Below are positions 1-64,000 of a stretch of 64,000 nt of DNA, piece by piece. The number at the start of each line of letters is the position of its first letter. Within the stretch, counting starts at the first letter, position 1. The position numbers were made by a program, and so were the translations under genes. Below the pieces are notes generated by a model that was not told the origin of the DNA, did not search any database, and saw only the letters and a program-made list of their open reading frames with translations. The DNA comes from a virus (lineage: Duplodnaviria; Heunggongvirae; Uroviricota; Caudoviricetes; Demerecviridae), in the IMG/VR virus record IMGVR_UViG_2974655058_000001, positions 7,652 to 71,651 of that record. One strand, given 5' to 3'.

Positions 1-46
1 ATAACGGGGCGTTACTTTCGCCCCACTAACTAGGGGAGTAGTACAA

Positions 47-196
47 ATGGTTATTTTTCGGGCTATTTTAGCTGGTATCTTGGGCGCCATTTTATCATTG
101 TTTGCAATAGCTTTCGGTGTTCACGCCGTTATTATCGGCGCGGGTATCGCCGCATTTTCTTATCTGCTGGGCTGCATGACTGGTAAAGGAGAATAA
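47..196 (+). CDS. small hydrophobic membrane peptide (49 aa)
   Basis: ATG after GGGGAG RBS; single TM-like stretch; below the ORF-track cutoff. Confidence 0.4.
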   Translation: MVIFRAILAGILGAILSLFAIAFGVHAVIIGAGIAAFSYLLGCMTGKGE

Positions 197-198
197 AA

Positions 199-411
199 AT
201 GATCCGCAACGTTTCTCTTGCACGTTCGAAAGGCTTTAAGCTGGTGGATGTTAACACGTTCGAGCGGGAAGATTGTAAAATCGAATATGTAGCACGTAAC
301 AAAAATGCCTTTCGTGTTACCGAGAAAAAATTTGACAAGCGCGGCAACGTGATCGCTGAAACGGTTAAACACTTTGCCACCTTTTACGCTGCGTTTCGGG
401 GAGTGTTATAA
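199..411 (+). CDS. hypothetical protein (70 aa)
   Basis: AAGGAG RBS 8 nt upstream of the ATG; ORF track. Confidence 0.55.
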   Translation: MIRNVSLARSKGFKLVDVNTFEREDCKIEYVARNKNAFRVTEKKFDKRGNVIAETVKHFATFYAAFRGVL

Positions 412-412
412 A

Positions 413-757
413 ATGGTTATTTATGAAGGCAATCGCTTTGTTGCTAATTGCCGTCCGGCATTATTAGCAAACTATTTAAATCAGCTTTCCCCAGCTTATA
501 AGGGCGTTATTAATATTTATGAGGGCAAGGCGCATTATAAAATTAATGCGGTCGTTGCCCGTGAACTAGCGTTTCAATTTTTGACCTTTGCATCTTGTGA
601 TATTCAGGTTATGGGTGAAGCATTAATTGCAGAAAATGAAGATGATTTTATTAATATTTTCCGCAAGGTATGCACTGAGCGCCTGATAATGAAAGGCGCA
701 TATATTCAATCAACTGCGGAAAGTATTGAAACAGCTTTCAGAAAGGTGGCGCAATGA
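413..757 (+). CDS. hypothetical protein (alternative start at 374)
   Basis: internal ATG at 413 preceded by GGAG, abutting the stop of the upstream gene; longer ORF 374..757 in the track. Confidence 0.5.
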   Translation: MVIYEGNRFVANCRPALLANYLNQLSPAYKGVINIYEGKAHYKINAVVARELAFQFLTFASCDIQVMGEALIAENEDDFINIFRKVCTERLIMKGAYIQSTAESIETAFRKVAQ

Positions 758-912
758 AAAAGTTTTTAATAGCTGGCATGTTTCCGTTGTTGCCTTATGT
801 AATTTGCTGGGCTTTATACGCTCATGGTGCTAGTGTTCCCGGTGTGGCTTCATTTGGTGTATCGGCGGGCTTTCTAGCGGGACTATTGGCAAATGTATAC
901 TTACGCAAATAA
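754..912 (+). CDS. small membrane protein (52 aa)
   Basis: ATGA start/stop overlap with the upstream gene; hydrophobic. Confidence 0.4.
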   Translation: MKKFLIAGMFPLLPYVICWALYAHGASVPGVASFGVSAGFLAGLLANVYLRK

Positions 913-931
913 TTAATAACGGAGCGTTATT

Positions 932-1126
932 ATGAGCAATAAAATTGTTGTAACCAAAATCAGTACAATGGTTGATGTTTTTTACGTGCCCGATACGCCG
1001 GAAAACCGACAAGCGGTCGAGCGTGGCGAGTATGATAAAGTGATTTATGATCACGATGGCTATTATCAACATTTGGTGGATTCCTACGGGGAAGAGGAAA
1101 AAATCACGCACCGACTACCAGACTAA
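932..1126 (+). CDS. hypothetical protein (64 aa)
   Basis: GGAG RBS; followed by a terminator hairpin. Confidence 0.55.
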   Translation: MSNKIVVTKISTMVDVFYVPDTPENRQAVERGEYDKVIYDHDGYYQHLVDSYGEEEKITHRLPD

Positions 1127-1133
1127 TAATCAC

Positions 1134-1167
1134 GGGGCGCAACTATCAGGGAGTGCCCCCAATTTTC
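1134..1167 (+). terminator. rho-independent terminator closing the plus-strand gene block
   Basis: GGGGC...GCCCC stem followed by AATTTTC. Confidence 0.6.
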
Positions 1168-1188
1168 AAATGAGAATGATTCTCATTT
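1168..1188. repeat. perfect 21-bp palindrome AAATGAGAAT-G-ATTCTCATTT
   Basis: read directly from the sequence. Confidence 0.8.
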
Positions 1189-1382
1189 GACCGCGCCCGC
1201 GATGGTTAGCCTGCTAATGGTTAGGGTGTTACGTGTCGCCTTGTGTGATCGTTAGCTCGCTAACTAATTTCTAAGCCTCCTCCAATTTTACCCTTGTTTT
1301 AGTATCCCCACCAAAATTAAACGCGTTAGAATGCGATTCAGGACGTTTTAGGCCTATATTAGAATTATTCACTGCATAGGAA

Positions 1383-1402
1383 TACTGTATATTTATACAG
1401 TG
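1383..1402. promoter_or_regulatory. LexA (SOS) box-like site TACTGTATATTTATACAGTG
   Basis: CTGT-N8-ACAG with an AT-rich centre, near-perfect match to the E. coli SOS-box consensus. Confidence 0.55.
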
Positions 1403-1414
1403 GAATAACCTGGG

Positions 1415-1432
1415 GATAAGTCTGTGGATAAC
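1415..1432. promoter_or_regulatory. 18-bp direct repeat copy 1 containing a consensus DnaA box TGTGGATAA
   Basis: GATAAGTCTGTGGATAAC; the reverse complement contains TTATCCACA. Confidence 0.55.
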
Positions 1433-1475
1433 GCTTCAAAATGGCTAGGATTTTGTCAAGTCAAATCGTGCTGTT

Positions 1476-1493
1476 GATAAGTCTGTGGATAAC
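1476..1493. promoter_or_regulatory. 18-bp direct repeat copy 2 with a DnaA box TGTGGATAA, plus a 1-mismatch box TGTTGATAA upstream
   Basis: identical 18-mer 61 bp downstream of copy 1. Confidence 0.55.
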
Positions 1494-1499
1494 TTAAAT

Positions 1500-1712
1500 A
1501 ACAGTGTTTCTCACTTCCATTTTTAAATGCGAATCATTATCATTTGCATTTCACTGTCTAACTGATAATCATTCCACTTTTTAAATGAGAATCATTTCAC
1601 TTCTTGAATAGTTCTCATTCCCTTTCTTAAATGCAAATCATTCCGCTTTTTAAATGAGAATAATTATCATTCGCATTCCGCTTTTTAAATGATAATGCTT
1701 CTCATTCAAAGT
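1500..1712. repeat. about five degenerate tandem copies of the AT-rich motif TTTTTAAATGAGAATCATT (Fur-box-like GAGAAT..ATTATC cores)
   Basis: visible periodic repeats of 35-45 bp. Confidence 0.6.
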
Positions 1713-1713
1713 C

Positions 1714-1740
1714 GCAGGGCAATTGCCCTGCGCTTTTGTG
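1714..1740 (+). terminator. hairpin GCAGGGC-AATT-GCCCTGC followed by GCTTTTGTG
   Basis: GC stem followed by a T-run. Confidence 0.5.
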
Positions 1741-1959
1741 CAAATCCGACATTGCTCCACGGGTGTTACGTGCGGGCATGTATGTGCGAATCCGACAATT
1801 TTTGGTAGTGTGCAAATCCGACCCGAAAAATTTTTATAGTGTGCAAATCCGACAATGAATTTTCCCAAAAACTCCAGCAATCACGAACTGCGTTCGAATC
1901 CTGTGGAATTAGCTAGAATATGTGCAAATCCGACATGTGTTGAGATGTGCGAATCCGAC
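1738..1959. repeat. iteron cluster: six copies of GTGC(A/G)AATCCGAC
   Basis: copies at 1738, 1784, 1810, 1841, 1922 and 1947. Confidence 0.8.
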
Positions 1960-2289
1960 AAGATTTTTATGACTTCGATGAGAGGGTGTGTGATTGTATA
2001 GGTTTGAGGAAAAGATGAGAGAGCGAGAGAAATTTTGGTACTAGAAGGGTGTGGGCGCAGGATTGGTGCGGAGCACCTGATTTGCGGGGATTTTGGGGAA
2101 GAGTTGAGATAATTTGGGGAAATTTGAGATAGGTGCAGAAAAAGTAAAATTTTATTAGCAAAACGGGGCAAAATAGCTTGACAAGTGAAAATTCTTGTGG
2201 CTCTAAAAACTCAGGCAATCATGGGCCTTCGGCCCGAAATAATGCTGCTATTTTCAGGAGAGTAAGAGTTCCTAAAAACTTAGGCGTTT

Positions 2290-2337
2290 GTGCAAATCCG
2301 ACCAGTTTTTAAACTCCTGTCAGTGTGCAAATCCGAC
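2290..2337. repeat. two further GTGCAAATCCGAC iterons
   Basis: copies at 2290 and 2325. Confidence 0.8.
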
Positions 2338-2339
2338 AG

Positions 2340-2800
2340 TAATTTCTGGAAATGTGTTTTCAAAAAATGTCTCCTAGAAATAACCGCCCTCCCTATAACC
2401 GCCCTGTATTAACCGCCTATTGCTAGAGTTTCTAGGAATATGAAAACCGCCTGAGTTGACTAGAGAAACAGATTTAAAGTTTAATGTAAACTCTAGAGTT
2501 AGTGCTCAACTATTCCTAGAAACTTAGGAGTCTAGAAGAAAGTGTTGTGCCATCCTAGCAGATGAGCGGCAACAGGTGTATCATCTTGAACACAGATATT
2601 GCCATTAAAAATATTTAAATAATATAAAGAAAAAGAGACCCCCAATTTCATGAGAGTCTCTCCTGGGGGGCGCGTGATTAATTACGTGAGTACTCATGCC
2701 GTCATACCGCTGTTGCTAGGCCGCAAGCTATACGAGACATTCGTGTAATAATCATCGCCCCTAGAGTTAATCAACTAGAGTAGTTGTTAATCTATGAGAT
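2340..2800. repeat. region with four (T)AACCGCC repeats and more than ten CTAGA/CTAGAG motifs
   Basis: AACCGCC at about 2383, 2398, 2412 and 2446; CTAG-containing hexamers recur. Confidence 0.5.
2633..2680. terminator. bidirectional hairpin CCCCCA...TGGGGGG
   Basis: inverted repeat with flanking A/T runs. Confidence 0.4.
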
Positions 2801-2848
2801 TATTATAACATGTTTGGGTATGAGAATGCAAGAACTTTTTGTTAACTT

Positions 2849-3562
2849 TTATTCCTCCTTCTTGGATTTGAGTTTGATACCTAAGGATGCGAAGTAGATA
2901 TAAGTTGCTAAATAGGAAGCAGTGGATCCTGTATCATCGTAATCCATAGTTCCGCGAGCTGCTCTAGTATACTCAGGAGCGTAGTTTAATATCGTGTAAC
3001 TTGGCATTCCTAGCGACTTACATAGTTCTTTAAATGTATCCTCATATTTATGGCACATGAAATGCACAGCATTTTCTAGGGGCGTTAACTCTAGATCTTT
3101 ATGTAGAGCTACAGTCAAACTCGCTAACATCGTGCCAATCCCACGATAAACTTCATCTTTAACTAGAGTTGGTTTCTCTTTTTCTAGTGGAGGAAGGTGG
3201 GCATATTTGCCGTGTTTGAAAGGAATAAGATCTTCACTAGCTAATGCTTCTTTAAATGATGCTTCCTTAAATCTTGGGAGATCTTCATCGATTAGGATAT
3301 GAATAGCATTAGAAGAGAAACCCTTTGCTTCAGGATCTAAAGCTTTCAACGCTTTATTCACCTCTACATATGAGCCTGACCAAACAACTTGTTTTGCATC
3401 ACGATCATATTTGATCTTACCTTTATCCCACCTAGCAGGATAATGATCTCCTAAAAACATTACTGCATATTTTTCTTCATCAGTTAGCTGGGAAAGACTC
3501 TTTTGTGTAGCACCACGTGCTAACTGGATGAGACGTTTTAATTTTTCAGCTTCTTTAATCAT
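2849..3562 (-). CDS. hypothetical protein (237 aa)
   Basis: ORF track; the first minus-strand early gene. Confidence 0.6.
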   Translation of the reverse strand: MIKEAEKLKRLIQLARGATQKSLSQLTDEEKYAVMFLGDHYPARWDKGKIKYDRDAKQVVWSGSYVEVNKALKALDPEAKGFSSNAIHILIDEDLPRFKEASFKEALASEDLIPFKHGKYAHLPPLEKEKPTLVKDEVYRGIGTMLASLTVALHKDLELTPLENAVHFMCHKYEDTFKELCKSLGMPSYTILNYAPEYTRAARGTMDYDDTGSTASYLATYIYFASLGIKLKSKKEE

Positions 3563-3906
3563 ATATCAGACGCTTGCTCCCCTGTTTCTTTCTTTTCTGG
3601 CTTAGGTTTTCTTGCAATCTCTGCAAAGGTTCCTTTAGTTCTTTCTTTAGCTGGAAGATCTACTTTATACCATAGGATTCCTAATTGTTGTGCTAAGTGA
3701 GCTATATTCTTTGGTGTTATACTTGGAATATCTTCCCTATCAGAAACTTTAGAAATTATATCAAATAACTCTCCTATTTTTGGCTTATTAGTAGTTATTA
3801 GAATATATTCTAATGTTTCTATTTCTACATTTTCATCTTTATAGTAAAGACTAAGAGTAATTAAATCGTCACCAGCAGAAGTTATTTTTGTTTTACCAAA
3901 TATCAT
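3559..3906 (-). CDS. hypothetical protein
   Basis: ORF track; ATGA overlap with the downstream gene. Confidence 0.55.
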   Translation of the reverse strand: MIFGKTKITSAGDDLITLSLYYKDENVEIETLEYILITTNKPKIGELFDIISKVSDREDIPSITPKNIAHLAQQLGILWYKVDLPAKERTKGTFAEIARKPKPEKKETGEQASDI

Positions 3907-3964
3907 TAACTGCCTCTCTTATCTTCATTAATAGCAGCTCCCAATGCTTCCATAATTGCATCTT

Positions 3965-4519
3965 CTAGACTTCCACTCTTACAGGATTGTTCATAGGAAT
4001 AGTATAAACAGACTTATTAAAAACTCCGGAGTCCACAGGCGCTACGCTTTTCATGTCAGATTCAAAAGCTTCTTGGGTGTGTTTCAACTGTACAGAAGGC
4101 CCATAATCTTCACCAACTCGATATGAGGAATTATTTTCTATAACGCCACCGCATGGAACATTGTGCAAATCCGACGTTATTTTAGGACTGTTCCACATTG
4201 TAATTGGCCCTGACTGCCACGGATCTCGAATAGTCACAGGGGTACTAGGACGGTTAACCTCAGTCTTCACAAGTTTATAACCAGCATCGATTAGTGTATT
4301 AATTATATTATCAGCTGGGATGCGAGCTTTGCCAAAGATCTTACGAGCGTTGTTGAGCCTACCTTCAAAATCTTTACATGCTTTAATATTAGTGTGTGCA
4401 AAGGTTAGCTTCATAGATTTGAACTGTACAGTGGCAGTTAAATCTTTAAAGCTATAATCCCACGTATTTAGTTCATGATCGGGTACTACTTGAATAGATT
4501 GTTGTGCATATAAAGTCAT
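3965..4519 (-). CDS. hypothetical protein (184 aa)
   Basis: ORF track. Confidence 0.55.
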   Translation of the reverse strand: MTLYAQQSIQVVPDHELNTWDYSFKDLTATVQFKSMKLTFAHTNIKACKDFEGRLNNARKIFGKARIPADNIINTLIDAGYKLVKTEVNRPSTPVTIRDPWQSGPITMWNSPKITSDLHNVPCGGVIENNSSYRVGEDYGPSVQLKHTQEAFESDMKSVAPVDSGVFNKSVYTIPMNNPVRVEV

Positions 4520-4704
4520 TACTTATTCTCCAGTTTGTCTAGCAGTTTATGAGCTGCTAGATTATATTGTTTAAGCTCACGGTTAAGGATTTGGTTCTCA
4601 CACTTTAACTCTAAATTCTTATTATTAAGAATATTGCAGATTAGTAGAAGTGCTAGTATAACTAGTAGCGAACCTACAAGCATTAAAAGAAAAAGAGTTT
4701 CCAT
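4519..4704 (-). CDS. small membrane protein with one TM and a coiled coil
   Basis: N-terminal TM helix followed by a heptad-like segment. Confidence 0.5.
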   Translation of the reverse strand: METLFLLMLVGSLLVILALLLICNILNNKNLELKCENQILNRELKQYNLAAHKLLDKLENK

Positions 4705-4937
4705 TATTTAATTCCCATGTAACGTTTGAGATACGTGATGAAGTCTTCTGTTGTATGTTCTATGCTACCCTGAACCACAAACAACTTTAAAGCCTCACGC
4801 TGTAATTTAAGAGCAGCTAACTCACCACGTAATTTTGTTAGATCTTCCGCTAGTTCTCTAGCTCTGCGCATAATAGCAAATGATACTAATGTTACAATAA
4901 ATAACATAACTGCTAAAATAATTACTATGATTTCCAT
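4704..4937 (-). CDS. small membrane protein with one TM and a coiled coil
   Basis: TM helix then RARELAEDLTKLRGELAALKLQ coiled coil. Confidence 0.5.
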   Translation of the reverse strand: MEIIVIILAVMLFIVTLVSFAIMRRARELAEDLTKLRGELAALKLQREALKLFVVQGSIEHTTEDFITYLKRYMGIK

Positions 4938-5215
4938 ATTAACATCCAGCTCTTATCGTATACTTGGGCATGTTCTACTAATTCATTTATCGATATAGAA
5001 TTATCGTAGATACCCTCTAGTAAACGTTTTCTGTCAAATTTATCAACCAAATACTCTGTGTCATTTATTACTACCCTATACAGCTCTGGAACTAAGGGGT
5101 GTTTGTTTGGTATTGGGCGACTACCTAAGTCTATTTCATTATACCCCCACGTTGTTTTAAATAGTTTATTACTAAGTGCTGCTAGTGGGTTTGACCATAC
5201 AATATAGCTACTCAC
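4925..5215 (-). CDS. hypothetical protein
   Basis: ORF track. Confidence 0.5.
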   Translation of the reverse strand: MSSYIVWSNPLAALSNKLFKTTWGYNEIDLGSRPIPNKHPLVPELYRVVINDTEYLVDKFDRKRLLEGIYDNSISINELVEHAQVYDKSWMLIWKS

Positions 5216-5654
5216 TATTTATCTCCATTCTTAGCTTTGAAAACTTATTATACCAAACTATATGATTATCGTCAATTACAAATTTATGGTAACATGCTGG
5301 TACGGTATAAGTTCCATAATCCGTGACACGCTGCACAACCTTGTGTGCACACAGTCGACAACCATGCCCTTCTAAATGAGATCTAGCAGTCTGCCAGTAA
5401 TAACCATCATGGTCTGGACAATAGATCTCGACTTGCTGTTGCATTGTCTTATAATTTACACGCTCATACCCAAAGAAAGCCCCGTGAGCTGCAATGGCTT
5501 TCTTGATAAATATAAGGTTTAGCGCCTCTTGTTGAAAATCGGGATGTAGCTGTTTAATCTTAGTTCTATTAATAGATCCATCCGATTTGATGAACCTATT
5601 TATTGGAAAGTTGTTAGCTTCCTCGATTAATAGTTCATTTACTTTCTCTCTCAT
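5208..5654 (-). CDS. hypothetical protein with a Cys/His cluster (possible Zn-finger or HNH-like)
   Basis: CPDHDG...H...GHGCRLCAH; start trimmed to an internal ATG that abuts the stop of the upstream gene. Confidence 0.45.
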   Translation of the reverse strand: MREKVNELLIEEANNFPINRFIKSDGSINRTKIKQLHPDFQQEALNLIFIKKAIAAHGAFFGYERVNYKTMQQQVEIYCPDHDGYYWQTARSHLEGHGCRLCAHKVVQRVTDYGTYTVPACYHKFVIDDNHIVWYNKFSKLRMEINSE

Positions 5655-5655
5655 A

Positions 5656-5859
5656 TTAGATACTCTCACAACTAAGGTAGAAACATTCGTAAGCATCCCC
5701 AGTAAACTCTTTATCCTGTAGTAAACACTTAGCTTGGTCTTCCGGTACTCCAGCATCTAATAATTGTTGTTTACTTGGCTTTTCAGCGAATACTTTTACA
5801 AAATACTCACCATCCTGATTATATTCATTTATATCTCTAGTAAGGACATATACTTGCAT
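5656..5859 (-). CDS. hypothetical small protein
   Basis: ORF track; tightly coupled to the downstream gene. Confidence 0.45.
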   Translation of the reverse strand: MQVYVLTRDINEYNQDGEYFVKVFAEKPSKQQLLDAGVPEDQAKCLLQDKEFTGDAYECFYLSCESI

Positions 5860-5880
5860 TTGAAGTTCCTTGAAAACATA

Positions 5881-5912
5881 AAAGGCCAGAACAATTAAGT
5901 CCTGGCCTCCTA
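5881..5912 (-). terminator. rho-independent terminator (minus strand)
   Basis: GGCCAGG...CTGGCC stem followed by TTTTATGTTTTC on the minus strand. Confidence 0.55.
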
Positions 5913-5915
5913 AAA

Positions 5916-6287
5916 TTAATGAAGTTGTTTACCACTTCTTAACATAGTGGCCGTTTCCATAAGACCTAGCGTAGTATCACGCTTATTGATCTGTTTACCA
6001 AGTTCATCAGTACGTTTACTGATGTAAGCATTAATAGCCATATTCATAGCTGTAGCGAGATCTTCTTTGGTTATCTCTTCATCGTCTAAAGCTAATTTAG
6101 CCAAAGAATCAAATGTGCTAGAGAGTCCTATAAGATCTGAGGTTTCTCCAGCCAAAATAGGATTAATATTATCTACTGTTACTTCTAGCATGGAGTTAAC
6201 AATATCTTCACCGTCTATTAGACCAAATTCAATATTACTCTCCCACTCCTTCATCTGTTCCAGCAATGGATTTTTCTTTTCTGTCAT
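5916..6287 (-). CDS. hypothetical protein (longer ORF extends to 6353)
   Basis: ORF track; internal start chosen to reduce overlap. Confidence 0.4.
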   Translation of the reverse strand: MTEKKNPLLEQMKEWESNIEFGLIDGEDIVNSMLEVTVDNINPILAGETSDLIGLSSTFDSLAKLALDDEEITKEDLATAMNMAINAYISKRTDELGKQINKRDTTLGLMETATMLRSGKQLH

Positions 6288-6696
6288 GGTAGAGGTTTCC
6301 TGTATCTGTGGGTAAGAAGGATGATTGCGTTTTAGGTGGATGTTGCTTAGCAATCCAGTTAAGAATCAGCACGCGACTAGGAACAATATCGGTGTTATAC
6401 CAAAAATCGTGAACCCATTGACGAGCATCTTCAAACTTACCAAATTTATACGCTTTCTTAAACAATTCAAATCCAAAACAATCTGGTGTAAAGTCTACTT
6501 CGCGATATTGAATTACTTTAGAACCTGTTAAGTCTTGAATCGCTGCATTAATTTCTGTATGTGAGAACTTTGTTTCATGAAACTTATTAAAGAATCGGTA
6601 ATTGAAGCGTCCATTCGTTTCGACAAATAACTGGATGAAGAGATCGTTAAATTGGTTATCAAACCAGTAATTCTGTAGTTGTTGTAGTGCTGTCAT
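6235..6696 (-). CDS. hypothetical protein (153 aa)
   Basis: ORF track. Confidence 0.55.
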   Translation of the reverse strand: MTALQQLQNYWFDNQFNDLFIQLFVETNGRFNYRFFNKFHETKFSHTEINAAIQDLTGSKVIQYREVDFTPDCFGFELFKKAYKFGKFEDARQWVHDFWYNTDIVPSRVLILNWIAKQHPPKTQSSFLPTDTGNLYHDRKEKSIAGTDEGVGE

Positions 6697-6893
6697 TTAC
6701 GAACCCCGTTAATTGCCATAATGATGCCTTCGTACATAAAAGGAAGTAACCCAGAAGTATAGAATATATTTTCCGTTATTCCTAGATGTCGAAAAAGTAT
6801 ATTAAACAATGCTGTTAGAAATACAACCTGAGGCAGTAATACAAAATACTCAGTTACAATCTTTGGTGCCTGATAAACAAGACGTTTTATCAT
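6693..6893 (-). CDS. small membrane protein
   Basis: two hydrophobic segments. Confidence 0.45.
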   Translation of the reverse strand: MIKRLVYQAPKIVTEYFVLLPQVVFLTALFNILFRHLGITENIFYTSGLLPFMYEGIIMAINGVRK

Positions 6894-6992
6894 TGTTTTT
6901 AAGTCTCCTTATTACTTTGGCCTGCTCCACAATAATGAAAACTGCGAGCACTAATAGTGCTATTAGTCCCGCAGTAACTGGTACTAGATCAA

Positions 6993-7319
6993 TCATGGGA
7001 GACGCCATACATAATTAGCTGTCTGTAGAACTTCGGAAACACCATCATGTTGCATCACTACAGACGTTGGAGAGTAACTATTCGCCAGTTCTGTACGAAC
7101 CATCTCACGTTCTTCTCCAGTTTCAATATTTTTAACAACCACCTTCATTTTGAGAGGTGTCAGTTCAGAGAGCGGTTTCCAAGAGTCCTCAATTTCAATT
7201 CCTACCTTTTTCTCGATTACCATGAGAACTTCTAGTGTGTCATCTGGAATACTAATATTATTATTTACAAACTGTAACAGCTCATGCAAAGTATTTAATT
7301 CGTTAAAATTAAGTTTCAT
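6993..7319 (-). CDS. hypothetical protein
   Basis: ORF track; start trimmed to the MKLNF ATG just after the upstream stop. Confidence 0.5.
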   Translation of the reverse strand: MKLNFNELNTLHELLQFVNNNISIPDDTLEVLMVIEKKVGIEIEDSWKPLSELTPLKMKVVVKNIETGEEREMVRTELANSYSPTSVVMQHDGVSEVLQTANYVWRLP

Positions 7320-7554
7320 CTTTAAGAATATCCTCAACCATATCACAGGACTGTTGCAATTCGTCAGCAATGCGCTTAATATCGGTCTTTGTTACTTTAC
7401 CAATTAACATCACCAGTAACATAGAAAAGATAATAAGTGGAACTGGAATAACAAATAATGCTACCTTAGCTACATTCTTTGGTGCCCATGTGTGGTACTT
7501 AGTAACTAGAACTCCCACCACGATTAGATAAAATGCTAGAATAAACATCATCAT
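7309..7554 (-). CDS. membrane protein (2 TM)
   Basis: hydrophobic helices. Confidence 0.5.
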   Translation of the reverse strand: MMMFILAFYLIVVGVLVTKYHTWAPKNVAKVALFVIPVPLIIFSMLLVMLIGKVTKTDIKRIADELQQSCDMVEDILKDET

Positions 7555-7832
7555 TTTTTAATCTCCGTGATTATCTGTGTACGCATTACTTTAGCGGGTA
7601 ATTTATTATTACCAATTATTGCCTCGATATTATTTAATTTTTCTTTAAGAATATCTGAGCGTCTTTGTGCTAATTCAATATCTTGCTCTTGCTCTAGCAA
7701 GCGGTGGTGTAGCCCATCATTAGTAATGAGCATACTTTCCATGTTTTTCCGTGCATTCACAATCCCAATAACTCCACCAATCGCTACTAGCGTAGTAAGA
7801 ATTAGTAACCCAATAAGAATTTCTATAATCAT
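7551..7832 (-). CDS. membrane protein (TM plus coiled coil)
   Basis: N-terminal TM helix. Confidence 0.5.
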   Translation of the reverse strand: MIIEILIGLLILTTLVAIGGVIGIVNARKNMESMLITNDGLHHRLLEQEQDIELAQRRSDILKEKLNNIEAIIGNNKLPAKVMRTQIITEIKK

Positions 7833-8365
7833 TTATTTAGTTCCTCTAAAGTAGGAAAGAGTTTTGTATGATCAAAAGTTTCTACAACAGCGTTAGACCC
7901 ATGTAGCTCTAAACGAAGTTTATTAGCTCTTTGAACCACTAATTCTAGATCTAAGAAATCAAAATACCCACCATGTACTAACTTTTTGTATGAATCTACA
8001 ACCCTTACTTCCCATTTTTGCTTTTGTTTATGCCAAAAGATTCCCAAATACCCTGATTTGCTCCTTGCTGTTCTATTTCTAGAATTTTCTTGGTTGTTAG
8101 ATTCTCTAAGGTTAGCCCACCTATTATCACTCCGTATACGATTTACGTGGTCTATTACTTCGGGAATATAACCTTCCATATAGAGGAAGGCTAGTCGATG
8201 TGCTTTGTAACCTACTTTATCTACTCTTATCTCTAGATACCCAGTCTTTCTTAGACAGCCAGCAATACTACCAGCTTTTTGATTACCTATACTTACTAAT
8301 CTAATAAACTCGCCCGTTTCCGGGCGGTATTCCAATAATTCTTTTAATCTTTCTTGTGTTATCAT
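7829..8365 (-). CDS. HNH homing endonuclease (AP2/HNH_3-type), paralog 1
   Basis: shares the MITQERLKEL..PETGEF N-terminus and the H..N..H core with three other ORFs. Confidence 0.75.
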   Translation of the reverse strand: MITQERLKELLEYRPETGEFIRLVSIGNQKAGSIAGCLRKTGYLEIRVDKVGYKAHRLAFLYMEGYIPEVIDHVNRIRSDNRWANLRESNNQENSRNRTARSKSGYLGIFWHKQKQKWEVRVVDSYKKLVHGGYFDFLDLELVVQRANKLRLELHGSNAVVETFDHTKLFPTLEELNK

Positions 8366-8655
8366 TTTTTCTTTAATTGCTTAACTTCACGCTCAAAGCT
8401 AGCTGCTCGGCGTTCTGCCACTGCTTGATGCTCCTTAGCAAAGCGTGCCTCTTGTTTTGCTAAGTTAAATGCCATAGCGTTCTTGTTAAGAGAATCGTAC
8501 ATCTTTTTCATTGCTGGGATGGACATTTTCATCAGTTGCCCCTCAAATCCTTGCATGTCGAGGAGAATTGCTAATACATTGGCCATTTCAGTCTTGGTAA
8601 GGTTAGAGGCGTCGAAGTCTTTAGTCATGTTTTCCATTAGAATTTCCTCTCTCAT
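8362..8655 (-). CDS. hypothetical protein
   Basis: ORF track; preceded by the conserved promoter module. Confidence 0.55.
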   Translation of the reverse strand: MREEILMENMTKDFDASNLTKTEMANVLAILLDMQGFEGQLMKMSIPAMKKMYDSLNKNAMAFNLAKQEARFAKEHQAVAERRAASFEREVKQLKKK

Positions 8656-8669
8656 TAATTTATGAACTT

Positions 8670-8698
8670 ATTATACAGAATTTTAAGGATTAAAGCAA
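8670..8698 (-). promoter_or_regulatory. sigma70 early promoter (conserved module)
   Basis: minus strand: TTGCTT-17-TATAAT followed by the ATAAATTAATGAGAGG leader. Confidence 0.6.
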
Positions 8699-8715
8699 CT
8701 GAATTTTTTAATTAC

Positions 8716-9147
8716 TTACCAATCGTTAACAACACCAGAGAACTCAGAAGCAAAAACTTTCTCAAATTTTTCTGCAATTTCAGGATGATCTTTACAGATT
8801 AACTCAATGCATGCTTCTGGAGTCATTCCTTCGTCTTCAGGATCACCGTAATATTTGTCCCAAAGATCATCAGGGATGATGTGCTCTGCCAAATCTTGGA
8901 AAGAGATTAACTGATAACGTTCTGCTTCCTCGGCGATAAGGATTTCACAAAGATCTTTATCTATATCACTACGGTAATCAGCAATTAGTAGGGCATTGCA
9001 AGCATGACACTCCCAAACCATCAAGCGTTCAGAAATAGGATTAGACTTATCCTGAACGTAGGACTGAAACAGGGTTCGGAAAGTAGCTTTAACTTGTTCA
9101 AACTTATCTGCTGCTGCGAAAACTAGGGCTTTATCAACTTTGTTCAT
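8716..9147 (-). CDS. hypothetical protein (143 aa)
   Basis: ORF track plus an upstream promoter module. Confidence 0.55.
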   Translation of the reverse strand: MNKVDKALVFAAADKFEQVKATFRTLFQSYVQDKSNPISERLMVWECHACNALLIADYRSDIDKDLCEILIAEEAERYQLISFQDLAEHIIPDDLWDKYYGDPEDEGMTPEACIELICKDHPEIAEKFEKVFASEFSGVVNDW

Positions 9148-9306
9148 TTTTATTCCTTCTCATCAATTTATAAAGTAATTATACAGAAACTTAGGCATTT
9201 TAGCAAATAAAACTTTTAATTAAAATGCCTAGTCCTGTACCAATAGCAATACAAATGATTATAAGTATTGCTACTGCTTGTATGATTCGTTTAATAATAG
9301 CCATGA

Positions 9307-9897
9307 TTAGACATTTATATCACCACGCAATACGGCAGCTACATCTTCCCCTATCTGTAATACTTCACCAGTAGTGCAGTTGACTACTCTATCATAGCTA
9401 GTAAACTTACCTGATACAATATCTTCTAGAGGGATAGGAGTTTTGCTCATTTCAAATGAGACATTGATGTAACGAGGGTCACGTAGAGAAGTAGCATGTG
9501 CGTGCCCGTGAATATTTAACTTGCCTCGAAGTTCGTTGGGGTGCAAAGGACAGTGAGATAACCAAAACTTTTTACCACCACCAGTCTGTTTACCTAGAGC
9601 CTGAATATCATCGTAAACTTCTACTAAATCTTTAATACAGAGTCCTTGACGTTCCGCATCGTGGTTGCCCATAATAAGTTGATTAGGAACATTGTGGATA
9701 ACCGACTTTAGCTTGGCCAAGCCTTCACGACCTACTGCAATGTCTCCTAACAAGATGAGTTTAGTACGTTTGCCAATGTGCTTGGAAAGGGTATCCAGAA
9801 TATACTCATCATGCTCTTTCATGTTCTTAAACCACGGGCGGAAACGTAGTGCTCCGGGATGGTCTAAGTGCAAATCTGACCAAAATTTAACTTTCAT
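9307..9897 (-). CDS. calcineurin-like metallophosphoesterase
   Basis: DLHLDH...GDIAVG...GNHD motifs. Confidence 0.7.
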   Translation of the reverse strand: MKVKFWSDLHLDHPGALRFRPWFKNMKEHDEYILDTLSKHIGKRTKLILLGDIAVGREGLAKLKSVIHNVPNQLIMGNHDAERQGLCIKDLVEVYDDIQALGKQTGGGKKFWLSHCPLHPNELRGKLNIHGHAHATSLRDPRYINVSFEMSKTPIPLEDIVSGKFTSYDRVVNCTTGEVLQIGEDVAAVLRGDINV

Positions 9898-10177
9898 TAT
9901 TCTTTCCTTTATTCAGAATAATATTATCAACCCAAGTGGTTAATACTCTAGCTTTAAAATCTTCGGGAGTTTCTGTTTTCTTAAAGGCCTCCTCATTAAG
10001 GAGGAAAATACTAAGTCTTGTTTCTACCTCTATCTCAGTAGGGGAGTCAAAACAAAAATTGGCTGATACTCCAGAGTACCATACTCCAGTATCCCCCTTA
10101 CTGAAGGCATTAACTAGTGCCCTCCAACGAAGGGCATCAAGATGTGTTGAACTTGATTGTTCTTGTTTACTATCCAT
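9887..10177 (-). CDS. hypothetical protein
   Basis: ORF track. Confidence 0.5.
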   Translation of the reverse strand: MDSKQEQSSSTHLDALRWRALVNAFSKGDTGVWYSGVSANFCFDSPTEIEVETRLSIFLLNEEAFKKTETPEDFKARVLTTWVDNIILNKGKNNES

Positions 10178-11040
10178 TAAAGAATCCTCTGTATGCCACA
10201 GCTATCTTCTCGAAGCGTGGTAAATGTTGTGATTTTCCCAGTTTCATCATTAACTTGCGCAACCGTCAACTGCCCGTTGAAGACACCGCCAGTATCTAGG
10301 TAAACACGATTCTGGTATAAAATAGGGTAAGGTACTCCGGTATGTCCGTGAAACACAAAGTCTACCCCACTAACTGGAGGTACTTCTACCATGTATTTTT
10401 CTTTAAATCCTGCATAACGCTGGAAATACGAGTGTTCCTCACCATTTTTGGACAAATGGAAGCCTATTTCTTGGATTACATCTCGATCCCATAAGTATGG
10501 TTCAACATGGTATCCAGGATGGTCATGTGGGTCTTCCTTAGCTGCTTCTACTTGTGCAATAAGGTTATCCCATACTGGGATTTCTACTTCGTTACCACAT
10601 TCTTTGTACGTAAAAGGTACACCACCATGAACAACACCATATTTCTTGCCACGATGCAGCACAGTCAGAAATACTGGAAGTTTTTCAGCCATGTCTTCGG
10701 CAATATTTTTAATGGTATCTGCATCTAGTTCATTCATAGCCCACATACCACCGTTATACATCCAGTTAGCCCAATCTCCCACAATCATAAACTGGTCATG
10801 ATTTCCACGAACGCTACAGAAACGTGGATTATATAAGAATTTAGCTAGAACTTGTAGGTTCTGCGTGCCTCGGTCAATTAAGTCACCAACACATACTACG
10901 CAATCTTTCTTGCCGTTATATCCAGCTAATTGTAGGGCATCTTCTAGCAAATCATTGCATCCATGAATATCGCCAACAAAGAATAAGTTAACATCATCAG
11001 GTACTACTAGTGTTTTATGCACATTAAATTCTTTTTTCAT
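10177..11040 (-). CDS. Ser/Thr protein phosphatase (PPP family, lambda-PPase-like)
   Basis: GDIHGC, GDLIDRG and GNHD motifs. Confidence 0.8.
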   Translation of the reverse strand: MKKEFNVHKTLVVPDDVNLFFVGDIHGCNDLLEDALQLAGYNGKKDCVVCVGDLIDRGTQNLQVLAKFLYNPRFCSVRGNHDQFMIVGDWANWMYNGGMWAMNELDADTIKNIAEDMAEKLPVFLTVLHRGKKYGVVHGGVPFTYKECGNEVEIPVWDNLIAQVEAAKEDPHDHPGYHVEPYLWDRDVIQEIGFHLSKNGEEHSYFQRYAGFKEKYMVEVPPVSGVDFVFHGHTGVPYPILYQNRVYLDTGGVFNGQLTVAQVNDETGKITTFTTLREDSCGIQRIL

Positions 11041-11042
11041 AA

Positions 11043-11288
11043 TTATTCCCAGATAACATTTAAAATAGTTGTGCCATATTCATTAGATAGTTGGAGAGTA
11101 TAACCCTCTTTATAGAGGGCTTTTATAGCTTCATAACTAATTTCGTCACGATTAAGCTGTACAAAAGAACCTCCAATCTCTACAGAAGATACTATCCTCC
11201 GCTTAACCCATCTATACGTTTTCTTTTGGCTCTTAAGGGACGCGGCTCTATTTATCCTAGCTAAACGTTTTGCTTGTTCCGCTAACAT
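11043..11288 (-). CDS. hypothetical protein
   Basis: ORF track. Confidence 0.5.
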   Translation of the reverse strand: MLAEQAKRLARINRAASLKSQKKTYRWVKRRIVSSVEIGGSFVQLNRDEISYEAIKALYKEGYTLQLSNEYGTTILNVIWE

Positions 11289-11292
11289 TTAA

Positions 11293-11670
11293 TTATCTCC
11301 AATGGTTAGTATGTTTTTCAGCCTCTTCATCATTAGGCTCAAATACTACGTGGCAATCTACAGCTTCCCAAAAGGCTTCACGGATTAAGGAGTTTTTAGC
11401 TGAGATATCTAACTCTTCCCACTCCTCCAAAGTCTCTAAGTCTGTATCAACTTCGGTATCACAGCCAACCAAACCCAGAGACACAACAAGAGTAAGACGA
11501 TCTCCACGTTCTTCGGGATAAACCTCAGCATACTCCCAAGCAGCTTCTTCAACATAATATTGTTGTTCCTTTTCTGGAAGTGACTTATACTTTTCCTCTG
11601 TAATACCCATCTCAACAGCGCGAGTACCACAAACTACGTTATTATTAATAATTAGATATGCATAGTTCAT
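11293..11670 (-). CDS. acidic hypothetical protein
   Basis: ORF track. Confidence 0.5.
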   Translation of the reverse strand: MNYAYLIINNNVVCGTRAVEMGITEEKYKSLPEKEQQYYVEEAAWEYAEVYPEERGDRLTLVVSLGLVGCDTEVDTDLETLEEWEELDISAKNSLIREAFWEAVDCHVVFEPNDEEAEKHTNHWR

Positions 11671-11764
11671 TGGAATACTCCTATTTCTTGTAGTGCGTAG
11701 ATAGCCTTCTCATCAATTTATATAAGTATTATACCAAAATTTTTAGCAAAAAGCAAGTAAAATA

Positions 11765-11797
11765 AAAGCCTGATCCGCTAAGATCAGGCTTGGTTTA
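11765..11797 (-). terminator. rho-independent terminator (minus strand)
   Basis: AGCCTGATC...GATCAGGCT stem followed by TTTTATTTT. Confidence 0.6.
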
Positions 11798-12088
11798 TTA
11801 ATCCTCTGGATTATCATCCAGGAAATTTTTAATAGCTTCGTGCATAGTTTCTTTACGAAGCTGACGTCCAATCAAAATATGGTTAGCTTCTACTCGACCA
11901 TTAGGTAAGCGATCCGCCAGAACTACTACAGGAACTTGGCGTACACCAAATTTCTGCATTAATTCTGTATTATCAGTCTCTTTATGGATTTCCAAATTAT
12001 AGTCATTGACTACTTTATCAAATACTGGCTCAAACATTTTGCAGGGATTGCAAGTAGAACCTTTCAATAGGTATACTAATTTACTCAT
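11798..12088 (-). CDS. thioredoxin
   Basis: CNPC active site, CKMFEP and VPVVVL resemble Trx WCGPCKMIAP. Confidence 0.75.
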   Translation of the reverse strand: MSKLVYLLKGSTCNPCKMFEPVFDKVVNDYNLEIHKETDNTELMQKFGVRQVPVVVLADRLPNGRVEANHILIGRQLRKETMHEAIKNFLDDNPED

Positions 12089-12512
12089 AGTTATTAATGG
12101 CCTCTAAGAAGTTTTTCATAGTTTTTACGGTTGCGGTGCTCAGATCAAGATTTACACCCAAACACTCGGTTAATGCTTCCTGATAAGGAGCCTTTAATCT
12201 GCCTTCTGGGACTTCTACCTTCTTATATTCTTTATTTTTGACCTTTTTAATCATAGTCTCTAGTACAAGAAGTGGTAATTTAGCACCTTCAATATCAGTA
12301 CCCAAAAGTTCAGTTAAAATTTTATTAAGATCAAGACGAGTTAACTTTTTGCCTTTAGACATAGGAGCACCTACCTTTGTATCAATAGATTTTTCCGCTT
12401 TCTTTTCGAGCTTTTTGTACTCAGGAGAGTCATGATCGCGGAGTGCAATGTTTAGCTCGTAATGTGGTATACGAAAATGTTCCGCCATTTGAGTGTAGAA
12501 ACGATCAGACAT
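12081..12512 (-). CDS. hypothetical protein
   Basis: ORF track. Confidence 0.5.
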   Translation of the reverse strand: MSDRFYTQMAEHFRIPHYELNIALRDHDSPEYKKLEKKAEKSIDTKVGAPMSKGKKLTRLDLNKILTELLGTDIEGAKLPLLVLETMIKKVKNKEYKKVEVPEGRLKAPYQEALTECLGVNLDLSTATVKTMKNFLEAINNYE

Positions 12513-12587
12513 AATATATACCTCTCTTAACTAATTTATGTATATATTATATAATAACTAGGGCTAAAAGTCAACTACTTTTTTATC

Positions 12588-13004
12588 TTAATCTACTGCA
12601 TGTATAAATCTTTTCCTAACTAGATACATAGTTATTGGGTAAATTGAGTACATAAGTATCGGGGAGAAAAGGGTGAAATACGCTGTAACTCCCCCAGCTA
12701 ACATCAAAGGTATTAATGCTAGAGTAAGGGCCATAAGAATCATACCGAATGAAACAGCCAAAGCTATGGATATAGGATTCTCTAGTTCCATCCATAACCA
12801 ACAATATTTCGTATCTCTATGGCAATTGCATTTACAAACGCCGAATGAACCCATAATTATATACTCTAGTCCGTGAATAACCTTTATTAATAAGCTATTT
12901 CGGGTAGTTAATGCAACGATAGTAAAGACTATCATTAAAACGAATACTACTAGACTTATTTTCCAGATACCTAGTAGCATCATAGTGAATAGTTCTGCAA
13001 ACAT
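12588..13004 (-). CDS. multi-pass membrane protein downstream of the endolysin
   Basis: 4-5 hydrophobic helices. Confidence 0.5.
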   Translation of the reverse strand: MFAELFTMMLLGIWKISLVVFVLMIVFTIVALTTRNSLLIKVIHGLEYIIMGSFGVCKCNCHRDTKYCWLWMELENPISIALAVSFGMILMALTLALIPLMLAGGVTAYFTLFSPILMYSIYPITMYLVRKRFIHAVD

Positions 13005-13081
13005 GGCTTTCTCCTATCTTCAAAAGTTATTAAAGCCCCCTTTGCCTAAAAAGGCGGGAATATTCCCGCCTCAGTTATTAA

Positions 13082-13495
13082 TTAAACTAGTTCGACATGA
13101 CCGCCATCATAGGTACCACGTTTTATTTCATCGTGATAATCTCCCGAAGCATTCCAATCAGCACCAAAACGAAGTTTAATGCCTAGTTCTTTACCTGCTT
13201 GTTCAAAAGCCTTTTTAACTGCCCAAAATGCTTCTAAATCATTCCAATCAATCTTACCATTAATGTATGGAGCAAAATCAAGAGCATCCCCAGTAATATG
13301 CTTGCTTTTACTAGGATCTTTTAAGAATGAAGTACCATTAGCAATATTCTGGGCACTTTGTGCTACTGTACGAATACCCTGTACGATCGTGAAATCATAA
13401 GGAGATAATTCTAAAGCTCTACGAGCTACTTTTTGTAGCTCTGGCTTAACGGTAGCTAATTGTTTTTCGCTATTTTTACCAAATTTAAAACTCAT
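13082..13495 (-). CDS. endolysin, peptidase M15 (L-alanyl-D-glutamate peptidase-like)
   Basis: VanY/M15 H..D..H signature (HITGDALDF...DGGHVE); T5 Lys is of this class. Confidence 0.8.
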   Translation of the reverse strand: MSFKFGKNSEKQLATVKPELQKVARRALELSPYDFTIVQGIRTVAQSAQNIANGTSFLKDPSKSKHITGDALDFAPYINGKIDWNDLEAFWAVKKAFEQAGKELGIKLRFGADWNASGDYHDEIKRGTYDGGHVELV

Positions 13496-14148
13496 ATTGA
13501 TCTACCTAAAGATCTCTGTTGTGGGGAACAGAGCTTTGTTAAATACTCGTTAAATTTCTCAGAATCGGCTGCATCTACAGGATTATCTTTCCAAGCAATA
13601 CCAATATATCCAGCATAGATATTGTTTAGATTGAAGTACGGACAAGTGTATATGTAATTAAAAGTAACGTTCTTAAACGCAGGTATATTTAACCCCATGT
13701 ATTTATTTACTTTTACACTTAAATCCGATGCGTAGTTAAAGCCGTCTAAGTGACGTCTATATAGCTCAGACGTCTTATTTACCGCTTTATCGGCCAAGTC
13801 AGCCCTATCTAATTGCGCATTGCTTTCCCATGCAATAATGTTAGAATAATCATTAATGGCATCGGGTTTATACTTGACTACAAAAACAGCATCCGCACCC
13901 GTTTGGGAAAAAAGCACCATGCTCTTTTCTCTAGCTACGTTAGGAAAATTACTTATCCTTTGAGTTTGAACATCCTGTAGAACCGCAGACGTGGAGAAAG
14001 TCTTTAAGAACGACATCACTTCACTAGTATTACTAACAAATAAGAAAATAATGACAGCAACTAAGATAGTTAGCAGACGTTTAAGAAGCGATGCTGGATC
14101 TTTCGCTTCTTGGAGCAGTACCGTTAATAATTGTAAGAACTTTTCCAA
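13492..14148 (-). CDS. putative holin (218 aa, N-terminal TM), translationally coupled to the endolysin
   Basis: ATGA overlap with the endolysin gene; single TM near the N-terminus. Confidence 0.5.
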   Translation of the reverse strand: MEKFLQLLTVLLQEAKDPASLLKRLLTILVAVIIFLFVSNTSEVMSFLKTFSTSAVLQDVQTQRISNFPNVAREKSMVLFSQTGADAVFVVKYKPDAINDYSNIIAWESNAQLDRADLADKAVNKTSELYRRHLDGFNYASDLSVKVNKYMGLNIPAFKNVTFNYIYTCPYFNLNNIYAGYIGIAWKDNPVDAADSEKFNEYLTKLCSPQQRSLGRSI

Positions 14149-14266
14149 TTGTAACCTCCTCTAACCAGTACCATTATACTAATTTTGGAGGAAAATTACA
14201 ATGTGTTTTTAAAGATCACTTCTGGAGCATAAAATTTTGTCGTTGTCAAGAAGAATTTTAGATAAA

Positions 14267-14300
14267 AGAAAAGCCAGGGTCGTTAAACCCTGGCTTAAAA
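14267..14300 (-). terminator. rho-independent terminator (minus strand)
   Basis: AGCCAGGG...CCCTGGCT stem followed by TTTCTTTT. Confidence 0.6.
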
Positions 14301-14304
14301 TTAC

Positions 14305-14904
14305 TTACTCTTCGTTATGCTCCTCGGATTGAGGTAACTGGGCTTTATTATATTGCTCAGATCGATATTTTGCCAAGATTTCAATACGCTTATGGATTTC
14401 TTTGCTATCTAGATAGATATTTTTGTTGTCTTTTACCATCTCGTCGATTTCGTCTATAGAGAAGAACGGATAGTAGACATCTAGCATCATATCTTCTACG
14501 AACTTGTTGTAAGATTCATAGGCTTTCTTGATTTCTTGACCCTTCTCACAGAATCCGCCAGAGAACGTGTGTCCCATTAGCGTAGCATGTGGATGTACTA
14601 CCCATCCATGACAGGATAGGAAAATTGTGCAGTAAGCAGAAGCACTAGGACCAATCAGGTGTCCTATAACTGTTCCACGGCAATTAGCAATTAAGTTAGA
14701 TAACTGTGCAGCAGTATCAACATAACCACCAGGGCCATTAATCATCAGATTAATTTCGTCGTCCTCATTTGCTTGCATAAGCACCATTGATAAATCACGG
14801 TATTCATCCGGCGGGCCTAATTCTTCATCAAAGAAAAAGGTATACTCATTAGATTGGCGAATGGAGTGAAACAGGTTAGTCTTTTCTTCTTTTTTATTAG
14901 TCAT
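14305..14904 (-). CDS. ClpP-like serine protease
   Basis: INGPGGYVDTAAQLSN resembles the ClpP INSPGG motif. Confidence 0.65.
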   Translation of the reverse strand: MTNKKEEKTNLFHSIRQSNEYTFFFDEELGPPDEYRDLSMVLMQANEDDEINLMINGPGGYVDTAAQLSNLIANCRGTVIGHLIGPSASAYCTIFLSCHGWVVHPHATLMGHTFSGGFCEKGQEIKKAYESYNKFVEDMMLDVYYPFFSIDEIDEMVKDNKNIYLDSKEIHKRIEILAKYRSEQYNKAQLPQSEEHNEE

Positions 14905-14916
14905 AGCGATCCTTGA

Positions 14917-15669
14917 TTATCCAACTAGTGGTTCTAGCTCTAAGTCACAGAAGTTATAAACTTCTAGTTTAAGGTTATTGATACCATCGAATTTATTAAC
15001 TAATTCGTGAGTAATATATTTTGCAGGAATACCACTTTCAGATGGATGATCTGATTTAATAGTGAACTTCTGCTCAGCGGGTACTACATTTACTATCAAA
15101 GAAGCCATATCTAAATGGTTTGTTTCTCTGAGTAACTCTCCTTCATTGGGGAATCTAACATCTGTTATTACGGCGACATCTGGGTCGTCTTTAGCGATGG
15201 ATTGCTCCAGAATTATGAGCCAAATGCGTTCATGTACCAGCTGCCTTCCTAGCTCTGTTCCTACGAGCTGTAACATTTTTCTCGGAGAAATAAATAAACT
15301 ATAAAGTCCGTCTTCTTTATTCTCTGAGATAAGTTGTTGAGGATTAAGATATTTTTCCTCAAAAATCGGCCAAACGTACGAGAAGTCTTCAAACTTATCG
15401 ATACCGTATTTAAACCATACGTCTCTAGCTCGCTCCAATTGAGATTGTGTGACCGTAAACCATTGGTCAATCTCTTTTCCCCTGCGCTCTCCTAGAAACT
15501 CTGGAGTTACACCGAGGATTACGGATGCAAGTTCATAAACGGGCTTAGCAAAACTATAACGACGGGCTAAATACATTGGATACGTGTCATTACACCAATC
15601 GATAATTAATTTTGCAACGGTATCTTTTCCCGAACCAGCTTCACCATGTAAACCGACTAATACTGACAT
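14917..15669 (-). CDS. deoxynucleoside monophosphate kinase-like P-loop protein
   Basis: GEAGSGKDT Walker A; size and context like a phage dNMP kinase. Confidence 0.55.
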   Translation of the reverse strand: MSVLVGLHGEAGSGKDTVAKLIIDWCNDTYPMYLARRYSFAKPVYELASVILGVTPEFLGERRGKEIDQWFTVTQSQLERARDVWFKYGIDKFEDFSYVWPIFEEKYLNPQQLISENKEDGLYSLFISPRKMLQLVGTELGRQLVHERIWLIILEQSIAKDDPDVAVITDVRFPNEGELLRETNHLDMASLIVNVVPAEQKFTIKSDHPSESGIPAKYITHELVNKFDGINNLKLEVYNFCDLELEPLVG

Positions 15670-16022
15670 TAATCTTTCCTATTGTTAATTGGTGGATAAT
15701 ATACTAAACAACGTTTTTCTTGCAAATCTTGGCGGTAGAAGCAAACCATACTTGTCAGTCGTGAGATATATGAATATTCTGCCTCACGGCATTTTGCCAA
15801 CATATTCCAATCTTTATATGGTACGACTACTACTACGCCATCTTCTCCATTTGTAGCTAATTTCTTTTCAAACTTAAAGTCAAAGCTACAAGGTTGAAGC
15901 CCTTTAGGCCAGTCCACATGAGCTGTTGGTAGTTCATGTGTAGGTTCTGGCTTTATTTCCTGTGCACAGCCTGTGATTGTGATTGCGGCTGCGAGCAGTA
16001 TTCCAAGTTTCCAGTTAAACAT
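15669..16022 (-). CDS. outer-membrane lipoprotein (o-spanin candidate)
   Basis: signal peptide plus ITGC lipobox; overlaps the upstream TM/coiled-coil gene. Confidence 0.55.
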   Translation of the reverse strand: MFNWKLGILLAAAITITGCAQEIKPEPTHELPTAHVDWPKGLQPCSFDFKFEKKLATNGEDGVVVVVPYKDWNMLAKCREAEYSYISRLTSMVCFYRQDLQEKRCLVYYPPINNRKD

Positions 16023-16402
16023 GCTAATCTTTCCTCGAACTCCTTACTCTGCTTTTTAGCAATTAATGTTACCAATCCAGGCTTTGCAGCTATAATGTCT
16101 TGACGACTAAGTGCTTTATCAAGCTGACTAATTTTCTTATCTAGATCTGCTTGGGAAACATTATTCATTGTGAAATACTGATTCATACGAGTCTCACGAA
16201 GTTCACTCTCAGCTTTCACCTTGTTAAGGGAAGTCTCTAGAGAAGAGATCTTTTTAGTAGCTACCGCAAGATCTCCCGCCAAAGTCTCCACTTTATTTAT
16301 TAAGTGATAAGCACCGAACCCGATGCCTATCGCTAGACCTGCTCCCAGGATATACCACTTACCGCGCCATATTCCTGAAAGAAGTTTTTGTATCAAATCC
16401 AT
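15953..16402 (-). CDS. i-spanin candidate (N-terminal TM, periplasmic coiled coil)
   Basis: TM helix then coiled coil; overlapped arrangement with the lipoprotein gene. Confidence 0.5.
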   Translation of the reverse strand: MDLIQKLLSGIWRGKWYILGAGLAIGIGFGAYHLINKVETLAGDLAVATKKISSLETSLNKVKAESELRETRMNQYFTMNNVSQADLDKKISQLDKALSRQDIIAAKPGLVTLIAKKQSKEFEERLACLTGNLEYCSQPQSQSQAVHRK

Positions 16403-17057
16403 GCGCTGCTAACCTGTCTTTATCTGATACTTTAATCATATCAGGCTCACCAGTTCCTAGTACACCGAAGATATACTGTTCGAGAACTTGGTGTAAACGG
16501 TATAAGTTACTTTCAATTTCCTGCCACGGAATACCGGACTGATGGAAACGAATGTTAGTCTGAATTACGAAGTTACGAACATCATCGTTATCGTTCTTTT
16601 TAATACCTTTCACATATGCAATCGGTACACGCAGTTCGGATAAGATACGTTCTGCTTTAGGTTTTGCTTCAGCTAGCAGATCACGCATTGTTTCACGAAC
16701 ATCTCCACGACTCTTATCCATTAAGTAAGAGCGAGCATGTAATCCCATCTCTTCCATTTTATCGAACATAGTGTCGAGATTAAACGTTTTGAAGCTAAAT
16801 GCTGGATGCCAGCAGTACAGCTCGTGTAACCAGTAAACTTCACCTGCAACAAATAGGGGGTTTACGAAGTATTCGAAATCACCACGGAAAGATAGCGAAC
16901 CATCACGAAATACCTGGCGAGTATGCACAATGTTCTTTTCTGCATCATCGGTTACTTTAACCAGTAACTCCTCAGTTTTACGTTCCCACACACGATCTGG
17001 GTCGAACAAACTGTTCTGCAAATCATACACATCGGCGAACTTAGAAATAATCCTCAT
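16359..17057 (-). CDS. hypothetical protein (232 aa)
   Basis: ORF track. Confidence 0.55.
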   Translation of the reverse strand: MRIISKFADVYDLQNSLFDPDRVWERKTEELLVKVTDDAEKNIVHTRQVFRDGSLSFRGDFEYFVNPLFVAGEVYWLHELYCWHPAFSFKTFNLDTMFDKMEEMGLHARSYLMDKSRGDVRETMRDLLAEAKPKAERILSELRVPIAYVKGIKKNDNDDVRNFVIQTNIRFHQSGIPWQEIESNLYRLHQVLEQYIFGVLGTGEPDMIKVSDKDRLAAHGFDTKTSFRNMAR

Positions 17058-17138
17058 ATTTAATCCTCTTGCCTCAATCTATAAACATATTATACAAAAG
17101 TTTGGGCATCTAAGCAACTAAAATTTTATTATAAAAAT

Positions 17139-17175
17139 AGCCCAGTCGCAAAAGTGCAGGCTGGGCTTTGTCATT
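17139..17175. terminator. bidirectional terminator hairpin
   Basis: AGCCCAG...CTGGGCT stem flanked by T-runs. Confidence 0.55.
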
Positions 17176-17211
17176 ATTTGCTTTTGCTAGTAAGTTGATT
17201 TAGTATCAATC

Positions 17212-17592
17212 TTATGTAATATTAGTTTCTCTAGCTTTACGTAGTACCCCTGCATTTCTCCACAATTTGATGTCAGCAACTGTTTCTTTATATGGAGCAA
17301 TGGTAGGACCAATTGGGCCAGCAACTAATAGCCCAAAGAACCCTACAATACGCATGTAGAACAAGCATTCTTTGGCTGTCATATTATTTACTGCTTTTTT
17401 CTGCTTTTCATCTTTAAACTTCTGTTCTTGATCATCAATACGTAGATACTTAATAAACCATTCAGCAGAATATTCGTCCAAATGTCTAATAATAGCTATC
17501 GCATATCCAGCACCGATTAAAAACCAAGTTGTAACAAGAATTAGTAATATAGTCATATTATCTCCAGTTAGGGCTAGCAGCCACCTCACCAC
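17212..17592 (-). CDS. membrane protein
   Basis: hydrophobic helices; the start is possibly the internal MTILLIL. Confidence 0.5.
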   Translation of the reverse strand: MVRWLLALTGDNMTILLILVTTWFLIGAGYAIAIIRHLDEYSAEWFIKYLRIDDQEQKFKDEKQKKAVNNMTAKECLFYMRIVGFFGLLVAGPIGPTIAPYKETVADIKLWRNAGVLRKARETNIT

Positions 17593-17666
17593 TTACCGCA
17601 CTAAGGGGCACGACTCCCTTATCCGTAACAGTTGCAGGTGACGCAACTCGGTCCTACGCGAGTTCT

Positions 17667-17951
17667 TTAATTATTCTGCATTTCTGCTTTAAATTTTTTC
17701 ATATTACGAGTTTTTCGGTAATAGAAAAATACAGATGCTGGTCCTAGCAGAATATCCATAATAAATATCACAGACATACCACATCTTAATAGTGTTTTAT
17801 CATCAAGAGGTGCTAGATCTAGTGGACGTGTTTTATGTATAACATATAAAAGTACATCTTTGTTCTTAGAGATATACAGATCATCAATCAAGCTGTAAAT
17901 AGCTACTATGGATCCAATGACGAACCAAAGAGCAAAGGGAGAGATAATCAT
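17667..17951 (-). CDS. membrane protein
   Basis: hydrophobic helices. Confidence 0.5.
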   Translation of the reverse strand: MIISPFALWFVIGSIVAIYSLIDDLYISKNKDVLLYVIHKTRPLDLAPLDDKTLLRCGMSVIFIMDILLGPASVFFYYRKTRNMKKFKAEMQNN

Positions 17952-18256
17952 TTCAGATCCTTTTCATTAATTAGAATATTTGTAAACAGTGGAGTAAATC
18001 CTAGACTCATAGTAGGTCCAAACGTATTCATGGCTACCCACAATTGCATAGTGATCATCCCATCTTTAATCTCTGGATCTTTATATTCTTCGATACGTTT
18101 TTTGGCAAAGGCAACTACATCTGGGTTATTTTTATTTTTCTGGATATAGTCATGCCAAAACTGGGCATTCTCACTACGTAGGAATGTTAAAATATCCTTA
18201 GTTGCTGGGATCTGCACTGTGCTATTAATATTTAGTCTTTTCACGTTCTTTTCCAT
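17948..18256 (-). CDS. hypothetical protein
   Basis: start trimmed to the ATG behind an AAGGAG RBS, 1 nt after the upstream stop. Confidence 0.5.
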   Translation of the reverse strand: MEKNVKRLNINSTVQIPATKDILTFLRSENAQFWHDYIQKNKNNPDVVAFAKKRIEEYKDPEIKDGMITMQLWVAMNTFGPTMSLGFTPLFTNILINEKDLK

Positions 18257-18257
18257 G

Positions 18258-18560
18258 TTACTCTTCTCCTTCAAAGTCGCAATCATAACGACAAGTAAAA
18301 GAATCGGAACTATTAGTACGTTGAGTGGTTATTTCACCGCGTTTGCTAATAGTAACGGCTGGAGTAGAGAAGTTTTTGTTAGTGTATATTTCTACTTTAC
18401 CATTACGTTCCTTAACATCACGTACTTTACCATACTCGGTAATAATGCCGTTCTGTTGGACTTTAACATTACCATTTTTCATAGAAACTTTGGTAGATGC
18501 CAGAGAACCGAAACTAACTGCGGAGATCATCAGTGCAATAATAAACTTATTCATCTTCAT
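18258..18560 (-). CDS. secreted/periplasmic protein with a signal peptide
   Basis: MKMNKFIIALMISAVSFGSLAS signal peptide behind a GGAGG RBS. Confidence 0.55.
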   Translation of the reverse strand: MKMNKFIIALMISAVSFGSLASTKVSMKNGNVKVQQNGIITEYGKVRDVKERNGKVEIYTNKNFSTPAVTISKRGEITTQRTNSSDSFTCRYDCDFEGEE

Positions 18561-18828
18561 CCTCCCCACTACAATCACGACATACATCATAATCGTTGAA
18601 AGAACGTTCGTGAGCTTCACACCACCAAGAACAAGAATCGCAGAGGAACATTTCGGTTTTTTCCAGTGCTTGACCTAAAAGATCATCAGCTTCCTCAGCA
18701 GTAATCTTCAATCCACACACATCTGCCACACGTTCTTTAATTAAACGACCTGCTTCGTGGTAAGACATACAGGTTCCCACAACATCATGTTCAAGAACAT
18801 GAATGGCACAGTCTAGGCGATTTTTCAT
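18547..18828 (-). CDS. Cys-rich hypothetical protein
   Basis: multiple CxxC pairs. Confidence 0.5.
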   Translation of the reverse strand: MKNRLDCAIHVLEHDVVGTCMSYHEAGRLIKERVADVCGLKITAEEADDLLGQALEKTEMFLCDSCSWWCEAHERSFNDYDVCRDCSGEDEDE

Positions 18829-18904
18829 TTCAAACCTCTCTCATCAATTTATAAATATATTATAGCAAGAAAAGAGAGGTTTAGCAAATGAATTATTTCA
18901 GAAT

Positions 18905-19252
18905 TTAGTCATAGCACCACCATAATCCACGCTTACGCATGTCATGATCGCGATTATAGTCGTAATTTTCCGGATCTTTCATCACGCGGTGGAGTTCTTG
19001 ACGATTCCCTTGACGAACCATTTTATTAGAGTGCCACTTAACATTCTTACTAATGGAATTCCAGTTATAACCATCCTTTTTCTCATTACGAATGGTTGCT
19101 TCCTTCATTTCCTGTTCTACATCATCCCAGGATTTAGCATAAATAACACGAATCCAGTAGCCATTTTCTTTGAGGAAAGAATATTCTTGAGAGAATTGTT
19201 CTTTAGACTTCCACCACTGATCACCAGATTGTCTACGATAAGTACGGCTCAT
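18905..19252 (-). CDS. hypothetical protein (Trp-rich)
   Basis: ORF track. Confidence 0.5.
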   Translation of the reverse strand: MSRTYRRQSGDQWWKSKEQFSQEYSFLKENGYWIRVIYAKSWDDVEQEMKEATIRNEKKDGYNWNSISKNVKWHSNKMVRQGNRQELHRVMKDPENYDYNRDHDMRKRGLWWCYD

Positions 19253-19335
19253 ATTACCTCCATTAAGTCTTTTAAATTAACCTAATGTGGATGAATTTTA
19301 TTATACATAAACTATTTTCCTGTACACAGAAAAAC

Positions 19336-19373
19336 CCCAGACTACTTATTCAATAGCTGGGGTTTGTTATTAA
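19336..19373. terminator. bidirectional terminator hairpin CCCCAG...CTGGGG
   Basis: stem with T-runs on both sides. Confidence 0.55.
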
Positions 19374-19688
19374 TTACAGATCGGGGCGTTCATCTTCGAA
19401 ACAGCCTGAGCTAATTCCTTCTCCGAATCCTACAAAGCCATCAAATTCGTCATTTGAGATGCCCATAATCATTGCTTCCATTTTCCTAATCTCCGAGATT
19501 TTCATGCCTGCTTTACTATTCTTATAGTACTTGCGAGGGTTCCCACACATCCAACAAGAACAGATGCAAGGAGTAGTAGTAATAATACCTAACCGTTTAG
19601 GGCTTTCTTCATGTGGGAAGACTGTCCAATACTTTTTGCGATTGTTCTTCACACGTTGCCGGTGATGGCGTCTCAATGCTCGATCCAC
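19374..19688 (-). CDS. basic Cys-containing hypothetical protein
   Basis: ORF track. Confidence 0.5.
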   Translation of the reverse strand: MDRALRRHHRQRVKNNRKKYWTVFPHEESPKRLGIITTTPCICSCWMCGNPRKYYKNSKAGMKISEIRKMEAMIMGISNDEFDGFVGFGEGISSGCFEDERPDL

Positions 19689-19769
19689 ACATTTCTCCTA
19701 AAACTTGGGAGATAAATGGAGTTTGCTCGACTACCTTGCGTAGCTGGGAGAAATCGTATCCAAACCCCA

Positions 19770-20138
19770 TTACATCGCCTGAGTAAATGTACGACTAATA
19801 ACGTCGTTCTGTTGTTCACGAGTCAGTGCGTTAAAACGTACAGCGTACCCTGAAACACGGATAGTTAATTGAGGGTATTTTTCAGGATGTTTCTGGGCAT
19901 CCAAAAGCTGATCACGACTTAACACATTGACATTTAAGTGCTGACCTCCCTCTATTTGAGGAACTACTTCCACCTTGACTTCACGAAAGGACTCTGGGTC
20001 AAAATGGGGTGTAATACCCTCTAGATCCTCAACCAGAACTTTTTGTTTAAGTTCGCCATTTTTAGAGTACAGTTGAATAATCTGATTATCATGAACAAGG
20101 TTAATTACGCCAGACTTAAGATTTTGATATGCTTTCAT
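19770..20138 (-). CDS. grcA: autonomous glycyl-radical cofactor (GrcA/YfiD-like)
   Basis: [11 protein letters not shown]...[20 protein letters not shown] matches E. coli YfiD, including the RVSGY glycyl-radical motif. Confidence 0.8.
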
Positions 20139-20180
20139 TAGATCTCCCTGATGTTAGAAATTGGCTCAGCTCTTTATTCT

Positions 20181-20375
20181 CTATAGTTTACCACGATATA
20201 CAGAAACTGTCTTACCAGTTTGGTTCATAACGTATGCTACTTCATCTTCTTTTAAGAAGATTGCTTGATCTATTCCAGAAATAGCTATGCTTTTATTTCT
20301 GGGATTAAACCCTACGCTTTTACCAACATGAATCTGCTCACCACCATCAGTGGACATTATTTTAACTGTTAACAT
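20181..20375 (-). CDS. hypothetical small protein
   Basis: ORF track. Confidence 0.45.
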   Translation of the reverse strand: MLTVKIMSTDGGEQIHVGKSVGFNPRNKSIAISGIDQAIFLKEDEVAYVMNQTGKTVSVYRGKL

Positions 20376-20412
20376 AATTGCTCCTATATTTAGCTATCTC
20401 TAGCTCTGTTAA

Positions 20413-20488
20413 TGGTAGTTAGTAGTGGATTTGAACCACTGTAGTCGCTCCGTATGAAGGAGGTGCATAACCACTCTGCCAACTAACT
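20413..20488 (-). tRNA. tRNA (anticodon CAT; Met/fMet/Ile-lysidine type)
   Basis: cloverleaf with T-arm GGTTCAAATCC, CCA encoded, anticodon loop TTCATAC. Confidence 0.7.
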
Positions 20489-20584
20489 ATTATGTTTTAT
20501 TAGACTAAGTAAGTATTCTTTATACTCTATAGACCAATTAGCTTTTTTAAACTTTCCTGGACGCATAGTCTTAATTCCTAAATT

Positions 20585-20661
20585 TGGTACTCCGGGAGGG
20601 ATTTAAACCCCCGATCTCTCGGTTATCAGCCGAGTGCTTTAGATCGCTAAGCTACCGAAGC
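20585..20661 (-). tRNA. tRNA-Ile (GAT)
   Basis: acceptor GCTTCGG/CCGGAGT, anticodon loop CTGATAA, CCA encoded. Confidence 0.75.
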
Positions 20662-20662
20662 A

Positions 20663-20869
20663 TTAACATTTAATTGCAGAACGTTTACCATTTCTAGGCG
20701 CACCTGGAAGTCGTGCACGTTCTGCCATTCTTCGCTTAATCTTTGAGATATTTTCTAGTGTTTGTTCTTCAGGCTTAATACCTGAAACACTACACCACTG
20801 ATTACCATCCCATGCGGTAATGATCATAACACCATTACCCGTAATCTTTTCTGTGAAAGTAATTCTCAT
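20663..20869 (-). CDS. hypothetical small protein
   Basis: ORF track; start trimmed to the TAATG overlap. Confidence 0.45.
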   Translation of the reverse strand: MRITFTEKITGNGVMIITAWDGNQWCSVSGIKPEEQTLENISKIKRRMAERARLPGAPRNGKRSAIKC

Positions 20870-21162
20870 TATAGCAACTCGTCTAAGCAAGAGGTATATT
20901 TAAGTTTACCATCTTTATCTACTTTGATTTCGACTTCCGCCCGTGGTACTTGACGAACTACACCATGAATCATCTTATAGTTAATAGACTTAGACGGTTC
21001 ATAATCTTTTGGAAAGACTTGCTTAACCGTTACTACCTTGTACCCATCACGCGGTGTTAGTACAACTACTTGATCGCCTTCTTTGATTTTCCAAGAAGAT
21101 GGAAATTCATAGGTATAGCGTTGACCACCAGTTTGGAACATAACAGAAAGATAACGTTTCAT
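20869..21162 (-). CDS. hypothetical protein
   Basis: ORF track plus an upstream promoter module. Confidence 0.5.
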   Translation of the reverse strand: MKRYLSVMFQTGGQRYTYEFPSSWKIKEGDQVVVLTPRDGYKVVTVKQVFPKDYEPSKSINYKMIHGVVRQVPRAEVEIKVDKDGKLKYTSCLDELL

Positions 21163-21236
21163 TTGGCTTCCCTCTCGTTAATTTATATAAATATTATAAC
21201 AATAAATAAGAGAGAAAGCAAATGAATTTTTAAATT

Positions 21237-21312
21237 TGGTGCTCCCACCAGGAATCGAACCCGGTTCAGATGCTTACAAGGCAACTGCATCGCCAACAAT
21301 GCTTTAGGAGCA
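21237..21312 (-). tRNA. tRNA-Thr (TGT)
   Basis: T-arm GGTTCGATTCC, anticodon loop CTTGTAA. Confidence 0.65.
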
Positions 21313-21477
21313 AAAACCCGTTATTTCAACGGGATTTCTTTTTCAATAACAGGAGACTTATCAGTCATAACTGTCATTGCCATTTGTTGTAGAAATTCAA
21401 AGGTGAAGGCTACACGTTCTTCACCAATCTCTACTTCTACACGTTTCTTTTGTTTATCGATCTTGACTTTTAGGTTA

Positions 21478-21729
21478 TCAGCCATTAGAGAGTACAGTAC
21501 TGGTAGTTGGCAATACTACAGATGAAGCAACAGTGTTTAAATGCTTTCTCCAGTCTAGGTTAAATTGTTTTCGAAACTCTTCATAAGGTTCTTCTGGATA
21601 AAAGCTAAAACCTCCTTTCTCGTCATTCAGGATAACAGAGCCGTCAGTTTGTTCGTATGCTCGGTATGTTTCTCCAATAACAATAATTCGTTTATCGGTA
21701 CTTTTATTACGAAACTCAAAAACGTGCAT
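21478..21729 (-). CDS. hypothetical protein
   Basis: ORF track. Confidence 0.5.
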   Translation of the reverse strand: MHVFEFRNKSTDKRIIVIGETYRAYEQTDGSVILNDEKGGFSFYPEEPYEEFRKQFNLDWRKHLNTVASSVVLPTTSTVLSNG

Positions 21730-21745
21730 AATGTTTCCTTAAAGT

Positions 21746-21821
21746 TGGAGCGGCTAGAGGGAATCGAACCCTACTCAGCGAGGCTTGGAAGGCCTGCGAC
21801 ACAACCCGTGTGCTTAACCGC
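21746..21821 (-). tRNA. tRNA-Gly (TCC)
   Basis: acceptor GCGGTTA/TAGCCGC, loop CTTCCAA. Confidence 0.65.
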
Positions 21822-21829
21822 TTATTATT

Positions 21830-21905
21830 TGGCTGGAGAAGGAGGAATCGAACCTACCATTAACGGAGTCAAAGGCCGTTGTGCTAACCGTTACACTACT
21901 CTCCA
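21830..21905 (-). tRNA. tRNA-Gln (TTG)
   Basis: acceptor TGGAGAG/TTCTCCA, loop CTTTGAC. Confidence 0.7.
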
Positions 21906-21911
21906 ATAATT

Positions 21912-21987
21912 TGGCTGGGATGCCACGGATCGAACGTGGAACCTTCGGAGTCAGAGGCCGACGATCTGCCAATTGATCTACATCCCA
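21912..21987 (-). tRNA. tRNA-Gln (CTG)
   Basis: acceptor TGGGATG/CATCCCA, loop CTCTGAC. Confidence 0.7.
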
Positions 21988-22000
21988 ATAATTCTTTACT

Positions 22001-22195
22001 CTATGGAAATAGAGTAACTGGCTCAGGTTCTTCAAGGCGCTTACCTTCATGATCTACTCGAATGACTCCGCATCCTTCGCAAACCACAACTGCACCATAA
22101 CCTTCTTTGACTTCGGCTTCTGTAATCAGACCAGATAAGTCACCAGTATCTCTGCCCCACATATCAATGGAGCATTGTTTGCAGAAATCAGCCAT
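22001..22195 (-). CDS. small Zn-ribbon-like protein
   Basis: CKQC...CEGC pairs. Confidence 0.45.
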   Translation of the reverse strand: MADFCKQCSIDMWGRDTGDLSGLITEAEVKEGYGAVVVCEGCGVIRVDHEGKRLEEPEPVTLFP

Positions 22196-22220
22196 AGTTT
22201 ATTTCCTATTTAAGTTAATT

Positions 22221-22297
22221 TGGGGTGGCTAGTGGAATTCGAATCCACATAGGCCTGATTCACAATCAGGATCATTAACCAATTATGATATAGCCAC
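22221..22297 (-). tRNA. tRNA-His (GTG)
   Basis: anticodon stem CCTGA/TCAGG, loop TTGTGAA. Confidence 0.75.
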
Positions 22298-22525
22298 AAT
22301 TGAAAACTCGCAGGGTTAGCGAAACCATCCTCAATTAGCATGTTCTAGAATACTAATCAAGTTATCTCCTATTGCACGCAGCTCAAGACGAGTACGAATT
22401 TTCAATTGTGGCGGCTCTCAGAAACTCTTCTATTCTAGCCTCAGAAGCTTACCCCGAACGCATGTCGGGAAAGTCTTTCCAAGCGCATCAAATAGCACCG
22501 TTACACTTTGAGCCATTGATGTATC

Positions 22526-22610
22526 AAGGAACAGAAGGAGTTGAACCTTCACGAGATAGACCATTTATCTCAACCGCTTTTAAGGTATATTTCTAGGAGT
22601 GGATGTTCCT
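22526..22610 (-). ncRNA. tRNA-like RNA (85 nt, complementary AGGAACA/TGTTCCT termini, T-arm GAAGGTTCAACTCCTTC, no clear anticodon arm)
   Basis: T-arm and acceptor pairing are present but the D and anticodon arms are not canonical. Confidence 0.3.
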
Positions 22611-22857
22611 AGTAAACCTATTCGGCAGTCCCGTCTACCAATTCCGGCATATTCCAAGAATTTTTATAAACCAGCAGAAGCCTCATTTAAGGCATCAACA
22701 ATAGCTTCACGTTGGGTCATTCCATACCCAGTGGAATCTAGGTGTGGCAAATAAGCCATCCATCCCTTATCTGTTTCATGAAGGCATGCTTTAAATTTTT
22801 TACCGTCCTTCATTGTTACAGTAACTGTTTTGCTCATAATGATTCCTTATAGTTAAT

Positions 22858-22947
22858 TGGAGGAAGGTAATGGAGTCGAACCATCACCGTATCACTACAG
22901 CGGGCTAGTTTTCAAGACTAGTTGCGTACCACTACGCCCTACCTTCC
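22858..22947 (-). tRNA. tRNA-Ser (TGA), class II
   Basis: 90 nt, long variable arm, loop CTTGAAA. Confidence 0.7.
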
Positions 22948-22954
22948 ATTTGTT

Positions 22955-23045
22955 TGGCGGAAGAGGAGAGATTTGAACTCTCAAGCCGTTTTACCAGTCA
23001 GCCACTTTCCAAGCGGTTTTCGTCGCCAATTCGATTTGCTCTTCC
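22955..23045 (-). tRNA. tRNA-Ser (GGA), class II
   Basis: 91 nt, loop TTGGAAA. Confidence 0.65.
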
Positions 23046-23157
23046 AATAATAAGATGATGCCTCTATCACACCAGGCAGTTACGCCTCGCTGGGATTCGA
23101 ACCCATTAAAACAGCTCAACCGAGATAGTAGGTTTAATTTACTCTGACCATCAAATT
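23046..23157 (-). ncRNA. tRNA-derived element: canonical T-arm (ATGGGTTCGAATCCCAG) without a matching acceptor stem
   Basis: T-loop motif at 23088-23104 flanked by tRNA genes; no 7-bp acceptor pairing found. Confidence 0.3.
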
Positions 23158-23234
23158 TGGTGCGTGACAAGGGATTCGAACCCTCAAAACCCGACTTCTA
23201 AGGACGGTATGTATGCCAATTCCATCAATCACGC
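23158..23234 (-). tRNA. tRNA with anticodon TAG (a Leu anticodon) but class-I architecture
   Basis: 77 nt, 5-nt variable loop, loop CTTAGAA, discriminator A73. Confidence 0.55.
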
Positions 23235-23239
23235 GTATT

Positions 23240-23318
23240 TGGTGGAGGATAACGAATTCGAATCGTTCTGATGTCCTCGGTGCAAGCGAGGTGTCCACCC
23301 CTAGCAGACCCATCCCCC
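23240..23318 (-). tRNA. tRNA-Ala (TGC)
   Basis: anticodon stem CCTCG/CGAGG, loop CTTGCAC. Confidence 0.7.
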
Positions 23319-23691
23319 AAATTCTTTAGTTTACTAAGGCTATTGGCTCGGCGTAACTACAGCACCTTCACTTCGAGCGGAAGGAACCGCGTCATCTCGC
23401 AAACCCGATACACTATTCAGTTGCCACTGAATCTAGTGGACTAATCTAGAACCTCTCCCAAATAGTAGGGATCGTGCTTTTTGGCAGCCAGTCCTAGGTC
23501 GAGCTAATACCTTAGTGAACTATGATGAGGATTTCTCCTCATCAATTTATATAAATATTATATCAAGAAATTAAGCATTAAGCAACTGCGTTTTTGAAAT
23601 TTCTTGGACTTGGTACTCGGTGATAGAATCTAACTATCGCTACCGCCGTGTAAAGACGGGGTTCTCTCATTAAACTAACCGAGCAAAAATT

Positions 23692-23769
23692 TGGTGGATT
23701 GCCTGGGATTCGAACCCAGAACTGACGGATTAAAGGTCCGCTACTCTTATCCAGTTGAGCTAGCAATCC
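23692..23769 (-). tRNA. tRNA-Lys (TTT), tentative
   Basis: acceptor GGATTGC/GCAATCC; loop CCTTTAA (position 33 is unusual). Confidence 0.55.
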
Positions 23770-24233
23770 AAATTCTCTACTAATAGTTTAAAAGCGTCTA
23801 ACAGAGGTACTTCAAACCATTCTCCTGATACTTTGTAGTCTTTCAGAAGATTATGTAATGCTTTTTCAGTTCTTCTCTTGTCCGAGGAGAATCTAAAATG
23901 GTATAACTTGTAATCACGATAGGGCGAATATGTTTGATAACTAGACAGTCTTTCATTTACGTCTACTGTCATACCTATCTTATAGAGTCCAGGCCACGCT
24001 GGGTTACCTATTACATATACAAACCCTTCTGTTATAGGGATTTTATGCTCCCTTTTATACTTCAGTAAGTTTAACGCTGCCATTCTATAACAGAACTTAA
24101 ACTCTGAGGATTTTAGTTTACCTTCTTTACCGGATATTTCGTTATACTTCTCCATATACCTACGTATTAAGGAGTCAGTAATAGTAAAGTGCTTTGGAAG
24201 ATCCAGGGCTTGAAGTACACGGTTAATAAGCAT
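23760..24233 (-). CDS. T5orf172 / GIY-YIG-like domain protein
   Basis: GLYKIGMT...NERL...YHFRF motif block of the T5orf172 domain; the gene end overlaps the tRNA-Lys gene by a few nt. Confidence 0.6.
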   Translation of the reverse strand: MLINRVLQALDLPKHFTITDSLIRRYMEKYNEISGKEGKLKSSEFKFCYRMAALNLLKYKREHKIPITEGFVYVIGNPAWPGLYKIGMTVDVNERLSSYQTYSPYRDYKLYHFRFSSDKRRTEKALHNLLKDYKVSGEWFEVPLLDAFKLLVENLDC

Positions 24234-24407
24234 AAACTTCCTTAATAGAATGGACTTTTAAGTAAGAATGATTAATCCCAAACTCCGCCATTACTTCTTT
24301 TTCATCTTTTCCATAATGTGCAAGTAAGGATCTTGAGGTATTATTACCTAAACGTTTGTCACTTACTACTAATCGAAATACTTTCATTTCGAAATCCTCT
24401 ATTAAAA

Positions 24408-24485
24408 TGGAAGCGGGTGCAGGAATCGAACCTACCTCTTTCTAGCTTATGAGACTAGCGATCTCTACCAGAGATCTAACCCGCA
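24408..24485 (-). tRNA. tRNA (anticodon CAT) with a 1:72 mismatch (initiator-like feature)
   Basis: loop CTCATAA; T1 is unpaired with T72. Confidence 0.6.
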
Positions 24486-24491
24486 ATTGTT

Positions 24492-24569
24492 TGGTCTCCG
24501 TGGGAGGATTTGAACCCCCGACCCTATCGCCCCAAACGAAACGCTCTGGCCAAACTGAGCTACACGGAG
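24492..24569 (-). tRNA. tRNA-Pro (TGG)
   Basis: acceptor CTCCGTG/CACGGAG, loop TTTGGGG. Confidence 0.65.
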
Positions 24570-24942
24570 AATATTATTTCTTCAACCACAACAAAGATAA
24601 GCCCAGCATACTAAAGCCGCTAACTAATCCGATACATTTTTCTTCTATAGTAAAAGTATCTAGATTAAATGCTGTTATAGCTATGGGCATACACCATAAT
24701 GCCATAAAAACTTGAGCTATCTTGTGTTTCATTTTGCTTTCCTTCTCTTCACTTTATAAAATATATTATAAAGATAATTAAGCTGAATAGCAAATGAATT
24801 TTTAATAAATTTACTTATTGTGTAGGCTACCTGGAGGCTACCAACCCCACGGCTGACAAAGAAGTTTGCGAGACCTCTCTTAAATGTCAGAATAGACCCA
24901 CCGATCTATCGGAACCTACATAATAAGTAGACTTTATAGTGT

Positions 24943-25063
24943 CATTCTAGACAGGACTCGAACCTGTTATCACTTGTGCGGACTTACGAGAACCATTCTT
25001 TCACTCGAATCGAACGAGCTTCTGCCCTCGCCAAGCTGGTTTCCCCATCAACCACGCTAGAAT
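24943..25063 (-). ncRNA. 121-nt tRNA-like stable RNA candidate (perfect ATTCTAG/CTAGAAT termini, two T-arm-like hairpins)
   Basis: termini pair over 7 bp like an acceptor stem; internal T-arms ACAGGTTCGAGTCCTGT and GCTCGTTCGATTCGAGT; too long and irregular for a tRNA. Confidence 0.4.
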
Positions 25064-25185
25064 GTTTGATTGTTTTCAGTGCAAGAGTCCGAGTCTTGGA
25101 CACGACCGCTTCGCAAGTACATAGGCAGCTTATCATGAGTCAGCACTTCCGAATTGCTAGCTCCGTGTTCTGCACTGAAATTCTG

Positions 25186-25542
25186 TTAGTTTAACCGTAA
25201 AGTATTATCTACTTCACCATTAATTGTTCGGCAATCCTCTGGGATTGCTGGGGTGGCCTTGTATTCCCACCACTCAGCACCATCATATTCCCCACGTTCT
25301 AGCCAAGTTCCATCGGCAAACCATACATTACCATAAAGTAATTGTCCACCGTATCCAGAATCATACTCAAAGTCTAGATTATTAAGAAAATCCTCAATAT
25401 CTTCTTCTGTATAGCCTAAAGGTAATACCCAGACTTTTTTATCCCCATAATACCCAAATTCTATTTTAATACACTTAACTTCAGAATTAGTATTTTTTAA
25501 GGCAAGTAACAACTCTTCTTTAGCATTACGCATATTACGCAT
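25186..25542 (-). CDS. hypothetical protein
   Basis: ORF track. Confidence 0.5.
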   Translation of the reverse strand: MRNMRNAKEELLLALKNTNSEVKCIKIEFGYYGDKKVWVLPLGYTEEDIEDFLNNLDFEYDSGYGGQLLYGNVWFADGTWLERGEYDGAEWWEYKATPAIPEDCRTINGEVDNTLRLN

Positions 25543-25567
25543 AGTATATTCTCATACTGAATTAATT

Positions 25568-25644
25568 TGGCGCGACCGATGGGATTTGAACCCACATTCT
25601 CTCCCGTGACAGGGGAGTACCATTACCAAGCCAGCCCCGGTCGC
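25568..25644 (-). tRNA. tRNA-Asp (GTC)
   Basis: anticodon stem CTCCC/GGGAG, loop CTGTCAC. Confidence 0.75.
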
Positions 25645-25653
25645 ATGATCTGT

Positions 25654-25839
25654 TTATTCAGCTTTGAGTTTTTCAATAGCTGCATTAAGTTCTTTAAGAA
25701 ACTCTTTTCGTACATTAAGACGATTGAGACTTACTAGTATATCATGTTTAAGTTCTTCTATGTATTTCTTCTCAACTTCAATATTGTTGATAGTGCTATC
25801 ACGATGAACTTCTAGTTGCGCAATCACATTCTTGGACAT
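25654..25839 (-). CDS. small coiled-coil protein
   Basis: ORF track. Confidence 0.45.
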   Translation of the reverse strand: MSKNVIAQLEVHRDSTINNIEVEKKYIEELKHDILVSLNRLNVRKEFLKELNAAIEKLKAE

Positions 25840-25941
25840 GCTTGTTTCCTCAGTTATTAATGAAAATGGTATCTGTGGCTGAATTCGATGTCAGCAATGA
25901 TAGCTGGTTGGCTACCGGTTTACTTAACTCTACACAGAATT

Positions 25942-26024
25942 TGGCGGGCCGTGTAGGATTCGAACCTACGTTGTCTTTCGACACGGATTAACAATCCGCC
26001 GCCAAACCGCTTGGCTAACGACCC
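25942..26024 (-). tRNA. tRNA with anticodon GTT (an Asn anticodon) and a long class-II-like variable arm
   Basis: 83 nt; loop TTGTTAA; variable hairpin GTC-GAAA-GAC. Confidence 0.5.
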
Positions 26025-26033
26025 TAAGTTTGT

Positions 26034-26174
26034 GTTGCTGACTAGGATTTTCACCTAGACGGAGTTAGCACCGTAGCGTGTAGCGGCATACCTCTCCAAA
26101 CCGTGCCTCATCTTTCAATTACGGAGACAGTGTTCCTACGCGTGCCTGAATTGATTTAACAATTCTTTCAGCAA
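26034..26174 (-). ncRNA. 141-nt structured RNA candidate (perfect TTGCTGA/TCAGCAA termini, non-canonical T-arm-like hairpin CTAGGTGAAAATCCTAG)
   Basis: complementary 7-nt termini plus internal hairpins; sits between tRNA genes. Confidence 0.35.
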
Positions 26175-26176
26175 AT

Positions 26177-26253
26177 TGGACGACCGCATGAGATTTGAAC
26201 TCACATAAAAAGGATTTGCAATCCTTCGCCTAAGCCATTCAGCCAACGGTCGG
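26177..26253 (-). tRNA. tRNA-Cys (GCA)
   Basis: anticodon stem AAGGA/TCCTT, loop TTGCAAA. Confidence 0.75.
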
Positions 26254-26430
26254 TTTATCTTGTTTTTCGAGATCTTCAAATTCTAGATCATTGAAGTTCC
26301 CTAGAGTACGGGTATAGAACCCATCCCCTGAGTCATAGCCTGATTTACCACAATCACACATTTTAAATTCACGAAGATGTGTGAAAATATGCTCAGAACC
26401 ACAACACTTAAATTTAACTAACTTTCTCAT
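26239..26430 (-). CDS. small Cys-rich Zn-binding-like protein
   Basis: CCGSEH...CDCG; the gene end overlaps the tRNA 5' region by a few nt. Confidence 0.4.
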   Translation of the reverse strand: MRKLVKFKCCGSEHIFTHLREFKMCDCGKSGYDSGDGFYTRTLGNFNDLEFEDLEKQDKPTVG

Positions 26431-26669
26431 TTAACACGCTCCGGTAGATCTTCTAGTTTATATTCAGTAGCCACATTAGCAGCATCTAAAAGTAATCCCA
26501 TGTGTTTAAGGATTTTAGTGATAGATTCGCCTTCGGCTTCTTCTACGAAAGAACGTAGATGAACAAAGTCAATTCCACCGTCCATACCAGAGAAAATATT
26601 TAGTAAGCGAAGCATTACCAGCTTACGTTCATTCAATTCTTGTTCTGTCATGTTGCTTCTCCAGTTCAA
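26427..26669 (-). CDS. hypothetical protein
   Basis: ORF track plus a promoter module upstream. Confidence 0.5.
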   Translation of the reverse strand: MNWRSNMTEQELNERKLVMLRLLNIFSGMDGGIDFVHLRSFVEEAEGESITKILKHMGLLLDAANVATEYKLEDLPERVK

Positions 26670-26701
26670 TTTATGTAATAATTATATAGAACTTTAAGCA
26701 G

Positions 26702-26989
26702 TTAAGCAACCACATTTTTTAAAAATTTGATGCCTTTCTTTTTCTTCTTATATTTCCACGTTAAGGGATTCTGTCGATTATGAACGCTTGAGATCTTCGT
26801 CTCGTCAAAGTTCTTCAATATCATGTAATCACAAGATAATTGTTCTAATGGAATGTGATCACCGTCAAAAGCGTATACATAAGGCTGTTGACTAGCACGA
26901 TAATGATAGACTTTGTTAATTCTACGTTTCAGCGACTTATCCGCGCAGTAAATAAAGAAGTTTTCAGGATGCATCAGCAGCTCCTTCAA
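26702..26989 (-). CDS. hypothetical protein
   Basis: ORF track. Confidence 0.5.
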   Translation of the reverse strand: MKELLMHPENFFIYCADKSLKRRINKVYHYRASQQPYVYAFDGDHIPLEQLSCDYMILKNFDETKISSVHNRQNPLTWKYKKKKKGIKFLKNVVA

Positions 26990-26991
26990 TT

Positions 26992-27066
26992 TGGTGCACC
27001 CTGTTCGTATCGAACGAACCTCTCAAGCTCTTCAGGCAAGCGCTAATCCATCTCAGCTAAAGGTGC
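26992..27066 (-). tRNA. tRNA-Phe (GAA), tentative
   Basis: T-arm GTTCGTTCGATACGAAC, loop CTGAAGA, anticodon stem with 2 mismatches. Confidence 0.5.
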
Positions 27067-27072
27067 AAATTT

Positions 27073-27143
27073 TGGCAGGGGTAAAGGTATTCGAAACCTT
27101 TTCATGGGTTTTGGAGGCCCATTTGCAACCTATGCGTACCCCA
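27073..27143 (-). tRNA. tRNA-Trp (CCA), short 71 nt
   Basis: loop CTCCAAA; T-arm AAGGTTTCGAATACCTT. Confidence 0.55.
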
Positions 27144-27152
27144 ATTATTAAT

Positions 27153-27227
27153 TGGCACACCCAACGAGGATCGAACTCGTGTTCCCACTGTGAAAGAGTG
27201 GTGTCCTAACCGCTAGACGATAGGTGC
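27153..27227 (-). tRNA. tRNA-Glu (TTC)
   Basis: anticodon stem CCACT/AGTGG, loop CTTTCAC. Confidence 0.75.
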
Positions 27228-27234
27228 ATTAAAT

Positions 27235-27322
27235 TGGTGGGGAAAGATGGAGTCGAACCACCCGAGTCGCAATGACAACTGATTTACAGTCAGCTCTGCT
27301 ACCACTTACAGAATATTTCCCC
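27235..27322 (-). tRNA. tRNA-Tyr (GTA), class II
   Basis: 88 nt, long variable arm, loop CTGTAAA. Confidence 0.7.
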
Positions 27323-27452
27323 ATATTTAGAAGTATTCAAAAATTCTCATTTAAACACTTTTAAATATGTTTCCAAATTAGATAAATATTATATCAAGTT
27401 TTATAGTATTGGGCAAGTCAAATTTTAAAGAACTTGCCCAATGCTGTATTAG

Positions 27453-27728
27453 TTAGTCGAACTTAGGAGTGACAGTTAAGGAGAACGGAAGTTCAAAAAC
27501 TTCTTCACCCTCATCACTAACAGTGATTACACGACCTTTAAGTTCAGACATTGAAATATCAATGTCAGCTTTTGCATCTGGAGCCATGCCAGCTTCAACA
27601 CATTTAGCTTTAATTTCCGGCAGAAGTTCTACATCGTAGAAATAAAGCCACTCAATCTCACCTTCCCAGCCTTCCCAGGATTTACAGATTGCACTTTCAA
27701 TACCAGTTGCTATAACACGATTTTGCAT
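27453..27728 (-). CDS. hypothetical protein
   Basis: ORF track plus a promoter module. Confidence 0.5.
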   Translation of the reverse strand: MQNRVIATGIESAICKSWEGWEGEIEWLYFYDVELLPEIKAKCVEAGMAPDAKADIDISMSELKGRVITVSDEGEEVFELPFSLTVTPKFD

Positions 27729-27818
27729 TCGTTAACTCCTTCATCAATTTATACAACTATTATATCAGAAATTTAAAGCAAAAGGCAAGTACATTTTTAA
27801 AAATTCTGTTCGGAGGAG

Positions 27819-28025
27819 CTAAACTCCAGATTCTTCGGCCAAGTCTAGACTAATAAGAGTTATAGCCATAATTGCCGCACCGTGTTCTTTTTCTCCGGTG
27901 TTTTTAGCAGAGTCTATAATATCCTTAATCTGTTCGTAATAACTTTTTACTTCTTGTTCAATGCCTGCCTCGGCTATCATGCCTTTAGTCATGAGTCGTT
28001 GCATGGTAATTTCAGGATTAGCCAT
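27819..28025 (-). CDS. hypothetical small protein
   Basis: ORF track. Confidence 0.45.
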   Translation of the reverse strand: MANPEITMQRLMTKGMIAEAGIEQEVKSYYEQIKDIIDSAKNTGEKEHGAAIMAITLISLDLAEESGV

Positions 28026-28200
28026 GTTGTTTCTCCAGTTTCATTTTTAATAGTTTACAAATGAAATCAACGTCTTCATCTGTGCCTAAGTCTCTATCCT
28101 CAAGGTTTGCCTTGAAGTTTTTCGTCAACTCCATAAGGATGACTTCCCTAGAACGACGTGTTGGTGGCGGAGGAGGTCTATACATCTTAATTCCTTAATT

Positions 28201-28277
28201 TGGTAGGGGTGGTGGGATTCGAACCCACAAAACCTGAATTTTAAGTCCAGTACCTATGCCAATTCGATTACACCCCC
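28201..28277 (-). tRNA. tRNA with anticodon TAA (a Leu anticodon) but class-I architecture
   Basis: 77 nt, 5-nt variable loop, loop CTTAAAA, A73. Confidence 0.55.
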
Positions 28278-28378
28278 ATGTAATCAGTTTATTAGTTGAT
28301 ACATATTATAGCCTAGAGAAAACCCTACTACTAATCCTACGAACCAACCAATATAATAATCTTTTAGTTTCACGGGTA

Positions 28379-28564
28379 TCAACCTCGCTCAATATCTAGA
28401 GAAATACCACAGGTAGGATTAATGCCTGTGCCTTTGCATGTATGACAAACCCAGATATTGCAAAAAGTATCTCCTGCTTCTGCATCAGAGGCTTCCCCAA
28501 CTCCTAGACAGTCAGGACAGGCACATTCTTCTAGCTCTTGCTTGAGTTCTTGAAACTTAGACAT
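28379..28564 (-). CDS. mini protein with two DnaJ-type CxxCxGxG zinc-finger motifs
   Basis: CPDCLGVG ... CHTCKGTG. Confidence 0.5.
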   Translation of the reverse strand: MSKFQELKQELEECACPDCLGVGEASDAEAGDTFCNIWVCHTCKGTGINPTCGISLDIERG

Positions 28565-28573
28565 ATAGTTTCC

Positions 28574-28762
28574 TTATTCAATTACTTTTGAGGCTTCAAG
28601 GGAGTCGATATAGTGTACGTTTTCTACCATAATCATATAATCTGCCACTTTATCCATAGCCTGAGCTTCAGAGGTAGCCCTAGCTAACCTATATCCTTTT
28701 TTATATTCATCCGGGTATTCCCTATCTGGAATAAACACAACACAAACTAGGTATAGTTTCAC
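28574..28762 (-). CDS. hypothetical small protein
   Basis: ORF track. Confidence 0.45.
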   Translation of the reverse strand: MKLYLVCVVFIPDREYPDEYKKGYRLARATSEAQAMDKVADYMIMVENVHYIDSLEASKVIE

Positions 28763-28783
28763 TTGTAACCTCTCTAATTAAGC

Positions 28784-28861
28784 TGGTGGCTCCCCGAGGA
28801 TTCGAACCTACGTACCTTCCGGTTATGAGCCGGGTGCTCATACCATATGAGCTTGAGAACC
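28784..28861 (-). tRNA. tRNA (anticodon CAT), third CAT species
   Basis: acceptor GGTTCTC/GGGAGCC with G-U pairs, loop CTCATAA. Confidence 0.6.
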
Positions 28862-28867
28862 AGAATT

Positions 28868-28956
28868 TGGCGGAAGAAGTGGGAATCGAACCCGCAAGGC
28901 TATATTTCAAACCGACAGATTAGCAATCTGCTGCAATACCGTTATGCTATTCTTCC
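28868..28956 (-). tRNA. tRNA-Ser (GCT), class II
   Basis: 89 nt, loop TTGCTAA. Confidence 0.7.
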
Positions 28957-29067
28957 GAATTTATAAATATATTATATTAGAAATTTAGCTTCATAGCAAG
29001 AAAATTTTTCAAGTTTTCGGTAGACATCTCATCCACATCTACAGGAGAAACAAATCCATTTAATTGT

Positions 29068-29496
29068 CTAGCAAATTTTTTCACCAGCAGGATCATTATC
29101 TCCGATAGCTACCAATTTAAAAGGTAGTAGCTTTAGTTGCTTTAATAGGGCTTTTCCTGGAGAAGAACCCAACATTGCTAGGGCGGGATAACCAGCGTTA
29201 TGTAACGCAACTGCCTTAAATACAGATTCAGCAATCAATACTACTTTTTCATCTCCAGTGAGGGTTTCTAGTCCCCATACACACTGTGTAGTAGAATAAG
29301 TAAAATATCTAGCTTCAAAGGGACACTTACCATGACCTTTTGGAGCAGAAGGATTATACGTCTGATAGCCTCTCAACATCCCAGAGAAGTCATACAATGG
29401 GACTGTTAGCCATCCTTCCGGGCTTAACCAGCAATGATATTTATCTGTATCAAACCCTCTAGATAAGAGGTGTTCTGTTAGTTCATCAACAGTCAT
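29068..29496 (-). CDS. TOPRIM-domain protein (primase C-terminal-like paralog lacking the Zn finger)
   Basis: VVLIAESVF...VAIGDNDPAG matches the TOPRIM E...DxD signature, similar to the C-terminus of the primase at 62556..63446; start placed at the MTVDEL ATG after a promoter module. Confidence 0.55.
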   Translation of the reverse strand: MTVDELTEHLLSRGFDTDKYHCWLSPEGWLTVPLYDFSGMLRGYQTYNPSAPKGHGKCPFEARYFTYSTTQCVWGLETLTGDEKVVLIAESVFKAVALHNAGYPALAMLGSSPGKALLKQLKLLPFKLVAIGDNDPAGEKIC

Positions 29497-29671
29497 ACTA
29501 GATTCCTCTCTCAAATTTATAAATATATTATACAGAGAATTTAGCATTCAAGCAATTGAATTTTTTAACTTTTTAGAGGAAAATCACAGGATGCTTAAGG
29601 GTAGCAGGTAAGTGGTCAGGACCGAAATTTGTGACCCCACTAAAAATCTGTGGGCAATTTTTAAAGACCCC

Positions 29672-29700
29672 TTGACATTTTTGCTGGGGTAGTGTAAAGT
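29672..29700 (+). promoter_or_regulatory. consensus sigma70 promoter for the plus-strand cassette
   Basis: TTGACA, 17-nt spacer, TAAAGT. Confidence 0.65.
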
Positions 29701-29762
29701 ATATGTTATGGATGAGTGATCAAAGAGACACACATTTTCTATATACTAGGAGGTGTCAAAAA

Positions 29763-30743
29763 ATGACAGAAGAAGTAGCTAAGAGTCCTGAAACCGTCGC
29801 TAGCGTAGCAGCAGAACTGCATCGTCACGAGGAATCAGATAAGAAAAAGTGGGAGAAAGTCAAAGCCTACGAAGAAGAACATCGTGAACACGATGAAGAT
29901 GATGAAGAAGATGACGATGATGAACATTGTCATAAATATGGAAAACATAAAATGCAAGAACCAGTAAACGTATTTACTAACGGCTTCCCTGGCATGGGTG
30001 CATTCCCAGCTAACGCAAGTGCTTTCGGTGGAGAAGGTATGGGTCTATTCGGAGCTATCTTAATCGGTGCTCTATTAACAGGCGGATTTGGTGGGTTTGG
30101 TGGTTTTGGTCGCGGTGCTGGCGTTGCCGCTGAAGGAACTGCTGTGGACGCGATCCTTTCTAACCAAGATACTGCAAGTATTCTAGCTGCAATTAACACT
30201 ACTCGTACAGAAGCTAACCAGGGCACTGGGGCTGTTCTAAGTGCAGTAAACGGTGTGGGAGCTGCTCAAGCTGCTAGCACTCAGCAAGTTCTGACTACTA
30301 TCTACGGTACAGGTGCTAATCTGTCAAACCAGATCTGTGCTGAAACTCGTAACGTTATTCAGGGTCAGTTCGATCTTTCTCGTCAGATGGATCAATCTTT
30401 CGCTGCTAACCAGATAGCACGTGCTCAAGATAAGTTTGACTCTGCTCAGATTGCTTTCCAGCAGTCTATTCAGACCAACAACCAGTTTGCCGCTGTTCAG
30501 GCTCAGATGTGCGCTAACCAGAACGCTATCGAACGTCAGCTTGCGGAATGTTGCTGTGAGCTTCAGACTGCGATCGCTGGTGTAACTACTGCACGTATCC
30601 AGGACGAACTGAATGAATGCCGTCTGCGCGAAGCAATCGCTGCAGGTAGCGGTGCAAATGGTCAGGTAATCAACCAAATCGCTGTAAGTCTTGGTGCTAT
30701 CACTCAGACTCTGGCTGGTCTGCAGGCTAAACTGCCGGCTTAA
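29763..30743 (+). CDS. low-complexity G/A/Q-rich protein (His/acidic N-terminus, GFGGFGGFG hydrophobic segment)
   Basis: AGGAGG RBS 7 nt before the ATG at 29763 (the ORF track starts at an upstream in-frame ATG, 29703); host-like codon usage. Confidence 0.6.
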   Translation: MTEEVAKSPETVASVAAELHRHEESDKKKWEKVKAYEEEHREHDEDDEEDDDDEHCHKYGKHKMQEPVNVFTNGFPGMGAFPANASAFGGEGMGLFGAILIGALLTGGFGGFGGFGRGAGVAAEGTAVDAILSNQDTASILAAINTTRTEANQGTGAVLSAVNGVGAAQAASTQQVLTTIYGTGANLSNQICAETRNVIQGQFDLSRQMDQSFAANQIARAQDKFDSAQIAFQQSIQTNNQFAAVQAQMCANQNAIERQLAECCCELQTAIAGVTTARIQDELNECRLREAIAAGSGANGQVINQIAVSLGAITQTLAGLQAKLPA

Positions 30744-30764
30744 AATTAAGGGGAGGAGCCCATT

Positions 30765-31193
30765 ATGAGTAAATATGGTTTTGTGAACAACGGATTTAAT
30801 CAACCAATGGGCTCCCAGCAGCCCGTTCCGGGTCTGGATAATCCTTACCTACAACAGTTGCAACAGCGTTTAGCAGAAGCGCAACAGATGCAGCAACAAC
30901 TCCAGCAAAACCCTGGAAGTGTGAGTCCTATGCAAATGATGCAGCAAATGAGCGGGCAGTCGCAAATGCCTCAACAAATGCATCAACAGGTGGCTCAGCA
31001 ACAAGTTCAGCAGCAAGTTCAGCAGCAAACCCAACAACCGCAGGTTTCTGCGGAAGGACAGGCAGTACTAGCCCTTTTCGAAGACTTCGCAAAGACAGAG
31101 GATGGGAAGCAGCTTGTATCACTTATGGGTAAGTTTAATAGCTTCTGCCAAAGCCAAATTGCAAAAGCTCAAAATAGCGGTAATAACTCCTAA
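30765..31193 (+). CDS. Q/N-rich prion-like low-complexity protein
   Basis: GGGGAGGAG RBS; poly-Q/QQ-V repeats. Confidence 0.6.
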   Translation: MSKYGFVNNGFNQPMGSQQPVPGLDNPYLQQLQQRLAEAQQMQQQLQQNPGSVSPMQMMQQMSGQSQMPQQMHQQVAQQQVQQQVQQQTQQPQVSAEGQAVLALFEDFAKTEDGKQLVSLMGKFNSFCQSQIAKAQNSGNNS

Positions 31194-31202
31194 GGAGGAA
31201 TT

Positions 31203-31397
31203 ATGTGTTGCAGAAAATCTGTTTCGTGCTGCCCAATGCATGTAGCACGTTGTTGCTCTCCAGCAATGTTTACGCAAATACCGGCGTTCAATCCGTTTGC
31301 CTTTAAGCCTACTCTTATCCTGCCCCCTAGAGTAGATTTTCAGTCAAGATTGGCCTCCCGTATGGGTGGTTGCTGTAACAAGAGTATATGGTTCTAA
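31203..31397 (+). CDS. Cys-rich peptide with four CC doublets (64 aa)
   Basis: AAGGAGG RBS 5 nt before the ATG; MCC..SCC..RCC..GCC. Confidence 0.45.
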   Translation: MCCRKSVSCCPMHVARCCSPAMFTQIPAFNPFAFKPTLILPPRVDFQSRLASRMGGCCNKSIWF

Positions 31398-31410
31398 GGA
31401 ACCAAACAAT

Positions 31411-31447
31411 AAAGCCCCTAGTCGAAAGACTTAGGGGCTTTTCTTTT
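31411..31447 (+). terminator. rho-independent terminator ending the plus-strand cassette
   Basis: AAGCCCCTAGTC-GAAA-GACTTAGGGGCTTTTCTTTT. Confidence 0.7.
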
Positions 31448-31462
31448 ATCTTAAATACAGAA

Positions 31463-31500
31463 AAGCCCGCGCTCTCGGAGGAAACGCGGGCTTGGTTCGA
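31463..31500 (-). terminator. rho-independent terminator for the SPFH gene (minus strand)
   Basis: GCCCGCG...CGCGGGC stem followed by TTTTCTGTATTT on the minus strand. Confidence 0.65.
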
Positions 31501-31516
31501 AGATTACGTGTAACTA

Positions 31517-32464
31517 TTACTTGTTACGCATATCCATGATCATTTGACCATCGTAGCCAGTACCTACTACAGTCTGAGGCACACCACCTTGATATTTCTG
31601 AGCACGAATCATCTCAACTTCCAGTTGTTTCCAACGAATCATCTCAGGAGTAATGGTACGTTGCAGTGCGGCGTTAGCTTCAGCTTCTTTCTTAGCTGCG
31701 TACAGTTTAGCATCTGCGTCACGTTCATTAGCGATAGCTTGGTTGTTGCGAGCTTCACGATCTGCTTCTGCTTGTTTAACTTTTTGCTGTGCTTCCTGTT
31801 CAACACGAGCTAATTCAGCTTTAGCAGCATTAACCTGTTCTTCACGAACTTTGGTATTCTGTACCTGTTCCATGATTACCGGTGGCAAAGTAATATCCTG
31901 AAGGAATACCTGCTTAACTGTGTAACCATATGGGCGTGCATACTCTTCAACTTCCTGTTGAATTGCAGTTTGCAATTGAGCCTGAATTTTAGCATCAAAC
32001 AAATCTTGTGCTTTAGGTACAGACTTACCAAACTCACGAATAGTAGACAGTAATTTTTCAGTTACATACTTGTCTAGTGCCTGATCCTGAGTACCTGCAT
32101 TAATACGGTTAATCGGTGCCTTAGAACCATCAAACTGCAACATAACAGTCAGGTCAACAGTGGATTTAAACTTATCCTGACTAGGAACCTGAAGTTTATC
32201 TAATTTTACAGCAATATCTTTTGTACTGAAAGTATCGAAAGATGCAAACGGGTTTACAATATGGAAACCAGGTAATACTGGATTAGGGTCTACTTTACCC
32301 AGGAATGTTTGAGTTTTAACCGTACCATCAGAAACAATAGTATATGAATTAAAAGCTAGGATTAAACCTGCTAAACCAACTACAGCACCAATCCCCCAAC
32401 GTTTAATAGTACGAATTACTTTCTGCTCAGAAGTTAGTTCTTTCATATTTTTAGTATTAAACAT
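31517..32464 (-). CDS. SPFH/band-7 (prohibitin/HflK/C-like) membrane protein
   Basis: N-terminal TM, SPFH core, long C-terminal coiled coil EAQQKVKQAEADREARN... Confidence 0.7.
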   Translation of the reverse strand: MFNTKNMKELTSEQKVIRTIKRWGIGAVVGLAGLILAFNSYTIVSDGTVKTQTFLGKVDPNPVLPGFHIVNPFASFDTFSTKDIAVKLDKLQVPSQDKFKSTVDLTVMLQFDGSKAPINRINAGTQDQALDKYVTEKLLSTIREFGKSVPKAQDLFDAKIQAQLQTAIQQEVEEYARPYGYTVKQVFLQDITLPPVIMEQVQNTKVREEQVNAAKAELARVEQEAQQKVKQAEADREARNNQAIANERDADAKLYAAKKEAEANAALQRTITPEMIRWKQLEVEMIRAQKYQGGVPQTVVGTGYDGQMIMDMRNK

Positions 32465-32498
32465 ATATTTCCTTTGTTTTAGTTACAGTTAATAAAAT

Positions 32499-32573
32499 TG
32501 GCCGAGGTGACAGGATTCGAACCTGCATAAAGGAATTTAGAAGACTCCTGCCTCTCCCTTAGACTACACCCCG
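32499..32573 (-). tRNA. tRNA-Arg (TCT)
   Basis: anticodon stem GGAGT/ATTCC, loop CTTCTAA. Confidence 0.7.
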
Positions 32574-33075
32574 TTTAAGTATTTTTAAGAACTCTCGTAA
32601 AAACTCTTAAAAATACAGACGATACCGGGAGAGTCATAAGTCTCACTCATTAAGTATTTCAAGACAAAATACAGTAACGTCTATTATTTTCCAGTTTAAG
32701 TCAGGGTGACTTAGTGGTTATGTCCTGCGGTATATTGAGGACTCGGTTAGGCTTGGGGTCATGACTTCCCGCCTTTTGCTGCTACTCAACAGGAGTTATC
32801 GCGAATTACCTGTGCTATTGTGCACCATTAGTGACATCTCTCATGTCAGCATTTCCCACTTTGTGGATAGCTTGAAAAACTACTCCGATATGGAGAAAGA
32901 ACTTCACTATCCTAGAATACCTTCTAAAGTTCTTCTTTAGCCTGGACATAGTTAAATCGTAATAAAACTATTCAGCAGACTGGTTGGTTAGTCTGGAACC
33001 AACTACCGCGTGGTTTAGGCAGTGCGCAACTAACCTCGGAAGCTTTTACGTTAAAAGCATCAGTTATCCAGTTCT

Positions 33076-33147
33076 TACCGACCGTAGGATTCGAACCTAC
33101 ATCTTCCACCAGTTACGGCTTGATAATACCAATTATACTAGGACGGC
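33076..33147 (-). pseudogene. degenerate tRNA-like sequence (canonical T-arm and acceptor-like termini, no anticodon arm, no CCA)
   Basis: GTAGGTTCGAATCCTAC T-arm; GCCGTCC/GGTCGGT termini with one mismatch. Confidence 0.35.
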
Positions 33148-33407
33148 AGTGTTACTACATAAGTGATTTCCACACCCCACTATTTATAAATTAGAGAAGA
33201 GTTTAGGGGAGAGGTTTCAGACGCCTCATTTTACACGTTCTAGCCACTAACCGGGATTGCCGCCCCCTGTGTACTAGTTTTACAACTAACCCACCGACTC
33301 TATTCAATGCGCTCCGGTTGGGATTCTGCACTCAGCGTAATCGGCTCGCTGTTCCCTAATTTATGAATATATTATACAGAATTTATAAGCATTTAGCAAA
33401 TAAATTT

Positions 33408-33851
33408 TTAATTAAATTCGCCAGCAATCTGAGCAGCAGTACCACCATCATAACGCCCAGGAAATTCTTCCTTAATCGCTTTCATCAGCATACCTTTTGT
33501 AATTCCAGGGTTTAGCTTAACTAATTCTGCAAAGTATTTACGAATCTCAGTATCAGATAACTGAGGAGGCAGATACTCCTGCAACCACTTATTTAGAATG
33601 TATTCATACTGAGCGGACTGCAAGCTATAACTATCAAGATCTTGACCATGAAGTTTAGCTTTCATCTGGTTAATGCTTTTTAGTTGAGCTTTGAGATAAG
33701 ACACAAATTGTTCAGAAGTGACGAAATCTTTATCAATACGCTGAAGATCCCCGATTATGGTCTGATAGCTTTTAGCGACTTCTTTATCAGAACCATTAAA
33801 CTTAGAATCCTGCAAAGCTCTACGCAAAACATCTAAAATATTCTCTTCCAT
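33408..33851 (-). CDS. GatB/YqeY-domain protein
   Basis: YqeY-like helical domain, C-terminal EEFPGRYDGGTAAQIAGE. Confidence 0.65.
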   Translation of the reverse strand: MEENILDVLRRALQDSKFNGSDKEVAKSYQTIIGDLQRIDKDFVTSEQFVSYLKAQLKSINQMKAKLHGQDLDSYSLQSAQYEYILNKWLQEYLPPQLSDTEIRKYFAELVKLNPGITKGMLMKAIKEEFPGRYDGGTAAQIAGEFN

Positions 33852-34021
33852 TATTTCATTCCTAACGCTTGGTTAAAAGATTGTTCTGTCATAACTGCTG
33901 AGACTTTGGCGAAATCAAACTTTTTAGGGTTCGTAGTGATCTCAGCAACGTTAGAAGTTTTAACAGTTTTCGTAGTACGAATACCGCGAGTGTTAACACC
34001 AATAATTACAACTGATTTCAT
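33851..34021 (-). CDS. small protein (56 aa), translationally coupled (TAATG) to the yqeY-like gene
   Basis: ATG after a promoter module; below the ORF-track cutoff. Confidence 0.35.
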   Translation of the reverse strand: MKSVVIIGVNTRGIRTTKTVKTSNVAEITTNPKKFDFAKVSAVMTEQSFNQALGMK

Positions 34022-34089
34022 ATTTCGCTTCCTCTCATTAATTTATGGAAGTATTATACGGAAATTTAAGTATTTAAGCAAGTAAATTT

Positions 34090-34557
34090 TTAAGTTTTAG
34101 TGACAACAGGTTTATAAAACGTATGTCCCTTAATCTTAGTTGTTTTCTTAAACTTCTTTGTCCAGTAAGGTTTATCTTTACCACTATGGAAGTATAGTGC
34201 TCCATATGTAGGATCTTGTGGTAAATCAACGTAGTATATCACTCTAGCTAAATTCTTAGCGGTTTGCCAAGCCTCATCAGTTTTATCAACTTTTGGTCTC
34301 TTAGATACCCAAGAGAACTGGTTAGACTGATATACTACTTTACAGTAGGAATCTGGGAATTTACCGGAGTTTACACGGTTTTTAGTAACATGTGCAATCG
34401 CCGTCATTCCCTTTATGCCCTCACCACGACTTTCGAAATAGATATTTTTAGCAATGCAATCTATTTCTCTTGCATCGTGCGATGCCTGACTACTAAAGCT
34501 GAAGGTAAGGGCAGCTACTAAAAGCAAAGCTGCCTTCATTCTTTTTACTCCTGCCAA
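34090..34557 (-). CDS. SleB-like cell-wall hydrolase with a signal peptide
   Basis: signal peptide plus the NIYFESRGE...AHVTKNR Hydrolase_2 signature. Confidence 0.65.
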   Translation of the reverse strand: MAGVKRMKAALLLVAALTFSFSSQASHDAREIDCIAKNIYFESRGEGIKGMTAIAHVTKNRVNSGKFPDSYCKVVYQSNQFSWVSKRPKVDKTDEAWQTAKNLARVIYYVDLPQDPTYGALYFHSGKDKPYWTKKFKKTTKIKGHTFYKPVVTKT

Positions 34558-34862
34558 TCATATTCAACACGATTGGGATTTTCTTTGTACCCTAAGTCAA
34601 GCAAATCATTACGCATAGTTTGCTTAGCTACGGGATTCGAGGTTACTAGTACCACTTTCTTTGGTCTCTGCCCAAATTCTAAGAGTAAACGAAGAATTTG
34701 ATAACCTTCCATACCATCTACAGCCAAGTCATTATCCATATAAACGAAGTGGCCTGTGGTATCAGTTTTATTCAGAAACTCGACAGCGGCTTCGGGGGTT
34801 CGAATGATAATGTCCATTCCGTGAAGATTACGCACATCATCAATCAAAATATGAAAAGTCAT
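34545..34862 (-). CDS. CheY-like receiver-domain-like protein (orphan)
   Basis: ILIDD...YMDNDLAVDGMEG...VLVTSN...K pattern resembles the receiver fold. Confidence 0.45.
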   Translation of the reverse strand: MTFHILIDDVRNLHGMDIIIRTPEAAVEFLNKTDTTGHFVYMDNDLAVDGMEGYQILRLLLEFGQRPKKVVLVTSNPVAKQTMRNDLLDLGYKENPNRVEYDWQE

Positions 34863-35304
34863 AATAGCCTCGTTTCATCAATTTAAAAATATATTATACA
34901 GAAAACTTAATAAATTAGCAAATACATTTTTAAATTGTGAAACTAGTAAACCGATAAACAGCCTAGAGGCGCCACAGGCCATATCTTACGAGCCATGTAC
35001 CTTTGATCTAGGGTTTGGATCATCAACGAATACTTTGCATCTTTTAGCTTTAGAAGTTTAGAAGTTTGAGTTCTTTAAACTTTTCAGCTTTCATACTTAA
35101 ATGTTGATCTTTGAAGTTGTGTCGGTAATATCAACGACTCTTTGTTTTTACGTGTCAGATTAAATGTCTGATGTAATAAACATAATCTCCAATAGATTAT
35201 ACTTTATAGTATGGTCAGCGGTCTTATTTAACCTCGTATTTCAACCGCTGCTGCGAGGTAAGATGCTTGGGCTTTCGTCTACCGATTTACTAGCTTTTAA
35301 ATTA

Positions 35305-35943
35305 TTACTCTACTTCAATGAAAGTAGAGGCGTTAGACTCGGACAGAACAAAATCAACATTTGTTGCAAAGTCCTGGTATTCCTCGTCATGCTGTTTAAT
35401 CAGCTTCTCCAGTTCCAGCGGATCAATCAAGAATGGAGTATTCTTGAGTTCCAACAGGTTGAGCTGCATTTTAACTTCATCTTCGGAAGTTTTCTTATCG
35501 CGGGTAGCCATGCTATCCTGCAAACGCTCATATTTAGCATCAAACTGTGCTTTCTGCGTATTAAACTTAACCGTAGCGGCATGGAACTGCTTACGCATGT
35601 TAGCCAGCAGTTGAGCTTTAAGTTCCATAGAACGCTTAGCTTCAATTGCTTCCGCAACAGTCATCTTACGAGAGCCAATCTCAACGATTGTTTCCGCATT
35701 GCTTTTAATCAGAGCAGCTTTGATACGATCACGCTGGGACATCATATCCAGCAGAGACTGGAAATCAGTCTTAATACGAGTAGACAGATCAGCTACTTCG
35801 ATTGCAGCGCCAACTACAACCTGGTTTTTATCCTTACCTTCACCAACAGCGATCAGAAGCTGCTGTTCAGTAGCTTTACGGATTTTAGCTTCCAGAGATT
35901 TGATAGTTGCTAGAGCACGAGTTTTAGAAATACGAGTGGTCAT
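35305..35943 (-). CDS. coiled-coil hypothetical protein with host-optimal codon usage
   Basis: ORF track; rich in ctg/gct/cgt codons. Confidence 0.6.
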   Translation of the reverse strand: MTTRISKTRALATIKSLEAKIRKATEQQLLIAVGEGKDKNQVVVGAAIEVADLSTRIKTDFQSLLDMMSQRDRIKAALIKSNAETIVEIGSRKMTVAEAIEAKRSMELKAQLLANMRKQFHAATVKFNTQKAQFDAKYERLQDSMATRDKKTSEDEVKMQLNLLELKNTPFLIDPLELEKLIKQHDEEYQDFATNVDFVLSESNASTFIEVE

Positions 35944-35995
35944 TGTTTCTTCCTTATATGAAGTTTAAGATTTGAATTTGTTTAAATTTGATCTA

Positions 35996-36178
35996 TTACA
36001 GACCCATTGCCAGTAAGGTACGCAGAACAGTATCTTTACTGTTATCAATTTTAGGATTAGCACGATTTAGCATATCAAAGATTTTCTGGACACCTGATTG
36101 ACGTTCAGCCATACGACGAATACCCAGATTACGAGTAGCTTTCTTACCATTTTTACGAACATTTTTAGATACTGGCAT
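35996..36178 (-). CDS. small basic protein
   Basis: ORF track. Confidence 0.45.
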   Translation of the reverse strand: MPVSKNVRKNGKKATRNLGIRRMAERQSGVQKIFDMLNRANPKIDNSKDTVLRTLLAMGL

Positions 36179-36248
36179 ATTTGTTTTCCTTTTATTGTTT
36201 TCTCAAATTTATGAATATATTATACAGAATTTTGGAGCCGGAAGCAAA

Positions 36249-36950
36249 TCAAATTTTCATTTTTTCGATCATAGCTGCAACACAATAGCTCTCAACTAAG
36301 GCATCGAATGCTGGATCATGCTTAACCGGATAGATTCCATAACGAATAGTGTCCATTTTCTCCATTTTAGCGGTTGCCCAGCTAATACCTTCAGCTTCTA
36401 GCTCTTTGTAACTATATCCAGCTTGCATCCAGAGATTACGAAGAGATCGAACATTACCTAAGTTCCAGAATTTCCACGGAACTATCTCTTCATTGGTTCC
36501 AGCATGAAAAGTGTTTGCAGAGTAGATAGTCATATCGAACTCTGGGCCATTGCCATAATACAAAGCATTATCACCTAGAGCCAACTCCATAATATTTTGG
36601 GCCTTAGAGTAGGCAGCATAGTTAGAGCCGAGTTTACTAGTACAATGATGTTTACCGTTTTGGAATGCAATCAGCTTTGGATTACGCTCGTTCGTAGCTT
36701 CCATAATGTGGATAGCAGACGGGCTATGCTTAGCTTGATCCATCCAGAATGCTAGAGTAGACGCTGTAACTTTAGCACCAGAATTAAGCTGATCTTGTAC
36801 ATCCAAAGTAACAAATACTAGATCAGGGTCTTTATCAATTCCATGCATAGCCACAAAAGCGAATGAAGGCATTGCGATATGAGTAGTACCACAATCTCCT
36901 GGAGTTCCTAGAGATTCAATATCTAGCATACCAAATGGTTTTACTTTCAT
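36249..36950 (-). CDS. DEDDh 3'-5' exonuclease (DnaQ/DexA-like)
   Basis: DIESLG (DxE) motif plus a C-terminal H-x4-D motif. Confidence 0.65.
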   Translation of the reverse strand: MKVKPFGMLDIESLGTPGDCGTTHIAMPSFAFVAMHGIDKDPDLVFVTLDVQDQLNSGAKVTASTLAFWMDQAKHSPSAIHIMEATNERNPKLIAFQNGKHHCTSKLGSNYAAYSKAQNIMELALGDNALYYGNGPEFDMTIYSANTFHAGTNEEIVPWKFWNLGNVRSLRNLWMQAGYSYKELEAEGISWATAKMEKMDTIRYGIYPVKHDPAFDALVESYCVAAMIEKMKI

Positions 36951-36977
36951 AACTTATCCTTATTGTGTAGAAAACTA

Positions 36978-37214
36978 TTAAAGAGCTGTCTCTTTAATAG
37001 ACTCCCACTTCTTGGGGTCTTTAAAACCAGGAAGCATATCCTCACTAACATCCCAGTTCTCTTCCATAGAGAAGTCGGGCCATTCATTCCAGCTACCTTC
37101 CAGCTCTTCATAACAGGTGTCCATTACCTCATGACTAGAAAGTCGTGTATAATCTCTAGCGGACTTATGAGTGCTAGCACGGTTAAAATCATTCTTTGCT
37201 ACAAAATTACGCAT
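36978..37214 (-). CDS. acidic hypothetical protein
   Basis: ORF track. Confidence 0.5.
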   Translation of the reverse strand: MRNFVAKNDFNRASTHKSARDYTRLSSHEVMDTCYEELEGSWNEWPDFSMEENWDVSEDMLPGFKDPKKWESIKETAL

Positions 37215-37255
37215 AGTTTCTCCAAATAAGAGGGGCTTTCGCCCCCTGATTTAAA

Positions 37256-37471
37256 TCACTTGCCCAGCAGTTTAAGGATATTTTCCATAATAGTTTGGGC
37301 AGATTTTTCACTCTTGTTGGTTTCAGCCAACTTTAAAGCGAGTTCTTCCTGCTGTTTCTGAATATCAGCAGCAATTTTCTGATCAGCCTCAATACGAGCT
37401 TGAAGTTCATCAGTGATAGTAGTAAAGGAAGCAACGATTTCAGTAACGGAACGTGGTTTCTTAGAGAACAT
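37256..37471 (-). CDS. small coiled-coil protein
   Basis: ORF track. Confidence 0.45.
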   Translation of the reverse strand: MFSKKPRSVTEIVASFTTITDELQARIEADQKIAADIQKQQEELALKLAETNKSEKSAQTIMENILKLLGK

Positions 37472-37530
37472 AAAAATATCCTGGATTGGTTAGAGAATTA
37501 GTTGACTGTAGGGGCTAAAGCCCCTATCTA

Positions 37531-38046
37531 TTACTTCGCTTTACGCTTGCGAGCTGGTTTAGCAGATTTACGAGCAGAATCGCCTGTGAATTTAATCCCT
37601 ACACCATAGCACAGAGCACGAACGTTATCTTTGCTATATTCTACACCAAAGATATTTGGTTTAACAGAACCGAACTGTCCACGAGTATCACGCAGTACAT
37701 CTGCCGTTGGTTTACGCTTCTGGTTAACTGCCTTCTCATAGTCTTTCATAGACATACCATTACGAGAGAACAATTCAGCCCCAGCGTTGAAGCTCAGGGA
37801 AACTGGGACAGATTTGTGGCCGTAATTTTCTACATACATAACCATTTTGTAGGATTTACGGGTGGCATTTTTAGCTTTAGGCTTCTGACGAATCGGAGCC
37901 GGATTATTCAGTGCTTGCGCAGCCTGAGCATCGGTAGGATGCTTACGCAGGTGACGTTCCAGGCGAGCTTTGCGATTAGCCTCAGTCTTCGGGAAAGTTT
38001 TAACTGCCGGAGCTGCTTGAGTTTTTGCGTTTTTCTGCTTAGCCAT
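37531..38046 (-). CDS. basic (Lys/Arg-rich) protein, possibly nucleic-acid binding
   Basis: K/R-rich termini; host-optimal codons. Confidence 0.55.
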   Translation of the reverse strand: MAKQKNAKTQAAPAVKTFPKTEANRKARLERHLRKHPTDAQAAQALNNPAPIRQKPKAKNATRKSYKMVMYVENYGHKSVPVSLSFNAGAELFSRNGMSMKDYEKAVNQKRKPTADVLRDTRGQFGSVKPNIFGVEYSKDNVRALCYGVGIKFTGDSARKSAKPARKRKAK

Positions 38047-38084
38047 TATTTGTTTTCCTTTTTGTTTATCAATTTATGAAGTAT

Positions 38085-38113
38085 ATTATACGAGAATTTG
38101 AAGCGTTTAGCAA
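38085..38113 (-). promoter_or_regulatory. sigma70 early promoter (conserved module)
   Basis: minus strand: TTGCTA-17-TATAAT followed by ATACTTCATAAATTGATAAACAAAAAGG. Confidence 0.6.
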
Positions 38114-38129
38114 ATGAATTTTTTAAAAA

Positions 38130-38408
38130 TTATCTACCAACCATCTTAGCTTGTTCGGCATCTGAGACATATTGATACGCTCCTTTATTATACGCTGGAG
38201 CAGTACACATTTTCTTACGCTCAATCTCTTCTTGAGCTTTTCTTTCGCGTTCAGCTAATTCTTCGTCTAGGTAAACTAAACGTTGTTCTGGAGGGGGTGG
38301 AAGACGTGTTTCTGGCTCACCAATATTAGCCTTTCTTATTTGACGAGGTGATTGTGCACGTTTTCTCAATGGTTTAAATCCTAGTGAATTTGAGTTATAA
38401 ATACGCAT
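38130..38408 (-). CDS. hypothetical protein
   Basis: ORF track. Confidence 0.5.
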   Translation of the reverse strand: MRIYNSNSLGFKPLRKRAQSPRQIRKANIGEPETRLPPPPEQRLVYLDEELAERERKAQEEIERKKMCTAPAYNKGAYQYVSDAEQAKMVGR

Positions 38409-38485
38409 AAAGCCCTCCTCACTTTCAATACGAATATTATACTAAATTAGAGGGCTTTAAGCAAGAGAATTTTTTAATTTATTTA

Positions 38486-38962
38486 TTACATCTCAGCCAT
38501 TTCAGCTTCAGTAATAACTGTGTTACACAATGCATCTACAGCTTCATTACCACTAATACCAGAATGCCCTTTAACCTTAATAAAGGTAGGATTAGTATTA
38601 TGAAAGTTGATATACTGCTGTGTTAATTTAAATGCTTCCTGCCAAAGTTCTAGATTAAGAGGGACTTCACCATCTGCTTTCTTCCAGCCTTTCCTTTGCC
38701 AAGAAAACATCCAACTTTCCATACCATTTTTGCAATAAGCAGAATCAGTATAGATAACAATTGGTCTATTATCTTTTTTAACTGACCAACGTAGAGCCTC
38801 TACAATAGCCGTGAGTTCCATCTCATTATTTGTAGTTTTAGGACTATACCCAGATTTAGAACCTAAACGATCGTCGTTATCATCATAGACAATAAAACCC
38901 CAAGCGCCTGGACCTGGATTAGACTTACAAGCACCATCTGTATAAATGTGGAAAACGCTCAC
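38486..38962 (-). CDS. rnhA: ribonuclease H
   Basis: IYTDGAC...GxGxWG... full RNase HI fold motifs. Confidence 0.85.
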   Translation of the reverse strand: MSVFHIYTDGACKSNPGPGAWGFIVYDDNDDRLGSKSGYSPKTTNNEMELTAIVEALRWSVKKDNRPIVIYTDSAYCKNGMESWMFSWQRKGWKKADGEVPLNLELWQEAFKLTQQYINFHNTNPTFIKVKGHSGISGNEAVDALCNTVITEAEMAEM

Positions 38963-39507
38963 TTATTAAGTTCCTCTACTGGTGGGTAATAGTTAGTATA
39001 GAAATCTTCTATAACTGCTTCGCTACCATGAAGTGTTTTTCTCAGTTCATTAGCCTTTATGACCGCACTTTCTAGGTCTAAGTAGTCAAAAATACCCCCA
39101 TAAATATTTTTACCCTTATTATCAATCACCTGTACTTGCCATTTCTGTAGTTGTTTGTTCCAGTGTACACCTAGATATCCAGATTTACTCGATGCGGTAC
39201 AGTTTCTATTATTAGACTGGCTTGTAGCTTCTCTTAGGTTTATCCACCTATTATCTGACCTAATCCTATTTTTGTGGTCTATTAAATCTGGTATTGATCC
39301 TGTCATGTATAGAAAGGCTAGTCTATGTGCTAAATAATCTATTTTATCTATCTTAATAGTTATATAGCCATCTTTTCTTAGGTATCCAGCGGGTGAACCT
39401 GCTTTTCCTCCCCTACCACGACTTACCTTATTAGTAAATATACCGGTATCTGGATCATAGATTAATAATTCTTTTAATCTTTCTTGGCTAGGTAACTTTT
39501 TATTCAT
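38959..39507 (-). CDS. HNH homing endonuclease (AP2/HNH_3-type), paralog 2
   Basis: paralog of 7829..8365; ATGA-coupled. Confidence 0.75.
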   Translation of the reverse strand: MNKKLPSQERLKELLIYDPDTGIFTNKVSRGRGGKAGSPAGYLRKDGYITIKIDKIDYLAHRLAFLYMTGSIPDLIDHKNRIRSDNRWINLREATSQSNNRNCTASSKSGYLGVHWNKQLQKWQVQVIDNKGKNIYGGIFDYLDLESAVIKANELRKTLHGSEAVIEDFYTNYYPPVEELNK

Positions 39508-39883
39508 CTAACCATCCTATATCTATACTAAGTAATGCTTTTATTCCTGTAATACCTGTACCATAAGTATTATACCGAATAGCACTTCTGCTCTTTACTT
39601 CAAGTATATTTTCATGCTCTGTATTTTCTAGAATTTCTGTAGATATACCTAAATATCCTACTTGATCTTCCTCATCCCAACCCATATCTTCTAGGAGATT
39701 TAGACATAACTCTACCTTCTCATCTCCATTGCCTACAGAGTAGTAGTCTTCTAAAGTCCTGAATTTAGAAGTGATAGAGTCTAGTATTAATAATACCTGT
39801 TCCTTAGTAATAGTTTCTTTATCACCCTGCAAGTAATTGGAGTAATTCAGAAGGGCTTGTTCTAATTCAATTTCTTTACTCAT
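39500..39883 (-). CDS. hypothetical protein
   Basis: ORF track. Confidence 0.5.
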   Translation of the reverse strand: MSKEIELEQALLNYSNYLQGDKETITKEQVLLILDSITSKFRTLEDYYSVGNGDEKVELCLNLLEDMGWDEEDQVGYLGISTEILENTEHENILEVKSRSAIRYNTYGTGITGIKALLSIDIGWLDE

Positions 39884-39982
39884 TTTATTATCCTTTTGTA
39901 CTTATTGAGTATATTATATTTGAAATTGTACTTAATAAGCAAGTACAATTTCAAATATAATAGCCCCGAAGGGCTATTTAAG

Positions 39983-40822
39983 TTAAGAAGACATCTTAGC
40001 TTTAAGAGCTGGGTGAGGATCGTACCCCTCTAAATGGAGTGACCAAGCTGCCGTATTATTTTCTAATAAATCGTAAAGATCTACAAACTCTGGCATTACT
40101 AGAGTAGGTAAAGCACGAGGTTTACGTTTTACTTGTTCTTCTACCTGTTCCATGTGGTCATTATAGATATGAGTATCACCGCCACTAAAGATAAGATAAC
40201 GAGGTTTTAATCCTGTCAGTTTTGCTAATATATGCGTTAATAAAGCATAACTAGCAATATTGAAAGGTAGGCCTAGAAAACAGTCTACAGAACGTTGTGT
40301 CCATTTAAGGTCTAAGTATCCATCATTACTTACGTAACACTGAAAACCATAATGACATGGTGGTAGTGCCATCTTATCCAGTTCAGCAACGTTCCATGCG
40401 GATACTAGGTGTCTACGACCATGTGGATTATTCTTGAGTCCCTCAATGAGTTCTAAAATCTGATCTCGTCCGCCAAAGTTGCGCCATTGTTTACCATATA
40501 CTGGTCCTAGATTACCCTTATCATACCCCATACTTATGGCTTGGTCTTCATAATTTGGAGTCCAGATGGTCCACTGTCCTTCGTCACGACCAAATGTGAA
40601 TACACGTAGATCATGAAGATTTGTGGAACCAGACAAGAACCATAAAAGTTCTCCTACTACTGATTTCCAGGCCAGGCGTTTGGTAGTTACAGCCGGGAAC
40701 CCTTCACGTAGGTCGAACTTAGCATAGGAATCAAAAATTGAAACTGTGCCTGTTCCTGTACGGTCATTACGGGGTTCACCTAGTAAAATTACATCTGTCA
40801 AAATTTTTAAATATTGTTGCAT
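39983..40822 (-). CDS. thyA: thymidylate synthase
   Basis: NDRTGTGT, KRLAWKSV..ELLWFL, PPCH motifs. Confidence 0.9.
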   Translation of the reverse strand: MQQYLKILTDVILLGEPRNDRTGTGTVSIFDSYAKFDLREGFPAVTTKRLAWKSVVGELLWFLSGSTNLHDLRVFTFGRDEGQWTIWTPNYEDQAISMGYDKGNLGPVYGKQWRNFGGRDQILELIEGLKNNPHGRRHLVSAWNVAELDKMALPPCHYGFQCYVSNDGYLDLKWTQRSVDCFLGLPFNIASYALLTHILAKLTGLKPRYLIFSGGDTHIYNDHMEQVEEQVKRKPRALPTLVMPEFVDLYDLLENNTAAWSLHLEGYDPHPALKAKMSS

Positions 40823-41355
40823 TAATAAGTAACCAATTCCTGTACAAATCGCAGGCTGTTATCACTGTTTGCGCCAACTGCATAGACTAATCGGGTGGAT
40901 TCATAGTTATAATCCAGTATCATACTATCTAGGTGTGTATCTGCCTCTAGCTTCTGTTCGCTAAAGATTGTAGATACAAAAGCACTTTCTATATGCCCAT
41001 GTTGGTACATTTCTAGAAGAAGATTAGCTCCACCTAGAACTACTGTTTGCTGATCTTTTAGAAAAGTAGGTAATGTATCACCTATCATTGATATGGGAGT
41101 GTAAATATCATGTGTAATATCGTCTGGCAGTGGACGATCAGCACGAATAAATAGGTCAGAAGCTCCAATCATACGTTCCCTAACGGCGTATGGGAGAGCT
41201 AAATAAGTACACGCCCCAATAATAATATTATCAGGATTTAGTACATCTAATTGTGAATAAAAAGCATCTAGTTCTTCTTTAAAAGAACCCCAGGGGAGCT
41301 TACCTCGGAGGCCGAACTCCCCATTCGGCCCAACTGCATACATTGCTGTAATCAT
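40822..41355 (-). CDS. dihydrofolate reductase
   Basis: MITAMYAVGPNGEFGLRGKLPW DHFR N-terminus. Confidence 0.85.
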   Translation of the reverse strand: MITAMYAVGPNGEFGLRGKLPWGSFKEELDAFYSQLDVLNPDNIIIGACTYLALPYAVRERMIGASDLFIRADRPLPDDITHDIYTPISMIGDTLPTFLKDQQTVVLGGANLLLEMYQHGHIESAFVSTIFSEQKLEADTHLDSMILDYNYESTRLVYAVGANSDNSLRFVQELVTY

Positions 41356-42497
41356 AGGAAATCTCCAAATTCATTGCCCAGATCTTTCAGAGTATCAGTA
41401 GAGGTCTCAGTTACCTGACCTACACGGTAAGCTGCACCAATCTGGATTTCTTGTGGAGCAGGCTGTAGAGAAGTAGTATCCAACCAGTTCATGATCCACG
41501 GAATAGGGTTTTTGGTGATTACTGGTAAGTGACTAGGCCATTCTACACCAATGTGCATAAATGCGTTACGTCCCACAAAGTACAAGTATTCTTCTAGAAG
41601 TTCTGCATTCAAACCAATCAGACTACGACCTTTGAAGATGAAATGACCCCATTCAATTTCAGTTTTCAGAGTTTTCAGGAGCTGTGCTGGTGCTTTAGCC
41701 ACTGCTTCATCTACCAGATCTTTGTCAAACTGCTGGAACATAATCTGGATGATTGTTTTAGACATCTGAGTATGTAGGGCTTCATCTTTAGCAATCAATT
41801 GCAGATTTTTAGCAATACCTTGCAGAATATCGTTCTCTGCTAACGCAAAGGTACATGCAAAGGATGCGTAGAACTGCATTGCTTCCAGACCGTAGATTGC
41901 AAAATAAGCATCTAACAGTTTAGCCTGAGTTTCACGCTTAACTTCAGGGAACTCAGTTTCTGGATATGTATTGTCACCACGATGATCACGTACCGCGATG
42001 AAATACTGACCTAACTGGTACAGTTCATCGAACAGCTCAACAGAATCAGCGATACGTGCGAATGCTTCTTGGTTTTTGGTTACAGAATCAATAAATTCTG
42101 CTGGATCAGTCAGCACATTACGAATAATATTACTATAAGCACGACTATGCAGGTCTTCAAAATAGCTCCACTGCTTGAGCATACCTTCCAACTCTGGACG
42201 ACTTACAAGTGGCATAATAGCTGCTTCAGGAGCACGACTGATAAAGGAATCTGTTTGAGTCTGCCATGCTAAGTTCAGGAGTGTAATTTCCTGAATTTCA
42301 CGCGGGAGATTAGGCCATTGTTTCTTATCTGCTTCCAGACTGATTTCAGTTTCAGTCCAAAATTGAGAACGCTGTAATAGCGCTAAACGTTCTAATTCTG
42401 GATGGGCTACACGTACGTAGTCTGCGATACCAAGAGAGTCTCCCAGGAAAAGATCAGCGTTAGTATGATCCCAATTCAGGTTTAGTAAAGTAGTCAT
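41352..42497 (-). CDS. nrdB: ribonucleotide reductase class Ia small subunit
   Basis: di-iron/tyrosyl-radical motifs (EALH, FYASFA). Confidence 0.85.
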   Translation of the reverse strand: MTTLLNLNWDHTNADLFLGDSLGIADYVRVAHPELERLALLQRSQFWTETEISLEADKKQWPNLPREIQEITLLNLAWQTQTDSFISRAPEAAIMPLVSRPELEGMLKQWSYFEDLHSRAYSNIIRNVLTDPAEFIDSVTKNQEAFARIADSVELFDELYQLGQYFIAVRDHRGDNTYPETEFPEVKRETQAKLLDAYFAIYGLEAMQFYASFACTFALAENDILQGIAKNLQLIAKDEALHTQMSKTIIQIMFQQFDKDLVDEAVAKAPAQLLKTLKTEIEWGHFIFKGRSLIGLNAELLEEYLYFVGRNAFMHIGVEWPSHLPVITKNPIPWIMNWLDTTSLQPAPQEIQIGAAYRVGQVTETSTDTLKDLGNEFGDFL

Positions 42498-42603
42498 TGA
42501 TTTTCCTCTTTCTCACTATTTCAGGAATATTATAGCAAATCAGGCAGCGATTAGCAAGTAAAATTTCAAAGAAAAAGGAGACCCGAAGATCTCCTTATTT
42601 TTA

Positions 42604-44934
42604 TTAGATAGTACAACCACCAGAAGCACAACCCGCTGCTTCTTCTCCAGCTCCACCACCATTTGCGGTATTGAAGTTAGCGTAATACCAAGTCTTCCAA
42701 CCGTATTTAACAGCAGTCATGAAATCACGAACTACTACTGGGCCAGGAATGATTTCATTCTCAAACTTGGTGTAGTCGTAGTACATATTAGTACTGATAG
42801 ACTGGCTGAAGAATTTCTGCATAGTTGCTACCCATTTGATCCACTCAATACGATCTACATCATAAGCCAGTTTATAGCTCATTAAAGTTTCCCAATCGGT
42901 TGCACCTGGGGCAATTGCAATTACTTTATTCACTGCACTACCCTTTATAGATACAATCTTACGAGGTGGTTCGATAGAGTTAGTAACACCTAACAGAACA
43001 GAGGAACTTTCTCCTGGCATCTGAGCAGTCAGAACAGAGTTACGCATACCGTATTTCAGAATATCTGCACGCAGAGATTCCCAATCCATTTCTAGATCTA
43101 CAGATACCAGCTCATCAACAGTTTTCTTATACGTGTCGATTACCAGAGTTCCTTTGGATGGTTTAGTACGATTAAACCATTCACATGCACCTTGTTCTTT
43201 AGCCAGACGTACAGAGGCTTTATGCAGGAAGTAGGATAGTTTTTCAGCTTCACGATGAATCCAGTTACGTGCTTCAACGCCTTCATAAGCCAGACCTTCT
43301 GCTGCCATTGCACCTGCTGCGTTCATAAGGCCAATACCAACGTTACGACGTTTCTTAGCTGTATATTCCATAGTTGGGAACGGATAATCCTGAATTTCAA
43401 TAATTGTATCAACGAATTTCAAAAGAATATAGCAAGTTTTTTCCCACTCAGCCAGAGATTCCATGCGCCCAAGTACAACACCCCCTAAGTTACACAGAGA
43501 TACTTCACCAATATCCTCCGGCTTCATTTGATCAAGCTGCTCTTTTGTTTTATACAGTTCCGTGATATGATGGAACGGGCGTGTAGGTTGAGTAATTTCA
43601 ACACAAAGGTTTGTCATACGGATCGGATCAAGGAAGTTACCGTGACGATTAGATTCCCCAATGTGGTGAGCATACATACGTCCTGTTTCCATTCGGATAC
43701 GTAGCCAAGTATCTAGGATTTCTTTTGAAGAGACTTTAGGAGCTGCAGGAACTGTTTTTCCTTCGTGGTCGATCTTTGTAAGAGATGCCACACGTTTCTC
43801 CGCTGCCACGTAGATTTCTTCAAATTTAGCCTCGTCATCACTATAAAACGCTTCATGAACTTCTGGAGCATAGAAGTATGACATTAGCGTAATATCTTCG
43901 TTTTTAAGATAACGTTTTAACAAAAGATTGTTGAAGCTCAGAGAATAATCCATCTTATCGATTTTATTCTCATCTGTAGCACGTTGTTGCTTAACCTGCA
44001 TCAATTGAATGATTTCAGGGTCGAAGTATGGATAAGACACTGTAGCAGAACCACCACGAGTTTGCTGAGTATTGGCCTTTACTGAGCGGTCAATGTGTCG
44101 ATAATATGGCAGTTTTCCGGAATGCGGGAATGCCCCATTTCGCACCGGATCAGCAATTGATCGGCTTTCAAGATGATACCCGATTCCCGCTCTGGCTGCG
44201 ACCATTTTGAAGACGATGTGCTCGGCGGTGTCGATTGAATCCAACGTGTCAGTGGAATCCACGAGACAGCAACTAGCAAATCCACGGTCACTAGAGCGCA
44301 GACCAACCAGTGGCGGCGTAGGAACGTTGATTTTGTGGAGTGACATTGCGTTGTAGAGGTCGATTGCATCTAGAATTGTCCAGTTAGGTTGAGAAAGCAT
44401 CGCCATTGCCATACCCATGTAGGCAAACTGCGGGGTTTCATAAATTTCACCAGTGGCTATATTACGACGGGAATACTTATCAAAGAACTGCTTCAGCCCA
44501 CCACTAGTAAAAAGACGGTCACGATCATGGTCGATAACCTGATTCAGAGCCTCAAATTGCTCATCGGTAATCCATGCACTCATGTCTTCCCATGCACCTA
44601 CGCTAACCATGTGGTCATGGAAGAAGCGTAGAGAAGGTGGTTCGAAGGAATCATAAAGGCGTTTACGCATCTGCGCAAGACGTAATTCCTTTGCAGGCAC
44701 GTCGTATGCTGGATTATCTTTGATAAGACTTTCAGCAGCTTTAATTAACGCATCCATCAGAGTATCGGAATCTACAACCCCTTTAGGCAGAGTTTTTTGA
44801 GCAGCCATAGTAATGGCTGACCAACTTACATCAACTGTTTTGCAACCATACTCTGTCCAACCATTGAGTTTTTCAGGAGCAAAGTCTTCTACAGTACCGT
44901 CACGTTTAATTACTTTTTCAATGCGATGGCTCAT
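42604..44934 (-). CDS. nrdA: ribonucleotide reductase class Ia large subunit
   Basis: ATP-cone KVIKRDG, NLCVEITQPT; start placed at MSHRIEKV with an AAGGAAA RBS (the longer ORF extends to 45039). Confidence 0.85.
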   Translation of the reverse strand: MSHRIEKVIKRDGTVEDFAPEKLNGWTEYGCKTVDVSWSAITMAAQKTLPKGVVDSDTLMDALIKAAESLIKDNPAYDVPAKELRLAQMRKRLYDSFEPPSLRFFHDHMVSVGAWEDMSAWITDEQFEALNQVIDHDRDRLFTSGGLKQFFDKYSRRNIATGEIYETPQFAYMGMAMAMLSQPNWTILDAIDLYNAMSLHKINVPTPPLVGLRSSDRGFASCCLVDSTDTLDSIDTAEHIVFKMVAARAGIGYHLESRSIADPVRNGAFPHSGKLPYYRHIDRSVKANTQQTRGGSATVSYPYFDPEIIQLMQVKQQRATDENKIDKMDYSLSFNNLLLKRYLKNEDITLMSYFYAPEVHEAFYSDDEAKFEEIYVAAEKRVASLTKIDHEGKTVPAAPKVSSKEILDTWLRIRMETGRMYAHHIGESNRHGNFLDPIRMTNLCVEITQPTRPFHHITELYKTKEQLDQMKPEDIGEVSLCNLGGVVLGRMESLAEWEKTCYILLKFVDTIIEIQDYPFPTMEYTAKKRRNVGIGLMNAAGAMAAEGLAYEGVEARNWIHREAEKLSYFLHKASVRLAKEQGACEWFNRTKPSKGTLVIDTYKKTVDELVSVDLEMDWESLRADILKYGMRNSVLTAQMPGESSSVLLGVTNSIEPPRKIVSIKGSAVNKVIAIAPGATDWETLMSYKLAYDVDRIEWIKWVATMQKFFSQSISTNMYYDYTKFENEIIPGPVVVRDFMTAVKYGWKTWYYANFNTANGGGAGEEAAGCASGGCTI

Positions 44935-45078
44935 TTGGTTTTCCTTTTTATAGTTATCAGGATTTAGGAAATAGTTTACTTTATTCTCAGTCATTTGGCA
45001 AATAAAATTTTCTGATAGAAAAGGCCCGAGTATTTTCATACCCAGGCCTTCTGTGTTGTCAGTCTAGTTTTTGGCCAC

Positions 45079-45276
45079 TTAAGTTCTCAGCAGAATATCT
45101 ATTGAGGTACTTAGTTCATTATAATTGAAGGGCCGATTTGGATTTGAGGTTACAATTTTCCACGCTAGGGTAGTCTTAGGACTATCTTCCCCTTCCTTAC
45201 GTGTAATCATATTAGCAGCACTCAGTGAAGTACGATGTATTTTTGTTTTACGGTGTAGATGTACGACGTTTCCCAT
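45079..45276 (-). CDS. small hypothetical protein between phoH and nrdA
   Basis: ORF track; abuts the phoH stop. Confidence 0.4.
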   Translation of the reverse strand: MGNVVHLHRKTKIHRTSLSAANMITRKEGEDSPKTTLAWKIVTSNPNRPFNYNELSTSIDILLRT

Positions 45277-45277
45277 A

Positions 45278-46039
45278 TTACACCTTCCCCATGTCTTTAA
45301 AAATATCGTAGAATGCTTTAGACTCAGCAGAACGAACGTTATCGATCAATTCGATCATTGAGAATGGAGCATTTTCATATTTCTCATAAACTTCCATAAG
45401 AAGTGCTAGACCTGAGTCACCTTTAATGTCTTTCTGAGCTATATCTCCGCAGATAATTAAACGGCAGTCTTGTCCTACACGAGTTAGGAGACAAACCATT
45501 GCCTCAACGGAAATATTCTGAGCTTCATCGACAATTACATAGGAGTTGTTGAAAGTTCTGCCACGAGCATGTTCTATAGCCAAAAATTTAATTTTCTGGC
45601 GTTCGACATATCCCTTATAGGCATGATCACCGATGGCCCATTTCATACCATCAGCTATTGGCTCCAACCAAGGCTCTAGCTTTTCTGCTAGATCACCAGG
45701 AAGCATACCAAGAGACTTACCTAGAGGTTCATTAGGACGTACGAGAATCACTTGCTCAATATCTGAGTGAATGTCTACGAGTTCCTGAGCTGCAAGAACG
45801 GACGGGATAAAGGTTTTACCTGTACCTGGTTCACCGATACCTACAGTCACTGTGTTGTTCTTGATCATATTGATATATGATTTTTGCTCTCGGTTTTTAC
45901 CTACTAGGGATTTAGCAACTGGGTTAGCGTAATCATTAGAAAAATCAGCCTGAATTACGTTATTCTCATATTTGTTGCCACGCTTTCTTGAACCATTGCG
46001 GTTCTCTCTTTTTTGACGTGCTTTTCCCATAAATAACAC
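45278..46039 (-). CDS. phoH: PhoH-like ATPase
   Basis: GEPGTGKTF Walker A, PhoH family. Confidence 0.85.
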   Translation of the reverse strand: MLFMGKARQKRENRNGSRKRGNKYENNVIQADFSNDYANPVAKSLVGKNREQKSYINMIKNNTVTVGIGEPGTGKTFIPSVLAAQELVDIHSDIEQVILVRPNEPLGKSLGMLPGDLAEKLEPWLEPIADGMKWAIGDHAYKGYVERQKIKFLAIEHARGRTFNNSYVIVDEAQNISVEAMVCLLTRVGQDCRLIICGDIAQKDIKGDSGLALLMEVYEKYENAPFSMIELIDNVRSAESKAFYDIFKDMGKV

Positions 46040-46342
46040 TCCTATAGTGTACTTCGCTAACAGAGGATCAACAAAAAGATCTTGTTTATCAACTTACAAA
46101 TATATTATACCAGTATATGCAGTAAAAAGCAACTACAATTTTAAATAAGCCTATGATATTGCATTTAAATAAAAAATTTGCTTGCTTTTAACGGGAAATG
46201 TATGGTATTAGATAATCATTTTATACCGCGTACATAGGCGCGTGATTATACTATTTTAAGTACAAAATAGCAAATAAATTTTTTAACAATTTGCTAACCT
46301 TTTAGCACAGATCAAAATACACTATCTAAGAGAAAAATTATA

Positions 46343-46371
46343 TTGACATTTGCCCTTGAATAAGCTATAAT
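46343..46371 (+). promoter_or_regulatory. perfect-consensus sigma70 promoter upstream of nrdD
   Basis: TTGACA, 17 nt, TATAAT. Confidence 0.7.
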
Positions 46372-46400
46372 AGTAGTCTTAGCTAGAGAAGGAGAGTATA

Positions 46401-48275
46401 ATGAATCGCAATGATGAACTAAAGTACAAGGAAATGCAGTCCTTGATTAGAAACTGCAAAGAAATTATTGAGGGTTCTGCTGATGAAGAGCTTCTCTTTA
46501 ATAATGCGAATAAACCCTCTGAGCGTTTCCCTACACAAAGGGATATGCTTGCAGGGGAATTGAGTAAATATCTGATTCTAGAAGAAATGCCAATTCAGAT
46601 TCGAAATGCTCATATGATTGGTGATATTCACTTTCATGATGCTGATTACGCTGCTTTAGGCATGACTAACTGTTGCCTAGTAGCCCTGGAAGATATGTTG
46701 AAAAATGGTATGAAAGTTGGTAATGCTGAAATTAGCACTCCAAACTCTATCACTACTGCGGCTGCTATTACAGCTCAGATTATCACACAGGTTAGTTCCC
46801 ATCAGTATGGAGGTACTTCTGTAGACCGATTAGATGAAGTATTGGCTCCTTATGTTCGTAAGTCTTATGATAAGAATCATGCGTTTGCAAAACGTTGGAC
46901 TAAGGATGAAGCCAAAGCATCAGTAATGGCTACGGAGATGACTGAAAAAGAAGTCTATGATGCTTGTCAGGGTCTAGAGTATGAAATCAATACGATGTTC
47001 AACTCTAATGGTCAGAGTCCATTTATTACCTTTGGTTTTGGTCTAGGAACTTCTTGGGAATCACGTCTAGTACAGAAAGCAATACTGAAAGTACGTATGG
47101 ATGGCCTAGGCATCAATAAACGTACAGCTATCTTTCCGAAACTGGTGTTTGTTCTGCGTGATGGCGTAAATATGAAGCCAGGGGATGTTAATTATGACAT
47201 CAAGAAGTTAGCTATGAAATGTACTGCTGAACGTATGTATCCAGACTATATCAGCTATGATAAGGTTGTGGAAGTTACTGGTGACTATAAAGTTTCTATG
47301 GGTTGCCGTTCATTCCTAGCTGCTACAGAAGATGGTGAAACTGCCGGTCGTAATAACTTAGGTGTTGTTTCTGTAAACTTGCCTAGAATTGCTATCGAAG
47401 CTGAAGGGAATATTGATCTATTCTTTGACTTGCTTGAGTTACGTGTGGATACAGCGTTAAAAGTATTGGAGTGGAGAGTTGATCGCTTAAAATACATTCA
47501 AGCTAAAGCCGCACCCATCCTCTATATGTCAGGAGCCTTTGGATTACGCTTGGGGCCTGATGAATATGTATTCGATCATTTCTATAACCGTGCTTCTGTA
47601 TCTCTAGGGTATATTGGTTGCCATGAAATGCTACAGTTCATGTTTGGCAAAGATGTAGACACAATGTCCGAGACCTGCATCAAGTTTGTTCAGCGTGTAT
47701 TGCAGTACATGCGAGATAGAGTCGATCAGAAGAAGGAAGAGACTAAGTTAGGTTATAGCCTGTATGCTACACCATCAGAGTCCCTATGTGATCGCTTTTG
47801 TCGTCTAGACCGTGAATATTTCCCGGAGCATGAAGATATTCTGTCCAAAGGATACTACACCAACTCTCACCACCTTGATGTGGAACGTAAAGTTGCTCCT
47901 AACGTGAAATTTGATTATGAATCTAACTTTACTCCTATTGCTTCTGGTGGGTGTATTTCCTATGTAGAACTACCAGATATGAAACGATTCCCAGATGCAC
48001 TGGAATGGGTTATTAATTATGCTGCTAGTAAAGTTCATTACTTCGGTATTAATACTCCAGTGGATTCTTGCGGTAAATGTGGATTCTTAGGTGAAACAGT
48101 AGCATCCGAAGATGGGTTTAAGTGCCCTATCTGTGGTAATCATGACCCCGAAACTCTTGAAGTAACTCGTCGAGTTTGTGGGTATCTTGGAAATCCAGGT
48201 GCTCGTCCATTTAACCCCGGCAAACAGCACGAGGTTATGGGCAGGGTGAAACATCAGGATATTCGAGCTAAATAA
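46401..48275 (+). CDS. nrdD: anaerobic ribonucleoside-triphosphate reductase (class III)
   Basis: glycyl-radical RVCGYLG and a C-terminal CxxC...CxxC Zn site. Confidence 0.9.
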   Translation: MNRNDELKYKEMQSLIRNCKEIIEGSADEELLFNNANKPSERFPTQRDMLAGELSKYLILEEMPIQIRNAHMIGDIHFHDADYAALGMTNCCLVALEDMLKNGMKVGNAEISTPNSITTAAAITAQIITQVSSHQYGGTSVDRLDEVLAPYVRKSYDKNHAFAKRWTKDEAKASVMATEMTEKEVYDACQGLEYEINTMFNSNGQSPFITFGFGLGTSWESRLVQKAILKVRMDGLGINKRTAIFPKLVFVLRDGVNMKPGDVNYDIKKLAMKCTAERMYPDYISYDKVVEVTGDYKVSMGCRSFLAATEDGETAGRNNLGVVSVNLPRIAIEAEGNIDLFFDLLELRVDTALKVLEWRVDRLKYIQAKAAPILYMSGAFGLRLGPDEYVFDHFYNRASVSLGYIGCHEMLQFMFGKDVDTMSETCIKFVQRVLQYMRDRVDQKKEETKLGYSLYATPSESLCDRFCRLDREYFPEHEDILSKGYYTNSHHLDVERKVAPNVKFDYESNFTPIASGGCISYVELPDMKRFPDALEWVINYAASKVHYFGINTPVDSCGKCGFLGETVASEDGFKCPICGNHDPETLEVTRRVCGYLGNPGARPFNPGKQHEVMGRVKHQDIRAK

Positions 48276-48283
48276 GCTAATCA

Positions 48284-48320
48284 GCCGGGTTGCTAGTCGA
48301 CCTGGCTTTTATTTTATTTG
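48284..48320 (+). terminator. rho-independent terminator after nrdD
   Basis: AGCCGGG...CCTGGCT stem followed by TTTTATTTTATTT. Confidence 0.6.
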
Positions 48321-48346
48321 CTTTCAGCCAAAAATTTATATATAAT
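48318..48346 (+). promoter_or_regulatory. T5 early-promoter-like module (PN25-family-like)
   Basis: TTGCTT-17-TATAAT then TAGATTTATAAATTTGAGAGGAG. Confidence 0.6.
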
Positions 48347-48374
48347 AGATTTATAAATTTGAGAGGAGAAAGAT

Positions 48375-48587
48375 ATGAGAGTTCACAAGGTAGATAAAGA
48401 ACGTATCTATTTTATTATGGATTCTGGGGCATATGGTTCCATTCTCCGTGAGGATATAACTAAATTATGTTTAGTAAATACTTGGATGGACGAAGAGAAG
48501 ATTGATCCTAGGGCGGGATTGTGCTTATCTGAGCCCGCCCTTTCTATTGCTAATGCAGAAATTGAAATGTTTGAGGAACAAGAATGA
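48375..48587 (+). CDS. hypothetical small protein
   Basis: ORF track; follows the promoter module. Confidence 0.5.
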   Translation: MRVHKVDKERIYFIMDSGAYGSILREDITKLCLVNTWMDEEKIDPRAGLCLSEPALSIANAEIEMFEEQE

Positions 48588-48787
48588 AAAACGTAAAACA
48601 TCTTAAATATCGCTTAATTTACAACGGACGTATGGAAACAGAAGATCTGGCCCAACTAGCTATTAATTCTAATGAGGTTACAGTGCGTGCACTGGCAATT
48701 GAAAAGTTGCGTGCTTCTTATGAAAATCGTGTTATGGAACTAGAGGAGAAACTTTATGGACTTCTTGAATCAGAATCTAAAAAGTAA
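48584..48787 (+). CDS. hypothetical small protein
   Basis: ORF track, ATGA-coupled. Confidence 0.45.
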   Translation: MKNVKHLKYRLIYNGRMETEDLAQLAINSNEVTVRALAIEKLRASYENRVMELEEKLYGLLESESKK

Positions 48788-48950
48788 TCCAGAAAACATG
48801 CTTATTGAGCAGTGGAACTTTGGTTATAATGCTGGTGTAGCTACTTGTATTGCTAGATTGGATATGCTTATTAAACAAGAAAAGGTACGCCCGGAGGAAG
48901 CAATTTTACTCCGAAATATTATCGAAGGATTTAAGCAAGGAATCGTATAG
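48756..48950 (+). CDS. hypothetical small protein
   Basis: ORF track. Confidence 0.45.
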   Translation: MDFLNQNLKSNPENMLIEQWNFGYNAGVATCIARLDMLIKQEKVRPEEAILLRNIIEGFKQGIV

Positions 48951-49786
48951 TGCGTAGATTAATTATTATTAGCGGTGCGGGTTTGAGTGTTGAAAGTGGT
49001 GTACGAGCTTTTCGTACTGATACTGCTAGTGGTAAAGCATTGTGGGATGATTATGATCTAGAAGAAGTATGTAATATTCATGCCTTTCGTGGTAATTTTT
49101 ACCATAAAACCCATATGTTTTACAACAAGCGACGTGAAGAGCTAAAAACTGTTGAACCTAACCTTGCGCATCTTCGTATTGGTGAGTGGTATAAACAATA
49201 CCCAGGTCAAGTAGTAAATTTGACTACTAACGTTGATGACCTTATTGAGCGTGCTGGTGTTCCCCATAATGATATTCTCCACATTCATGGATACTTAAAG
49301 GAGGTTGTTGTAGCTGATAGCTACAATAGTAGTAATAAACGAATTATTGATGTTGGGTATAGTTCTATTGACCCCGATGACTTTGACTGGGTTAAACCTA
49401 ATGTAATTTTCTTTGGGGAACATGCTCCAGCGTACAAAACAATGTATGAGATTTTTGATGGCATTACCAGTCAAGATATGATCATTGTGGTTGGTTGCTC
49501 TAACCAAGTAATTAACTTCTATTGGGAATTATTTCCTGTTCTTAATTTGACTGCTGCGAAACTTATGGTTGTTAACTATTATGATAGTGTCCTCGCAGCG
49601 GAACCGGGCTATCAAGGTATGACTCGTAGTGAGATGTACCAGCTGGAAGAACGTGGTGTCCCTTACTGGAGTAAAGGTGCGGTAGATGCTTTCAGTGACC
49701 CTGATTTTATTGCTCGTGTAGAAGCCCATTTAGAGGGTAGACCTTATGTGACGGAGAGAAGGGGAAACAGATATGTCCATAGTTAA
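48950..49786 (+). CDS. Sir2-family (sirtuin-like) NAD-dependent protein
   Basis: ISGAGLSVESGVRAFR, TTNVDDLIERAG and HIHG motifs; GTG start overlaps the upstream TAG. Confidence 0.7.
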   Translation: MRRLIIISGAGLSVESGVRAFRTDTASGKALWDDYDLEEVCNIHAFRGNFYHKTHMFYNKRREELKTVEPNLAHLRIGEWYKQYPGQVVNLTTNVDDLIERAGVPHNDILHIHGYLKEVVVADSYNSSNKRIIDVGYSSIDPDDFDWVKPNVIFFGEHAPAYKTMYEIFDGITSQDMIIVVGCSNQVINFYWELFPVLNLTAAKLMVVNYYDSVLAAEPGYQGMTRSEMYQLEERGVPYWSKGAVDAFSDPDFIARVEAHLEGRPYVTERRGNRYVHS

Positions 49787-49955
49787 ATCCGTTTATACAC
49801 ATCCCGATGATATATTTGTATGGGCGGACGGTAGTTGGTGCTATCGCTGTGAGCTGTGGGAAATGGACTATAAATCCGATGACTATGGTGTCATATATGT
49901 TGATACGGCTGAGTATGATACGTTCTTAGAAAGGAACAAAAATGGAAATAAGTAA
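49773..49955 (+). CDS. hypothetical small protein
   Basis: ORF track; GGGGAA RBS. Confidence 0.45.
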   Translation: MSIVKSVYTHPDDIFVWADGSWCYRCELWEMDYKSDDYGVIYVDTAEYDTFLERNKNGNK

Positions 49956-50448
49956 TACTCCAATTATTTTTCTAGACATTGATGGGGTGCTCAATTCGAG
50001 CATCTCCCATCATCATGCACCTGATGATGAAAAGATTTTCTTTGGAAGTGACTGGGTTTTCAAACCGCTTCTCAAGGCTTTTCAGGATTTTATTCGTCCT
50101 TCTCGGATAATGATTGTTGGAATATCCTCATGGTTCTCTGTTAGGAATGAGATGGAGAACGTTCAGATTATGACCGGATTAGATCTTATCGATCGTTTTC
50201 TTGGTACAACGGATTTTACTGGTGGTGGATTATCTAGGGGTAATTCTGTTCTTCGCTTCGTTGAAAAGCATAAGCTCAAACATTGGTGTGTGCTGGATGA
50301 CGCCGGTGCTATGATGTATCAGTATCCAACGGTTATAGTCAATGGTAGAACTGGAATAAATCTTCAAGATTTAAGAGCTGTTAGCTATATGTTAGAATTT
50401 AGTCCAGATCTTGAAATGTGTAAAGCCCTACAACAATTTAAGGTGTAA
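49942..50448 (+). CDS. HAD-superfamily phosphatase-like protein
   Basis: IFLDIDGVLN (DxDG) motif I. Confidence 0.45.
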   Translation: MEISNTPIIFLDIDGVLNSSISHHHAPDDEKIFFGSDWVFKPLLKAFQDFIRPSRIMIVGISSWFSVRNEMENVQIMTGLDLIDRFLGTTDFTGGGLSRGNSVLRFVEKHKLKHWCVLDDAGAMMYQYPTVIVNGRTGINLQDLRAVSYMLEFSPDLEMCKALQQFKV

Positions 50449-50450
50449 AT

Positions 50451-50879
50451 ATGTTCAATAATGTATTCTCTAAAGAGGCTAACCCAATTTTGGTTAACTT
50501 TTGGCGTACTCTCCCAGCTAGCCTGTATAATGAGGCTATTAACTCCTTGAAAATATGGTGTGAGAATAGCGAAATCTCCTTTGCTTTTAAAGATGATATT
50601 GATGAGGCTCCCTGTATTGGTTTAATTGTGCAGGTAGAGGAGGGTCTTGAAGAGATTGTGGGCTGGAAAGAGTTAGACGAAATGGGCTTAGTTTTTGCGT
50701 TAAATTATAAGCTGTTTATGCCTGCTAAGCATCGCCTTGTTGTTAACTATAAAACTAGTGAATCTCCTGGTTTTCAGGTTAATGAACGTTACGGTTGGTC
50801 TTACTCACCGGAAGAAGTAAATGAGGGGATTCAGAAACTTCGACGTTTCGGGTATATGATCCCAGGTTTAACTGCTTAA
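50451..50879 (+). CDS. hypothetical protein, paralog A of a tandem pair
   Basis: shares ELDxMGLxxALNxxLFxP...IPGL with the next ORF. Confidence 0.55.
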   Translation: MFNNVFSKEANPILVNFWRTLPASLYNEAINSLKIWCENSEISFAFKDDIDEAPCIGLIVQVEEGLEEIVGWKELDEMGLVFALNYKLFMPAKHRLVVNYKTSESPGFQVNERYGWSYSPEEVNEGIQKLRRFGYMIPGLTA

Positions 50880-50888
50880 GGAGGCAGA

Positions 50889-51281
50889 ATGGAACAAGTA
50901 TATTGGCGTCAGATTGATCCTAGTTTGGTGAAACGTGGGGAGAAGCTGCTACAACGTTGGTTGGGGGTAAGACAAGCTTCCTTCACTTTTCCGGAGCAGC
51001 AAATAGATGATCCCTGTGTTGGTGTTTTCCTATCCGGCTACGCGGGGGAATGGGAATTGGATTGGAATGAATTGTCTGCTATGGGTTTAATTGTTGCCCT
51101 AAATTTCTCTTTGTTCCATCCACGTGGTTTTGCCATATGTCGTGTGCCTGATGACGGTTGTTCGCCCCATCTTTTACAGGTGGAAGATGATATTTGGGAG
51201 TACACTCCAGATATTCTCAAAGAAGCCAAAGAACAATTAAACCGTGTTGGGATCTATGTTCCGGGGCTAAATGATAAATGA
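50889..51281 (+). CDS. hypothetical protein, paralog B of the tandem pair
   Basis: paralogous to 50451..50879. Confidence 0.55.
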   Translation: MEQVYWRQIDPSLVKRGEKLLQRWLGVRQASFTFPEQQIDDPCVGVFLSGYAGEWELDWNELSAMGLIVALNFSLFHPRGFAICRVPDDGCSPHLLQVEDDIWEYTPDILKEAKEQLNRVGIYVPGLNDK

Positions 51282-51304
51282 TTTTTATTAGTTGACCTCT
51301 GATT

Positions 51305-51333
51305 ACCGAGTCATTTTGGCTCGGTTTTCTCTA
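51305..51333 (+). terminator. rho-independent terminator
   Basis: CCGAG...CTCGG followed by TTTTCTCT. Confidence 0.55.
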
Positions 51334-51898
51334 TGCTCAAAGACACTGATAGCACCATCCGGAAAATTTTACTTGCAGGATGCCCAAAATCTTGATATAA
51401 TATTTATATTGAATTGAGAGACATTAGTAAAAATTGATTTTGCTAATTTTTCTTGTTTACAATCCGCGATACGGAACAGTTAGGCTGCCCCATTAAGGGT
51501 TGTTTTAACTATTACTAGTGTTTATATTGCATTAGTTAATCTTCAATTAAGTGATCTGTGTACCCTGAATTCGGAAAGGTAAATCCAAACCGTGCATATT
51601 TAGCTCGTTATATAGGCAGAGTTTTATATGGGGGTGCGAACGAAAAGAGCAGCGAATGGCGGCACGTACAGTAGTCACCTACCAATAGGATAGTGAGGAC
51701 AAATAGAATCGGCTTAGCGGCCAATGACCTAGGTTCTATTCTGTATATGAGCGAAGAGAGCACAGCACTGAGATATGATAACTTATTCATATTGTTTGAT
51801 GATAATTGATGTTTACGTAAATAGTAGTAATAGTTGTTCTATTCTTTCTGAATAGTCCTAAAGAAAAGATTTCGATTAATCAACACAGGAGTATTGTT

Positions 51899-54688
51899 GT
51901 GTTTTCTATCCTCCAAGGTCACGCTGGGTTTTCTCGTGATTTAGCAACAGGTATTTGGCGAGAAATCAAAGCGGAAGATTATACCTTTGCCAAACGATTC
52001 TCGAAAGAGCATCCAGAAGGTAAACCAGCTTCTATGCCCTTCAAATTTGATGTAATAGAAGAGCACGACCCACAAAGCCTTGCCGAAATGTTACCACTTA
52101 TGAGACGTTTAACGTCTGACCCTCATATCGTTGCGGTACGAGGTCGATGTCTTGCACCTAAAAATAATGTGCGACGTAAGAAAGGTAACTTTAATGTATC
52201 CAACCCTAGCAATATTATTGCTATGGACGTGGACGGTATCCTAGATACCGGTGGGTACGACAAGTTTAATCTTGTAGGTATGGCCCGCCACATTATTAAG
52301 ATGTTGAATAGTATTAGTGAGGACATGTTCCCTCTTGATGCAGGGTTTATTGCTCATGCATCGTCTTCGGCTGGCCTAAAACCAGGTATCCGAATGCACT
52401 TAATGCTAGAATCTAACGTCAAGGTAACTCAAGGTCAGTTAAAGTTCTTATTTACGTCTATCAATGATAGTAGTAAGCAAAAATTTGGTTTTGATATTGC
52501 CGACTTAGCTTATTATTCATCTGTCCAGCTCCACTATTTTGCCGACCCTTTATTTAGCGATGGTATTGTTGATCCGTTTAAAGCGGAGAGTAAGCCACGT
52601 CTGGTGTATGTTAAAGGTTCGAAGGTAAATTTGCCTAATAATCTGGTTGACTATGAAACAACTAGAGGGGAGTTTAAGGAAGAGTTTTATTCTTTACTTG
52701 ATCAAATTAAAGGCAAAAAGATTGCTTCTGATAAAGTAGAAGAAACCATCAGCGAATTGGAAGAAGCTGAGGATGGGGTGTACTTGCGTATTATCCCCAA
52801 ACTCTACCATAGAGCATTAGAGGATGGTGTTGATTTCGCATGGCTAGAACGTGAGATTAAACCCGCTTTATCTGAATATATTGCAACTAAAGATAACAGT
52901 CGTAATATTCAAGATTACTTTAATAACGGTCGTAAGCAGGCTCTCAAAGCGTTTGTTAATAATTCTAAACGTGAGATCCCATTAAATCTGAAGGGTGTTC
53001 CACTCAAGAAATTAGAAGTGGATTCTCCACCAGAAGTTCCATACCTGAAGATTAACATTGTGCCCCCAAAAGGCCATATAACATTTGTTAAGGCAAGTCT
53101 TGGTACTGGTAAAACTACGGCAGTAACTAAATGGCTGGACGCAGGAGTTCTTCCTGGCAACTTTTTAGCAGTTACAAATACTAGAGCGCTGGTATCTTCA
53201 AACGCTAAGAAATTTAGCGCAGGACAATACGATAAGTCTGTAGATATGCTCAACTTTAAACGTGGAGCTATTGATCGTATGTCCACAACTATTCACTCTT
53301 TGCATAGGTTCAAAAGTTTTATTGGTCAAATAGACACCATTTTTATTGATGAGTGTGACGCTGTAATGAATGATCTGTTATTCGCCCCCGTTGTTAAACA
53401 ACGTCGTGAATGTATTCAAGTTCTACGTGACATCCTCATGACAGCTAAAACTGTAATTCTATCAGATGGTGATATTAGTGCCGAAACTATTGAAGCATAT
53501 GGTTCTCTAATTGATTTTGATAAACCAGTAGCATTTTATAATCATCACCGTAAGATGCTATCAAAAGCTCATGCTTATGAGTTTCCTGATGAATCCAGTA
53601 TTTGGGTTGCACTTCAGACTTCTCTAGAGATGGGGGAGAAATCTATCCTAGTATCTGACTGTGGGCCGGATGAACTGAATGAGAAGGGCATGGCATTGCG
53701 TCGTAATACGGGTGCGTTAGTTAAGGAAATCCACTCAAATTCTACATCCGATGTAGATATTCGACGTATTCTGGATTACACAACTAATGAGCTAATTGAC
53801 CAACAAATTGATTGCTTATTATGTAGTCCATCCGTAACGAGTGGTGTTGACTTCAATTACTTTGATAACGTATTTGTTATTACTAGAACTAGTAACCAAG
53901 CGCCAAACATGCGTTTTCAAGCAATCAGGCGCGACCGTGGTGCTCAGAATATCTATTATTTTATTGATAAATCCACTAGTGGGTTCTCCGCAGGTTCTGA
54001 ACAATATAATATTGATGAAGGTTGGCTGGAGTTAGCACAGCAATTATACGCACGTCGCAGGGAGCTGGAATCTAGGAACTATACTAGTACTTTACGTTAT
54101 TACTTGCTTGATCAAGGTGCAACTATTGATATTTTCAGCGAAAGCTGGGGAACTATTGAAGGTGCTGGTAAAGAGTACACAGAAGAGCGAATCAAAGCTA
54201 TTCTACATTCAACTCCGGATTATTGTGCTCCACGTCATGCGGATGCGTACGAGGCTAAACTACTTCTTGTTCGCTATTATCATCTTGAGTCTATTAAAGA
54301 TGTAACAGTTGAGCATGTTGAACAATATATCAAAGATAAACCCAATGATCGAGCTGCATTCTTCCATAAGATGCATGAGATGTTCTGGGAAGATATTAAG
54401 AAGTGTTCAAATGTCACTATCAAACCATTCATAGAGGCTCTGAAAGGTAAGAAGAAAGATTTCTTCCTTAAAACAGGTCAGAGTGCTAACCCAAAATATG
54501 CCAGAATGTATCTTGGTATGATGGGTATTGGTAAGGATATGAACACGGAGAATATTGTAGACTGGTACAGAACCTATTGTAAAATCGAGTGTATGCCAAT
54601 CCCGTATAAGTTTATGACTGAGGAGGAGAAACATATGCATGATGAAGCAATGGCAGAGCTAGGTGCTAGAAATGACAGTGAAGAATAA
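51899..54688 (+). CDS. 929-aa P-loop NTPase/helicase-like protein (candidate replication origin-binding protein, UL9-like)
   Basis: Walker A LGTGKTT and Walker B FIDECD; GTG start after AGGAG; sits before the replication genes. Confidence 0.5.
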   Translation: MFSILQGHAGFSRDLATGIWREIKAEDYTFAKRFSKEHPEGKPASMPFKFDVIEEHDPQSLAEMLPLMRRLTSDPHIVAVRGRCLAPKNNVRRKKGNFNVSNPSNIIAMDVDGILDTGGYDKFNLVGMARHIIKMLNSISEDMFPLDAGFIAHASSSAGLKPGIRMHLMLESNVKVTQGQLKFLFTSINDSSKQKFGFDIADLAYYSSVQLHYFADPLFSDGIVDPFKAESKPRLVYVKGSKVNLPNNLVDYETTRGEFKEEFYSLLDQIKGKKIASDKVEETISELEEAEDGVYLRIIPKLYHRALEDGVDFAWLEREIKPALSEYIATKDNSRNIQDYFNNGRKQALKAFVNNSKREIPLNLKGVPLKKLEVDSPPEVPYLKINIVPPKGHITFVKASLGTGKTTAVTKWLDAGVLPGNFLAVTNTRALVSSNAKKFSAGQYDKSVDMLNFKRGAIDRMSTTIHSLHRFKSFIGQIDTIFIDECDAVMNDLLFAPVVKQRRECIQVLRDILMTAKTVILSDGDISAETIEAYGSLIDFDKPVAFYNHHRKMLSKAHAYEFPDESSIWVALQTSLEMGEKSILVSDCGPDELNEKGMALRRNTGALVKEIHSNSTSDVDIRRILDYTTNELIDQQIDCLLCSPSVTSGVDFNYFDNVFVITRTSNQAPNMRFQAIRRDRGAQNIYYFIDKSTSGFSAGSEQYNIDEGWLELAQQLYARRRELESRNYTSTLRYYLLDQGATIDIFSESWGTIEGAGKEYTEERIKAILHSTPDYCAPRHADAYEAKLLLVRYYHLESIKDVTVEHVEQYIKDKPNDRAAFFHKMHEMFWEDIKKCSNVTIKPFIEALKGKKKDFFLKTGQSANPKYARMYLGMMGIGKDMNTENIVDWYRTYCKIECMPIPYKFMTEEEKHMHDEAMAELGARNDSEE

Positions 54689-54905
54689 AAAGTGGGAAAC
54701 AAGGAAGTTTCCAGTAAAAGAACGTAAAGTTCCTGTTTACGACACTTCGGAAAAGCTATGTAGGGTGGTACCGCATAGATTAGCTGGCATCCCTAACATA
54801 TCCGAGTGGTTACTTAAGCAACGGAAAACTAACGTGTCTCTTCGCATCGGCTTTGAGTTAGATAAAGTCTATGCTGAGCTTGCTTCTTTGCTCAAGGAAT
54901 CGTAA
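54672..54905 (+). CDS. hypothetical small protein
   Basis: ORF track (alternative start 54663). Confidence 0.4.
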   Translation: MTVKNKKWETRKFPVKERKVPVYDTSEKLCRVVPHRLAGIPNISEWLLKQRKTNVSLRIGFELDKVYAELASLLKES

Positions 54906-54913
54906 AAATTTAT

Positions 54914-54943
54914 TTGCATAGTGCAAAAAATTTTCTGTATAAT
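54914..54943 (+). promoter_or_regulatory. T5 early promoter, PN25-like
   Basis: AAAATTTATTTGC...TTTTCTGTATAATAGATTCATAAATTTGAGAGAGGAGTT; matches PN25 as recalled from CTGTATAAT onward. Confidence 0.6.
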
Positions 54944-54974
54944 AGATTCATAAATTTGAGAGAGGAGTTTAAAT

Positions 54975-55679
54975 ATGGCTGGTTCTCGCAGAAAGAAACA
55001 TATCCATGAAATCCCGGATGAAGTCTTTAAAAAGGTTATAGAGCATCTGGAGAACGGTGGTACTAAGAAAGCAGCATGTGAAATGCTCGGCGTATCATCC
55101 AATCCAACTATGGAAAGGATGATTGAAGAGTGGCAAGATCGCCAAATTCAAGTTGCCGAAATGAAGAAAAAGAAACGTGGCACACTCATTGAAGGCATTG
55201 AGTTAGCTAACGTTATTGAGCAGTATTTATCTGGTGATTCTTTTGAAGAAATTGCCGATCGTAATTATCGCTCTGTAGCAATGGTTAAATCTGTTCTGGA
55301 ACGATATGGTGCTCTACTTCGTTTGAATGATATTGTAGACCCATTGAATCCTCCGATTATTCCTGATGATGCTGTAGCAGAAGAATTTGCAGTTGGTGAG
55401 CTTGTTTGGGTTCCTGGATACCAGTGTATCGGTGAAATCAAAAAAGCAATGGATAATCCTGTTGGTTGCTACCGTGTATGGCTTCTATCAGAAGGCAAAC
55501 AACAGAACGTCCATTATATGAATTATGAATTAGCTTCTGTAAAGCATTTGGAAAAGCTAGGGGTAGACGTAAAATCTCTGGGATATAAATGGTCCCGGGA
55601 AGAAGTTATCACACTGATTAACGAAGCTGTTAAGGCCGCCCTGAAACTTGATAAAGAAAAAGGTAAACGTCGTGAGTAG
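54975..55679 (+). CDS. HTH DNA-binding protein (candidate early/late transcription regulator)
   Basis: GGTKKAACEMLGVSS helix-turn-helix. Confidence 0.55.
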   Translation: MAGSRRKKHIHEIPDEVFKKVIEHLENGGTKKAACEMLGVSSNPTMERMIEEWQDRQIQVAEMKKKKRGTLIEGIELANVIEQYLSGDSFEEIADRNYRSVAMVKSVLERYGALLRLNDIVDPLNPPIIPDDAVAEEFAVGELVWVPGYQCIGEIKKAMDNPVGCYRVWLLSEGKQQNVHYMNYELASVKHLEKLGVDVKSLGYKWSREEVITLINEAVKAALKLDKEKGKRRE

Positions 55680-55923
55680 ACTAACTGATTTACTTAAAGA
55701 TGGAGAAGTAAAAACGCTATATCGTAGAAGCTGGGATAACGATAATAACGGCTTAGTGTTACTAACTTTAGATGCTGACTCGGATGTAGCTACTCAGCAT
55801 ACCTGGGTAGCCGGTAACTATCCATATAGCGAGGTTGTTTCATTAACAGTATGCGAAGCTATTGCAGACGATTGGGAGGTTGCCAGCATTGATGATATGC
55901 TCGCTGTTGGCCTGGTGGAGTAA
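55648..55923 (+). CDS. hypothetical protein (alternative GTG start at 55672)
   Basis: ORF track. Confidence 0.45.
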   Translation: MIKKKVNVVSRLTDLLKDGEVKTLYRRSWDNDNNGLVLLTLDADSDVATQHTWVAGNYPYSEVVSLTVCEAIADDWEVASIDDMLAVGLVE

Positions 55924-56026
55924 CTACTTAAAAATTTCAGTTGCTTAATCCTACAATTCTTGATATAATATTCTCATAGTTTGAAAGAACTATTCTGTTT
56001 AATTCTTAATTAAGGAAATATAAAAT

Positions 56027-56437
56027 ATGACTACTCCAACTCAGTGGACTGATGAACTGTTCGAAAAAATGTCTTCCGAATACGTTGCTCGTATGGAGCA
56101 ATTCCCAGAGGATGAACGTCCGGGTGTTAGCATGGAAATTGTTAGTGAAATTGCCCAGGAAAATGGTGTAACTCCGAACGGTTTTCGTATGAAGCTGACT
56201 AAAGCAGGTGTGTATATCAAGAAAGCTGCTGGCTCTGCTTCTAAATCTAGCGCATCTACTGGAGAAAAAGCTTCCGGTGGTTCTCGTACCTCCAAAGCCC
56301 AGGCTCATGCTGACCTTCGTTCAGCGTTCTCTGATGCTGGCTTAGTACCAGATTTTCTGGATGATGCAATTATCGACAAACTGACCGGTAAAGCGGCTGC
56401 TCATCTGGCAGAAGCAATCCGAGCTATCACTAAGTAA
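56027..56437 (+). CDS. hypothetical protein
   Basis: ORF track; follows a promoter module. Confidence 0.55.
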   Translation: MTTPTQWTDELFEKMSSEYVARMEQFPEDERPGVSMEIVSEIAQENGVTPNGFRMKLTKAGVYIKKAAGSASKSSASTGEKASGGSRTSKAQAHADLRSAFSDAGLVPDFLDDAIIDKLTGKAAAHLAEAIRAITK

Positions 56438-56472
56438 TTTTAGATAAATCCACCACAAAAGGAACTATAGCT

Positions 56473-56769
56473 ATGACTAAAGCTGAAATTATTGCACAGT
56501 GCGAAAAATTTGGTGAGTTTTATCTTCATTACGAGAAACTTCGTCAGAAAGGAACCACGTACCTTCAGGGTACAATGGAATTTGATCCAGCCCAGGATAA
56601 ATATCTGGCTGAGCGTATTAAACGTGAACGTATTCGTAAAGCGAAAGATGATGAAATCCTTGTCTTCTCTCGTACTAATGATAGCTTCCGTTTTATTCCT
56701 GTCGAGAAAGTTCGTCGTGTGACTAGCCTCCAATCAGAGTTAGATCGTGCTTCTCCAGTAGGCCGATAA
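56473..56769 (+). CDS. hypothetical protein
   Basis: ORF track. Confidence 0.55.
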   Translation: MTKAEIIAQCEKFGEFYLHYEKLRQKGTTYLQGTMEFDPAQDKYLAERIKRERIRKAKDDEILVFSRTNDSFRFIPVEKVRRVTSLQSELDRASPVGR

Positions 56770-56779
56770 GAAAACAATT

Positions 56780-56803
56780 AGCCCCTATATGGGGCTTTTT
56801 GTG
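56780..56803 (+). terminator. rho-independent terminator
   Basis: AGCCCC-TATAT-GGGGCT followed by TTTTGTG. Confidence 0.6.
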
Positions 56804-56819
56804 TATTTGGGATATGTAA

Positions 56820-57128
56820 ATGAGCGAACAGGTAAATCAAAACTATGAAGGACACGTTGATGACCAGTCCATCATACTTTGGGAGAAGGAGGGGGAACAA
56901 GTAAGATTAACAGTATCTGAATTTCGTGGGAATCTATACATGGGTATTCGTTACTGGCTTCTTGATATTAATGATGAATGGTTTCCAACGAAATCTGGCT
57001 TCTCTTTTCCTTACACCCTAGAAACAACATCACAGCTTTTCTATGCGTTTACACAGATTCTTAGCGAATCTGAGGTTTTACATGAAGTACAGAAACGAGC
57101 TGAAGAACTCAAAGCCAAGAATGCCTAG
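56820..57128 (+). CDS. hypothetical protein
   Basis: ORF track; terminator hairpin GCCAAGAA...TTCTTGGC follows. Confidence 0.55.
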   Translation: MSEQVNQNYEGHVDDQSIILWEKEGEQVRLTVSEFRGNLYMGIRYWLLDINDEWFPTKSGFSFPYTLETTSQLFYAFTQILSESEVLHEVQKRAEELKAKNA

Positions 57129-57155
57129 TTCTTGGCTTTTTCTTTATAAATGTAT

Positions 57156-57184
57156 TTGCTTTCAACTCAGTTTTGTTATATAAT
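57156..57184 (+). promoter_or_regulatory. sigma70 early promoter module
   Basis: TTGCTT-17-TATAAT then ATTTATATAAATTGATGAGAG. Confidence 0.6.
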
Positions 57185-57215
57185 ATTTATATAAATTGAT
57201 GAGAGATATAAATAA

Positions 57216-58187
57216 ATGGCTAATGTAAAAGAATTTATTAAACGCTGTCAAGAAGCATATTATCAAGGCATGTCTTTAATCTCTGATGAAGAATATGATC
57301 GTCTTATTAAAAGATTCCCACTAGAGGAAGAGATCGGGCCTAAGGGTGATATCCCACATCTGTATCGTATGTATTCTTTACAGAAAGTTTATTATAATCG
57401 TGGAGATAAACCTCCGTTTAACCCATTAGGTCAGGTAGAAACTGATAAGTTAGATGGTTGTGCGATTTCTCTGTTATATATTAATGGTGAATTTGTTCAA
57501 GCATTAACTCGTGGTAATGGCATTCTAGGGAATGATGTCACAAGCAACGTAAGATTGCTGAACATCCCTAAAAAGATTTCCCAAAAAGTACCTACTCAAA
57601 TCACTGGTGAAGTTCTAATTACAAAAGAAGTAGAAAATAAACGTAACTTTGCCTCTGGTGCTATTAACCTCAAGGATAGCGATGATTTCGTACAACGTAT
57701 CGGGGAAGGTGGTTTAATCTTCGTTGCATATGGTATCCAGTGTTCTGCTGAATCTGTAGGTATTACAGAAGCGTATTTAAAAGATATGCTTTGGCTGGAG
57801 AATGAGAACTTCTTAACAGTTGTTAATGTGCGTTCCTTCTTTAAATGGATTCCGACTGACGGTAAAGTTGTTCGTATTAATGACAACAACAAATTCTTCC
57901 GTGAAGGCTGGACTAATAAATTCCCTCGTGGAGCATTCGCCATTAAAGAGGATGAAGAAGGCGAGATTACAACTCTTACTAAAGTTGAATGGCAGATAGG
58001 GGCTTCTGGTAAAGTAACTCCAGTCGGTTATTTTGAACCAGTAATTATTGATGATGCTACAATTGTTAAAGCGACTCTTAATAACGTTGATTATATTAAC
58101 TCTCTTGATCTAGAGATCGGTTGCCAGATTCGAGTGATTCGTGCTGGTGGTGTAATCCCGTGCATAGTAGAGCGAGTATACGATTAA
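57216..58187 (+). CDS. NAD-dependent DNA ligase, adenylation-domain subunit (split ligase, part A)
   Basis: LigA N-terminal domain with the KxDG motif (TDKLDGCAI). Confidence 0.8.
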   Translation: MANVKEFIKRCQEAYYQGMSLISDEEYDRLIKRFPLEEEIGPKGDIPHLYRMYSLQKVYYNRGDKPPFNPLGQVETDKLDGCAISLLYINGEFVQALTRGNGILGNDVTSNVRLLNIPKKISQKVPTQITGEVLITKEVENKRNFASGAINLKDSDDFVQRIGEGGLIFVAYGIQCSAESVGITEAYLKDMLWLENENFLTVVNVRSFFKWIPTDGKVVRINDNNKFFREGWTNKFPRGAFAIKEDEEGEITTLTKVEWQIGASGKVTPVGYFEPVIIDDATIVKATLNNVDYINSLDLEIGCQIRVIRAGGVIPCIVERVYD

Positions 58188-58240
58188 TACATAACCCTTT
58201 GCTACCCATCTACCATATCGGAATTATAAAGTGGTTATTG

Positions 58241-58270
58241 ACATTTTCGCCGCTTAGGTATATACTATTA
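58241..58270 (+). promoter_or_regulatory. sigma70 promoter in the ligase intersubunit gap
   Basis: TTGACA-17-TATACT. Confidence 0.5.
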
Positions 58271-58330
58271 TCATTCAGTTGAGGGATAGAAAGTTATGGC
58301 GAGGGTAAGCAAAGTTAGTTAAAATTGTAG

Positions 58331-58359
58331 TTGCTAAATGCTTAAATACTTGCTATAAT
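58331..58359 (+). promoter_or_regulatory. sigma70 early promoter module
   Basis: TTGCTA-17-TATAAT then ATTTATATAAATTGATAAGGAAG. Confidence 0.6.
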
Positions 58360-58386
58360 ATTTATATAAATTGATAAGGAAGAAAT

Positions 58387-59169
58387 TTGATGAAAATCGA
58401 AATTCCAACACAATGCCCCTCTTGTGGTTCTAAGCTAGATCTTGTCAACGGACAATTATTCTGTCGTAATAAGTCCAACTGTCCAGCGCAATCAAGTAAG
58501 TTAATTGAGAACTTCTGTACAAAAATGAAGCTAAAGGGCTTTGGCCCAAAAACTATTGAGAAGCTGGAGCTGACGAAGATTTCAGAACTATTTTACCTAA
58601 CCGAAGAAGATTTGGTTAGAGCCGTGGGTAGCAAGGTTGCCGCTAAGTTAATTAGCGAATTAAATACTAAAGTTCGCGGAGACATTGACTTTGGTTCAGT
58701 TCTCGGTTCTTTAGGAATCCCTCTAATTGGAGAGGTTGCAGCAAAGAAATTATCCCAAAATTGCACCAGTTTTCACGATGTGAAGGCTGATGGCAAAGCT
58801 GGAGAAAACTATAAAGCCTGGCTAAATTCCCCACAAGGCAAGGATGTTATCGAATTACCGTGGAAATTCACAACTGGTATTAAAGGTGCTAAAGCTGAGG
58901 TCATCATCACTGATGGTCTAGTAGCCCAACCAAATGGAATAACGGTATGTATTACCGGGTCTTTGCAAGATTTTGCAAATAGAACGGATGCAACAAATTA
59001 TTTAGAAGGTCTAGGGTATACTGTTAAAAAATCAGTTACCAAAGACGTTAAATACCTAATCTGTGAGGATGAATCGAAGCGTTCTTCCTCATCTTATAAG
59101 AAAGCCGAAACGAATGGGATAGAAATCCTGTCGATCAAAGAACTATTGGAGAAAAATAATAATGTCTAA
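58387..59169 (+). CDS. NAD-dependent DNA ligase, Zn-finger/HhH/BRCT subunit (split ligase, part B)
   Basis: CPSCGSKL...C Zn finger and HhH-like segments typical of the LigA C-terminal half. Confidence 0.75.
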   Translation: MMKIEIPTQCPSCGSKLDLVNGQLFCRNKSNCPAQSSKLIENFCTKMKLKGFGPKTIEKLELTKISELFYLTEEDLVRAVGSKVAAKLISELNTKVRGDIDFGSVLGSLGIPLIGEVAAKKLSQNCTSFHDVKADGKAGENYKAWLNSPQGKDVIELPWKFTTGIKGAKAEVIITDGLVAQPNGITVCITGSLQDFANRTDATNYLEGLGYTVKKSVTKDVKYLICEDESKRSSSSYKKAETNGIEILSIKELLEKNNNV

Positions 59170-59929
59170 ACTGAACTGGAACGTAGAAGGTGTAACCGAG
59201 TCTCTGAAAGCAAAAGCCACTGCTCTGGGTGTTGCTGTAATCTCTCAAGAACAAGTAGCGGCTATCGCTGCTGAACTGGCTGCTGAAACTGGCAAAGACG
59301 TTACCGCTCGCTCTGTTGGCTCTAAGCTGCGTAAAGAAGGTTTCGAAGTACAGAAAGCTAACGAAGTACAGAAATCCCCATGGACTCCTGAGCAGGAAGC
59401 TGAACTGGTTGATTTCCTGAACGCTCATGCTGGTCAGTATACTTATGCTGAAATTGCTGCTGCTGTAGCTGGTGGTCAGTTCGGGGCTAAACAGGTACAG
59501 GGTAAGATCCTGAGTCTGGAAATGACAGCATCTGTTAAACCAACTGAAAAAGCTGCTGCTGTTCGTTCCTTCACTCCGGATGAAGAAACTGACTTTGTTA
59601 ATCAGGTTGTTGCTGGGGCTACTATTGAAGCTATCGCTGCTCACTTTGGTCGTAATATCAAGCAGATCCGTGGTAAAGCTCTGAGTCTGCTTCGCGAAGG
59701 TCGTATCGCTGCTATGCCGGTACAGGAAACCTCAAGTGCTAAAACTCGTGAAGATCTGTTAGAAGGTCTGGATCTGGTTAACATGACTGTTGCTGAGATC
59801 GCTGAGAAAACTGGTAAATCTGAGCGCGGTGTTAAATCTATGCTGTCTCGTCGTGGTCTGGTTGCTAAGGACTATGATGGTGCCGCTAAGCGTGCTAAAC
59901 TGGATGCAAAAGCTGCGGCTGCTGAATAA
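59162..59929 (+). CDS. protein with three tandem sigma70-region-4-like HTH repeats; host-optimal codons
   Basis: repeats TYAEIAAAVAGG..KQVQGKILSL, TIEAIAAHFGRNIKQIRGKALSLL and TVAEIAEKTGKSERGVKSML. Confidence 0.6.
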   Translation: MSKLNWNVEGVTESLKAKATALGVAVISQEQVAAIAAELAAETGKDVTARSVGSKLRKEGFEVQKANEVQKSPWTPEQEAELVDFLNAHAGQYTYAEIAAAVAGGQFGAKQVQGKILSLEMTASVKPTEKAAAVRSFTPDEETDFVNQVVAGATIEAIAAHFGRNIKQIRGKALSLLREGRIAAMPVQETSSAKTREDLLEGLDLVNMTVAEIAEKTGKSERGVKSMLSRRGLVAKDYDGAAKRAKLDAKAAAAE

Positions 59930-59944
59930 TTAGAAGGCAGATAA

Positions 59945-59970
59945 GGAGAACTTCGGTTCTCCTTTCTTGT
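59945..59970 (+). terminator. rho-independent terminator
   Basis: GGAGAAC-TTCG-GTTCTCC followed by TTTCTTGT. Confidence 0.65.
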
Positions 59971-59988
59971 ATATTAGAAGGCTACATA

Positions 59989-60570
59989 ATGGGGGAGATT
60001 ACCCAGCAGTATCTTAAAACATTATTAAGATATGAGCCTGATACTGGAAATTTTTACTGGCTACCTAGAGAAAATAATCCTGCGTTCAATGCTAAGCACG
60101 CTAACAAACCTGCAGGCTATATGCATTCATCGGGCTACATTTATATAAAGATAACCTTAGAGTCAGGTATACAAAAATCTATGGGAGCACATAGGTGGGC
60201 CTTTCTATACATGGAAGGAGAAATTCCTGACAAGGTAGATCATAAAAATAGAATTAAAACTGATAATACTTGGAATAACTTACGTGAAGTTACTTCCTCT
60301 CAAAATTCCGCTAATAGCTTTATAGGTAACAAGCTAGGCATTCGTAATATAGAAGTAACAAAAAATAACACATTTAAAGTAACCATATCTAAAAACTCCA
60401 AAGTATTTAGAAAAACCCTAAAAACTCTAGGAGAAGCTCTGTGGTATAGAGATAAGCTGCTTTTAGCCCTGTATGGAGATTTCGCAGCTCTAGATGCTCT
60501 AGATATAGAGAGGGTTAAACCGCAGAATATAGCGGATAACTTTACAGAGGAGCTGCTAGATAATGTTTAA
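59989..60570 (+). CDS. HNH homing endonuclease (AP2/HNH_3-type), paralog 3
   Basis: HRWAFLYMEG...DHKNRIKTDN motif; lies between the ligase and helicase genes. Confidence 0.7.
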   Translation: MGEITQQYLKTLLRYEPDTGNFYWLPRENNPAFNAKHANKPAGYMHSSGYIYIKITLESGIQKSMGAHRWAFLYMEGEIPDKVDHKNRIKTDNTWNNLREVTSSQNSANSFIGNKLGIRNIEVTKNNTFKVTISKNSKVFRKTLKTLGEALWYRDKLLLALYGDFAALDALDIERVKPQNIADNFTEELLDNV

Positions 60571-62029
60571 CGTGCAAGCTGTAGTGTTGAAGATGCTTCT
60601 AGCTTCCGAACAGAAGCAAATAGCATTGGAAACATTCTCAAAACTGCATAAAGATCATTTTAATGACGCTTTCTCCTCAATTTACCAAGCCGTCCAGAAT
60701 TATTATAAAAAATATAACACAATGCCGTCCATTGACGCACTGATGCTTGAGGCTAATAGGAACGCCCGCCTTTCTCAAGCTCTAGTCGTTTTAGCTAACA
60801 CTCAAATTCCAGAAGTTAGCATGGAACAGGCACTTGAAGTCCTAGAGGCCGAGTATACACAGGACTTATTCCTGAAGCTTCTAGAAACAGACGTGCTTCA
60901 AGATTTAACAATGCTGGATCAGGGAGAAATTCTTAACCGAGTTGCCTCCCTTCACTTAAAATTAGAAGAGAAAGTAACGAATACTGGAAAAGTATTCAAC
61001 GCAGATAACATGCGTATTTTCCAGAGAGAAGAAGATACCAAACTGAACTTAATCGCTCTTGGTATTTGTAATGAGTTCGACGCTCAAATTGGTTTAGCTC
61101 GTACAGAAACGTTACTGCTTGGTGGTTGGCGTGGTACTGGTAAATCCATTATCTGTTCAAACATACAGGTTCAGCAATATTTGAATGGAGATATTGCTCC
61201 ATACTTCTCAATTGAGATGAAAGAACATGAAGTATTTAGACGTAATCTAGCCATGTTAGCTGGTGTATCAGCATTAGCAATGCGTAATAATACTCTAGAA
61301 GGTGCAGCTCTGTTGAGATTAGCCAGAACTAGAGCTAGAATGTTTAATGGTGGTGAAGAGCTTTTCGACAACTTCGTTAAACAGTACACAATGGCTAAGA
61401 TGAGTGATTTCTACGATATGGAAAGTAAGCTAATAGAAGGGTATGAACTACATACTCCTATGATTATTGTTTATGATCCTGAGCTGTCTATTACAACAGT
61501 TGACGTAGAATTAAATAAATTAGTTGCTAGATATGGGGATAAAGTTACAGTAGCTTTACTGGACTATATTAACCAAACCCGACTTCCAGACTCTAAAACC
61601 ATTGATATGTATGACTGGAAAGAACAGATGGTTGTTAGCTCGTCTTTCAAATCTATCTGCCAGAAACATAACGTGGCTGGTGTAGCTCCTTACCAGATTG
61701 ATCAAGATGGTAGAACACGTATGTCAAAGGGGATTCTTGATTCCGCAGACATGGCTGCTAATCTTAATGCTGCAAAAGCTGATAATGGTCAAGGTGCTAT
61801 TATGTTTGACTTCGTTAAGACTCGTTCTTCTGATAGTGTGAAGTTTATGCCTAAAATGAACTGGGAAACCCTGCGGATGGATAACACTACCAACCTAGCA
61901 ATGGAAGATATATCTCAAATGGAAGCTGAGTTCGTTATCCCTATTGAGAAGGATAAGCCGGCTCAATCTAAACGTGCTAAGAAAGACAAAGCTGAAAATT
62001 CAACAGGTGAACAGGCCAGCGATATATGA
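60563..62029 (+). CDS. DnaB-like replicative DNA helicase
   Basis: RecA-like core with Walker A GGWRGTGKS; the N-terminal domain is DnaB-like. Confidence 0.75.
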   Translation: MFNVQAVVLKMLLASEQKQIALETFSKLHKDHFNDAFSSIYQAVQNYYKKYNTMPSIDALMLEANRNARLSQALVVLANTQIPEVSMEQALEVLEAEYTQDLFLKLLETDVLQDLTMLDQGEILNRVASLHLKLEEKVTNTGKVFNADNMRIFQREEDTKLNLIALGICNEFDAQIGLARTETLLLGGWRGTGKSIICSNIQVQQYLNGDIAPYFSIEMKEHEVFRRNLAMLAGVSALAMRNNTLEGAALLRLARTRARMFNGGEELFDNFVKQYTMAKMSDFYDMESKLIEGYELHTPMIIVYDPELSITTVDVELNKLVARYGDKVTVALLDYINQTRLPDSKTIDMYDWKEQMVVSSSFKSICQKHNVAGVAPYQIDQDGRTRMSKGILDSADMAANLNAAKADNGQGAIMFDFVKTRSSDSVKFMPKMNWETLRMDNTTNLAMEDISQMEAEFVIPIEKDKPAQSKRAKKDKAENSTGEQASDI

Positions 62030-62559
62030 TAACACAGGAAAGGCTAAAAGAGTTATTTGATTACTCCCCAGAAACTGGGGAGTTTACTAGAAAAGTATCT
62101 AGAGGTAATCAGAAAGCTGGTAGTATAATAACCAGAAAAGACTCTAACGGTTATATAATTATTGGTATAGATGGCAAGGATTACAAAGCCCATCGGATGG
62201 CTTTTCTATTTATGGAAAATACATTGCCAGAAAAAGTAGACCATGTAAACAGAATACCTTTTGATAATAGGTGGTGTAATCTAAGAGACGCCACAGCTCA
62301 GGAAAATAGTAGAAATAAAACCGCATGTAGTAAGTCTGGATATTTGGGAGTTGCTTGGGATATCGAAAAACAAAGATGGAGAGTTCAAGTAAGAGACTCT
62401 AATAGCACTCTTAAAAATGGGGGCAGATTTAAGTATGAAGAGCTAGAGCTAGCTGTAAATTCAGCAAATATATTAAGGACTAAGTTACATGGAGAACGTG
62501 CTGTTATAGAAATTTTTGATACATCTAATTATCCTTCACTGGAGGAGTTAAATTCATGA
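62026..62559 (+). CDS. HNH homing endonuclease (AP2/HNH_3-type), paralog 4
   Basis: the MITQERLKEL..PETGEF N-terminus is nearly identical to paralogs 1 and 2. Confidence 0.75.
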   Translation: MITQERLKELFDYSPETGEFTRKVSRGNQKAGSIITRKDSNGYIIIGIDGKDYKAHRMAFLFMENTLPEKVDHVNRIPFDNRWCNLRDATAQENSRNKTACSKSGYLGVAWDIEKQRWRVQVRDSNSTLKNGGRFKYEELELAVNSANILRTKLHGERAVIEIFDTSNYPSLEELNS

Positions 62560-63446
62560 GTCGAATAACAGAATTACTTGATCTTAAGGGAATTGATTAT
62601 AAAGATACTGGTGGAGATATTTTAATCTGTTGTCTCAATCCAGATCATGATGATAAACACCCAAGTTTGCGTATTGACCCTGAAACAGGTATTATGCACT
62701 GCTTGAGTTGTGGCTTCGGTAAAGGTATACCGAGCATTTACCATTATTTTAATGAGACTCAGTACCGACAGTCCCCAAGACTATCGCAAGTACGTAAAAA
62801 GATTTCAGAGATTAGGAATGGATCAACGAATCTTGCAATTCCTGAATCTGCTTACCTTTTCGAAGGTGATTTCCGAGGCATAAGTTCTAAGACCTTGAAG
62901 AAATATTTTGCTTTCCAACACCAAGCAGACTGGGAAGGCAGAATTGTATTCCCAATCACAGATGCTGTTGGACGCAATATCCTATTTTTGGGTCGTTCTA
63001 TAAACAGTTCTGCCCCTCCTAAATACTTAGTAAAACCAAAACAAGTTTCACCGCCAATTTTTCCTGTACGATATAATACTCCGGTTCTTATTCTAGTTGA
63101 AGGCATCTTTGATATGCTGAACCTAGAGGATAATGGTATAGACTATGCTTCTTGCTGCTTTGGTACACATCAGTTTACTTCGGATAACATTGCAGATAAG
63201 TTCAGTCCTTATATTATTGCCGGTGTAAAAGTTGTTGTTATCCTACTAGATAATGATGCTTCCGGTAATAAAGCTGCGCAAGCACTGGCTAAACTAATCC
63301 GTACAAAAACGCGTTTAACGCCTGTAGTTGCTAACTTTCTTCTTCCTGAAGGTAAAGACCCTGGTGACTTAAATAAAGAAGAGATTGATATGTTAGCAAA
63401 ACGTATTGAAATTTTAGTTGCTGAATCGCTTAAAGATTTGGTATAA
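62556..63446 (+). CDS. DNA primase (CHC2 zinc finger plus TOPRIM)
   Basis: CCLNPDHDDKHPSLRID...HCLSCG Zn finger; TOPRIM VEGIFD...LDNDASG. Confidence 0.8.
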   Translation: MSRITELLDLKGIDYKDTGGDILICCLNPDHDDKHPSLRIDPETGIMHCLSCGFGKGIPSIYHYFNETQYRQSPRLSQVRKKISEIRNGSTNLAIPESAYLFEGDFRGISSKTLKKYFAFQHQADWEGRIVFPITDAVGRNILFLGRSINSSAPPKYLVKPKQVSPPIFPVRYNTPVLILVEGIFDMLNLEDNGIDYASCCFGTHQFTSDNIADKFSPYIIAGVKVVVILLDNDASGNKAAQALAKLIRTKTRLTPVVANFLLPEGKDPGDLNKEEIDMLAKRIEILVAESLKDLV

Positions 63447-63508
63447 TATAGTGGTAAGTTAGAGAAGAAACACTGAAGTTATACTTACTTACCAAGAGGA
63501 GATTAAAT

Positions 63509-64000
63509 TTGAAAATCGCAGTAGTTGATAAAGCTCTAAACAACACTCGTTATGATAAACATTTCCAGCTATACGGCGAGGAAGTTGATGTATTCCATAT
63601 GTGTAACGAGAAGTTGTCCGGTCGTTTGCTCAAAAAGCATATTACTATCGGGACTCCGGAAAACCCATTTGATCCGAATGATTATGATTTTGTTATACTG
63701 GTAGGTGCAGAACCTTTCCTGTACTTTGCAGGTAAGAAAGGTATTGGTGATTATACCGGTAAACGTGTAGAGTATAATGGATATGCTAACTGGATTGCGA
63801 GTATCAGCCCAGCCCAGTTACACTTTAAACCTGAAATGAAACCAGTTTTTGATGCAACAGTAGAGAATATCCACGATATTATTAATGGTCGTGAGAAGAT
63901 TGCAAAAGCTGGTGATTACCGTCCTATTACTGACCCTGATGAGGCAGAAGAATATATCAAGATGGTGTATAATATGGTTATCGGACCTGTCGCATTCGAC
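63509..64000 (+). CDS. 5' part of a large replication gene, probably the DNA polymerase N-terminal extension (partial, runs off the window)
   Basis: TTG start after a GGAG RBS; open to the window end; lies after the primase. Confidence 0.45.
   Translation, partial: MKIAVVDKALNNTRYDKHFQLYGEEVDVFHMCNEKLSGRLLKKHITIGTPENPFDPNDYDFVILVGAEPFLYFAGKKGIGDYTGKRVEYNGYANWIASISPAQLHFKPEMKPVFDATVENIHDIINGREKIAKAGDYRPITDPDEAEEYIKMVYNMVIGPVAFD

Follow-up and report, generated by a model that had tools for sequence, protein, structure and literature searches.

Positions 1130-2848 of the analysed DNA, from Salmonella phage VSe12, are with very little room for doubt the one-to-one orthologue of T5 Repeat Region 3, which is the locus proposed for the injection stop (iss). 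The best explanation of this locus, to which we give a probability of roughly 0.45, is that it acts through a stop complex of host proteins. As a kind, the locus is nothing new, VSe12 being one more phage with the known iss region. What is new, as judged from sequence, is that T5 "palindrome D" reads as a near-perfect SOS box throughout the family and that the DRC/DRE repeats score like real Fur operators. No mention of LexA or Fur at this locus was found in the literature searched, an earlier remark being possible in Davison 2015, Heusterspreute 1987 and Wang 2005.

Identity and borders of the locus

The window, i.e. the whole 64-kb stretch under analysis, is a 100 % match to the T5-like phage VSe12 (Tequintavirus); subtraction of 7651 from record positions gives window positions. 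The final plus-strand ORF on the left stops at 1126, and the stop codon of the nearest minus-strand ORF lies at 2849. Because frameshifts or stops in T5, K38 or HdH2 interrupt the three largest internal ORFs (96, 83 and 76 aa), the region is regarded as ORF-free, in agreement with the sequence-only reading, which had placed a 1.7-kb ORF-free region between small plus-strand genes and a minus-strand early block. Small CDSs called inside it by various annotators were treated as spurious, and the calls disagree between records. It is near certain that 1130-2848 is a composite, non-coding, cis-acting region between rightward pre-early and leftward early genes.

Convergent transcription units lie on either side of the locus. 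Homologues of A1, A2 and T5.015 flank it according to annotation and PHROG matches; VSe12 A1 falls into PHROG 1745 and A2 into PHROG 1725, a "DNA binding protein" family. In VSe12, dmp, A1 and A2 are annotated in the left portion of the terminal repeat, which makes VSe12 a true T5-like phage in Davison's sense. The flanking ORFs gave no Pfam match and PHROGs of unknown function only, and no initiator gene adjoins the locus. Permissive Rfam search of 1000-3000 retrieved three matches to unrelated families, all far below threshold, and no known structured RNA.

The same reading had likened the position and content of the region to the T5 injection-stop locus and had named alignment with the T5 terminal repeat and injection-stop region as a check. 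It would have counted as refutation if there were neither similarity to the T5 LTR end nor protein binding, or if the locus proved internal and unrelated to the first-step-transfer boundary. The alignment reveals clear homology, position and content both agree with the T5 locus, and the reading is supported on either count. The region core aligns over its full length with T5 8880-10870, and the T5 LTR end (10139), the physical right end of the genome, corresponds to window position 2203. Apart from palC and DRD9, both missing from VSe12, annotated features of T5 Repeat Region 3 recur in the same order and spacing. The conserved order is palD, the 131-bp IRD'-spacer-IRC' module with paired DnaA boxes, DRC/DRE, the palJ hairpin with the 7.9 % nick motif, DRD, DRA and the LTR end (Table 1). 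All motifs listed by the earlier reading are present, and most of them lie far above chance, the number of DnaA boxes alone excepted. It had missed that the locus straddles the boundary of the terminal repeat, holds the 7.9 % nick motif and sits between two convergent terminators, and that an inverted second LexA-DnaA module is located about 3 kb upstream, outside the window.

Table 1. Features of the VSe12 locus (window positions).
Feature	Position	Strand	Remarks
GC-rich hairpin, followed by CAATTTTC	1134-1159	+	-15.6 kcal/mol, z = -2.8; directly after last plus-strand pre-early ORF
Perfect palindrome, 25 bp, TCAAATGAGAATGATTCTCATTTGA (TCAAATGAGAAT-G-ATTCTCATTTGA)	1166-1190		Isolated Fur-like core, 12/14 to TGATAATNATTATCA
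Near-consensus LexA (SOS) box TACTGTATATTTATACAGTG	1383-1402		18/20 to consensus; T5 "palindrome D" (palD 9330-9349)
IRD'-spacer-IRC' module	1385-1515		131 bp; holds paired DnaA boxes
DnaA pair 1	1411-1431	-	Variant TTATCCCCA and consensus TTATCCACA, 3-bp gap
DnaA pair 2	1472-1492	-	Variant TTATCAACA and consensus TTATCCACA, 3-bp gap
AT-rich repeat array, seven 23-nt units	1521-1712		Core TAAATGAGAATCATT; T5 DRC/DRE, palE-palI
Fur-box look-alikes in array	1528-1542 (12/14), 1655-1669 (13/14), 1690-1704 (12/14)		Scored against TGATAATNATTATCA
Perfect GC-rich palindrome, 20 bp (T5 palJ), followed by TTTT	1713-1732	+	-19.9 kcal/mol, z = -4.7
Nick motif CCCTGCGC	1726-1733	+	Identical to T5 "major single-stranded nick 1, 7.9 %"
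DRD iterons 1-6, GTGC(A/G)AATCCGAC	1738-1959	+	T5 DRD1-6, single orientation
C-depleted G/A/T-rich tract	1960-2180	+	66 % purine, 7 % C; DRA copies 2 and 3 at 2090-2128
Terminal 60 nt of direct terminal repeat	2144-2203	+	Boundary between 2203 and 2204: ...TTGACAAGTGAAAATTCTTGTGGCTC / TAAAAAC
DRD iterons 7 and 8	2290-2337	+	Just beyond terminal repeat
Four AACCGCC and CTAGA/TCTAG cluster	2374-2536		AACCGCC at 2382-2451, only copies in 64 kb
Intrinsic terminator of leftward early operon	2664-2631	-	-18.8 kcal/mol, followed by T-run; last gene of operon stops at 2849

LexA box and paired DnaA boxes

LexA sites were scored against the CTGT-N8-ACAG palindrome consensus near TACTGTATATATATACAGTA. 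The near-consensus LexA box noted previously is the sole match with at most three mismatches in 64 kb (expected 0.00). It scores 18/20, compared with 19/20 for its T5 counterpart and 16/20 for the E. coli recA operator. Seven phages from at least five genera, a Vibrio phage among them, have boxes scoring 17/20 or more. Among 23 distinct IMG/VR loci, 22 have a box of 18/20 or more, placed 316-436 bp upstream of the first DRD. The spacer switches between AA and TT from phage to phage while the consensus is kept. Promoter scan of the region returned four weak promoter-like sites (6.0 expected), which do not make up a promoter cluster; one 9/12 promoter-like match on the minus strand (1391-1364) overlaps the LexA box, at chance level, the region total being below the shuffle mean.

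Two exact DnaA boxes TTATCCACA, as claimed earlier, are located on the minus strand (1423-1431 and 1484-1492), each with a variant box (TGGGGATAA or TGTTGATAA) 3 bp upstream, and the resulting pairs are 61 bp apart. The direct repeat enclosing them had been given as 18 bp; it is in fact 23 nt long (1410-1432 and 1471-1493, 91 % identical). Consensus DnaA boxes are not in excess in the 64-kb window (8 found, 7.8 expected), and to judge from the sequence their significance lies in arrangement and conservation rather than in count. The module that holds the pairs has an inverted partner (IRC-spacer-IRD, Repeat Region 2) outside the window, at VSe12 record positions 5908-6038. The two inverted arms (record 5908-6038 and 9036-9166), each of 131 nt, are 78 % complementary, and the positions they share fall mainly into the LexA core, the DnaA pairs and two other blocks.

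Fur-like repeats

The AT-rich array has a period of 23 nt, sometimes 35 nt, with cores within 1524-1700. Its Fur-box-like tandem repeats had been put at about five; the repeats are indeed there, as seven units plus an isolated palindromic copy. This copy, described before as a perfect palindrome of 21 bp, is real and perfect but measures 25 bp. It is present in K38 and HdH2 and absent from T5 at that spot. Palindromes with arms of at least 10 nt number three in 64 kb, two of them in the region.

Four sites reach at least 12/14 to TGATAATNATTATCA. No others occur in the 64-kb window, and all four lie in the region, shuffles of which give 0.05; these matches are not independent events, the repeats being paralogues of one another. 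The 19-bp Fur consensus GATAATGATAATCATTATC is matched at 13-15/19 in several registers. The repeat core favours GAGAAT over the GATAAT of the Fur consensus. GAGAAT is also contained in the iucA operator.

Selected Fur-regulated loci were scanned directly, since a database of 5,426 E. coli genomes is too large for such short sites; BLAST of the array against it yielded six marginal matches (E = 8) at a prophage intergenic spot. Authentic Fur sites of ent/fep, fhuA and iucA score 11-13/14 to the 7-1-7 consensus, and the ent/fep operators are the only matches of at least 11/14 in 18 kb of scanned E. coli DNA. Identities of 15 nt link the phage repeats to such sites: AATGAGAATCATTAT (T5) recurs in the iucA operator sequence, 21 bp upstream of the gene, and AATGAGAAGCATTAT (window 1691-1705) in the fepB-entC intergenic region. 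The LexA- and Fur-like elements, which the sequence-only reading had set beside the T5-type content, thus hold as likenesses in sequence, are found family-wide and are calibrated on real operators. When the array was examined as a Fur-controlled promoter, no iron-regulated gene was found downstream, and the array lies between two plus-strand terminators. It may function as Fur sites do and yet not be an operator of the classical kind.

Terminators, nick motif and end of the terminal repeat

Several hairpins had been proposed, and three were folded (Table 1). The leftmost is probably the first terminator of rightward pre-early transcripts, palJ is predicted to be a strong intrinsic terminator of rightward transcription, and the terminator at 2631-2664 was marked by HdH2 annotators as well. 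CTGCGC following a hairpin is kept across the genera aligned, Erwinia KEY excepted. By homology, the T5 shear point (about 9618) corresponds to window position 1694, and the nick motif lies within about 40 nt of it. PhageTerm "repeat ends" of Seafire and Seabear coincide with CCCTGCGC; such boundaries in T5-like annotation probably mark the 7.9 % nick, not the repeat end. The left part (about 1380-1735), ending in the hairpin with this motif, is a candidate injection-stop signal.

Right of the nick motif, eight DRD iterons occur (six GTGCAAATCCGAC and two GTGCGAATCCGAC), all on the plus strand and as many as counted before; 0.05 are expected. Further copies reside in coding genes at 4163 and 9868 (one mismatch), and at T5 12073. 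Comparison by eye with known host sites (CRP, Fis, IHF, matS, dif) gave no convincing match. The purine-rich (GA) stretch pointed out earlier corresponds to the C-depleted tract. Seven T5-like records that carry both terminal repeats end exactly on the sequence of 2144-2203, so that this conserved 60-mer allows the repeat end to be placed at 2203 in T5-like annotation; K38 annotators put it 28 nt earlier. The repeat end divides the region into 1074 nt inside and 645 nt outside, and 2060-2300 is among the best conserved sequence. Both short repeat families reported earlier were recovered beyond it: AACCGCC is unique to this place, and CTAGA forms a local cluster, though it is common phage-wide (115 per strand in 64 kb). 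The AACCGCC/CTAGA block is a candidate packaging or end-processing signal.

Conservation in other phages

In all, 123 phage records each cover 80 % or more of the VSe12 region, and in a full-length multi-genome conservation profile only close relatives span the whole of it. Search of IMG/VR with A2 protein, intended to widen the family, returned almost only cultured T5-like genomes that were already known. Tequintavirus, Epseptimavirus, an Enterobacter phage, a Klebsiella Sugarlandvirus and a Vibrio Pogseptimavirus have retained the same succession of LexA box, DnaA boxes, Fur-like repeats, hairpin and CTGCGC, and the sequence between these blocks diverges. Erwinia KEY has kept only the LexA box and DnaA boxes. 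Fur-like boxes of at least 12/14 are missing from KEY and Enterobacter KKP_3711, and Klebsiella Spivey has a single one, so that Fur cannot be required throughout the family.

A Fur-like cluster also occurs in phi92-like phages (Stephanstirmvirinae; phi92, 137.0 kb, and alia, 77.2 kb), where four TGA(G/T)AATCATT(C/A)TCA boxes of 12-13/14 lie within 100 nt. Its occurrence in unrelated phages argues for a host protein over a T5-specific one. We know of no two-step injection in phi92-like phages.

Models of injection arrest

According to Davison (10.1101/866236), the first-step-transfer stop occurs without phage protein synthesis, in vitro ejection through FhuA alone runs to completion, and DnaA, which is largely membrane-bound, was proposed as the stop factor. 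Arrest without protein synthesis, taken together with complete in vitro ejection, implies that the stop requires pre-existing host components. In the host-protein model, which we adopt tentatively from sequence evidence, the array would be a landing pad for abundant DNA-binding proteins, namely membrane-associated DnaA, LexA and Fur, loading while the stretch emerges into the cytoplasm. The loaded proteins could bridge to the inverted LexA-DnaA copy that lies 3 kb upstream. At the membrane exit they would build up a bulky nucleoprotein complex that arrests transfer and prevents transcriptional read-through until A1 and A2, expressed from the transferred DNA, release it. The specific proposal that LexA box, DnaA pairs and Fur-box array together constitute the T5-like injection-stop signal, with host regulators as plug or anchor, appears unlikely in this full form. 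For the DRD iterons, it is a somewhat doubtful suggestion that they rather serve phage proteins, either A2 in restarting transfer or terminase in forming the ends.

Several points count against a host-protein complex. How proteins bound to internal DNA would physically halt a molecule that capsid pressure pushes in is hard to see. Neither LexA nor Fur is a membrane protein. DNA binding by Fur requires iron loading, and it is iron-starved cells that display most FhuA or FepA; such cells would be without the block. We also know of no report of T5 resistance in fur or lexA hosts. A "LexA-cleavage timer", in which A1-driven degradation of host DNA activates RecA and LexA cleavage leads to restart, is not required, since T5-like phages are isolated and grown on DH5alpha (record host field), which is recA1.

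Arrest could instead be purely structural: palindromes and inverted repeats, aided by strand interruption at CCCTGCGC, would form hairpins or cruciforms unable to pass the tail or membrane channel, and likeness to protein sites would be a side-effect of palindromy. This is consistent with the concentration of long palindromes in the region, its many overlapping inverted repeats, the 131-nt inverted partner 3 kb away and the conserved nick motif, about 40 nt or less from the mapped shear point, and secondary structure is still among the options in a review (PMC13250531). We consider it improbable, as complete in vitro ejection through FhuA misfits a purely DNA-intrinsic block (10.1101/866236), and the long inverted repeat is only 78 % complementary, with its identity in blocks resembling protein sites and not along the stem. 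Moreover, the positions conserved across genera are LexA, DnaA and Fur consensus positions, the LexA consensus survives a spacer that alternates between AA and TT, and Fur-like cores are mostly not self-complementary as repeats. An assignment of the same sites to phage-encoded binders (A2, or pre-early or virion proteins), host-operator likeness being convergent or coincidental, would accommodate the PHROG family of A2, DRD iterons with no recognised host-site counterpart and the preference for GAGAAT over GATAAT. It is quite improbable given a LexA box nearer to consensus than the recA operator, 15-nt identities with real Fur-controlled promoters, GAGAAT in the iucA operator, recurrence of the Fur-like cluster in an unrelated phage subfamily, and arrest that precedes any phage protein (10.1101/866236).

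The locus might also insulate transcription, terminators and tightly bound host repressors only keeping host RNA polymerase on the rightward pre-early operon from getting to the entry point and pulling the rest of the genome in, while the stop itself would reside in the tail, portal or membrane channel. In T7, host RNA polymerase does pull in the rest of the genome. The cluster sits exactly between the 1134-1159 hairpin and the 1713-1732 terminator, downstream of rightward pre-early genes, and promoter-like sites are not enriched; yet two terminators would be enough for such a purpose, and it is left unexplained why a second, inverted LexA-DnaA module precedes the same operon, so that we rate insulation no higher than phage-encoded binders. 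A packaging or end-formation signal would complement the host-protein complex rather than replace it, with DRD iterons, the invariant 60 nt and AACCGCC/CTAGA in the right half as pac-like terminase elements. Pac sites of other phages have flanking short repeats, and here the repeat end lies inside the locus, in well conserved sequence (2060-2300), with six DRD left and two right of 2203 in one orientation. Given the DRD copies inside coding genes and a T5 annotation that shows no DRD near the left end of the repeat, we regard such a signal as rather doubtful; experimental work on T5 packaging signals was not found in the literature searched. Finally, DnaA boxes, AT-rich array and iterons resemble plasmid origins, which would suit a theta-type origin, and the sites could also be seen as a multicopy decoy titrating Fur, LexA or DnaA to reprogramme the host. 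Both are very improbable: T5 origins map near the genome centre and replication genes are silent in first-step transfer (Davison, 10.1101/866236), the flanking ORFs include no initiator gene by Pfam and PHROG, one to four site copies are too few for thousands of regulator molecules early in infection, and late in infection host DNA is already degraded and host transcription off.

Significance

How T5 injection stops and restarts has reportedly been an open question since the work of Lanni in the 1960s. DnaA, so far the sole candidate put forward, is essential and hard to remove, while LexA and Fur are genetically easy to remove or lock (fur deletion, lexA(Def) sulA, lexA3(Ind-)), which makes the host-factor model of injection stop directly testable with standard strains. 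If it is true, a virulent phage employs global regulators of its host as a mechanical entry checkpoint, and the pause could vary with host state (iron-loaded Fur, intact LexA, DnaA-ATP level). The phi92-like array hints that virulent phages make wider use of host Fur than has been recognised. In papers of 2023 and 2026 the mechanism is still described as poorly understood and the sites as lacking experimental study (PMC10644984; PMC13250531).

Comparison with known systems

With E. coli SOS boxes such as that of recA, the phage LexA box shares CTGT-N8-ACAG and an AT-rich spacer. It differs in being nearer to consensus than the recA operator, in having no recognisable promoter under it, and in belonging to a virulent phage with a second, inverted copy 3 kb away. 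Fur operators (aerobactin iucA P1, fepB-entC, fepA-fes, fhuA) share overlapping 7-1-7 or hexamer arrays with the phage repeats, which score 12-13/14. The phage array, in contrast, has seven units of regular 23-nt period without a downstream iron gene or clear promoter. Fur-like boxes are also retained in phages using the non-iron receptor BtuB (DT571/2, EPS7), and a tie between Fur boxes and use of iron-regulated receptors was rejected on this ground. Titration loci of datA type have in common with the VSe12 locus four close DnaA boxes (here two pairs) and no unwinding element recognised nearby, whereas the VSe12 boxes form pairs with 3-bp gap, have an inverted duplicate and are carried on injected phage DNA. 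The phi92-like cluster shares the Fur-like type of box and lies in a noncoding, convergent intergenic gap beside other tandem repeats, but it belongs to an unrelated lineage and has no LexA boxes, DnaA boxes or DRD iterons.

Closest are the loci of T5-like phages themselves. Davison's preprint (10.1101/866236) describes the region in 25 of them as candidate iss, with abundant repeats, palindromes and DnaA boxes. The border of first- and second-step transfer in BF23 and other Tequintavirus and Epseptimavirus, a long noncoding stretch with direct and inverted repeats and DnaA boxes (PMC10644984), is the same locus in sister phages, without substantive difference. T5 Repeat Region 3 (AY587007 9194-10409; Heusterspreute 1987; Wang 2005; Davison 2015, 2020) is orthologous, shares DRD1-8 and DRA2-3 with VSe12 and is placed alike, between plus-strand pre-early genes and the first early genes. 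VSe12 lacks T5 DRD9 and palC, and no alignment with T5 is possible for its left 150 nt or for the segment to the right of about 2600. On the other hand, VSe12 has one 23-nt DRC unit more than T5, K38 and HdH2, possesses the additional 25-bp Fur-like palindrome at 1166-1190, and carries consensus boxes in DnaA pair 1 where those of T5 are variant.

Organization of the locus and its correspondence with T5

The region under study (window 1130-2848) matches positions 8781-10499 of Salmonella phage VSe12 (MN022787.1, Tequintavirus) with 100 % identity, record position minus 7651 giving window position. It is matched by 448 phage records, nearly all of them T5-like, and coverage is at least 80 % in 123. 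Alignment of the VSe12 region with T5 (AY587007), Kenya-K38 (K38) and HdH2 gave a mean column identity of 82 % and a near-colinear core from about 1290 to 2590. When T5 annotation was carried through this alignment, a one-to-one correspondence of features was obtained in VSe12 (see table). The 131-nt IRD'-spacer-IRC' module has an inverted partner at positions 5908-6038 of the VSe12 record, and the same arrangement is found in T5.

Small plus-strand genes flank the region on the left and a long minus-strand gene block on the right. One left-flank gene, at 199-411, is of the T5.015 (Ung-dependent nicking endonuclease) family. Homologues of dmp, A1 and A2 are located further left in the VSe12 record; PHROGs describes A1 as "DNA transfer protein" and A2 as "DNA binding protein". 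The locus is Davison's Repeat Region 3, which was treated in 25 T5-like phages as candidate for the injection-stop signal (10.1101/866236). T5 alignment, feature map and Repeat Region 3 all agree with the sequence-only reading, which had likened the region to the T5 injection-stop locus. By its sequence, the VSe12 region is one more member of this known T5-type locus.

The region had been described as free of ORFs. It extends between the end of the last plus-strand ORF (1126) and the stop of the first minus-strand ORF (2849), and its three largest internal ORFs (96, 83 and 76 aa) are interrupted in T5, K38 or HdH2 by frameshift or stop codon. Small CDSs annotated inside it are inconsistent between annotators. 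Transcription units on both sides are convergent. The hairpins noted earlier proved to include three stable ones, listed as terminators in the table; the same terminators are carried by the HdH2 annotation. Promoter scan revealed no enrichment of promoter-like sites in the region, and no Rfam family matches it.

Features of the VSe12 locus and Fur-like clusters of two other phages (window positions unless a record is named)
Feature	T5 counterpart	Position	Strand	Basis or remark
LexA box	palindrome D	1383-1402		alignment map
Inverted-repeat module	IRD'-spacer-IRC'	1385-1515		alignment map
Two DnaA-box repeats	DRB1/2			alignment map
Fur-like array	DRC1-4 and palE-I			alignment map
Hairpin	palJ	1713-1732		alignment map
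Nick motif (CCCTGCGC)	major single-stranded nick 1, 7.9 %	1726-1733		alignment map
Eight iterons	DRD1-8			alignment map
Direct repeats	DRA2-3	2090-2128		alignment map
Shear point (by homology)	calculated shear point 9618	1694		alignment map
Terminal-repeat end	LTR end 10139	2203		alignment map
Stable hairpin, probable terminator		1134-1159	+	just 3' of last plus-strand gene
Stable hairpin then T-run, strong terminator		1713-1732	+	
Stable hairpin then T-run, terminator of leftward early operon		2664-2631	-	
Fur-like sites, at least 12/14		1171-1185, 1528-1542, 1655-1669 (13/14), 1690-1704		consensus scan
Fur-like cluster, phi92 (NC_023693)		L006 2480-2600 (phi92 136.99-137.11 kb)		boxes TGATAATCATTCTCA, TGAGAATCATTATCA and similar
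Fur-like cluster, alia (MN850632)		L005 2480-2600		boxes TGATAATCATTCTCA, TGAGAATCATTATCA and similar

LexA and DnaA boxes

The near-consensus LexA box reported from the sequence is present at palindrome D. It agrees with the consensus in 18 of 20 positions and is the sole match with three or fewer mismatches in 64 kb (0.00 expected); on the same measure, the E. coli recA operator reaches 16/20. T5, K38 and HdH2 carry TACTGTATAAATATACAGTA (19/20), a box shared with the Epseptimaviruses Seafire and EPS7, Klebsiella phage Spivey (Sugarlandvirus) and Erwinia phage KEY. The score is 18/20 in Enterobacter phage KKP_3711 and 17/20 in Vibrio phage VspSw_1 (Pogseptimavirus). In cross-genus alignment, both arms (CTGT and ACAG) are invariant, as is most of the spacer, in contrast to the variable 50 nt upstream; at the centre of the box, AA and TT are swapped between phages with the consensus kept. 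Sufficient upstream sequence was available for 23 distinct IMG/VR loci, and a box of at least 18/20 was found in 22 of them within a 450-nt search window, 316-436 bp before the first DRD iteron. The repeat array of the one exception is longer; its box is therefore probably just beyond the 450 nt. A second LexA box with identical CTGT-N8-ACAG core occurs in the inverted upstream module (16-17/20). The LexA box is therefore no peculiarity of VSe12.

Two exact TTATCCACA DnaA boxes (1423-1431 and 1484-1492) lie within a direct repeat as claimed, except that this repeat spans 23 nt and not 18 bp. A variant box is located 3 bp from each of them. Across the window, the number of consensus DnaA boxes is not above chance (8 vs 7.8 expected).

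Fur-like array

Of the AT-rich Fur-like repeats, "about five" had been counted; our analysis revealed seven tandem units with a period of 23 nt, sometimes 35 nt, plus an isolated palindrome at 1166-1190. The latter is indeed perfect, its length being 25 bp instead of 21 bp. Scoring with the 7-1-7 consensus TGATAATNATTATCA (14 scored positions) detected four sites of at least 12/14 in the 64-kb window, all of them in the region, vs 0.05 in shuffles of the region; these matches are not independent, since repeats of the array are paralogues. As calibration, hits of at least 11/14 in the 18-kb E. coli ent/fep cluster are confined to four intergenic gaps (fepA-fes 11, entF-fepE 11, fepD-entS 11, fepB-entC 13), three of which are divergent promoter regions under Fur control. 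Scores of 11 and 12 were obtained for the fhuA promoter and the iucA operator, respectively. Core of T5 palG, AATGAGAATCATTAT, is identical to the aerobactin operator sequence; on IncF plasmids, this sequence precedes iucA by 21 bp. AATGAGAAGCATTAT (window 1691-1705) also occurs unchanged between fepB and entC.

Fur-like boxes are kept in VspSw_1 (three of at least 12/14) and in Epseptimaviruses. Spivey has only one, and none of at least 12/14 was found in KEY or KKP_3711. Phages DT571/2 and EPS7, which use BtuB, retain the boxes; a link to an iron-regulated receptor was therefore rejected. Repeat-unit number of the array differs between close relatives, VSe12 having one 23-nt DRC unit (1610-1632) more than T5, K38 and HdH2.

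Distant BLAST search retrieved the same Fur-like motif from unrelated phages of about 147 kb. In phi92 and alia (Stephanstirmvirinae), a gap between convergent genes holds four boxes of 12-13/14 in a stretch of 100 nt; adjacent to this cluster, a TTTTGAAAATGAAAAGTTCAA-type repeat occurs three times. Further short BLAST matches to the motif come from records of other large myoviruses: VEcB, DE16, P3322, WPEC2, ESCO25, ETEC-TG, Enterobacter phage F1M1E and Klebsiella phage phi1_175008. A perfect 14/14 Fur 7-1-7 palindrome, TGATAATCATTATCA, is also present at T5 233-247 (13/14 at 113-127 of the VSe12 record), in the 3' part of dmp and some 200 bp inside the left genome end. It recurs in two other phage records (L095 at 206, L096 at 202) and is kept where A2 is only 65 % identical. 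Its conservation may be a mere coding constraint.

Right half of the region

All eight iterons of the earlier count were recovered. They are on the plus strand, as are two additional copies at 4163-4175 and 9868-9880 (a perfect copy and one with a single mismatch) inside minus-strand genes; 0.05 copies are expected. The copy at 4163-4175 corresponds to T5 "DRD copy 10" (12073, in ORF019) and is shared by K38 and HdH2. The purine-rich stretch is likewise real (tract 1960-2180, 7 % C), and so are the two repeat families: AACCGCC has four copies in the region and none elsewhere in 64 kb, and CTAGA words form a local cluster. The 295 CTAG copies in the 64 kb (CTAGA, 115 per strand) are many for a phage of enterobacteria.

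In seven T5-like records with both terminal repeats, the last nucleotides are those of window 2144-2203, which places the terminal-repeat boundary, the physical right genome end, between 2203 and 2204. K38 annotators placed the repeat end 28 nt earlier. The 60 nt preceding the end are almost invariant, and DRD iterons in single orientation are found on both sides of it. The right half probably serves terminal-repeat formation and transfer restart.

Repeat ends are inconsistently placed across T5-like records. The deposited right end of chee24 (L053/L015, IMG/VR copy of NC_047885) is 259 nt after DRD1, at about window 1996; in the other two-repeat records, this distance is about 466 nt. PhageTerm "terminal repeat" ends of Seafire (L012, 2410) and Seabear (L098, 1933) coincide with the T5 7.9 % nick motif (CCCTGCG^C / CCCTGCGC^), at a site corresponding to window 1732-1733 and about 470 nt short of the T5-type repeat end. 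These probably represent read-start pile-up at the nick, mis-called as repeat end, and provide indirect evidence for a conserved nick. Within window 2178-2209, a perfectly conserved TTGACA precedes the terminal-repeat end by 20 nt. If TTGACA is paired with TCTAAA as -10 at a spacing of 18 nt, this -10 would span the repeat boundary, and the promoter-like element would be truncated at the genome end in the right-hand repeat copy.

Possible mechanism of the injection stop

T5 transfer pauses without phage protein synthesis and needs A1 and A2 for resumption, and in vitro T5 ejects its DNA completely through FhuA (Davison, 10.1101/866236). From this we infer that the stop would need pre-existing host components. 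Davison proposed that membrane-bound DnaA holds the DnaA boxes; LexA, SOS, Fur and iron are not mentioned in that preprint (10.1101/866236). Literature search for mentions of LexA, SOS box or Fur in connection with T5 and T5-like phages returned nothing relevant; Davison 2015 and the 1987/2005 sequence papers were outside its scope, and prior mention there is possible. Experimental studies of these sites are lacking according to the BF23 genome paper of 2023 (PMC10644984), and the mechanism is still poorly understood according to a 2026 PNAS paper (PMC13250531).

Immediately left of the shear point, the sole conserved, recognisable features are high-quality look-alike sites for LexA, DnaA and Fur, three abundant host DNA-binding proteins. 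This favours a host nucleoprotein complex: DnaA, LexA and Fur, maybe bridged to the inverted upstream module, would act as stop or anchor. We give this reading a probability of about 0.4. It is physically hard to explain how pressure-driven DNA would be stopped from the cytoplasmic side, and some genera have a patchy set of Fur boxes. In iron-starved cells, moreover, Fur is inactive. Rival explanations are a jam caused by DNA structure or the nick, a pure transcriptional insulator, an origin or decoy function, and phage proteins as true readers of the look-alike sites. As to the reader, occurrence of the same Fur-like cluster in the unrelated phi92 and alia favours a host protein.

A1-triggered SOS cleavage of LexA was considered as a requirement for restart. 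DH5alpha is recA1, and since T5-like phages grow on it, such a requirement is out.

The initial observation is real and was borne out in nearly every detail. To it we add a calibrated, family-wide case for palindrome D as putative SOS box and for DRC/DRE as candidate Fur-type sites, a reading under which simple host mutants would suffice to test the host-factor model of the T5 injection stop.

Follow-up and report, generated by a model that had tools for sequence, protein, structure and literature searches.

Direct repeat D of T5-like phages: a conserved array of probable protein-binding sites beside the injection stop and the terminal-repeat boundary

Direct repeat D and other described repeat systems

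The packaging site (pac) of phage SPP1 is made up of pacL, pacC, and pacR and is bound by the small terminase G1P, and pac of phage P1 has hexamer repeats on both sides of the cut. In parC of plasmid R1, two iteron clusters flank a core element and are bound by ParR. The closest described system, however, is 'direct repeat D' (DRD) of phage T5. The T5 record AY587007 lists 'direct repeat D copy 1' to 'copy 10' and places 'copy 11' and 'copy 12' inside exo2/D13, and DRD copies are also listed by Davison (bioRxiv 10.1101/866236).

We analyzed a window of 64,000 nucleotides (64 kb; the whole stretch of DNA under study), in which the region described here is 100% identical to Salmonella phage VSe12 (MN022787; a T5-like Tequintavirus). 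Window positions equal MN022787 record positions minus 7651. A previous, sequence-only reading had reported eight noncoding copies of a 13-mer at 1738–2337, together with two copies inside coding sequences. Our search of the window for GTGCAAATCCGAC, allowing ≤1 mismatch, recovered all eight and also the one-mismatch copy at 9868, whereas the coding-sequence copy placed at 4164 was found to start one nucleotide earlier, at 4163. The search returned ten sites, 10/10 on the + strand, as follows.

1738..1750, + strand: DRD copy 1, exact GTGCAAATCCGAC; starts 4 bp past the GCGC nick consensus; homologue of 'direct repeat D copy 1' in AY587007
1784..1796, + strand: DRD copy 2, variant GTGCGAATCCGAC
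1810..1822, + strand: DRD copy 3, exact
1841..1853, + strand: DRD copy 4, exact
1922..1934, + strand: DRD copy 5, exact
1947..1959, + strand: DRD copy 6, the same G variant as copy 2; final copy within the terminal repeat
2290..2302, + strand: DRD copy 7, exact; first copy beyond the terminal repeat, +87 from its boundary
2325..2337, + strand: DRD copy 8, exact; +122 from the terminal-repeat boundary
4163..4175, + strand: exact copy in the CDS at 3965..4519 (− strand), corresponding to T5 'DRD copy 10' in ORF019; the coding strand reads S-D-L-H
9868..9880, + strand: one-mismatch copy GTGCAAATCTGAC in the CDS at 9307..9897 (− strand), with no T5 counterpart

By chance, ≤1-mismatch matches would be expected in the window at a mean of 0.02 (dinucleotide-preserving shuffles), and 0/100 shuffles contained 10. 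At the same threshold, the whole genomes of VSe12 and T5 hold 12 copies each, all on the + strand, with 8 (VSe12) and 9 (T5) of them located in this noncoding region. The remaining copies include, in both genomes, one in the ORF019 homologue and a pair 15 bp apart in D13. Because it has no counterpart in T5, the near-copy at 9868 is probably due to chance or specific to this lineage. The ORF019-homologue copy reads GTGCATATCCGAC in several relatives.

Alignment of the copies defined a repeat unit of ~15 bp, T-GTGCRAATCCGAC-M, whose sequence is non-palindromic. The position before the motif is T in 8/8 noncoding copies, and the position after it is A (6) or C (2). The copy alignment revealed no shared flank beyond T at −1 and A/C at +13, which rules out that the copies form a portion of a longer repeat unit. 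The start-to-start spacing is irregular, and our spacing analysis detected no helical phasing of the copies. As the sequence-only reading had concluded, this is not a CRISPR array; the unit measures 13–15 bp and recurs every 25–343 bp, in contrast to regular 23–50 bp repeats with unique spacers of similar length.

Three further readings of the array were tried and set aside. An Rfam scan of 1000–3000 at E ≤ 1 returned sub-threshold chance matches only, which gives no support to an RNA element. A promoter array was rejected, as sites from a sigma-70 scan were not above those in shuffled sequence, with 0 on the + strand in the array. The 5' half of the motif resembles a LacI/GalR-type half-site, and a host operator was dropped given that the motif is non-palindromic.

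We consider it virtually certain that the repeated 13-mer belongs to the T5 DRD family, which has been annotated since 2005; the array is therefore not new. T5 and VSe12 share the identical 13-mer, the same A/G variant position, and the same copy order, and the start-to-start spacing is 46, 26, 31, 81, 25, 344, and 35 bp in T5 versus 46, 26, 31, 81, 25, 343, and 35 bp in VSe12. Copies 1 to 10 of AY587007 occupy exactly homologous positions, that in ORF019 included. In T5, the array is in 'Repeat Region 3', beside the injection stop signal. In both phages, it follows the 7.9% nick and spans the terminal-repeat boundary, and both carry the extra copy in the ORF019 homologue as well as the D13 pair. 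Thus, sequence and strand, noncoding location by the nick, and T5 order, spacing, and extra copies all agree with DRD. The two phages differ in that VSe12 lacks the ninth copy of T5 (GTGCAAATCCGAT at +259), bears its A/G variants at other copies, and has the additional one-mismatch copy at 9868. A literature search with the 13-mer string, whose scope did not include Davison's 2015 review, identified no relevant paper.

The D13 pair lies beyond the window, at 78999 and 79014 (to 79026) of the VSe12 record and at 78936–78963 of T5 record AY543070. D13 is an sbcC-like gene, in which the pair is read in frame as VQIL-Q-VQIR, ~365 bp right of the 64.8% major nick. The pair is exact in 19 T5-like IMG/VR contigs and in Yersinia phage phiR201, despite the fact that a 501-bp stretch of the latter is only 83% identical to T5. 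In Seafire, a synonymous change breaks one D13 copy, and in Sugarlandvirus, the pair is absent.

Anatomy of the locus

Homology to annotated T5 genomes supplied a context that the sequence-only reading did not have, namely the injection-stop region, the 7.9% nick, and the terminal-repeat boundary. The array is located in a long noncoding gap (1130–2849), on which the end of the rightward pre-early operon and the end of the leftward early operon converge, and every DRD copy is on the strand of the rightward pre-early operon. The homologous T5 annotations are the 'injection stop signal (iss)', the 7.9% 'major DNA single-chain interruption', and the end of the left terminal repeat, and the noncoding DRD copies sit within the T5 'injection stop signal' feature or just right of it. 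Three landmarks are needed to describe the gap.

1713..1733, no strand assigned: GC-rich hairpin, T5 'palindrome J'; ends in CTGCGC and is terminator-like on the + strand
2176..2203, + strand: conserved element GCTTGACAAGTGAAAATTCTTGTGGCTC; homology to T5, BF23, Sw2, and other relatives places the right-hand terminus of the direct terminal repeat after 2203
2223..2235, + strand: invariant GGGCC-TTCG-GGCCC hairpin, just beyond the repeat boundary and within the island 2165–2248

By homology to T5 9748/9749, the 7.9% major interruption corresponds to a nick on the − strand between 1733 and 1734. The GCGC at 1730–1733, which closes the hairpin, is the homologue of the T5 7.9% nick consensus. The distance from CTGCGC to the first DRD copy is 2–7 bp in 8/9 lineages examined, and the position of this first copy is the frontier between first-step and second-step DNA. 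We rejected nickase targeting, or any general link of DRD to nicks; a DRD copy occurs within 400 bp at 2/4 distinct major nick loci (at 4 bp and ~365 bp).

The right repeat end maps to ...GCTTGACAAGTGAAAATTCYTGTGGMTC/TAAAAACTCAGG (..GTGGCTC/, with the slash marking the end) in T5 (two records), BF23, Sw2, and Stitch (+4). Seven further two-repeat records have the right-end sequence in common, two of the seven being off by 1 nt. The BF23 and Sw2 termini were determined with PhageTerm, and the VSe12 terminus was placed by homology alone. Relative to the repeat end, T5 copies 1–6 lie at −466 to −245 and copies 7–9 at +87, +122, and +259. Likewise, the window has six DRD copies inside the terminal repeat and two just past its right end. 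Copies 1–6 recur at the right genome end solely by virtue of being inside the terminal repeat, at whose left boundary we found no DRD copy.

The classic 99.5% nick position is presumably the right-repeat copy of the 7.9% nick, which fits a T5 repeat end at 10219. Where the left repeat ends differs among the T5 records, which give 9749 (AY692264) versus 10219 or 10139 (AY543070, AY587007). We rejected a repeat that ends at the nick (AY692264, 9749) in favor of 10219; in AY543070, AY587007, BF23, and Sw2, the end lies 470 bp further right.

The stretch at 2165–2248 is the best-conserved island of the whole noncoding region and holds GCTTGACAA ~20 bp before the repeat end. It also contains a TTGACA box with a weak TCTAAA, which gives it a promoter-like look, and a simple scan made no call there. 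The TTGACA element is present in My1, Sugarlandvirus, and Vibrio phage PG07 as well, and one more distant lineage (L059; IMGVR_UViG_2974638963) has merely a degenerate GCTTGAAAA at that place.

Several other repeats were observed around the array. The direct repeat CTAAAAACTYAGGC occurs at 2203–2216, starting precisely where the terminal repeat is inferred to end on the right, and again at 2272–2285, 5 bp before DRD copy 7. AACCGCC is present four times on the + strand (2382, 2397, 2411, and 2445; span 2382–2451), ~180–250 bp beyond the terminal-repeat boundary and nowhere else in the 64-kb window. A similar AATAACCGCCCT pair is found in Sugarlandvirus (L014, 5123–5170), and one GCTAACCGCC lies ~35 bp from the left genome end of T5. 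To the left, two pairs of DnaA-type boxes, 3 bp apart within each pair, comprise TGGGGATAA and TGTGGATAA (1411–1431) and TGTTGATAA and TGTGGATAA (1472–1492); these are the IRD'/IRC' DnaA and DnaA* boxes of Davison. Dense palindromic and direct repeats built on AAATGAGAATCATT / ATTCTCATT fill 1140–1710 and correspond to T5 'DRC', 'DRE', and palindromes E–I. This unit is also recognizable in My1, Sugarlandvirus, and Vibrio phage PG07.

Constraint on the motif and its occurrence in distant relatives

With the aim of measuring constraint, we aligned 25 distinct Tequintavirus and Epseptimavirus sequences and scored their identity to the window. DRD columns were 97.4% conserved, versus 84.9% for the rest of 1738–2337, and the sole variable motif position among the 25 sequences was A/G at position 5. 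Copy spacing is equal in VSe12, T5 (with the 343/344-bp interval noted above), and Kenya-K38.

The motif extends well beyond these genera, and its presence in relatives, on which the sequence-only reading had made its case depend, was observed in T5, My1, Sugarlandvirus, and three metagenomic lineages. In My1, a Pectobacterium phage of the Mccorquodalevirinae, copies of this motif form one cluster left (−497 to −364) and one right (+247 to +431) of the annotated repeat end. In Klebsiella Sugarlandvirus, four copies lie left and six right of the homologous boundary element (−344 to −147 and +119 to +300). The three metagenomic lineages, whose A2 proteins are only 53–60% identical to that of T5, keep TGTGCNAATCCGA and the two-cluster layout. 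The motif is also present in Pectobacterium DU_PP_V, where the locus ends within the array.

Vibrio phage PG07 retains the layout with a different repeat, GAGTGCGGATTCTA. More specifically, the order in PG07 is DnaA boxes, palindromic AATGAGAAT repeats, CTGCGC, cluster A, GCTTGACAA, and cluster B. That the motif changed while the layout was kept suggests that the repeat may have co-evolved with its reader. In yet more distant lineages, the repeats are degenerate or different. In L059 (A1 46% identical), at least eight tandem 8-bp GTCTRRAC units (9623–9690 in T5 orientation) stand where enterobacterial phages have the palindromic AATGAGAAT, and CTGCGC is followed by only degenerate DRD-like copies.

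The arrangement of two same-orientation direct-repeat clusters around a conserved element, presumably coated by protein, resembles R1 parC. The likeness is an analogy of layout only; T5-type phages are lytic, have a linear genome, and lack a partition ATPase/adaptor operon.

The motif is invariant where its flanks no longer align and altered in one branch that keeps the layout, which is the pattern that a cognate protein-binding site would give. We regard DRD as very probably a conserved cis-acting protein-binding array, and we lean toward a phage-encoded protein as its reader. The suggestion that the repeats form a binding-site array thus fits the constraint, the distant conservation, and the motif change in PG07, whereas the term 'iteron', in the sense of a replication origin, does not hold.

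Candidate readers and roles of the array

Binding of a phage protein would be the most likely function of DRD, and two phage proteins, A2 and the small terminase, were compared as readers. Second-step transfer requires A2, which has been described as a DNA-binding protein and is a member of PHROG 1725 ('DNA binding protein'). The precomputed family of A2 is PF26822 (Phage_T5_A2); a local Pfam search with A2 gave no match. Its AlphaFold2 model (pLDDT 84) has an N-terminal helical bundle, for which a Foldseek search of the model against the PDB found no significant match, the best being transposase, Myb, and LexA helix-turn-helix domains, all with E > 0.1.

Among lineages with the identical motif, overall invariance is similar for the two proteins, at 39/135 residues (29%) for A2 and 49/160 (31%) for the small terminase. 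The two differ in where the invariant residues fall. In A2, the segments S..VR.KL and Y.K..RK.GG.S..RK.HYVR are invariant in 8/8 motif-sharing lineages; the former is the predicted third helix of the N-terminal bundle, and the latter is a basic segment that follows it. The putative helix-turn-helix recognition helix of the small terminase has 0 invariant residues among six identical-motif lineages. In addition, lineages with different or degenerate repeats (PG07, L059, and L061/L062) carry A2 substitutions that affect the invariant segments or the helix before them. The basic segment is altered in PG07 and L059 but largely intact in L061/L062, where the changes fall in the preceding helix and in YVR. 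Positions 2–4 of the A2 helix vary (PVS, HVK, ASA, GVA, and IVA) with no change of the motif.

Circumstantially, this conservation favors A2 over the small terminase as the DRD reader, and A2 would be the best candidate, given that its putative DNA-binding segments do not vary among the lineages that keep the motif. The correlation has few independent lineages behind it, and every phage protein diverges with phylogenetic distance. Pre-early A-gene products had been named as possible binders in the sequence-only reading; of these, A2 alone receives circumstantial support, from its essential part in second-step transfer and from its invariant putative DNA-binding segments.

We therefore put forward, tentatively and at somewhat less than even odds, that A2 reads DRD and acts through it in second-step transfer. 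The array would be a set of orientation-fixed protein recognition sites of ~15 bp in a T5-type noncoding module, which separates the pre-early from the early operon and brings together the 7.9% nick, the injection stop signal, and the point at which the long terminal repeat ends on the right. First-step transfer would halt just left of copy 1. A2, together with A1, would then bind the DRD sites on the first ~600–740 bp due to enter next, and the bound DNA would be captured or ratcheted, such that second-step transfer resumes. We hold with equal caution the broader wording that a phage protein, with A2 as the foremost candidate, may bind the DRD copies, load onto post-pause DNA, and aid the A1/A2-dependent restart. 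The narrower proposal, that DRD is a specific A2 loading site just distal to the injection stop and itself drives the restart of DNA entry, is less likely still.

Besides the variable helix positions, the non-significant fold matches, and the few independent lineages, three further points count against the A2 reading. The shear point is left of the DRD sites, which at the pause may not have left the tail or envelope and would then be inaccessible to A2 in the cytoplasm. The model gives no role to the additional ORF019 and D13 copies. Finally, in several genera, two clusters flank the terminal-repeat cut site, a layout that packaging explains more naturally.

Indeed, a pac-like array, in which a factor of the small-terminase type would act on both DRD clusters to position the right terminal-repeat cut, is the strongest competing explanation, although we judge it rather unlikely. 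As in SPP1 and P1 pac, short repeats form two groups on either side of the terminase cut site; DRD clusters lie on both sides of the mapped right repeat end in Tequintavirus, Epseptimavirus, My1, and Sugarlandvirus, as a pac or cos layout would have it, and in PG07, they lie on either side of the conserved GCTTGACAA element. The sequence at that end is the same across T5, BF23, Sw2, Stitch (+4), and the seven more two-repeat records. The left end of T5 DNA is injected first, and under a last-in-first-out rule, the right end is packaged first, which would make this locus the initiation site. However, T5-type phages differ from SPP1 and P1 in having exact ends and a ~10-kb repeat with no headful packaging, and the small-terminase helix-turn-helix is not conserved along with the motif even where the latter is identical. 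The cut is 90–470 bp away from the DRD clusters, and the first of them follows the nick consensus, not the cut; cluster A is separated from the boundary by a variable distance (~147, 245, 350, and 700 bp) and from the nick consensus by a fixed 2–7 bp. Moreover, the best-conserved boundary island could alone provide recognition of the cut site, the left repeat boundary has no DRD copies, and isolated copies lie 1.9 kb and 69 kb away.

Alternatively, the repeats could be sites at which a DNA-binding or membrane-associated protein of Enterobacterales holds the DNA within the injection stop, which we find improbable. The T5 injection stop is independent of phage protein synthesis. In keeping with this explanation, most of the array is inside the T5 'injection stop signal' and adjoins the shear point and nick on their right side, and phages of Escherichia, Salmonella, Klebsiella, and Pectobacterium share an identical motif, from which that of the Vibrio phage departs. 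To our knowledge, however, the DRD motif is assignable to no known host protein. The DRD DNA would not yet be in the cytoplasm at the pause, and widely conserved host factors such as DnaA, IHF, and Fis have an unchanged specificity in Vibrio, which leaves the altered motif unexplained. For the nearby DnaA boxes, Davison has proposed that DnaA holds the DNA.

Slightly less probable again is a role in synapsis or end protection, whereby a protein on DRD copies 1–6 would pair the terminal repeats for recombination or circularization or shield the right end from RecBCD. T5 has to protect and recombine its ends, and these copies fall in the last 470 bp of the mature genome, 245–466 bp from the right end, in a single orientation, as would be fitting for a polar barrier. 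In the right repeat, the 7.9% nick recurs 470 bp from the genome end, consistent with the classic 99.5% nick. Nevertheless, the left genome end has no DRD copy, and the copies just past the repeat, in ORF019, and in D13 are unaccounted for.

That the repeats are replication-origin iterons read by a Rep-type initiator is scarcely credible; they share with plasmid and phage origin iterons multiple non-palindromic direct repeats of ~13–15 bp and nearby DnaA boxes (250–330 bp leftward, 1411–1492), but no Rep-like initiator gene is annotated beside them (the neighbors are small hypothetical pre-early ORFs and converging early genes), their spacing is irregular and without helical phasing, some copies are within coding sequence, replication genes are silent while only this DNA is in the cell, and T5 origins have been mapped near the genome center (cited by Davison, bioRxiv 10.1101/866236).

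Collectively, the analysis bears on how T5-like phages halt DNA entry at 8% and restart it, in a region that was sequenced in 1987. The invariance of the motif across genera, the nick-tied first copy, the clusters straddling the boundary, and the conservation favoring A2 narrow the set of candidate readers. If A2 acts as proposed, import would be programmed by sequence and ratcheted by protein, joining the cis and trans parts of T5 two-step injection. Should either A2 or the terminase bind DRD, the array would offer a handle on second-step transfer or on exact-end packaging, respectively, and it would be a site to spare in the engineering of T5-like therapeutic phages.

What the first reader, a model, noticed from the sequence alone, without database searches (positions are those of the whole stretch)
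23158..28277. tRNAs whose anticodon and structural class disagree
Two 77-nt class-I tRNAs (short variable loop) carry Leu anticodons: TAG at 23158..23234 and TAA at 28201..28277, both with A73. One 83-nt tRNA with a hairpin-containing long variable arm (25942..26024) carries GTT (Asn) instead of the expected Tyr/Ser/Leu anticodons, while a normal class-II Tyr (GTA) exists at 27235..27322. These could be mis-parsed loops, or genuine identity-switched tRNAs used to bias host decoding.
Basis: inference. Interest (0 to 1): 0.55.

Follow-up and report, generated by a model that had tools for sequence, protein, structure and literature searches.

The report
Phage tRNAs with swapped structural class
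A T5-like Salmonella phage carries two leucine tRNAs that lack the usual long extra arm and an asparagine tRNA that has gained one; both are real, conserved and common among phages, and most likely still carry the amino acid their anticodon predicts.

Summary
The window is Salmonella phage VSe12, a T5-like Tequintavirus. ARAGORN and Rfam both call the three genes at the stated coordinates: Leu(UAG) and Leu(UAA), each 77 nt with a 5-nt variable loop and A73, and Asn(GUU), 83 nt with a 13-nt variable region and G73. No alternative loop register rescues the canonical classes.

The identity-switch reading is not supported.
- **Leu genes.** They keep the features E. coli LeuRS is reported to use: A73, A14, A15:U48, the G18G19 register and a 3-bp D stem. 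The long arm is reported dispensable. The identical BF23 gene is annotated as convertible into an effective amber suppressor.
- **Asn gene.** It carries the reported bacterial AsnRS set (GUU plus G73) and sits where T5 has a canonical tRNA-Asn. Its extra hairpin covaries and has tRNA-Tyr-like, not Ser-like, geometry.
- **Distribution.** In sampled viral contigs, 94 of 158 unique Leu-anticodon tRNAs are class I. The long-arm Asn matches 638 phage records. T5 itself has canonical alleles at both loci.

Why the arms changed is unknown. Escape from tRNA-targeting defences is a plausible inference. I found no paper describing either pattern. Charging was not tested.

The parts
23158..23234 (-). tRNA-Leu(UAG), 77 nt with encoded CCA. 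Class I form with variable loop GUUUU, A73, and a Leu-type D arm (AUG-G-AAUUGGCAU-A-CAU).
   Evidence: ARAGORN. Rfam 47.5 bits. Sequence. Identical to BF23 tRNAL1, which is annotated as convertible to an effective amber suppressor. Flagged as pseudo in the VSe12 GenBank record.
28201..28277 (-). tRNA-Leu(UAA), 77 nt with encoded CCA. Class I form with variable loop GUUUU and A73. Likely a paralogue of the UAG gene: same D loop (AAUUGGCAU), same variable loop and the same T-arm core (GGGUUCGAAUCCC).
   Evidence: ARAGORN. Rfam 57.4 bits. Sequence. At least 99% identical in 293 phage records. The two Leu genes cross-match at 81.8% over positions 10-64. T5 and BF23 have the HNH homing endonuclease hegA at the corresponding place.
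25942..26024 (-). tRNA-Asn(GUU), 83 nt with encoded CCA and G73. It has a 13-nt variable region forming a GUC/GAC stem with a GAAA loop and a 3-nt 3' tail, plus a 4-bp D stem.
   Evidence: ARAGORN. Rfam 58.4 bits, with the extra hairpin treated as an insertion. Minimum-free-energy fold is a 5-arm cloverleaf, z = -3.1. The variable helix is 100% paired, with 3 of 4 pairs changed on both sides, in a 5-phage lineage. It replaces the T5/BF23 class I Asn upstream of the same 3' flank.
27235..27321 (-). tRNA-Tyr(GUA), canonical class II comparator with A73. Its variable region U-GUC-AUUGC-GAC-UCG has the same GUC/GAC stem and 3-nt tail geometry as the Asn arm.
   Evidence: ARAGORN. Rfam 33.0 bits. 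Arm geometry.
22858..22947 (-). tRNA-Ser(UGA), class II comparator. Its 19-nt variable arm has a 6-bp stem.
   Evidence: ARAGORN; arm geometry.
28868..28956 (-). tRNA-Ser(GCU), class II comparator with G73. Its 19-nt variable arm has a 4-bp stem.
   Evidence: ARAGORN. Sequence. Arm geometry.

Best explanation
These are working elongator tRNAs from the tRNA cluster of a T5-like phage. Their structural class has changed, but most likely not their amino-acid identity.

**Leu genes (inferred: charged with leucine by the host LeuRS).** The enterobacterial enzyme is reported to read A73 and the D-loop/T-loop tertiary core (A14, the A15:U48 Levitt pair, the position of G18G19, A20a). It does not read the anticodon or the long arm. 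All of these elements are retained, and only the arm has been lost. The two genes read CUA/CUG and UUA/UUG. The AT-rich phage uses CUA and UUA heavily, and from general knowledge the host reads them with minor tRNAs.

**Asn gene (inferred: charged with asparagine by AsnRS).** The reported bacterial determinants are the GUU anticodon plus G73, and both are present. Its extra hairpin is a conserved helix with tRNA-Tyr-like geometry. It was probably inherited from, or recombined with, a class II tRNA body.

**Origin of the alleles.** Both kinds are cassette alleles that swap with canonical ones among T5-like phages. The region is studded with homing endonuclease genes.

**Why the remodelled shapes are favoured.** This is not shown. 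The most plausible reason (inference) is that they keep the tRNA usable by synthetases and ribosomes while making it a poorer substrate for host tRNA-targeting defence nucleases. Neutral drift permitted by relaxed synthetase requirements is the fallback.
For: **Shown here**
- The genes and their classes are confirmed.
- Window = phage VSe12, 100% identity.
- The Leu D arms match the host leuW/leuZ/leuQ pattern: 3-bp stem, purine 13 (G or A; G in the phage genes) opposite A22, AAUYGG-N-A-N loop, with U48 and A73.
- In 158 unique viral Leu-anticodon tRNAs, 94 are class I and 93 of those 94 have A73.
- The combination of a 3-bp D stem and A15:U48 occurs in 62/94 class I Leu and 59/63 class II Leu. 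It occurs in only 19/444 other class I tRNAs.
- Ser tRNAs are class II in 40/40 cases and Tyr tRNAs in 15/17. So almost only the isotype whose synthetase is reported not to need the arm has lost it.
- CUA is 21% and UUA 25% of Leu codons in window ORFs.
- Asn: G73 in 21/21 long-arm alleles. The variable helix covaries (GUC/GAC, GUUC/GAAC, AUCC/GGAU, GUCA/UGAC). All other helices also covary.
- Arm geometry is 0-1 nt 5', 2-4 bp, 3-4 nt 3' in 18/21 long-arm Asn. Ser arms are 4-7 bp with 0-2 nt 3' in 36/38.
- Same locus and same 3' flank as the T5/BF23 Asn.
- Alleles at 95% identity or more in the phage database: class I Leu(UAG) 162 against class II 52; long-arm Asn 270 against class I 134.

**From depositors and the literature**
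- The BF23 record notes that the identical Leu(UAG) becomes an effective amber suppressor.
- E. coli LeuRS needs A73, A15-U48, G18G19 and A20a. Variants lacking the long arm remain active (PMC9976931).
- Asn identity is the anticodon plus G73 and can be transplanted into another tRNA (PMC9976931).
- Precedent for the variable region as a defence interface: Retron-Eco7 cuts E. coli tRNA-Tyr in its variable loop. The longer loop of the phage SP15 tRNA-Tyr is required to neutralise the retron system (PMC12673091).
Against: - No aminoacylation data exist for the VSe12 alleles. The suppressor note does not say which amino acid is inserted.
- The Asn allele also has G1-C72, G2-C71, C11-G24 and G73, which are reported E. 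coli SerRS elements.
- Some phage Ser tRNAs in the sample have arms as short as 13-14 nt. Length alone therefore does not exclude SerRS.
- The Asn anticodon stem keeps the host sequence U36AAUC|C41, which the PARIS nuclease AriB is reported to cut (PMC12409363). T5's allele differs there. Sequence-level escape from PARIS is therefore not evident for this allele.
- The VSe12 GenBank record marks both Leu genes as pseudo.
- The viral census is biased.
- The defence-evasion rationale is inference only.
Confidence: 0.72

Rival explanations
1. True identity switch or dual identity. The long-arm GUU tRNA is partly or wholly charged by an anticodon-blind or related synthetase: SerRS through the extra arm, G73, G1-C72, G2-C71 and C11-G24, or TyrRS through G34, U35 and the Tyr-like arm. 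Ser or Tyr would then be inserted at Asn codons. Alternatively, the class I Leu-anticodon tRNAs carry a non-Leu amino acid.
For: - Serine identity is reported to rest mainly on the variable arm and to ignore the anticodon. G73 and G1-C72/G2-C71 are reported tRNA-Ser features (PMC9976931).
- Sister alleles of the Asn gene have D arms identical or 75% similar to phage tRNA-Ser D arms, and 62-71% full-length identity to phage tRNA-Ser.
- Ser(GCU) becomes GUU by a single C35U change, and Tyr(GUA) by a single A36U change.
- Some phage Ser arms are only 13-14 nt long.
Against: - The window allele has a 3-bp stem and a 3-nt 3' tail. That is Tyr-type geometry and is unlike 36/38 Ser arms.
- G73 is reported to be unfavourable for TyrRS, which needs A73.
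- GUU plus G73 is the full reported AsnRS set.
- The allele is the only phage Asn gene in VSe12 and sits at the T5 Asn locus.
- Asn codons make up 5.3% of phage codons, so mistranslation would be costly. Even so, the allele is found in hundreds of phages.
- For Leu, the isotype-specific core and A73 are retained. G3:U70, the Ala determinant (general knowledge), is absent. I did not check determinants of the other A73-dependent class I synthetases systematically.
Confidence: 0.1
2. The remodelled tRNAs act mainly as decoys or inhibitors of host tRNA-targeting defence nucleases, or as other tRNA-like regulators, rather than as translational adaptors.
For: - The PARIS paper raises the possibility that over-expressed viral tRNAs inhibit AriB directly (PMC12409363).
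- T5-like clusters contain several stable tRNA-like RNAs of unknown function (RNA1, RNA2, RNA3).
- The variable loop of a T5-like tRNA-Tyr is required to neutralise Retron-Eco7.
Against: - The full cloverleaf covaries, including the acceptor and anticodon stems.
- The anticodon, discriminator and encoded CCA are conserved.
- The identical BF23 Leu gene works as a suppressor on the ribosome.
- The alleles replace canonical decoders of the same codons.
- A decoy role could exist in addition to decoding, but is not needed to explain the data.
Confidence: 0.1
3. They are decaying pseudogenes or annotation artefacts, as the pseudo flags in the VSe12 record imply.
For: - The VSe12 GenBank record flags both Leu genes (and Val, Met and Tyr) as pseudo.
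- One record labels the Leu(UAG) allele tRNA-OTHER.
- The Leu minimum-free-energy folds are not cloverleaves.
Against: - Rfam scores are 47-58 bits against a threshold of 29.
- Sequences at least 99% identical occur in 131 (UAG) and 293 (UAA) phage records.
- Compensatory changes are found across lineages.
- The identical BF23 Leu(UAG) gene is annotated as a functional suppressor.
- The flags most likely reflect isotype models that expect a long arm.
Confidence: 0.03

Closest known systems
Bacteriophage BF23 tRNA-Leu1(UAG) (AJ604530) and the T5/BF23 tRNA gene cluster
   Same: The BF23 gene is identical in sequence to window 23158-23234. The cluster order, flanks and small ORFs are shared. The depositors record that changing the anticodon to CUA gives an effective amber suppressor.
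   Different: T5 itself carries an 85-nt class II Leu(UAG) and a 78-nt class I Asn at these loci, and has no Leu(UAA). BF23 has the class I Leu but the canonical Asn.
Engineered E. coli tRNA-Leu variants lacking the long variable arm (minimalist tRNA-Leu studies summarised in PMC9976931)
   Same: They show that E. coli LeuRS is reported to charge tRNA-Leu without its long arm, provided A73 and the D/T-loop tertiary core are intact. The phage genes retain exactly those features.
   Different: Those are laboratory constructs. Here the arm-less form is natural, conserved and, in this sample, the majority form among phage Leu tRNAs.
Animal mitochondrial tRNA-Leu (class I)
   Same: A natural tRNA-Leu without a long arm, reported to be recognised through A73 and A14.
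   Different: It belongs to a different genetic system with a dedicated synthetase and degenerate tRNA cores. The review names animal mitochondria as the only exception to the long-arm rule. The phage genes use a bacterial cytosolic LeuRS and have canonical D and T loops.
T5-like phage SP15 tRNA-Tyr with an extended variable loop that neutralises Retron-Eco7
   Same: A T5-like phage tRNA whose variable region differs from the host's. That difference is reported to decide the outcome against a tRNA-cleaving defence (PMC12673091).
   Different: That tRNA stays within its own class (Tyr is class II in bacteria). No defence system is yet linked to the Leu or Asn alleles.
allo-tRNAs and other non-canonical long-arm tRNAs
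   Same: Long variable arm combined with anticodons outside Ser, Leu and Tyr.
   Different: As I recall them, allo-tRNAs have 8/4 or 9/3 acceptor/T-stem architectures and Ser or Leu identity elements. The phage Asn has the standard 7/5 architecture and an AsnRS-type anticodon plus G73.
tRNA array units of Actinobacteria and other bacteria
   Same: The genome scan found long-arm Asn(GUU) and class I Leu side by side in 32-36-gene tRNA arrays of Micromonospora/Verrucosispora, and in arrays from Saprospiraceae, Flavobacteriales and Bacteriovoracales assemblies.
   Different: Those are chromosomal or mobile-element arrays of uncertain function. The array papers I read do not mention structural class.

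Membership tests
tRNA (Rfam RF00005) | Cloverleaf with 7-bp acceptor stem, 5-bp anticodon stem, 5-bp T stem, 7-nt anticodon loop and a UUCRANY-type T loop, scoring above the gathering threshold. | tested here: met
   47.5, 57.4 and 58.4 bits against 29. ARAGORN calls all three.
Class II (long-arm) tRNA | Variable region of 10 nt or more that forms a stem-loop. | tested here: not met
   Applies to the two Leu genes: their variable loop is 5 nt (GUUUU). The Asn gene does meet this feature, with 13 nt, a 3-bp stem and a GAAA loop that covaries.
Class II (long-arm) tRNA | 3-bp D stem with a non-Watson-Crick 13:22 pair. | tested here: met
   Applies to the two Leu genes, which have G13 opposite A22 (83/94 viral class I Leu). 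The window Asn allele has a 4-bp D stem (GCCA/UGGC). Sister alleles (CHI14, 1-23, Roth77) have 3 bp.
Substrate of enterobacterial LeuRS (E. coli tRNA-Leu identity set) | A73 discriminator. | tested here: met
   Both Leu genes have A73. 93/94 viral class I Leu have it.
Substrate of enterobacterial LeuRS (E. coli tRNA-Leu identity set) | Tertiary core: A14, A15:U48 Levitt pair, G18G19 four nt after position 13, A20a, and a T loop able to form G18:U55, G19:C56 and U54:A58. | tested here: met
   The D loop AAUUGGCAU-A has the same length and register as host AAUUGGUAG-A. U48 is the last base of GUUUU. The T loop is UUCGAAU. The element list comes from PMC9976931.
Substrate of enterobacterial LeuRS (E. 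coli tRNA-Leu identity set) | Actually aminoacylated with leucine. | not testable with these tools
   The only evidence is the depositor's note that the identical BF23 gene becomes an effective amber suppressor. The inserted amino acid is not stated.
Substrate of bacterial AsnRS (E. coli tRNA-Asn identity set) | G34, U35, U36 and G73. | tested here: met
   Anticodon loop UUGUUAA and G73. G73 in 21/21 long-arm alleles. The element list comes from PMC9976931. Charging itself was not testable.
Substrate of bacterial SerRS (tRNA-Ser) | Long variable arm of Ser-type size and orientation. In the phage Ser sample this is a 4-7 bp stem with 0-2 unpaired nt on the 3' side. | tested here: not met
   The window Asn arm has 3 bp and 3 unpaired 3' nt. 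18/21 long-arm Asn have 3-4 such nt, whereas 36/38 Ser have 0-2. This test is by geometry only.
Substrate of bacterial SerRS (tRNA-Ser) | G73, G1-C72, G2-C71 and C11-G24. | tested here: met
   The window Asn has GGG.../...CCC-G and a GCCA/UGGC D stem. This is why dual identity cannot be excluded.
Substrate of bacterial TyrRS (tRNA-Tyr) | A73 and U35 (with the GUA anticodon). | tested here: not met
   G73 and U36 are present instead of A73 and A36. U35, G34 and a Tyr-like arm geometry are present.
   Standard 7-bp acceptor and 5-bp T stems, all paired and covarying.

The most novel reading that the evidence does not exclude
Phage and mobile-element tRNA arrays systematically break the class I / class II rule. 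Leucine tRNAs shed the long arm because bacterial LeuRS does not need it. Class II bodies (Ser-, Tyr- or Leu-like) are recruited to the Asn anticodon, and sporadically to Thr, Lys and others.

In the strongest version, the long-arm GUU tRNA is a dual-identity species (Asn plus some Ser or Tyr). Alternatively, its arm is a dedicated shield against a defence nuclease that grips the anticodon stem and variable pocket of host tRNA-Asn. That would make variable-arm remodelling a general counter-defence strategy alongside anticodon-loop mutation.
Probability: 0.15. Interest if true: 0.8.

Novelty: new variant of a known kind. Interest (0 to 1): 0.55.

Why it matters
[quoted passage not shown] In the phage tRNA arrays sampled here, that does not hold for Leu, and an Asn family has gained a long arm.

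**Annotation.** Automatic annotation mislabels these genes. The VSe12 record marks both Leu genes as pseudo, and another record calls the allele tRNA-OTHER. Phage tRNA repertoires and codon-compensation analyses can therefore be undercounted.

**Synthetase recognition.** The pattern matches what each synthetase is reported to require. Arm loss is common only for Leu; Ser never lost it and Tyr did so in only 2 of 17. This gives natural test cases for LeuRS, SerRS, TyrRS and AsnRS recognition.

**Phage-host conflict.** T5-like tRNAs are already shown to defeat PARIS, Retron-Eco7 and PrrC. In one case the variable loop decides the outcome. Naturally swapped alleles at one locus offer ready-made comparisons for asking whether arm remodelling is a counter-defence: T5 against VSe12 and BF23 for Leu, and T5 and BF23 against VSe12 for Asn.

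Tried and rejected
- **Alternative loop registers.** Rejected. ARAGORN and Rfam agree, and a 74-nt body cannot hold a long arm.
- **Single-sequence folding of the Leu genes.** The minimum-free-energy structures are not cloverleaves. The cloverleaf is 1.5-3.8 kcal/mol higher. I judged this uninformative for weak 3-bp D stems.
- **Fixed-column covariance-model alignment of 22 long-arm sequences.** All four standard helices covary strongly. The variable helix scored only 53% paired because the stem starts at different offsets in different lineages. I replaced this with per-sequence folds and a 5-member lineage alignment. An over-broad model search that returned 283 ordinary tRNAs was discarded.
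- **Link to PARIS through phage Bas34.** Bas34 is SelmaRatti, and its Asn gene is an ordinary 77-nt class I gene. The PARIS paper's remark does not concern the long-arm allele. The VSe12 allele also keeps the host's reported AriB cleavage-site sequence, so sequence-level PARIS escape is not supported.
- **Single origin of the long-arm Asn.** Module-by-module nearest neighbours point to Ser-like, Leu-like and Tyr-like bodies in different lineages. The window allele itself has no clear nearest isotype (Ser 0.62, Gln 0.61, Tyr 0.60). Origin remains unresolved.
- **Arm length as a discriminator against SerRS.** Rejected, because phage Ser arms go down to 13 nt. The number of unpaired 3' nucleotides and stem length separate the groups better.
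- **Literature.** Eight full-text searches and 15 papers gave no description of class I phage tRNA-Leu or long-arm tRNA-Asn. The 1980s T5 tRNA papers are not in the searchable library, so prior description cannot be excluded.
- **E. coli genomes.** No blastn match for either allele in 5,426 complete genomes.

Full report
**Identity of the window and check of the observation**

Window bases 23100-28350 are 100% identical to Salmonella phage VSe12 (MN022787; Demerecviridae, Tequintavirus). ARAGORN finds 22 tRNA genes on the minus strand. They include:
- Leu(tag) at 23158-23234
- Leu(taa) at 28201-28277
- Asn(gtt) at 25942-26024
- Tyr(gta) at 27235-27321

The Rfam tRNA model finds the same genes at 47.5, 57.4, 58.4 and 33.0 bits, against a gathering score of 29. 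Its alignments show the same anticodon loops.

Read directly from the sequence, both Leu genes are 77 nt including an encoded CCA, with variable loop GUUUU and A73. The Asn gene is 83 nt with variable region GUC-GAAA-GAC-AAC and G73.

The Asn minimum-free-energy fold is a five-arm cloverleaf (z = -3.1). The Leu transcripts prefer non-cloverleaf folds by 1.5 and 3.8 kcal/mol, which fits their weak 3-bp D stems. A 74-nt body has no room for a long arm.

**The Leu genes look like leucine tRNAs that lost only the arm**

I fetched the host genes leuW(UAG), leuZ(UAA) and leuQPV(CAG) from E. coli K-12. Their D arms read GCG-A-AAUUGGUAG-A-CGC, GUG-G-AAUCGGUAG-A-CAC and GCG-G-AAUUGGUAG-A-CGC. The phage genes read AUG-G-AAUUGGCAU-A-CAU and AUC-G-AAUUGGCAU-A-GGU.

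The shared features are:
- a 3-bp D stem
- a purine at position 13 opposite A22 (G in the phage genes, leuZ and leuQ; A in leuW)
- A14 and A15
- G18G19 in the same register
- an A at position 20a
- U48 at the end of the variable loop, giving the A15:U48 Levitt pair
- A73

[quoted passage not shown] It states that neither the anticodon nor the long arm is a determinant, and that variants lacking the long arm remain active (PMC9976931).

The identical gene in phage BF23 carries a depositor's note: [quoted passage not shown]. So it is processed, charged and used on the ribosome in E. coli. The inserted residue is not given.

The window ORFs use CUA for 21% and UUA for 25% of Leu codons. From general knowledge, both are minor in enterobacteria, so the choice of isoacceptors fits codon supply.

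**Class I tRNA-Leu is common in phages and keeps an isotype-specific core**

Two pattern scans of IMG/VR contigs gave loci L008-L151. In them ARAGORN finds 158 unique tRNAs with Leu anticodons.
- 94 have variable loops of 6 nt or less, and 62 have 10 nt or more.
- A73 is present in 93/94 and 62/62 respectively.
- Among anticodons that the scans did not select for, the split is 26 class I to 12 class II.

As a control I scored every parsed tRNA for the combination "3-bp D stem with unpaired 13:22, plus A15:U48":

| Group | With the combination |
|---|---|
| Class I Leu | 62/94 |
| Class II Leu | 59/63 |
| All other class I isotypes | 19/444 |

Ser tRNAs were class II in 40/40 cases and Tyr tRNAs in 15/17. 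So almost only the isotype whose synthetase is reported not to need the arm has shed it.

Related class I Leu(UAG) genes are annotated in Felixounavirus phages, a Cronobacter phage, Klebsiella phage KB57, Vibrio phage Thalassa and a Xanthomonas phage.

The census has known biases.

**The alleles are cassettes**

T5 itself has an 85-nt class II Leu(UAG) at the same locus, between the Ser genes and tRNA-Ala. It has a 78-nt class I Asn and no Leu(UAA). The HNH homing endonuclease hegA sits where VSe12 has Leu(UAA). BF23 has the class I Leu together with the canonical Asn.

The VSe12 and T5/BF23 Asn genes are unrelated in sequence, yet they are followed by the same 3' flank.

Records in the phage database at 95% identity or more:

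| Locus | Non-canonical allele | Canonical (T5-type) allele |
|---|---|---|
| Leu(UAG) | 162 (class I) | 52 (class II) |
| Asn(GUU) | 270 (long arm) | 134 (class I) |

The non-canonical alleles are therefore the commoner ones among T5-like phages. Neither has a blastn match in 5,426 complete E. coli genomes.

**The long-arm Asn is a real, widespread family**

The 83-nt gene matches 638 phage records. These include T5-like phages and, among the records I checked, a T4-like Serratia phage (CHI14, Straboviridae), a Novosibvirus of Proteus and large (~165-172 kb) Klebsiella, Enterobacter and Cronobacter phages.

In viral contigs I collected 21 unique long-arm GUU tRNAs, with variable regions of 12-17 nt. 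All have G73. In loci fetched with the Leu pattern, which are unbiased with respect to Asn, about 4 of 20 Asn genes were of the long-arm type.

In a five-phage lineage that shares the GGGU.GU acceptor stem, the variable helix is 100% paired. Three of its four pairs show changes on both sides: GUC/GAC, GUUC/GAAC, AUCC/GGAU and GUCA/UGAC. Across 22 sequences (20 long-arm Asn plus two neighbouring ACU-anticodon tRNAs), the four standard helices are 96-100% paired with abundant compensatory changes. The fixed-column variable helix scores only 53%, because its register differs between lineages.

A scan of 185,579 species genomes gave 25 hits. The tRNA-like hits were mostly inside multi-tRNA arrays in Micromonospora/Verrucosispora, Saprospiraceae, Flavobacteriales, Bacteriovoracales and Bacilli assemblies, and several of those arrays also contain class I Leu.

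**Which amino acid does the long-arm tRNA carry?**

The review states that bacterial Asn identity is the anticodon plus G73, and that it can be transplanted into another tRNA. Both elements are present, and the gene occupies the Asn locus of T5. That is the basis for predicting Asn.

The caveat is that SerRS is reported to ignore the anticodon and to read mainly the arm, helped by G73 and G1-C72/G2-C71. The window allele has those features plus C11-G24.

Sister alleles have D arms identical or 75% similar to phage tRNA-Ser D arms, and 62-71% overall identity to phage tRNA-Ser. Another subfamily has a Leu-type D arm.

Against serylation is the arm geometry:

| Group | Stem length | Unpaired 3' nucleotides |
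|---|---|---|
| Phage Ser arms | 4-7 bp (36/38) | 0-2 (36/38) |
| Long-arm Asn | 2-4 bp (20/21) | 3-4 (18/21) |
| Window Asn allele | 3 bp | 3 |
| E. coli tyrT and VSe12 tRNA-Tyr | 3 bp (GUC/GAC, as in the Asn arm) | 3 |

The review lists the number of unpaired bases in the arm among the class II discriminators. TyrRS is reported to need A73, which is absent.

I therefore put Asn charging at roughly 0.7-0.8, and dual or switched identity at about 0.1.

**Why remodel the arm?**

This is not shown. One relevant precedent exists. Retron-Eco7's PtuAB cleaves E. coli tRNA-Tyr within its variable loop. The tRNA-Tyr of the T5-like phage SP15 escapes, and deleting or shortening its longer variable loop restores defence (PMC12673091). 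SP15 also carries the long-arm Asn allele at 96.4% identity.

PARIS AriB is reported to cut host tRNA-Asn at U36AAUC|C41, and the T5 Asn allele helps to rescue infection (PMC12409363). The VSe12 allele keeps exactly that host sequence, whereas T5's reads UAAGUU. Any protection would therefore have to come from shape rather than sequence.

My attempt to connect the paper's remark about Bas34 to this allele failed, because Bas34 has a class I Asn. [quoted passage not shown] Neutral drift under relaxed synthetase constraints remains a sufficient explanation for Leu.

**Novelty**

The genes themselves are annotated in VSe12, and the identical Leu(UAG) gene is annotated in BF23. The T5/BF23 clusters were studied decades ago.

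I found no paper in the searchable library that describes arm-less phage tRNA-Leu or long-arm tRNA-Asn. The review still gives animal mitochondria as the only exception. The older T5 literature is not searchable here, so earlier description of the BF23 cloverleaf is likely.

I file this as a new variant of a known kind: real, conserved and under-described, but most probably conventional in what it decodes.

Noticed in passing
window 23240-23318 (-): ARAGORN calls a 79-nt tRNA-Ala(UGC) with the G3:U70 alanine determinant. It has an odd 7-bp D hairpin with a 3-nt loop and a 7-nt variable loop. Rfam does not reach its gathering score, and the gene is absent from the VSe12 GenBank feature table. 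T5 and BF23 carry different, canonical Ala alleles at this site.
   Followed up: partly
window 28787-28861 (-): A tRNA found only by Rfam (40.3 bits). With relaxed ARAGORN settings it is a CAU-anticodon tRNA with an encoded CCA. It lies next to Ser(GCU), at the position of T5 tRNA-Ile2(CAU). VSe12 annotates it as tRNA-Met.
   Followed up: partly
window 33076-33147 (-): A weak tRNA-like element found only by Rfam (35.5 bits). It has a good T arm but a degenerate anticodon arm and no CCA. It lies about 0.5 kb from tRNA-Arg, at roughly the position (relative to tRNA-Arg) of the stable RNA 'rnaX' that T5 annotates; homology was not tested.
   Followed up: no
window 33408-33851 (-): A 147-aa ORF with a YqeY-like domain (the tRNA-binding C-terminal domain of GatB). 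It scores 25.4 bits, just under Pfam's cut-off of 27. Its apparent T5 counterpart by position, T5.081, is annotated 'tRNA amidotransferase' (homology not tested). This may be a phage tRNA-binding factor beside the tRNA cluster.
   Followed up: partly
window 25860-25941 (-), just downstream of tRNA-Asn: The flank shared with BF23 and T5 corresponds to their annotated 'RNA3, tRNA-like RNA with unknown functions'. T5 and BF23 also annotate RNA1, RNA2, RNA2H, RNAIII and RNAIV as stable RNAs within the cluster.
   Followed up: no
L181 (T5, NC_005859) 4625-4709 and 6953-7030; L001 (BF23): Class switching is allelic among close relatives. T5 has class II Leu(UAG) and class I Asn. BF23 has class I Leu(UAG) and class I Asn. 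VSe12 has class I Leu(UAG) and long-arm Asn. HNH homing endonuclease genes (hegA, hegC, hegD) sit among the tRNA genes and may drive the cassette exchange.
   Followed up: partly
viral loci L008-L151; genome loci L158 and L167: Other isotypes with long variable arms occur in phage or mobile-element tRNA arrays: Thr(UGU) with 15-17-nt arms, plus Met, Ile, Gln, Trp, Lys(UUU) of 88-90 nt and Glu of 89 nt. Some may be introns or parsing artefacts. Thr(UGU), Asn(GUU) and Lys(UUU) are the reported PARIS AriB targets.
   Followed up: no
L014 1677-1763 and L026 422-508: Next to the long-arm Asn in two viral contigs sits a class II tRNA with anticodon ACU. ARAGORN labels it Ser, and it scores 65-66 bits on the long-arm Asn model. 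The anticodon is unusual, and the gene may be a close paralogue of the neighbouring Asn gene.
   Followed up: no
L002 (VSe12 GenBank record): The deposited annotation flags five tRNAs in this stretch as pseudogenes (Leu-TAG, Val-TAC, Met-CAT, Tyr-GTA and Leu-TAA). All score well above the Rfam threshold and are conserved.
   Followed up: partly
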